Assembly (NCBI GenBank): GCA_038208905.1
Contig: JBBQYG010000054.1
Coordinates: 1 to 22,977 of the forward strand
Source of the DNA: Candidatus Sumerlaeia bacterium
Lineage (GTDB): Bacteria; Sumerlaeota; Sumerlaeia; SLMS01
DNA length: 22,977 bases
Reading direction: 5' to 3'
In this document: piece after piece, positions 1-22,977 of the stretch
Layout of the letters: every line of letters begins with the position of its first letter
Position numbering within the stretch: position 1 is the first letter of the stretch
Program-made: the position numbers and the translations under genes
The notes under the pieces: model-generated
What the model saw: only the letters and a program-made list of their open reading frames with translations
Databases searched by the model: none
Told to the model about the DNA's origin: nothing

Positions 1-1
1 G

Positions 2-868
2 CAAACCCGCGAAGCGCCCACATCGATAGCACAGGTATGTCGCCAACGTGAATAGGATCGCCGCGTCGGCGAATTCCGAAAGTACCAATCGCCCGACCGA
101 CACCCGCAATCTCCACTCGTTGTTAACAAATTCATAGAGCACGCCGCCGATCACCTGCCTCGGGACAATCTCCTCGATTGCTGCCAATGGAATCGCGAAA
201 ACGCCGAGGACGATCGGCGTCGTGATCACACACAGCCACCGCCGCCGATTCGCCGCCGTCCAACAGAACGACGCCACCGCGACGCACATTGCCAGCCACG
301 CCAGGACTTGATCGAGATTGAATCTCCGGTAGCGTATAAACCACTGCTGATCTTCATGGAAGTTTGCCGAATACCAGTTGATAATCTGTGATATGACTCC
401 GAGGAGCACCATTGGAAACATACAAAGCCCAAATGCCATCCAACCCCAGAACTGCGCGCCAAAGGCGACCTCCCGCATCTGTAGCAATGTCAGGCGAAGG
501 TCCTCCACCTTCGCCCGCTGGTCCGGCGCCCACGCGAACAGCACCATGCATATCCCCGACAGCAGTGCTCCAATGATAAGGACGGAGAATCGAGAGCCCT
601 CGACTCCAAACTGGCCAATCCAGAAAAGCCGCTCTACGGCACTTGGACGACCAGGGGCGGTGAAGTATCCGGCAGACTTGGCATATACAAACCACGTCAG
701 GTAGATCGTCGAACACCACGCCGCCAACGGCATCAGCACAAACAGCGACCCCCTCACCCACCCGCGCCGCCAAGGCGCCGAGCGCCTCAGCACGATGTTC
801 CGTCGCGCGCCCCCCAGCAGGTCGAGCAGGTGGCCCAGGAAGGAGAAAAATTGGCGGAAAGCGGTCAT
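2..868 (-). CDS. Multi-pass membrane protein, 3' end runs off the window (possible ABC-2-type permease-like)
   Basis: Manual translation; not in the ORF track because no stop lies in the window. The frame is open from ATG 868 (GGAGG upstream) to position 2: MTAFRQFFSFLGHLLDLLGG...GSLFVLMPLAAWCSTIYLTWFVY...SVLIIGALLSGICMVLFAW...EDLRLTLLQMREVAFG...; about 5-6 hydrophobic segments. Alternative ATG at 892. Confidence 0.8.
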   Translation of the reverse strand, partial: MTAFRQFFSFLGHLLDLLGGARRNIVLRRSAPWRRGWVRGSLFVLMPLAAWCSTIYLTWFVYAKSAGYFTAPGRPSAVERLFWIGQFGVEGSRFSVLIIGALLSGICMVLFAWAPDQRAKVEDLRLTLLQMREVAFGAQFWGWMAFGLCMFPMVLLGVISQIINWYSANFHEDQQWFIRYRRFNLDQVLAWLAMCVAVASFCWTAANRRRWLCVITTPIVLGVFAIPLAAIEEIVPRQVIGGVLYEFVNNEWRLRVSVGRLVLSEFADAAILFTLATYLCYRCGRFAGL

Positions 869-994
869 GCGGGGATATTCCTCCACAGGCATCCGGCGAT
901 GACATCGCGCCGATCAGATCGCGAACGATGATTGCAGCGGACGAAAGTGTCCCTGCGCCTTTTGCACGGTGTCATTCGGAAAGGAGGCAAGGGG

Positions 995-1672
995 CTAGGA
1001 CTCCCGCTTGCCGTCCTTCAATCGGATCGTCTGCGCGGGGGCGGGGAGGCCGGGGAGCGGGTGGTGGCTGGCGATGATCAGGATGCGGCCCTCCTCTGCG
1101 GCCCAGGCGGTCAGGAGTTCCACCACGCGGGCCGCGCTCTCGTCGTCGAGCTGGGCCGTGGGCTCGTCGGCCAGGAGCATCGCGGGCTCCGGTGCGATCG
1201 CCCGGGCGAACGCCACGCGCTGACGCTGTCCGCCGGAGAGATTCTGCACGGGGCGGCGGCACTCGGCGGCATCAAGCCCCAGGCGCCGGAGCAGATCGTC
1301 GGCGGCTGCCAGCGCCACCGCCGGCGAAAGCCCCCGCGCCCACAGCAGCGGCGCCGCCACGGCCTCCCTCGCGAGGAGCCCCGGCGGCAGCAGGTGGTGC
1401 TGGAAGACGATGCCGACCTCCCGGGCGCGATACTGCGCCAAGGCGCCTTCTCCCAATGCGGTGATCGAGCGCCCCCGAAACCTCACCGTCCCGCCGTCGG
1501 CGCGGTCGAGCCCGCCCAGGATGTTCAGCAGGGTGCTCTTGCCCGAGCCCGAGGGCCCCGCCAGCAGCACCGTGTCGCCGGCGCCGCAGGAAAAGGAAAC
1601 ACCCGCAAGGGCACGGCTCGCGGCGCCGGAAAACCGGCGCGCGAGCCCATCGACCTCGAGGGTGTTTGTCAC
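995..1672 (-). CDS. ABC transporter ATP-binding protein, LolD/MacB-like
   Basis: Walker A GPSGSGKS, Q-loop IVFQ, signature LSGGQ, Walker B LLADEPT, H-loop IASHH. Start placed at GTG 1672 (AGGA upstream, no overlap with the upstream gene); the track ORF starts at 1717. Confidence 0.9.
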   Translation of the reverse strand: MTNTLEVDGLARRFSGAASRALAGVSFSCGAGDTVLLAGPSGSGKSTLLNILGGLDRADGGTVRFRGRSITALGEGALAQYRAREVGIVFQHHLLPPGLLAREAVAAPLLWARGLSPAVALAAADDLLRRLGLDAAECRRPVQNLSGGQRQRVAFARAIAPEPAMLLADEPTAQLDDESAARVVELLTAWAAEEGRILIIASHHPLPGLPAPAQTIRLKDGKRES

Positions 1673-1688
1673 GTCCTGCGGGGACTGG

Positions 1689-2048
1689 TTACTTCTTGGC
1701 GGCTGGCGCCGCGCCATTGGTCTTCATGGCGCGGTGCTGCTTCGCCTCGCGCTCCTTTGCGATCGAGGGCGTGCCATCGGTATGGGTCCACTCGAAGTAG
1801 GTGTTCTTCTCGGCGGGATAGTGCGGAACCTGATGCCCCATGGCCACGTCGAAGTTCGGCTGGGAAGCGAGCCAGTGGATCGGGCGCGTAATCACATACT
1901 CGAGGGCGATGCCCACGGGATGAACGAAATAGGTGACAATGCGGAAGGGATTGTCGCTGGCGCCCCTCTGGTAGCGGTTGGCCATCGAGGGCACGGAGAC
2001 GGCCACGATGGAGAGGCACAGCATCGCCACGGCGATCTTCTTATTCAT
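1689..2048 (-). CDS. Small secreted hypothetical protein (119 aa)
   Basis: Signal peptide MNKKIAVAMLCLSIVAVSVPSMA, GC3-rich codon usage, amphipathic core NPFRIVTYFVHPVGIALEYVITRPIHWL. Confidence 0.8.
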   Translation of the reverse strand: MNKKIAVAMLCLSIVAVSVPSMANRYQRGASDNPFRIVTYFVHPVGIALEYVITRPIHWLASQPNFDVAMGHQVPHYPAEKNTYFEWTHTDGTPSIAKEREAKQHRAMKTNGAAPAAKK

Positions 2049-2244
2049 TTCGGGAACCCCCGGTGGTTGAGACTGTCGGGGCCAGAGTCGCGCGCAACTC
2101 GGTTCAGGTCAAGGGAAAGACCGCGCCCGCGCTCCCCCAAGATTAGGCTTGTCTGGACCGGGGGCGGCTTCGCAGGTTCTCCCCCTCGCGGGAGCGCCCC
2201 GGGCCACCGGGCGCCGCCCCCCATCCCAACGGAGTCCCGACCCC

Positions 2245-2478
2245 ATGGCGGATAAGTCCAACAAGTACGCTGAAAACGTTGCCGGCAAGTTCTTCGTCGA
2301 TGATTCCTGCATCGACTGCGACGCCTGCCGCGCCACCGCCCCGGACAACTTCGCCCGCGAGGATGAGAAGGGCTTCTCCTACGTCTTCAAGCAGCCCTCC
2401 AGCGAAGTCGAATACCAGCTCTGCATGGACGCCCTCGAGGGCTGCCCCGTCGAGGCCATCGGCAGCGACGGCGCCTGA
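2245..2478 (+). CDS. Ferredoxin, single 4Fe-4S cluster type (77 aa)
   Basis: MADKSNKYAENVAGKFFVDDSCIDCDAC...EGCPVEAIG contains CxxCxxC plus distal CP; GGAG upstream of ATG 2245. Confidence 0.93.
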   Translation: MADKSNKYAENVAGKFFVDDSCIDCDACRATAPDNFAREDEKGFSYVFKQPSSEVEYQLCMDALEGCPVEAIGSDGA

Positions 2479-2482
2479 TTTA

Positions 2483-2630
2483 CAGCAGGGGTGAGGGCTG
2501 AGGGATGAACGGCAACGGCATGGTGTGCCGCCGCAGTTTAATCCCCCCCCCATTGCATCCCACCAGCTCCGTACCACATGCCGTTCATCCCCTCTACCTC
2601 CTCACTCATCCCTGCCGTTCATCCCTCCTG
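2483..2630. repeat. Palindromic intergenic element A
   Basis: GAGGGATGAACGGCA (2500-2514) is the perfect reverse complement of TGCCGTTCATCCCTC (2613-2627); a second partial right arm lies at 2579-2591; purine-rich left half, pyrimidine-rich right half. Confidence 0.85.
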
Positions 2631-2736
2631 CTTGATCCCCGATCCCTTCCCTTTGGCCCCCCGCACAATTTCGCTTGATCTGACGCGCTCCAGGCCGTAG
2701 TGGGACATTTTTGCAAATCTGTCCGGAGGGCTGATC

Positions 2737-3132
2737 GTGTCCATCTTGCTTACCATGCGCGACGAGACGGCCGCAGGGGATCGTTCGGGGGATCTGGTTG
2801 TCGACGTGCCCGACGGCACGATGACCGTGCGGGAATTGATTCGGCAGCGGGTACTTAACGAAATTACGAATCGGATGGACGCGGACGATGCCGTGTTTGG
2901 CGGGCTGGTGCGCGTCCCCGACACGGAGGCGATGTTGAACCAGCGCGGCACGCGGCACCGGGTGGGCGTGGATCCCGATGCGCAGGTCGCCCGCGCCTGC
3001 GATGCATTCGAAAGCAACCGGTTCTTCCTTCTGGTGGATGGCCACCAGCCGACGGAACTGAACCAACAACTCGAACTCTCGGAAGCCTCGGAGATCGCAT
3101 TCGTCCGGCTCGTTCCGTTGGTGGGGGGATGA
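2737..3132 (+). CDS. Small protein with ThiS/MoaD/ubiquitin-like C-terminus (ends ...RLVPLVGG)
   Basis: GGAGG upstream of GTG 2737; 131 aa; C-terminal FLLVDGHQ...LNQQLELSEASEIAFVRLVPLVGG follows the pattern of beta-grasp sulfur-carrier C-termini. The fold call is inference. Confidence 0.8.
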   Translation: MSILLTMRDETAAGDRSGDLVVDVPDGTMTVRELIRQRVLNEITNRMDADDAVFGGLVRVPDTEAMLNQRGTRHRVGVDPDAQVARACDAFESNRFFLLVDGHQPTELNQQLELSEASEIAFVRLVPLVGG

Positions 3133-3331
3133 CCGATGTCTCTGGTGGTGAAAGAACTGCGGGAGCAGATTCGGATGGCCCTGCGGCCCACTAGATAACC
3201 GGCGCCATTGCGACGGCTTCGCTGGTGGACTATGCAAGTAGTGCCATTGGCGAAATAGAACGAACTCGCACCTGACCTGCTTACTCTCCTGACGTACCAC
3301 TGCTCGCGCAGAAGATTGGAGGAGCCACACC

Positions 3332-5923
3332 GTGCAATGGTGGAAAAGACTCTCCACCAGAAAGGGCAACGATGAGGATGGTCTTTCGCCCGTGGCAAAC
3401 GTTGCCGAGGTTCTTAGGGCCGAGGCATCGAAGACGCTCGCGGTAACCTCCATTCCTGCAACTCGGCTCACCCCGGAGATGCCCGTGGCAAAATACGCGA
3501 TGGGGGATCCCTACTCCGATCTGGGTCCTCGCATCCAGGAGTTGATGACCGTCTGCGCCCGGCTCGGATACCATTTGTCCGGGCAGCCCGATCCGAAAGT
3601 GGCCGAGCTTGCGTTCGACGACGACCCCGGTACTCAGGCTCGAATTGGCCTTGCTGTGTGCCGCTATATGATTGTGTGGGGATCGCTTTCCGAGCACACT
3701 CACCAGTTCGGCGGGCTACTGGGGCAACTCATCGCAAAGCGCGCCGAATGTTCCGAAATCGAGCTGGAATGGATCCTGTGCGCCGTGCTGATGCCGGAGC
3801 CGACCTACAGAAGGTTTGGCCATGTGACGGGCGCCGCGCGGCTGGCGGATCGATTGGCCAAGAAGCAGCCGCTGGGCGAACGCAGTCAACGGCTGCTGAT
3901 GGAAATCTCCCGCTTCCCAAGCCTCGCCGAGAACACGAGGGCGCGTCTGTGCCAGCTCGGAAGGGGTCAACCACTCGCCACGAGGCCAAATCCGGCCGGC
4001 ATGCCGTTGACCCCCCTGGTTACCGCGGAAACGAACTGGGGAAAGTCCGCATTCGAGTTCCTGGACAGCATGGAAGATGGCGAGCGCCAATCATGGATCG
4101 ACCTCATCAACCACGCGGCGACGGTCAGTGGCTCCACCCCCTCCGGAATTTGGATGAAGGAGGGCCTTGTATCCCTTGAACAGGTCGGGAAGGACGCCTT
4201 CGAGCGGAGAATGATGGATTGGATACCGATCTTTCAGCTATCGCCGGGGGGAGACGGCGCGGCTGCTCGATATTTTGCCCGGCGACGGGAGGAAAAGGAG
4301 ACGGTTGCCTACAAGGGCCTCGTTTGCTTCTGCTCATTCATCGGTAGCCCGGATCTCGCGATAGCACTGGCAGATCTTTGTCTGTATGCCTACAGGCAGG
4401 ACACCTTTATCGAGAAGGTCGCCAGCTCCGCCATCATGGCCCTGGGCGAAATGCCAAACCAGGTCGGCATTCCCCAGTTGACCAAGATCAAGTCCAAGCT
4501 GCGCCACAAGATCGCCCTCAAGAATGTAGAGAAGGCGCTGACGGTTGCCTCCCAGAAGGCGGGGATGGGCAAGGACGCCCTTCAGGAGTCGCTGGTTCCC
4601 GAGTTCGGCATGGTCGAGGTGGGTTCCGGCTCGATTCCCATCGGCGACTATACGCTGGAGTTCCAGATCGAGTCCAGCAGCCGGATCGCGCAAAGCTGGA
4701 AAAGCAGCGCCAGCAAAGTTCAAAGCTCCGTGCCCGCCGCCGTGAAGGCGGATCATGCCAGCGAATTGAAGGCCTTGAAGGACAATCTGAAGGAGTTGCA
4801 GAAGCAGCTCTCCACCCATCGTGAGCGGTTTGACCAGCTCATGCGCCGCCCGATTTCGTGGCGCTTTGACTGGTGGCGAAAGTATTACCTCGACCACCTG
4901 CTGATCGGCTGGTTCTCACGGCGGCTCATCTGGCAGTTCTCCGATGGCGGCTCGATCCGCCTTGGCTGCTGGAACGGAGAGGGGCTCGTGGACTCCGACG
5001 ACAAACCGCTGGGCAAGATCGCCGACGATGCCACGGTGGCGATCTATCACCCTGCGGGCTTTGACGAGGATGTGATCGTCGCCTGGCGAGACTGGATCGT
5101 GGGGAAGGAAATCGTCCAGCCCTTCAAGCAGGCCTTCCGCGAAGTCTACCTGGTGACCCCCGCGGAGCTCCAAACGGCAACCTACTCCAACCGATTCGCC
5201 GCTCACATCGTGCGCACCAATCAGGTGCTCGCCCTCGCCAAGACCCGCGGCTGGACGGTGAAGCCGATGGGAGGGTCCTTTGACGGCGCCGGCGAGGACC
5301 CCCCGCGCATACCCCTGCCCGAGTGGAACCTGACGGCGGAGTATTGGACGAACCCCATCAACGATGCCCACGACGACATGGGCTCGCCGCTCTATTTGAC
5401 CACTGATCAGGTCAAGTTCCTGCGCGACGGAGAAGCGCTGCCAATCTCCCAAGTTCCGATGCGCGTCTTCACGGAGATCATGCGCGACGTGGATCTCTTC
5501 GTCGGCGTGGGAAGCATCGCCAACGATCCCAACTGGGCCGACTCGGGTGAACGCCCGGACTTCGACAACTACTGGCGCATCTATTCCTTCGGGAAGGTGA
5601 GCGGAGCAGGAGCAAGCCGTCGGGCTGTGCTCGAGAAGCTGCTTCCCCGGATGAAGATCGCTCCGCGATGCAAGCTCGACGACCGCTTCCTGATCGTGAA
5701 AGGGGACCTCAAGACCTACAAGATCCACCTCGGCAGCGGCAACATCCTCATCGATTCCGGCATTTACCTCTGCATCGTCCCCCACAGCTCGCCGAGCGGA
5801 AAAATCTACCTCCCCTTCGAGGGCGACACGATGCTCTCGGTGATCATCAGCAAGGCCCTGATGCTGGCGGAGGACTCGAAGATCAAGGACGAGTCGATCC
5901 TGCGCCAGATCAAGCGCTCGTAA
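3332..5923 (+). CDS. DUF4132-domain protein (863 aa)
   Basis: GGAGGAG upstream of GTG 3332. Helical N-terminal half, then LVPEFGM...VPAAVK...RRLIW...IYHP...WRDWI...QPFKQAFREVY, recognised as DUF4132, and a C-terminal block FTEIMRDVDLFVGVGSIANDP...YKIHLGSGNI...YLCIVP...LPFEGD. Confidence 0.85.
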   Translation: MQWWKRLSTRKGNDEDGLSPVANVAEVLRAEASKTLAVTSIPATRLTPEMPVAKYAMGDPYSDLGPRIQELMTVCARLGYHLSGQPDPKVAELAFDDDPGTQARIGLAVCRYMIVWGSLSEHTHQFGGLLGQLIAKRAECSEIELEWILCAVLMPEPTYRRFGHVTGAARLADRLAKKQPLGERSQRLLMEISRFPSLAENTRARLCQLGRGQPLATRPNPAGMPLTPLVTAETNWGKSAFEFLDSMEDGERQSWIDLINHAATVSGSTPSGIWMKEGLVSLEQVGKDAFERRMMDWIPIFQLSPGGDGAAARYFARRREEKETVAYKGLVCFCSFIGSPDLAIALADLCLYAYRQDTFIEKVASSAIMALGEMPNQVGIPQLTKIKSKLRHKIALKNVEKALTVASQKAGMGKDALQESLVPEFGMVEVGSGSIPIGDYTLEFQIESSSRIAQSWKSSASKVQSSVPAAVKADHASELKALKDNLKELQKQLSTHRERFDQLMRRPISWRFDWWRKYYLDHLLIGWFSRRLIWQFSDGGSIRLGCWNGEGLVDSDDKPLGKIADDATVAIYHPAGFDEDVIVAWRDWIVGKEIVQPFKQAFREVYLVTPAELQTATYSNRFAAHIVRTNQVLALAKTRGWTVKPMGGSFDGAGEDPPRIPLPEWNLTAEYWTNPINDAHDDMGSPLYLTTDQVKFLRDGEALPISQVPMRVFTEIMRDVDLFVGVGSIANDPNWADSGERPDFDNYWRIYSFGKVSGAGASRRAVLEKLLPRMKIAPRCKLDDRFLIVKGDLKTYKIHLGSGNILIDSGIYLCIVPHSSPSGKIYLPFEGDTMLSVIISKALMLAEDSKIKDESILRQIKRS

Positions 5924-6036
5924 CGGCAGGGAGGAGGGCGAAGGGATCAACGGCAACGGCGCCGGTGTCCTTTTTTACTCCCCCATCCCTGCCGTTGTCG
6001 TTCATCCCTCATCCCTCCTTACCTCATCCCTTCTTT
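5922..6036. repeat. Palindromic intergenic element B, related to element A; may double as a terminator between convergent genes
   Basis: AGGGATCAACGGCAACGGC (5942-5960) matches the reverse complement of GCCGTTGTCGTTCATCCCT (5991-6009) at 17/19; AACGGCAGGGA (5922-5932) pairs with TCCCTGCCGTT (5986-5996); followed by several TCATCCC heptamers. Confidence 0.85.
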
Positions 6037-7038
6037 TCATCCCCTCAGCCGGGCGAACCCCTTCAGCCGCACCACCTTGATGCAGGTCTCCAGCCGGGGG
6101 CGGAACTTCTTCTTGAACTGGGCCACGCTCTCCGTGTTGGCGCCCACCCAGTCATAGAGGAACGGCGCGCCGCGCTGGCGGAAGAAGTGTTCCGTGACTG
6201 CGGCGTGAAGCAGCGACGGCCCGCCGGAGCCCTCGTCGCTATCCGGCGCGGAAGCGCCGAGCAGGTAGTACACCCGCCCCGCGTCTCCGGCGAAGACACC
6301 ACCCGCGACGGGCTCTCCGGAAGGGGCGCGGACCAGCGCGGCCTCGGCGGAGAGACCGGGTTCGTCCAGATCGAGAAGCGCCTCGTAGCACGCGGGCGCC
6401 ACGAAGTGCGGGAGGCCCTGCCGCTCGCGGGTTTTTTCCCAGAGCGCGATGATCGCGGGCAACTGCCCGCGCCCCCACTCGACAGTCAAACCCGCCTCGC
6501 GCGCCTTGCGGATCTGGCGCCGCGCCGCGCTTTCGGCCGATTGCTCCAGTGCCTCGGGCGCGCCGATCTCCGACACGTAGTTGTAGTGCGGCGTGGCCCG
6601 CCACCCCTGCCACACCAAGCCCCGCGCGTCCGGCGTCTCGGCGGGAAGGATGACCTCGGCACGGGAAACCGCGTCGGGGACGGCCAGTGCCGCCGCCTTC
6701 AGGACATCGCGCAGGAACGACTCGGAGGGATTCCGTTCGGCGAGTAGGCCCGCAAAGGGCGCGGGCGCGGTGTTCATCCACCGGAGTTCCAGCCGGTGGC
6801 GGCGCTCGACGAAGGCCAGGCCCGCAAGCAGGTCGCCGTTCTCTCCCCGCACGCCCACGCGCACCGGGCGGCCCACGTCGCGGGCGGCGCAATCGGCCCA
6901 CGCCCAATTCAGGCCCAGGTGCCCCGGCGAGCGCCGCCACAGCGCCTCCCATTCGCCGCGCGCGTCCTGGCCCAACAGGCTTGCCCGATACCCACGCGCC
7001 ACCGTTGCCACGCCCCCGCAAGGCTGAATCATTCCCAC
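6037..7038 (-). CDS. GNAT-family (FemAB/BioF2-like) acyltransferase
   Basis: ARRQIRKARE..GL, PVAGGVF, VYYLLGAS, GPSLLH, YDWVGANTESVAQFKKKF are typical of FemAB-like GNAT proteins. Start uncertain (7038, 7032 or 7011). Confidence 0.85.
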   Translation of the reverse strand: MGMIQPCGGVATVARGYRASLLGQDARGEWEALWRRSPGHLGLNWAWADCAARDVGRPVRVGVRGENGDLLAGLAFVERRHRLELRWMNTAPAPFAGLLAERNPSESFLRDVLKAAALAVPDAVSRAEVILPAETPDARGLVWQGWRATPHYNYVSEIGAPEALEQSAESAARRQIRKAREAGLTVEWGRGQLPAIIALWEKTRERQGLPHFVAPACYEALLDLDEPGLSAEAALVRAPSGEPVAGGVFAGDAGRVYYLLGASAPDSDEGSGGPSLLHAAVTEHFFRQRGAPFLYDWVGANTESVAQFKKKFRPRLETCIKVVRLKGFARLRG

Positions 7039-7208
7039 TGCGAATAAATGGGTTTCCAGACCCGGGCGAAAGGGGAATTGCCAGCTCCAGAATCCTGAAG
7101 CATCGGGGTTTCCGGAGAATTCCCTTGTGGCGACACGGGGCCTCGGGGAAGTTCGACCGTCTTCAAATGAGACGTTTTAGTGCCACACTTTCCTTATGGA
7201 GGTGCGCA

Positions 7209-7973
7209 ATGGGTGATTATGATGCCCTGGAGCGCCGATTGGCAGAGTTGAATGGAAAGCTTGACGCCGTGGCTCAGGCCAATACTGGCGCCAAGCTGAC
7301 TGCAAGGCTGGTGACCGTGGTGATCGTGATCGCGGCGGTCGGCGGCGTTTACCTGCTGCTGCGCCCTGCCATCGATGCCTACAACAATCCCAAGCCTTAT
7401 CAGGACGCGCTGGCCGAAGAGTTCAAGACCCGTGTGTTTCCCGAAATCAGCACCGAACTTCAGGAGAGCGTCAAGACGGTCGGCCCCGAAGTCGGCCAAC
7501 TCGTCATCAAGAGGATCGAGTCCCGCTATGAGGACGTGGTCAAGGTTGTGGATTTCGAGGCCAGGGAACTGGTCACCAGCCTGAAGGACCATACCCAGAC
7601 GGAGCTTTCCGGCTCCGTGACGGAACTCGAGGCGGGCCTCAAGGACCGCATCACCAAGGCCGTTCCCGAGATTGCCGACGAGGCCAATCGCGAGACCGTC
7701 ATCGGCAACGCCGCGGTCGGCATCGAGAACGCCGTCAAGCGCGTGGTTGAAGAGACCTTCGAGCGCCACATCACGACGCTCAACCAGATCGAGCTCAAGC
7801 TGCTGGAGATTCCCGTTCCCGACAGCGTCAAGAAGATGGACGACGAGGAATTGGCGATGGAGTTGCAGCGCGCCCTTTCCGAGTACGCCCTTGCGATGCT
7901 TCAGCACTCGTTCTCGCCGGAGACCAAGCAGGTCCTTGGTCGCCTTGCCGAGACCCCGACCAAGACAGACTGA
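7209..7973 (+). CDS. Single-TM, alpha-helical hypothetical protein (254 aa), paralogue 1
   Basis: GGAGGT upstream of ATG 7209; short coiled-coil, TM segment LVTVVIVIAAVGGVYLLL, long amphipathic helical region. The track ORF extension to 6687 overlaps the GNAT gene and is unlikely. Confidence 0.85.
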   Translation: MGDYDALERRLAELNGKLDAVAQANTGAKLTARLVTVVIVIAAVGGVYLLLRPAIDAYNNPKPYQDALAEEFKTRVFPEISTELQESVKTVGPEVGQLVIKRIESRYEDVVKVVDFEARELVTSLKDHTQTELSGSVTELEAGLKDRITKAVPEIADEANRETVIGNAAVGIENAVKRVVEETFERHITTLNQIELKLLEIPVPDSVKKMDDEELAMELQRALSEYALAMLQHSFSPETKQVLGRLAETPTKTD

Positions 7974-7986
7974 GGAGACCACCAAA

Positions 7987-8751
7987 ATGTCCGACAAAGA
8001 TAGCGTTCTTCGCCAGATCGGCGACTTGGAAAAGAGGCTCGAGGCCCAGATCGCCCGCGCCAAGTCCGCGCAGACGGTCTCCGTGATTATTGGCGCGGTT
8101 CTCGTCGCCGTCATGATCGGCTACTTCACCTGGATGTCCGGCATGGTGAAGGAGGCGCTCAAGCCCAAGGAAGCCGCCCAGATGGCCTCCCAGCAGATCG
8201 TCACCCGCGTCAAGGAACTGCGGCCCGACCTCGAAAAGGCTGCCCGCGAGAACGCCCCGCTGCTTGTTGACAACCTTGTCGACGAGCTGATCAACAACCA
8301 GATTCCCGCCGGCCGCAAGGCGCTGGAAAAGGAAATCAAGACCCAGAGCTCCGCCCAGGTCGCCAAGCTGATCGAGCGCATCTACGCCGAGTTCGACAAT
8401 ATCCTCGAGACCCACGCCGAACAGGTCCGCGAGATGGCCAAACTCCTCCAGACCAGCGAAGGCCGCGAGGAATTCGAGACCCAGATGTACGCCCGCATCA
8501 AGGAAGCCGTGACTGACGAGGAGATTACCAGGAACCTCGACAGCTATGGCAACGCCCTCGATGAAATCGACGCCACTCTGGGCCGCATCATCGTCCCCGG
8601 CGCGGAACTCACCCCCGCGGAGAGGAACACCCTCGAGTTGCTCGCCGTCGTCCGCGAGCTTGCCGGCCGCTCGAAGTTCGATCTCAAGACCCTTCCCGCC
8701 ATCGAAGGCCTCGACGAATCCCTGAAGGCCAAGGCCGAAGACGTCAAGTAA
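7987..8751 (+). CDS. Single-TM, alpha-helical hypothetical protein (254 aa), paralogue 2
   Basis: GAGGAG upstream of ATG 7987; same layout as the previous gene, TM segment VSVIIGAVLVAVMIGYFTWM. Confidence 0.87.
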   Translation: MSDKDSVLRQIGDLEKRLEAQIARAKSAQTVSVIIGAVLVAVMIGYFTWMSGMVKEALKPKEAAQMASQQIVTRVKELRPDLEKAARENAPLLVDNLVDELINNQIPAGRKALEKEIKTQSSAQVAKLIERIYAEFDNILETHAEQVREMAKLLQTSEGREEFETQMYARIKEAVTDEEITRNLDSYGNALDEIDATLGRIIVPGAELTPAERNTLELLAVVRELAGRSKFDLKTLPAIEGLDESLKAKAEDVK

Positions 8752-8772
8752 CGCCTCCGCCAGAAACGCGAC

Positions 8773-8802
8773 CCCCCGCCAACTCACCGGCGGGGGTTTT
8801 TT
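8773..8802 (+). terminator. Rho-independent terminator
   Basis: CCCCCGCC - 8-nt loop - GGCGGGGG followed by a T6 run, about 20 nt after the stop at 8751. Confidence 0.85.
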
Positions 8803-8989
8803 CATGGGAACGCCATTCTCCCGAATGGCGCCGTCGCCCGCCGCCCCGATGGTTACCCCGCGCCGCGTCCCCCGCTAGCCGATCGGGAGATCGGCGTTCC
8901 CAGAATGACTCTCCCGTTGCTCCCCCGGCCCCGCCAGTGTCCCCCTTTTCCCGCCAACACAAACCGACCCAATACGGAGCCGCCCCACC

Positions 8990-9919
8990 ATGTTCGTCGC
9001 CGACAACTATACCGCCGCCCTGATCCTACGCCGCCGGGAGATGGAGGAAGTCAACCCCACCGCCAAGGGCAAGAAGCTCGCCCACCCCGCGCCCCGCGCC
9101 CCCCGCATCTTTGCCGACACCGCGGACTTCCAGAACATCAAGGCCCTCTTCGAGGCCGGAATCATCAACGGCGTGACCACCAACCCCACGCTGATGAAGC
9201 GCGCCGGCGCCAAGAACTGGGCCGAGGCCAAGAAGATGATGAAGGAAATCTGCGCCCTGATGAATCCCTATCCCGTGTCACTGGAACTCACGGAACTCAC
9301 CTTCGACAAGATGGTGAAGCAGGCCGACGAGCTGCGAAAGCTCGGTGCCAACTCCGTCATCAAGGTCCCCACCGGCGGATATACAGCCGTGGACAAGTCC
9401 CTCGATCCCCACACGGGACTCAAGGTGCTCCACGCCCTGTGGGAGCGCGACATCAAGACCAACGCCACCCTGATCTTCAACTCCACCCAGGCCTACTGGG
9501 CCGCCCAGGCCGGAGCCACCTATGTGTCGCCGTTCCTCGGGCGCCTGGCCGACTATGCCTACAAGAACGACACCCCCGAGCGCGCCCCCGGCAACTCCCT
9601 CTACCTGATCGACGACCACAAGAACGCCAAGGGCGACCAGAAGGTGGCCAACACCGAATACGTCGCCAGCGGCGGCAAGCGTAAGGACATCGGCACGCGC
9701 CTGATCCGCGAGATCGTCCAGGTCTTCTCCAACTACGACATCAAGACCGAGGTCCTCGCCGCCAGCTTCCGCAACTTCGCCCAAATCTCCGAAATCCTCC
9801 TCGCCGGCGCCGACATCCTCACCGTCCCCGGCGACCTCCTCATGCAAGTCGCCGACCACCCCCTCAGCGACGCCGGCATGACGGCGTTCGTGGAGGATTC
9901 GAAGGCGTTTTCGGGGTAA
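8990..9919 (+). CDS. tal: Transaldolase (small TalC/FSA family)
   Basis: FADTA, GVTTNPTLM, VSLEL, VIKVP (Schiff-base Lys), NATLIF, YVSPFLGRL, VLAASFRN, GADILTVP, HPLSDAG. Glu in VSLE and Phe in SPF favour transaldolase over fructose-6-phosphate aldolase. Confidence 0.9.
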   Translation: MFVADNYTAALILRRREMEEVNPTAKGKKLAHPAPRAPRIFADTADFQNIKALFEAGIINGVTTNPTLMKRAGAKNWAEAKKMMKEICALMNPYPVSLELTELTFDKMVKQADELRKLGANSVIKVPTGGYTAVDKSLDPHTGLKVLHALWERDIKTNATLIFNSTQAYWAAQAGATYVSPFLGRLADYAYKNDTPERAPGNSLYLIDDHKNAKGDQKVANTEYVASGGKRKDIGTRLIREIVQVFSNYDIKTEVLAASFRNFAQISEILLAGADILTVPGDLLMQVADHPLSDAGMTAFVEDSKAFSG

Positions 9920-10124
9920 AGCCGCCGCGCCCGTCAAACAACGTGGCCGTGAAATGACCATTTCCTACTCATGTGCCGGAAGACATGTGAAGGAAACGGC
10001 TTTTTCCATATAAATTCGGGTTTACGTGCAAATAAAAAGGCGCTTTCTTTGCATGTACCGTGGGGCATGTAAAGATGAAGCGGTTCTCTTTCCATGTGAT
10101 TTCGGCGAAAACCGGGGACGCACG

Positions 10125-11196
10125 ATGATTCCAAGGATCAGCGAAGGTTTCCCCCTCGGCAAGATCGAGACGGTTGCGGTGCTGAAGCGACTCGCGGGGG
10201 TCAGCAGGCGCCTCGCCGAACTCAAGGGCATGGGAGGAACGATCCCCAAGCCTGGAATCCTGATCAATACGCTCGCCATGCAGGAGGCAAAGGACAGCTC
10301 GGAGATTGAGAATATCGTCGCGACCCAAGACGAAATCTATCGCGGGGACCTTTTTCTGGAGGTGGCTTCCACCCCCGCCGCCAAGGAAGTTCAGCGGTAC
10401 GCCACCGCAATGCGCGTCGGCTACGACAGCGTCCGGTCCACCGGACTGCTGACCGCGAACCACATTCTGGAAATTCAGTCGGTGCTGAAAGGAAACGGCG
10501 CCGGGCTCCGCAAGCTCCCCGGCACAGTGCTGAAGGACGCGGCGGGCGCCGTTGTCTATACGCCCCCCCCAGGACCCCGCGGAGATCGTCGCGCTGATGA
10601 CCGATGTCGAGCGGTGCATCAACGATCCCGCCTATCTCCCCGTGGACCCGCTGATCAAGATGGCGGTGATCCACCACCAGTTTGAGAGCATCCACCCCTT
10701 CTACGACGGCAACGGCCGCACGGGCCGGATCGTCAACGTGCTCTATCTGGTCAAGGAGGGCCTCCTCGACCTGCCGATCCTCTCTATGAGCCGCCAGATC
10801 CTGCGCACGAAAGCCGACTACTACCGCCTCCTCCGCGACTCGCGCGCCTCCGGCAATTGGGAAGAGTGGATTATCTACGTGCTCGACTGCGTCGAGAAAA
10901 CGGCCATCGGCGCAGTCAAGACGATCACCGCCATCAGTGAGGCGATGCAGTCCCGCAAGGAGCACATCCGCCACCACCACAAGTTCTATAGCCAAGACCT
11001 GCTGAACAGCATCTTTCAGCACCCCTACACGAAGATCGAATTCATGCAAGACGAGCTGAAGGTCTCAAGGCCGACCGCGACCAAGTACCTCGAAGAGCTG
11101 ACGGCGAGCGGCGTCCTCGCCAAAGAGAAGCGCGGACGATCGAACTACTACATCAACACGGCTCTGTGGGCGATCCTTATCGCCGAGCGGGAATAG
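10125..11196 (+). pseudogene. Fic-family AMPylase with N-terminal domain and C-terminal HTH, interrupted by a +1 frameshift
   Basis: Frame 1 from ATG 10125 has LAELKG...LINTL..QEAKDSSEIENI...VYTPP; the other frame continues QDP...HHQFESIHPFYDGNGRTGR...VSRPTATKYLEEL. The junction is the C8 run at 10563-10570; C7 would give one 356-aa ORF. Confidence 0.85.
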
Positions 11197-11204
11197 GGAG
11201 AGCA

Positions 11205-11345
11205 CATAGCGGAACGGCACAACGGCCACGAAGACAGGCCGCACTCGGATCCACCAAGGACCGAGGGGCCACCTCGCCGGACGCGTCCTTCCCCGGTTTC
11301 CTGCCGTTCTTCTCGTCCATGTCGGTCATCGTGCCGTTTCTCCGC
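11205..11345. repeat. Degenerate palindromic element C sharing the AACGGCA/TGCCGTT core
   Basis: AACGGCAC (11213-11220) pairs with GTGCCGTT (11331-11338); extra TGCCGTTC at 11302-11309; lies between convergent genes. Confidence 0.5.
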
Positions 11346-11417
11346 CTTGGTCAGTAAACTTCCAGGCCGAGTGTCTCAACCGGTATAGGCAGGTAGGGGG
11401 CCGCCCCGTCGCCCCCC

Positions 11418-12422
11418 TCAAAACAACACCCACTCCTCGCTCCTCACCCGGTATCCCAGGTCCACCAGCGCCCCCACCTCGAAGGGCTGATACGATCGCG
11501 TGGTAAACCCGGCGATCGAGAAGGGGCGCATGACGGTGCCGGAGGGGATCGGGCTGTTCTGCTGCCAGTGGGCAATGCTGGAGCCGCCGGCGAAGGAGTC
11601 GGGCGTGTGGACGGGCGGGGAGCCTTCGCCGGGGAAGATGCGGGTGGCGTTGGTGCCGCGGAAGCTGACGGCGTTGAGTCCGCCGACGAGCGTGCTGGCC
11701 TGGAAGACGAAGGTGCCCTGGTTCCAGACCTTGGCGTCGGGGACGTTCAGGAACAGTTGAGCGTCCCACCGGGAGTAGGCGAGAGTGGGGGCAAAGACGC
11801 TGACTCCCGTGCTGCTGGAGGCGAAGGAGGTGACGCCCAGGCCGTGGGTGAATTCGTGGAGGAGGACGCTGAACAAATCGAACTGGCCGATGGCGGGCGG
11901 GCCGAGGGTGTTGTTCCAGTTGTAGCCGAAATCCACGGTGATGCTGATCTCCGGGTTGGCGCCGTTGACGTCGTTCCCGGTGTCCAGGCGCAGGAACGAG
12001 GTGCCCGGGAGGAAGCCGTTGGCGCCGGACTGGAAGGAGGTGCCGCCGCGGGCGAGGGAGCCGCTGCCGTCGGTCTCCGACGCGTTCACGCGGATGGCGA
12101 GGTCCCCGCCGGGATAGCGCAGCACGCCGTCCACGTAGTTGAGGACGGCCTCGAAGACGGCCTTGCGGCTGGCGCCCAGGGCGGCGTCGTCAAAGCCGAT
12201 GCCCGTGCCGGAGTCCAGATAGGTGATGGTGAAGTCGATGCCCGTGGCGCCCCGGGGGTTGAACTTGGGGGCGGCGGCGACCTGTTCCGGGGTGGGCTTG
12301 GGGAGTTCCGACTCGGGCAGGATTTCCCCCGTGTGGCCAAATTGATAGAAAAATTCGGCGTGGGCGGGGCCCGCGCCCGCCAATAGGGTCAGTATCGTCA
12401 TCCAACGCGCGGTGTGGGGCAT
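11418..12422 (-). CDS. Secreted zinc metalloprotease (HExxH, metzincin-like)
   Basis: Signal peptide MPHTARWMTILTLLAGAGPAHA; FDLFSVLLHEFTHGLG; downstream GSSIAHW and TVMRP (Met-turn-like); GGAG upstream of ATG 12422. Confidence 0.85.
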   Translation of the reverse strand: MPHTARWMTILTLLAGAGPAHAEFFYQFGHTGEILPESELPKPTPEQVAAAPKFNPRGATGIDFTITYLDSGTGIGFDDAALGASRKAVFEAVLNYVDGVLRYPGGDLAIRVNASETDGSGSLARGGTSFQSGANGFLPGTSFLRLDTGNDVNGANPEISITVDFGYNWNNTLGPPAIGQFDLFSVLLHEFTHGLGVTSFASSSTGVSVFAPTLAYSRWDAQLFLNVPDAKVWNQGTFVFQASTLVGGLNAVSFRGTNATRIFPGEGSPPVHTPDSFAGGSSIAHWQQNSPIPSGTVMRPFSIAGFTTRSYQPFEVGALVDLGYRVRSEEWVLF

Positions 12423-12550
12423 CGCAGGTGGGGTCTCCTTGGGGCAGACTCTGATTTCCAAGGGGGAGAATCCTCATTCTGCGGGGAAGCGCAATCCCAA
12501 CCGCAACGATGAAACATGGTGCCTCGCCGCGCCGGTCCAGCAGGGGGCCG

Positions 12551-12626
12551 ACCCGATGGACGAGACGCACAATATGGGCTTGATGGACGTCCATCGTGTC
12601 CATCCTGTCAATCATGTCCATCGGGT
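12551..12626. repeat. 76-bp imperfect palindrome built from 9-bp units
   Basis: Outer arms ACCCGATGGAC / GTCCATCGGGT and central GATGGAC|GTCCATC share the same axis (12588/12589); ATGGAC-like units at 9-bp period on the left and GTCCAT-like units on the right. Confidence 0.85.
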
Positions 12627-12676
12627 GGCGCTGGCTGCAAAACTCTGCGAAACACCCCAGGCAACTTCGGAGTGGG

Positions 12677-13552
12677 TCAGAGTCCCAGCGCCTTCTTGAC
12701 CATGGCGGGAAGCTGATCGGGGCGCTCGGCGCATTCGATGCCGCATTCGCCAAGGATGCGGATCTTCTCCTGGGCGGTGCCGGCGCCGCCGCTGATGATG
12801 GCGCCCGCGTGGCCCATGCGCTTGCCGGGGGGGGCGGTCAGGCCGGCGATGAAGCCGACCACGGGCTTGGTCATGTGCTGCTTCGCCCATGCCGCCGCCA
12901 GCTCCTCCATGTTGCCGCCGATTTCGCCGATCATGATCACGGCGTCGGTTTCTGGATCGTTGTTGAAGAGTTCAAGGGCGTCGCGATGCGACGTCCCAAC
13001 GATGGGGTCGCCGCCGATGCCGATGCAGGTGCTCTGGCCAATGCCGGCGCGGGTCAGCTCCCACACGACTGCATAGGTGAGCGTCCCGCTGCGGCTGATG
13101 ACGCCCACGCGGCCGGCCTTGTGGATATGGCCGGGCATGATGCCGCACTTGGCCTTGCCGGGGGTGATGACGCCGGGGCAGTTGGGCCCCACGACGTGGA
13201 CACCCATGCGCTTGGCCTCGTGATAGACGGTCATCATGTCGAGGGTGGGGATGCCCTCGGTGATGATCAGCACCACCTTGATACCGGCCTCCATCGCCTC
13301 CAGGGCGGCGTCGGCGGAGAACCCGGCGGGAACATAAATGATCGTGGTGTTACACTGGGTCGCGGCGACGGCCTCGCGGACGGTGTCGAAGACGGGCACG
13401 TCGTCCAGAGTGGTCTGGCCGCCCTTTCCCGGAGTTACACCGGCGACCACCTTGGTGCCATAGGACTTCATCTGGCCACCGTGATACTGGCCCTCGCGTC
13501 CGGTGATTCCCTGGATGAGGAGGCGGGTGTTCTCATTGACGAGGATCGACAT
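12677..13552 (-). CDS. sucD: Succinate--CoA ligase alpha subunit
   Basis: [59 protein letters not shown] (phospho-His). Confidence 0.97.
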
Positions 13553-13656
13553 AGGGGGGCTCTGGCTTTCCTGCGGAGTTCGCTGGATGGGGGGACTTAG
13601 GACGCGCCGGGCGCGTTACAGGCCGCAGTTGTTTCCGCCCACGCTCCGGGGGTCAA

Positions 13657-13703
13657 GGCGGAGAACGGCGGGGAAAGGCGGGAATGGCGGGAAAGGCGGG
13701 AAC
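13657..13703. repeat. Short tandem repeat GGCGGGAAN, five degenerate copies
   Basis: GGCGGAGAAC GGCGGGGAAA GGCGGGAAT GGCGGGAAA GGCGGGAAC; a near-complementary GTTTCCGCC lies at 13631-13639. Confidence 0.75.
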
Positions 13704-13757
13704 GACGGGGGGGAGGAATTGACGGCGTGGGGGGCGGGGGGGCGATGGTTGGGGCCC

Positions 13758-15527
13758 ATGCACAAGCCACGCCCAAGCACTCTGGCCTCGCTGGCCGTTG
13801 TCGTCCTGATGGCGGTGGTTTGGATTTGGCCGCTGGTGGGGCTGGGCGAGCAACGGTGGGCGACGCACTCCAACTGGTTCGATGCCAGCCGGGCCCAGAT
13901 GACCGTGGAGGCCTGGCGCGCGGGAATCGCCGACGCCCGGTGGTTTCCATCGGCGGACTACGGCTATGGCTATCCGTTCCTGTGGTACTACGCGCCGATG
14001 TTCTCGTGGGTGGCGGGAGGCCTGCTGGCGCTGACCGGCAAGGTGTCGCTGGCGATCCGCCTGGCGACGGCGCTGTGGCTGGCGGTGGGGGTGACGGGCA
14101 TGTGGGCGGCGGGCGCGAGGTTCTGGGGGATGGCGCGCGGGGAAAGCTCCCTCCCCCTGGCCGGGGGTATCGCCGCCGCCGCGTGGCTCGCCTCGCCGTA
14201 TCCGCTGGTCGGCGTGTATATACGCGGAACGGGGCCCGAGTTCGCCGCGATGCAGATGCTGCCGTGGGTCTTCTGGGCGGGGCTGGGCCTGCTGGCGAGG
14301 ACCGGGCCGTTGACGCGGCGCGATGGCGCGGAGGCAGTGCTCTCCGCCTTCTTCCTCGCGCTCGCCGTGCTCTCCCACAACTACCTCGGGCTGATGGCGC
14401 TGGGGCTGGCGTTCGCGATGCCCTTGTTCGCGGCGGCGCTGCGGTGGGGCGGCGGATGCGCGCCATTCGCGGCGCGTCGCCTGCTCCTGCACGCGGGGGC
14501 TCTCGCCTACGCGCTCGCGCTGTCGGCGTTCTGGTGGGCGCCCGCGTTTCTGGAGCGCGGCTTCGTCCGCGACGAGGGAATGCGCATCGGCGAGTACCAC
14601 CACTCGCGGCACTTCCTGCACCTGTGGAATTACCTGATCGTGGGCTACTGGGGCAGTGGCGGCAGCTTCCCCGGCCCTCGCGACACGCTGACGCTGCATC
14701 TTGGATTCGCCGGCGTCGTGGGCCTTGCATCGGCAGCGTGCGCCCTGGTTGTGGGCGACCGAAAGGTCCGCTCGGCCTGTGGCGCGCTGCTCGCGGCGAT
14801 TGCCGCGGCGATCTTCCTGACGCACTGGAGCAGCGAATTCCTGTGGGACCATTTCGCGCTCCTATCCACGGGGCAGTTTCCGTGGAGGTTCCTCGCGCTC
14901 GGGACGCTCGGCGTTGCGCTTGCCGCGCCCGCGTTTCTATGCGTCCCCGGAAGAGCAGCGCGGATCACGGGGCTTGTGCTGATCGGCACGACCGCGCTGG
15001 CGAGCGCGGTGGTCTATCGGCATCCCCTGTCGCTCCTTCCCGCCCCCCGGGAGATCGTTTCCGTCGATCCGCGGTACGACCACCTGCGGACGGCGATCAT
15101 GGACGAGTTCGGCCCCGCCTGGCGCCCCGATACGGCCGATCGCGGTGCGCCACCAGACTCGGTGATGCCGGGCGAGGGGCTGACAATTCTCGACGCGGCG
15201 GTCGATGGCTCCAGCGCCATGATCGCGATGGAGCATCGCGGCCCCGAAACCAGCCGCGTCGTGCTCGCTCGGAACTACTTCCCCGGCTGGACGGCACGCC
15301 TATTGGAGGGCGATTCGCCGGAACTGGTGATTGGACCCGAAAATGGCACAGGATTCATCGAACTGACTGGAATCCCGCCCGGGAGGAGCGTCGTCGCGTT
15401 CACGCTGGAGGCGACGCCCACGCGCCACTGGGCGAGGCTGCTCTCGGTGGGCGCACTGCTGGCTCTCATCCTGATTGGAATCAGAATTCGTAGGATGCCC
15501 AGGGAATTGTACGCCGAAAGAACTTAA
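13758..15527 (+). CDS. Polytopic membrane protein, GT-C glycosyltransferase-like (6-pyruvoyl-tetrahydropterin synthase-related / YfhO-like)
   Basis: ARWFPSADYGYGYPFLWYYAP, SPYPLVGVYIRG..PEF, LSHN, LSAFWWAPAFLE, QFPWRFL, NYFPGWTA; more than 10 hydrophobic segments. Start placed at ATG 13758. Confidence 0.8.
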   Translation: MHKPRPSTLASLAVVVLMAVVWIWPLVGLGEQRWATHSNWFDASRAQMTVEAWRAGIADARWFPSADYGYGYPFLWYYAPMFSWVAGGLLALTGKVSLAIRLATALWLAVGVTGMWAAGARFWGMARGESSLPLAGGIAAAAWLASPYPLVGVYIRGTGPEFAAMQMLPWVFWAGLGLLARTGPLTRRDGAEAVLSAFFLALAVLSHNYLGLMALGLAFAMPLFAAALRWGGGCAPFAARRLLLHAGALAYALALSAFWWAPAFLERGFVRDEGMRIGEYHHSRHFLHLWNYLIVGYWGSGGSFPGPRDTLTLHLGFAGVVGLASAACALVVGDRKVRSACGALLAAIAAAIFLTHWSSEFLWDHFALLSTGQFPWRFLALGTLGVALAAPAFLCVPGRAARITGLVLIGTTALASAVVYRHPLSLLPAPREIVSVDPRYDHLRTAIMDEFGPAWRPDTADRGAPPDSVMPGEGLTILDAAVDGSSAMIAMEHRGPETSRVVLARNYFPGWTARLLEGDSPELVIGPENGTGFIELTGIPPGRSVVAFTLEATPTRHWARLLSVGALLALILIGIRIRRMPRELYAERT

Positions 15528-15790
15528 TGGTTCCGGGAATCGCCAGTTGCCGTAAGCGGAATCCGCATGGAACAAAGCTCTGGAACCGAGGCGACAATAA
15601 GCCTGGCAGGGAAGCGGGGGCGTCTGGTTGCCTGAGACAGAGGGCGAGGCCTCCAAATGTCTCGCGAAACCGCTCGTCCGCCTTGGATGCAGATGACGTG
15701 GCTAGCGAATCCGCTCGACTCGACATCGCAATGGTCGCATCGTCCCGTCAATCGGCCAACCCGTTGTGAGCGCGACGAGCAAACCAATCC

Positions 15791-18685
<2,895 letters not shown>

Positions 18686-18851
18686 CATGTGCCGAGTCCA
18701 TGTGGCTCATCATTGAGGAATCTCGACGCCCCGGGACGGTGTTCCCCGCCAGCGGGAAGCCGAACGCAATTCTCCGGCAGAGCCTAACCTTCGGCGCGGC
18801 CCTTGCGTCCCTATGCCCCGGGGAGAACCGGGGGGAGCGCGCCCTTCCGTC

Positions 18852-18880
18852 TTGACGCTCTCGCGGCCCGACCCCACCCT
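18852..18880 (+). promoter_or_regulatory. Putative sigma70-type promoter for the lipoprotein pair
   Basis: TTGACG - 17 nt - CACCCT, about 50 nt upstream of the start at 18928; the -10 match is weak. Confidence 0.4.
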
Positions 18881-18927
18881 CGCAACCCAATGTCCGGCGC
18901 CTGCCGTCGACAGCATGGAGGAGTCCG

Positions 18928-19476
18928 TTGACGAAGTTCATCGTTATCCTGTTCGCCGTCCTCATGCCCCTCGCACTCGGGTGCGGGAACCAGAACCGCA
19001 AGCCGCGCTATGACATCGGCGAGCCGCTGGAAATCCAGCCGTTCAAGCGCTATGGCATCTACAACAACCGCGATTTCATCCGCACTTGGAAGCACGAGGC
19101 ATTCTCCCCTGTCACCGAGCCCCTTCGCCGCCGTCTCTCCGAGTCCCAGAAGGACATCCTCGAGCGTCAGGGCCAGCCCGACTATGTCCGCCGCAGTTTC
19201 AAGGCCACCACGGGTGAAACCGTGGACGAGTGGGCATGGTGGGACCGCGAAGTGATCGGCCAGTTCGTCCAGCGGGAGCTTGTCTTCGAGGGCCTCCTGA
19301 CCGACATGGACAAGACGCTGATCCGCTACGGATATCCCCGCCGCTCCTGGCGCCAGGCCTACGAGGCCGGCGGCGTCCAGCGCGACATCTGGGATTATCA
19401 GGGCTTTTTGATCGACACCCGCGGGGCCATCATGACCTTCTCCGAAGGAAAACTTATCTCCAAGCAGGACTACTAA
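18928..19476 (+). CDS. Putative lipoprotein (182 aa) with two G-x-P...W repeats
   Basis: GGAGGAG upstream of TTG; signal MTKFIVILFAVLMPLALGC with lipobox-like ALGC; GC3-rich codons. Confidence 0.85.
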   Translation: MTKFIVILFAVLMPLALGCGNQNRKPRYDIGEPLEIQPFKRYGIYNNRDFIRTWKHEAFSPVTEPLRRRLSESQKDILERQGQPDYVRRSFKATTGETVDEWAWWDREVIGQFVQRELVFEGLLTDMDKTLIRYGYPRRSWRQAYEAGGVQRDIWDYQGFLIDTRGAIMTFSEGKLISKQDY

Positions 19477-19478
19477 GC

Positions 19479-20822
19479 GTGCGCCTCCCTGTCCGCCGTC
19501 TCCCGTTGCTCGCCGCTCTGCTCCCCGTCGCCCTTGCGGCCACGGGGTGCCTTCATGATTCCGAGTCCGGCCTCCAGCGCGACCGGCGGGAGGCCTTCGA
19601 CCTGCTGGAGCAAGGCCGCAAGCTCAAGGCCCAGGGCGATATCGTGCTGGCCCGCGACACCTTTCTTCGGGCCGCGGAGCTCTCCGAACGCCCAGTGATC
19701 TATTACGAAATCGGCAACACCCAGTACCGCCTCTCCAACCCCGAGCAGGCCGCAGTCTATTACGAGAAGGCTCTCGCATTGGCGCCGGACTTCACGCTGG
19801 CGCGCGCGGAGCTGGACCTTGTTCGCTCGCAGATCGGCGAGCCGCCCGCGGCGGCGGCGCCGCTCCCCGGCAACGAAGTCGTTGCCCTCGCGGAGCCACT
19901 CGCGCGCCCCCCCGCCGTGGTGGCCGACGCAGCCACCCCCGCAGTCGAAGTCGAAGAGCCGTCCACCCCGGCCCCAACCTCTCCGGCACCCGCGCCGACA
20001 GAAACGCCGACGCCCCCGGTGACCAGCGTTCCTGCCCTGACGGCTCCGCCCGCCAGCGGCGCCTCCTCGGAGCCCATCGTGGCCCCAAGCCCCGGCACAG
20101 GGCCGCTTTCGGGAATCGGCCAGGCCTTCCGTGGTCTCGCCGGCCCGGGCGCCGCCCAGGGTAAAGAGGTCGATATCTCCAAAATTGATCGCGCTGAGCT
20201 AAGGCGCGTGGTCTTCCCGGAACTCGATGCACAGACCCCCTTCGTCTTGGAAAGCGAGCGCACCGCCGCCGGCGAGGCCGAGCGCCTTGGACGCCACGAC
20301 GACGCCGCGCGGCGGTGGTCCCGCATCATTACCGCCGAAAACGGCGCCGACGCGGCCTCTCGCGTCCGCCTGGCGGAGTCGCTGGCGCGCTCGGGCCGCA
20401 CCCGCCGCGCCGAGGAAGAGTTGCTCAAGGCGCTGGCAATGGCCCCCAACGATGCCGCCGTCTGGTTTGCGGCGGGCAACTTCTACGTCCAGCAAGAAGA
20501 GTCCGCCCAAGCCCGCGACGCCTTCGGCAAGACTCTGGAGCTTCAGCCCGGTCACATCCGGGCAAAGAATAACCTCGGCGTTCTCCAACTCCGGTCCGGC
20601 AACCCCGACATTGCCTTGGGCCTGCTGAACGAGGTGGTGCAGGCCGACCCCGAGTTCGCCTCCGCCTGGCTGAATCTTGCCTTGGCCAAGGAGGACACCG
20701 GCGCCCCGCCCGCGGAAGTGCTTGCGGCCCTGGAGACGTACCTTCGCCTCTCCGGCAAGCCCGACGCCCCCAGCGAGGCGTGGCAGGCGACCCTGCGCGC
20801 CAAGGCCGTCGCGCAGCCCTGA
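19479..20822 (+). CDS. TPR-repeat lipoprotein with Pro/Ala/Thr-rich linker (447 aa)
   Basis: GTG 2 nt after the previous stop; signal ...LLAALLPVALAATGC; TPR motifs YYEIGNTQYRL...YYEKALALAP, VWFAAGNFY...TLELQP, AKNNLGVL, AWLNLALA. Confidence 0.88.
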   Translation: MRLPVRRLPLLAALLPVALAATGCLHDSESGLQRDRREAFDLLEQGRKLKAQGDIVLARDTFLRAAELSERPVIYYEIGNTQYRLSNPEQAAVYYEKALALAPDFTLARAELDLVRSQIGEPPAAAAPLPGNEVVALAEPLARPPAVVADAATPAVEVEEPSTPAPTSPAPAPTETPTPPVTSVPALTAPPASGASSEPIVAPSPGTGPLSGIGQAFRGLAGPGAAQGKEVDISKIDRAELRRVVFPELDAQTPFVLESERTAAGEAERLGRHDDAARRWSRIITAENGADAASRVRLAESLARSGRTRRAEEELLKALAMAPNDAAVWFAAGNFYVQQEESAQARDAFGKTLELQPGHIRAKNNLGVLQLRSGNPDIALGLLNEVVQADPEFASAWLNLALAKEDTGAPPAEVLAALETYLRLSGKPDAPSEAWQATLRAKAVAQP

Positions 20823-20860
20823 CCCGGCGAAGTCGCGGTTCGGGATTCGGAAAAACACGG

Positions 20861-20889
20861 TTGACACGTTGGCCGAGTTGACCCAATCT
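20861..20889 (+). promoter_or_regulatory. Putative sigma70-type promoter for the downstream secreted protein
   Basis: Perfect TTGACA - 17 nt - CAATCT, with an A-tract upstream. Confidence 0.5.
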
Positions 20890-21099
20890 TTACCCGTAGT
20901 CTGGTGGAATGGCGGCACTGACCCCAATCATGCGCGCCCAGCCCACCCACACCGCCTGCACCGGGCAGGCAACGTGACCCACACGAGCCTCAAGGAGATT
21001 GCCCCCGTGAATTGATGCGATTTTTCGTCCGCCCCCCGAACTAGAGAAGACTCGCGGGGTTATGTAGTGCCCTCTCCAAAAAGGAAAGGAATCAGCCAA

Positions 21100-22977
21100 G
21101 TGAATACACGGTTCTCCACCGTAGCTGGTTTCCTCGCTTCCGCCTCCCTGCTCAGCGGCAGCGCCTTTGCTTTTGCGCCCTCCTTCAACACCACCCTGTT
21201 TCCGACGGTGACCATCACCGATCGCGTCTCGGACGTGTTGACGGGGGATTCGGACTTTGACACCCTGAGTGGTGGTCCCGCACCGTTGTCCACGGAGCAT
21301 GCTTACCGTTTTAATGCCGCAGCTGATCTGGGTGATTTTATCCCTCCGGCAAACTTCGGTGTCGCGACCACGCTTTCTGATGTCAAGTTCGTCTTCACCG
21401 AGAGCAAGACTGACTCCGGCCCGATCGAGCCTGCCTCTGACGGCACGCTCTCCATCGGCGGCGTCACGTCTGTTGGCTCCCTCCCCATTGCTGGTACGGG
21501 CGATGCCGCCTTCTCGGGCGCCAACGCCGGAACCGCGGGAGTCCTTGACTTCCGCAACATCGACTTCTCCCCGACCACTGGCTTCCCGAATGCCGCCGGC
21601 ACCGCTGCCATTGGCCCCTTCACGGGCGTCGGCGCAGAGACGGGTGAGAACATCGTGGTCTCGCTCTTCCAAGAGCGCTACGTCAGCCTCTACATCGACG
21701 CCGCCGGCTCCAACGCCCTCAACGGCACCGTGGTCAAGTCCTTCAAGGTCGTGACAACGATGAGCACCGACGGCAACGGCGACCGCACCACGGATCCGAC
21801 CATCACCGATCCGTTCGTTCCGGTTCCCGGCTTCACGAGCGACTTTGGCGGCTGGGTTGTCGCTGGATCCGACAATAGGATCCTGTTCATCCCCAACGGC
21901 ACGTCCAACAACACGGCGGTCCCCGCTCCTCCGGCCCCAAGCCCGAACCTGAGCGGCTTCACGCTCACTCCCGGAGTGAGTAACGTCATCCTGACCCCTG
22001 TCGGAACGGCGACGGGTCCGCTTGGTGTTGCCAGCACGAACGCCCAAGTCGGCTTCTCGGGCTTCGCGCTTCCGCAGACCCCTGGCGTCGGCCTTGCAGT
22101 CGAGGCGGGTAAGATCTACCGCGTTCGCTACAACGTCCTCTCCTCCAACACGACCACGAAGTCGGCTGTGATTGGCTTCCAAGTTGGTCTGGCCAACGAC
22201 TCCGCCGTTGGTGGAGCCCAGTACCTCGACACGCGTGCTCAGGCCCCCAACGGCATCTCGCGCGTTTCGCCCCAGATCAGCACCACCGTGCAGGACGTTG
22301 ACGTTTACCTCGAGTCCGAGGGAACCGCCACCGTCGCGCTTCAGGCCCAGTTCATCGACCTCTCCTCCACGGCCGGTGACGAGATCACGGTCACTGGCTA
22401 TGAAGTGACTGTCGCCCCGAACCGTGCTTCGCTCGGCACGGGCACGGTCATCCGCAACATCGGTGGCGTGCTTTCCGCCATCGACCCCGCTGAGACGGGC
22501 GCCAATCCCGGCGCACCGCTTGAGGCATGGGGCACCGTTGGTGGCACGACCCCGGGTGTGGGCATCTTCTTCACGACGAACGCCCCCAACAACTTCGGTC
22601 TGAACAACGCGTACAACGAGACGTGGACCCGCGAAGCAGCGGGTAGCAATGTCGCCCTTGCGCTTCCTGCCGATACCAACACCGGAGTCAACAAGCTATG
22701 GGAGTCCACCGTCGTCGGCTTCGCCGCCAACAACGTGGGTAGCCCCGACACGGTCGACACCGGCTTCAACTTCACACAGGGTCGCCTGTATGCGGTTGAC
22801 GCATGGATGCGTTCGAGCGTTGCCGCCGGCAATGGATCGACCGGTGGTGCGCTTGCACCGAACTTCGTCCTTGGTCTTACCTTCGACGGTACATACCAAG
22901 GCGGTTCGCTGTACGGCATTGCTCACCGCGCGCCTACTGCGGCCAGCCTTTCCAACCAGCTCCGTCGCTTCACCGCG
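21100..22977 (+). CDS. Large secreted Gly/Thr/Ala/Ser-rich protein, S-layer/surface-protein candidate; 3' end runs off the window
   Basis: Manual translation; not in the ORF track. AAGGAAAGGA upstream of GTG 21100; open for 626 codons: MNTRFSTVAGFLASASLLSGSAFA-FAPSFNTTLFPTVTITDRV...SNQLRRFTA; Sec-type signal peptide, no Cys seen. The CDS is well supported; the S-layer role is inference. Confidence 0.85.
   Translation, partial: MNTRFSTVAGFLASASLLSGSAFAFAPSFNTTLFPTVTITDRVSDVLTGDSDFDTLSGGPAPLSTEHAYRFNAAADLGDFIPPANFGVATTLSDVKFVFTESKTDSGPIEPASDGTLSIGGVTSVGSLPIAGTGDAAFSGANAGTAGVLDFRNIDFSPTTGFPNAAGTAAIGPFTGVGAETGENIVVSLFQERYVSLYIDAAGSNALNGTVVKSFKVVTTMSTDGNGDRTTDPTITDPFVPVPGFTSDFGGWVVAGSDNRILFIPNGTSNNTAVPAPPAPSPNLSGFTLTPGVSNVILTPVGTATGPLGVASTNAQVGFSGFALPQTPGVGLAVEAGKIYRVRYNVLSSNTTTKSAVIGFQVGLANDSAVGGAQYLDTRAQAPNGISRVSPQISTTVQDVDVYLESEGTATVALQAQFIDLSSTAGDEITVTGYEVTVAPNRASLGTGTVIRNIGGVLSAIDPAETGANPGAPLEAWGTVGGTTPGVGIFFTTNAPNNFGLNNAYNETWTREAAGSNVALALPADTNTGVNKLWESTVVGFAANNVGSPDTVDTGFNFTQGRLYAVDAWMRSSVAAGNGSTGGALAPNFVLGLTFDGTYQGGSLYGIAHRAPTAASLSNQLRRFTA

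Follow-up and report, generated by a model that had tools for sequence, protein, structure and literature searches.

Background

Small beta-grasp proteins with a free C-terminal Gly-Gly and MoeB/ThiF-type activation are familiar from the MoaD-MoaE/MoeB, ThiS-ThiG/ThiF, TtuB/TtuC, SAMP/UbaA and Urm1/Uba4 systems, and the E1 of MoaD/ThiS-type and dual-function carriers can be shared and encoded elsewhere. In the Bil, Bub and CBASS type II Cap2 operons, the gene for a ubiquitin-like protein bearing a reactive C-terminal glycine is accompanied by genes for an E1 and a UBC-type E2 and, in most cases, for a JAB protease. To our knowledge, every bacterial ubiquitin-like system described to date encodes an E1, E2 and protease of its own, and phage defence is the setting in which these systems are mainly known. 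In eukaryotes, giant E2/E3 hybrids and HECT ligases (BIRC6, UBE2O, HUWE1) combine a large helical scaffold with a small domain at the C-terminus that contains one essential Cys.

Here we examine a two-gene locus within a 22,977-nt stretch of DNA (the window), in which a gene for a predicted ubiquitin-like protein ending in Gly-Gly precedes a gene for a DUF4132-DUF7737 protein (Table 1). The pair has no E1, E2 or protease of its own, yet it belongs to a large and widespread family, and its putative tag protein has no Pfam family. Full-text searches on DUF4132, DUF7737 and MolR/ubiquitin-like/WGR returned no article recognising the pair; supplements and subscription journals lay beyond their reach, so an earlier mention (e.g., in comparative-genomics supplements) is possible. 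Taken as a whole, the evidence suggests a bacterial system, so far unstudied, for protein tagging or sulfur transfer.

Table 1. Positions of the gene pair and its features within the window
Feature	Position	Strand	Basis
Small gene, 131-aa predicted ubiquitin-like (beta-grasp) protein	2737..3132	+	ORF, GTG start, end ...EIAFVRLVPLVGG-stop
RBS-like GGAGGG	2725..2730	+	7 nt upstream of small-gene GTG; read from sequence
Tail codons LVPLVGG, TGA stop directly after	3109..3129	+	GG conservation among homologues
Spacer between the two genes, 199 nt, unusually long	3133..3331	+	Sequence
Large gene, 863-aa partner: alpha-solenoid, DUF4132, middle region, DUF7737	3332..5923	+	ORF (GTG start), Pfam
N-terminal all-helical (HEAT/ARM-like) solenoid, residues ~60-420	3509..4591	+	AF2 secondary structure
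DUF4132 (PF13569), residues 462-641	4715..5254	+	Pfam E 3.4e-46; genome search gives same coordinates
DUF7737 (PF24879), residues 762-860	5615..5911	+	Pfam E 6e-38
His799 codon, motif Y.IHLGS.N	5726..5728	+	Invariant in 40 partners
Cys814 codon, motif YLC, candidate reactive residue	5771..5773	+	Invariant in 40 partners

Results

The small protein resembles ubiquitin and MoaD in predicted fold

Both open reading frames lie where the original prediction had placed them, and Pfam identified the large protein as being of DUF4132 type, as had been proposed. The good ribosome-binding sites claimed for both genes were likewise found as purine-rich, RBS-like sequences, GGAGGG before the small gene and GGAGGAG 8 nt upstream of the large-gene GTG. 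The gap between the two genes measures 199 nt here vs. 0-40 nt in most related loci, and we regard this spacer as real because contigs from two independent runs (X3 and X1) span it without indels. It contains a 20-codon mini-ORF (3136-3198) with no detectable relation to homologues, and blastx of the region returned nothing significant.

The small protein matched no family in Pfam, NCBIfam or PADLOC. Its AF2 model (pLDDT 76.7) follows a strand-strand-helix...strand order, with strands at residues 2-10 and 16-25, a helix at 31-53, an insert at 54-74, and a C-terminal part composed of a helix at 80-92 and strands at 97-100, 111-113 and 120-123. The insert is modelled as low-confidence or disordered, yet it is conserved in sequence. 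When this model was compared with the PDB using Foldseek, nearly all best matches were MoaD, ubiquitin, SUMO, NEDD8, ISG15 and SAMP1, the top two being MoaD chains, although the scores were modest (E 0.01-0.1, probability at most 0.99, TM ~0.55-0.60 on the target). The model and its matches support the predicted beta-grasp fold with an insertion, and with it a place in the ubiquitin-like superfamily. PF02597 (ThiS/MoaD) gave no hmmscan match to the protein at E<=1, a genome-wide PF02597 search recovered two other genes and not this one, and hhalign against the proteins of those two ThiS/MoaD genes yielded only 0.4% and 0.5%. By sequence similarity the small protein is instead a member of a large unannotated family, with 2498 representatives (50% identity) at E<=0.001.

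The Gly-Gly end is nearly universal in this family, bearing out the earlier expectation that it would be conserved. In an alignment of 48 sequences, G130 never varies and G131 is retained in at least 90%. GG forms the terminus of 206 of 208 homologues (198 of 208 end in LVPLVGG) and of 143 of 145 further representatives, and in these GG-ended homologues nothing extends past it. The three longer homologues are frameshift or chimeric products, none with an internal LVPLVGG. In a fourth apparent fusion, P0247, the tail is still C-terminal and a start codon immediately precedes the small-protein part, and we therefore read it as a gene-call run-through. Note that a search pattern containing LVPLVGG was used to collect the first 80 loci, so that their GG ends are given by construction. 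On our best reading of this conservation, the free C-terminal Gly-Gly carboxylate would be the working end of the small protein.

The two genes are linked across several phyla

Homologues of the small gene had been expected to lie beside DUF4132 genes, and a large-protein homologue was indeed present in 76 of the 80 loci fetched via the small protein, in almost every case immediately downstream in the same orientation and usually starting 0-40 nt past the small-gene stop, a degree of pairing far beyond chance. Of 151 sampled genomes, 5 had the small protein, and these were also the 5 with DUF7737; DUF4132 proteins lacking DUF7737 also lacked the small protein. Among relatives of the source genome, DUF7737 was found in 3/41 and the small protein in 4/41, the fourth case being cut by a contig end. 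The pair family reaches at least 579 species genomes of several phyla, including the well-studied Streptomyces and Deinococcus, and no other conserved neighbours were found outside the Streptomyces synteny. The two genes are best explained as a self-contained module.

The original prediction had suggested a conflict or defence role for this module, and an anti-phage system with a logic related to Bil, Bub or CBASS-Cap2 ubiquitin-like defence would be in keeping with its patchy distribution (3/40 relatives, 5/151 genomes, 10/401 genomes over the family cut-off) and with the tandem paralogous large-gene copies seen in some Verrucomicrobiota loci. That bacterial ubiquitin-like systems are known mostly from defence counts in the same direction. 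However, neither protein has a PADLOC match, the window neighbours are ordinary genes (ABC ATPase, ferredoxin, GNAT, transaldolase), and the small protein appears in only 4 of 72,556 plasmid records, none of the 4 mobilizable. Common flanking gene clusters in 32 Streptomyces loci further indicate stable vertical inheritance there, and the studied relative, in Deinococcus, is under DNA-damage control according to the available text of PMC8533742. We thus consider the defence proposal very improbable.

A plausible E1 is encoded elsewhere in the genome

No E1, E2, JAB, MoxR or VWA gene was found among the 20 larger window ORFs scanned, a set that beyond position 10000 covers ORFs of at least 150 aa; for E2, JAB, MoxR and vWA this is as originally predicted, while the predicted absence of an E1 applies to the window only. 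The genome's sole ThiF-family match is MoeB-like and lies on another contig (C68), and since the genome holds this gene together with two ordinary ThiS/MoaD genes, a shared E1 is available. Moreover, two related loci, L075 and L102 (both Bacteroidota), carry a dedicated ThiF gene that overlaps the large-gene stop by 4 nt and is typed MoeB/ThiF by NCBIfam; dedicated E1 genes were present in 1/80 and 2/6 loci examined. The coupled ThiF genes and the MoeB-like gene elsewhere are genomic hints that the small-protein C-terminus may be activated by an E1. Prok-JAB gave a single sub-threshold match in the source genome, on another contig, Prok-E2_B was found in 0/75 genomes of the phylum, and no E2 or JAB gene was linked to the pair in the loci surveyed.

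The large protein ends in a domain with an invariant His and Cys

The AF2 model of the large protein reached a pLDDT of 80.6, with residues 1-57 below 50, leaving the true start of the gene uncertain. Its N-terminal solenoid is weakly conserved in sequence, and Foldseek with the large protein retrieved repeat/solenoid proteins only (TM <=0.33). DUF4132 matched at 157.9 bits against a gathering cut-off of 27 and contains the invariant block QPFKQA..E.Y..T.AE..T..YSNR...H, and DUF7737 matched at 129.4 bits (cut-off 27). The DUF7737 domain, which Pfam revealed here, had been absent from the original prediction.

Within DUF7737 lie the His and Cys that had been singled out as candidate residues, and the choice holds up well: both are invariant in the partners aligned (Table 1), His799 is kept in every distant partner examined but L105 (Ser), and the Cys covaries with a free GG. 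Three short strands are followed by H799-x4-N804-x9-C814 and then helices, a layout that resembles that of an E2, in which Asn804 would be the counterpart of the E2 HPN asparagine; this Asn is not kept in distant members. The DUF7737 profile gave an hhalign probability of 0.15% against Prok-E2_B, whose alignment holds 4 sequences only, and 0 matches to PDB sequences at E<=10.

Cys814 covaries with the Gly-Gly end

Cys occupies the 814 position in 93 of 104 DUF7737 domains, and each of the 93 comes from a locus that also encodes a GG-ended small protein. In 21 of these 93 the small gene escaped our pairing rule, owing to open frames over the small gene, tandem copies, reversed order or split genes, and the case was counted by the GG-ended small protein present in the locus. 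One further domain is truncated; of the remaining 10, six carry Ser at this position, two Asn, one Ala and one Phe. For 6 of these 10 the paired small protein ends in G-S/T/R-x-W; for the other 4 no small protein was detected at E<=0.01, one of these loci having a weaker match (E 0.0078) that ends in AGSTY. Nearly all non-Cys cases are Bacteroidota ‘giants’ and could go back to one or two evolutionary events, in which case few independent changes would lie behind the pattern. GG and Cys are both retained in the long forms of Deinococcus and G012, so the two states occur within the same ‘giant’ branch. The covariation, as read from these sequences, is new in this analysis.

The branch without a free GG is still paired, which means that part of the partnership is independent of the carboxylate. 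This raises the alternative that the beta-grasp protein is a subunit of the large protein, present in stoichiometric amounts and with a regulatory or chaperone-like role, with tail and insert as binding elements and a carboxylate that is not activated. Such a non-covalent role would suit the tight coupling of the two genes, the Bacteroidota forms that stay paired with a G-S/T/R-x-W end and a Cys-less partner, the lack of a linked E1 in most loci, and the conserved insert, whose disorder in the model is as expected if it folds on the partner. Nevertheless, a near-absolute, unextended GG end in several hundred sequences is hard to explain by binding alone, and the translationally coupled ThiF gene in two loci and the joint loss of Cys and GG also argue against it, making this alternative improbable in our judgement.

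A remote relative belongs to the DNA-damage response of Deinococcus radiodurans

The family extends to Deinococcus radiodurans, where DRA0165 (DR_A0165, ‘SEP068184’), a protein of 134 aa, ends LAGG-stop and is followed 2 nt later by the 1626-aa DUF4132 protein DRA0166. DRA0165 matched the small-protein family profile (hhalign 97.9%, E 3.8e-13; hmmsearch E 7.9e-14), and the C-terminus of DRA0166 is a DUF7737 with His and Cys kept (hhalign 99.4%), so on profile evidence DRA0165-DRA0166 is a remote member of the pair family. As in the present pair, a GG-ended small protein is followed by a DUF4132 protein ending in DUF7737, although the Deinococcus large protein is about twice as long and has Thr in place of Asn804. 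According to the available text of PMC8533742, the DRA0165-DRA0166 operon is a DdrO/IrrE target, DRA0166 is induced by mitomycin C, and both proteins are treated as having no known function. PMC9650054 calls DR_A0165 Deinococcus-specific, and the word ‘ubiquitin’ does not occur in the text available; neither paper, as far as its accessible text goes, recognises a ubiquitin-like fold in DRA0165, and the accessible parts of PMC8533742 and PMC9650054 disagree on the presence of an RDRM operator upstream of the operon. D. radiodurans offers a genetic system in which the response of the operon to DNA damage is already known.

The Deinococcus locus also bears on a sulfur-carrier role, in which the small protein, once adenylated by the E1, would acquire a thiocarboxylate at its C-terminus in the manner of MoaD, ThiS, CysO and TtuB, and would donate sulfur to a reaction of the DUF4132-DUF7737 protein in which Cys814 serves as persulfide relay or as acyl-disulfide partner. 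The D. radiodurans pair comes after two YeeE/YedE genes and trxC, and deletion of DR_A0165 alters antioxidant capacity (available text of PMC9650054). MoaD chains as the top two fold matches, linked E1s of plain MoeB/ThiF type and the lack of a linked E2 or JAB gene speak for the same role, and the Cys/GG covariation suits sulfur chemistry equally. Set against these points, genes for a rhodanese, a cysteine desulfurase or biosynthesis are not conserved beside the pair, and the small protein falls outside ThiS/MoaD by PF02597 and hhalign. A helical scaffold of ~400+ residues would also be unusual in a sulfur-insertion enzyme, and an enzyme with an Fe-S site is unlikely since the large protein has only one invariant Cys. 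Overall we rate sulfur transfer as rather unlikely.

Proposed mechanism

Our best reading, held tentatively, is that an E1-activated ubiquitin-like protein reacts with Cys814 of DUF7737. The Gly-Gly end would be adenylated by an E1 of MoeB/ThiF type, in this genome presumably the single one on another contig, and the activated end would then react with the invariant Cys814, most likely forming a thioester, as the covariation suggests. More speculatively, the large protein could serve as combined carrier and scaffold in the manner of an E2/E3 hybrid, with the solenoid and DUF4132 part holding a substrate or signal, and could transfer the small protein either onto a target or onto itself. Judging from the Deinococcus member as an analogue, the setting is more likely to be a response to stress or DNA damage than phage defence. 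A fuller and more doubtful reading, which we offer only as possible, is that of a widespread bacterial system for ubiquitin-like conjugation that has gone unrecognised and needs very few genes of its own: a GG-ended tag would borrow the housekeeping MoeB/ThiF as its E1, be loaded on the sole invariant Cys of DUF7737, a new catalytic domain on an E2/E3-hybrid scaffold, and tag proteins when cells of Streptomyces, Deinococcus, Planctomycetota, Acidobacteriota and many other groups suffer DNA damage or oxidative stress.

Comparison with known systems

DUF4132 had been associated mainly with MoxR/vWA loci, which is true of a different class of DUF4132 protein (E. coli YehI/MolR type; locus L115 on a Streptomyces sp. 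NBC_00211 plasmid). That class has DUF4132 in common with the present protein, but it lacks DUF7737 and an upstream ubiquitin-like gene and is followed by AAA ATPase, DUF5682 and VWA genes; among control genomes, E. coli was matched by DUF4132 and not by DUF7737. The large protein is similar in architecture to BIRC6, UBE2O and HUWE1, a likeness we intend as an analogy only, with no homology implied.

With Bil, Bub and Cap2 the pair shares a C-terminal glycine end and, presumably, a Cys-bearing partner. Unlike them, it has no linked E1 (ThiF adjoins in 1/80 loci), UBC-type E2 or JAB and no PADLOC match, and DUF7737 has no profile similarity to Prok-E2_B, the one family (4 sequences) compared. 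MoaD/ThiS-type carriers are approached in other respects, in that MoaD is the best fold match of the small protein and the E1s of L075 and L102 are of MoeB/ThiF type. The small protein nevertheless differs from MoaD and ThiS in its length of 131 aa, its ~45-residue insert and its position outside the ThiS/MoaD sequence family, and its partner is a DUF4132-DUF7737 protein where the known carriers have MoaE, ThiG, CysM or TtuA.

The gene pair and its surroundings

The gene pair is real: two co-oriented ORFs, each with an RBS-like purine-rich motif 5' of it in the sequence, are present as the original prediction described them. Pfam assigns residues 462-641 of the large protein to DUF4132 (E 3.4e-46) and residues 762-860 to DUF7737 (E 6e-38). 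Among the 20 larger window ORFs scanned, the remainder included an ABC ATPase, a ferredoxin, a GNAT protein, a transaldolase, a Fic_N protein, a hybrid sensor kinase and a TPR protein, and none encoded an E1, E2, JAB, MoxR or VWA protein, in agreement with the earlier reading of the neighbourhood. Scanning for promoters and terminators returned no site 5' of the small gene and no terminator within 2300-6300.

Features of the window and side observations at homologous loci in other genomes
Feature	Location	Coordinates	Strand	Description
Palindrome	window	2703-2724		22 nt, directly 5' of the small gene's RBS; 5-nt outer arms, inner TTTGCAAA-like core
Small gene	window	2737..3132	+	GTG start, 131 aa, ends ...FVRLVPLVGG-stop
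Spacer	window	3133-3331		199 nt between the genes of the pair
Mini-ORF	window	3136-3198		20 codons, within the spacer
Large gene	window	3332..5923	+	GTG start, 863 aa
ORF	window	7182-7973	+	~260 aa, no Pfam family; adjoins the next
ORF	window	7987-8751	+	~260 aa, no Pfam family
Fic_N ORF	window	10026-10685	+	Fic/DOC N-terminal domain (E 2.9e-23)
Hybrid sensor kinase	window	15791-18685	+	964 aa; periplasmic solute-binding domain, PAS domains, kinase core, receiver
Divergent pair	L107, Fulvitalea axinellae plasmid pFA1	929-6617	minus	adjoins a canonical pair
Unpaired large gene	L112, Acetobacter oryzifermentans plasmid	3976-7326		DUF4132-DUF7737
YeeE/YedE (two) and trxC	L111, D. radiodurans NZ_OV024759.1	1136-2665		directly upstream of DRA0165

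The MoxR/VWA context that the original prediction gave for DUF4132 proteins does exist, such as on a Streptomyces plasmid where the neighbours are AAA ATPase, DUF5682 and VWA genes, but the DUF4132 protein there lacks DUF7737, and the MoxR/VWA-linked proteins are a class distinct from the DUF7737-bearing partners. A DUF4132 protein without DUF7737 from Burkholderia has a small regulator as its neighbour.

The outer pattern of the palindrome occurs at 5 sites in the genome versus 2 for a control, the other four having G+C-rich centres, and its left arm is not the same in the contig from sequencing run X1. Because of these site numbers and the differing arm, we rejected it as a candidate regulon operator, which it probably is not.

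The small protein is a beta-grasp candidate with a conserved Gly-Gly end

The small protein has no match in Pfam, NCBIfam or PADLOC and belongs to a large family: searching with its sequence alone brought up 93 unnamed relatives, each about 130 aa long, and a profile search found at least 6079 clusters at 90% identity among 8000 candidates scored. When all of 1.84 billion representatives were scored against the profile, 2498 passed E<=0.001, and stricter cut-offs of 1e-10 and 1e-30 kept 1506 and 295. Searching the ESM Atlas with a homologue gave unnamed clusters only. No true fusions of the small protein were found; three longer proteins and the 969-aa homologue P0247 were discarded as Rosetta stones, being frameshift, chimeric or run-through products.

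In an alignment of 48 sequences G130 is invariant and G131 is present in at least 90%. Conservation of the Gly-Gly end, which the original prediction had named as a check, extends to 206 of 208 homologues (198 with the exact LVPLVGG end) and to 143 of 145 further representatives, the 2 exceptions looking frameshifted at their ends. The two word-based searches are biased towards LVPLVGG tails, as is the DNA pattern by which loci were fetched; the search of 1.84 billion representatives does not share this bias.

In the AF2 model (pLDDT 76.7), two strands and a short strand come before a long helix (31-53); an insert modelled with low confidence (54-74) separates this helix from a second one, after which three short strands lead to the tail. 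Its best PDB matches in Foldseek were MoaD, ubiquitin with a MoaD-type insertion, SUMO, NEDD8, ISG15 and SAMP1, with probabilities up to 0.99 and E-values of only 0.01-0.1, which supports the proposed beta-grasp fold. By sequence, the small protein falls outside the ThiS/MoaD family.

The two genes are linked across phyla

With each species represented by a single genome, 579 loci were found, and 80 of them, fetched by a DNA pattern favouring the LVPLVGG tail, were kept. Streptomyces accounts for 32 of the 80; the rest come from other Actinomycetota, Planctomycetota, Acidobacteriota, Armatimonadota and Verrucomicrobiota, together with a cyanobacterium, a Longimicrobiaceae genome, a gammaproteobacterium and a Fluviicola. 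The predicted linkage to DUF4132 genes was borne out by tblastn, which found a large-protein homologue in 76/80 loci, the other four being a short contig or partial or degenerate copies. Clustering of 1120 non-overlapping neighbouring ORFs revealed no third conserved gene outside common Streptomyces synteny.

Co-occurrence was similarly tight in genome samples. Of 151 genomes sampled from a single class, 5 carry the small protein and the identical 5 carry DUF7737, with DUF4132 in those and one more; among 40 relatives of the source genome, 3 carry the small protein and 2 of these carry DUF7737, the third copy being cut by a contig end. Gene arrangement varies at some loci: three Verrucomicrobiota loci (L011, L050, L063) have one ubiquitin-like gene followed by 2-4 tandem DUF4132-DUF7737 paralogues, all with the Cys, and two others (L036, L039) have the reversed order, with the small gene directly after the large one.

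The large gene usually starts 0-40 nt past the small gene's stop, compared with the much longer spacer of the present pair. Contigs from two independent runs span this spacer without indels, so it is no assembly fault. The idea that it is the leftover of a longer large gene was dropped, as blastx found no coding remnant.

Cys814 of the large protein covaries with the Gly-Gly end

Modelling of the large protein (pLDDT 80.6) gave a helical solenoid at about 60-420 followed by alpha/beta domains. Structure and profile searches account for the solenoid only: against PDB and BFVD the whole model had helical-repeat matches only (Foldseek, TM <=0.33), the whole partner profile matched only designed helical repeats among PDB sequences (E >=0.009), and a profile of the DUF7737 part had no PDB matches. 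The C-terminal part likewise retrieved only DUF4132/DUF7737 clusters from the ESM Atlas, and weak Pfam matches over 40 DUF7737 sequences included no E2, RWD or peptidase family. The modelled DUF7737 layout (helix, three short strands, His...Asn, Cys, loop, two helices) recalls E2, yet because hhalign against Prok-E2_B, the only E2 profile built, gave 0.15% (no similarity) and the Asn is not retained in distant members, an "E2-like" DUF7737 is kept as an idea, not a finding.

Across 40 partners many polar residues of the C-terminal half are invariant, including the two singled out originally as candidate reactive residues, H799 and C814, in Y.IHLGS.N ... YLC. Both the Gly-Gly end and the Cys are retained in three Deinococcus species and two further distant members (G012, G004), whose small proteins end LAGG or LEGG. 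Both are absent from Bacteroidota giants, distant forms with a large protein of about 1700 aa, where the small proteins end AGSYW, AGSIW, TGTYW or SGRLW and the partner has Ser or Ala for Cys. In two other giants and a gene on an Acetobacter plasmid, Ser, Asn or Phe replaces the Cys, and no small protein could be detected for them.

Among 104 DUF7737 domains, 93 have the Cys, all from loci with a GG-ended small protein, although the first 80 loci are GG-ended through the fetching method and the automatic pairing rule failed in 21 of the 93 (open frames across the small gene, tandem copies, reversed order, split genes), for which GG was assigned from the locus as a whole. Ten lack the Cys, possibly reflecting few evolutionary events, and 0/10 have a GG-ended small protein; one is truncated. 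Even so, the giant branch contains both states and the replacing residue varies (Ser, Ala, Asn), a pattern expected where a constraint disappears along with the free carboxylate.

Two plasmid loci are worth recording here. At L107, a weakly matching 157-aa relative of the small protein (E 0.0078, end AGSTY) lies 5' of a 1704-aa DUF5724 protein with a DUF7737-like C-end and Asn for Cys; at L112, on a mobilizable plasmid, the large gene lacks both the Cys and a detectable ubiquitin-like partner, and adjoins BrnT toxin, ParB-domain and helicase genes.

The mechanism we consider most likely, albeit tentatively, is that an E1-activated ubiquitin-like protein reacts with Cys814 of DUF7737. A purely non-covalent partnership of the two proteins, ranked third, seems to us improbable.

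A remote member in Deinococcus

The D. radiodurans pair DRA0165-DRA0166 is a remote member of the family. DdrO is reported to target its operon, which has an RDRM at -83 and is strongly up-regulated upon DdrO depletion, and mitomycin C induces the DRA0166 protein in wild type and not in an irrE mutant (PMC8533742). Another study presents DR_A0165 as a small "SEP" protein in which the C-terminal region is conserved, and reports that its deletion raises antioxidant capacity; in contrast to the -83 site, that source states that DR_A0165 has no RDRM, and it makes no mention of ubiquitin (PMC9650054). Its constructs with a tag at the C-terminus would have prevented chemistry at the Gly-Gly end, unlike those tagged at the N-terminus. 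The YeeE/YedE and trxC genes upstream may place this member in a sulfur or redox setting.

Proposed activation of the Gly-Gly end and possible function

A single ThiF-family gene, of MoeB type and adjoining an NDH-2 gene, is present in the source genome (93.9% complete), along with two ordinary ThiS/MoaD genes and a JAB match that is only sub-threshold. At L075 and L102, both from Bacteroidota, a MoeB/ThiF-type gene for 236-238 aa shares 4 nt with the stop end of the large gene; one of these genomes has four ThiF genes in total. A dedicated E1 has thus been added at least in that lineage, which fits activation of the Gly-Gly end, with a shared E1 elsewhere. Shared E1s are known for TtuB/TtuC, SAMPs/UbaA and CysO/MoeZ. 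That the pair is instead a sulfur-carrier system, the second-ranked reading, we hold to be unlikely, if less so than a non-covalent partnership, and activation by an E1 followed by reaction at Cys814 stays our leading proposal.

The originally suggested role in defence found no support: there is no PADLOC match, the window neighbours are ordinary, the Streptomyces loci keep a stable synteny and very few copies are on plasmids. Collectively, we view the pair as a variant of known ubiquitin-like and sulfur-carrier systems, and one that is directly testable.
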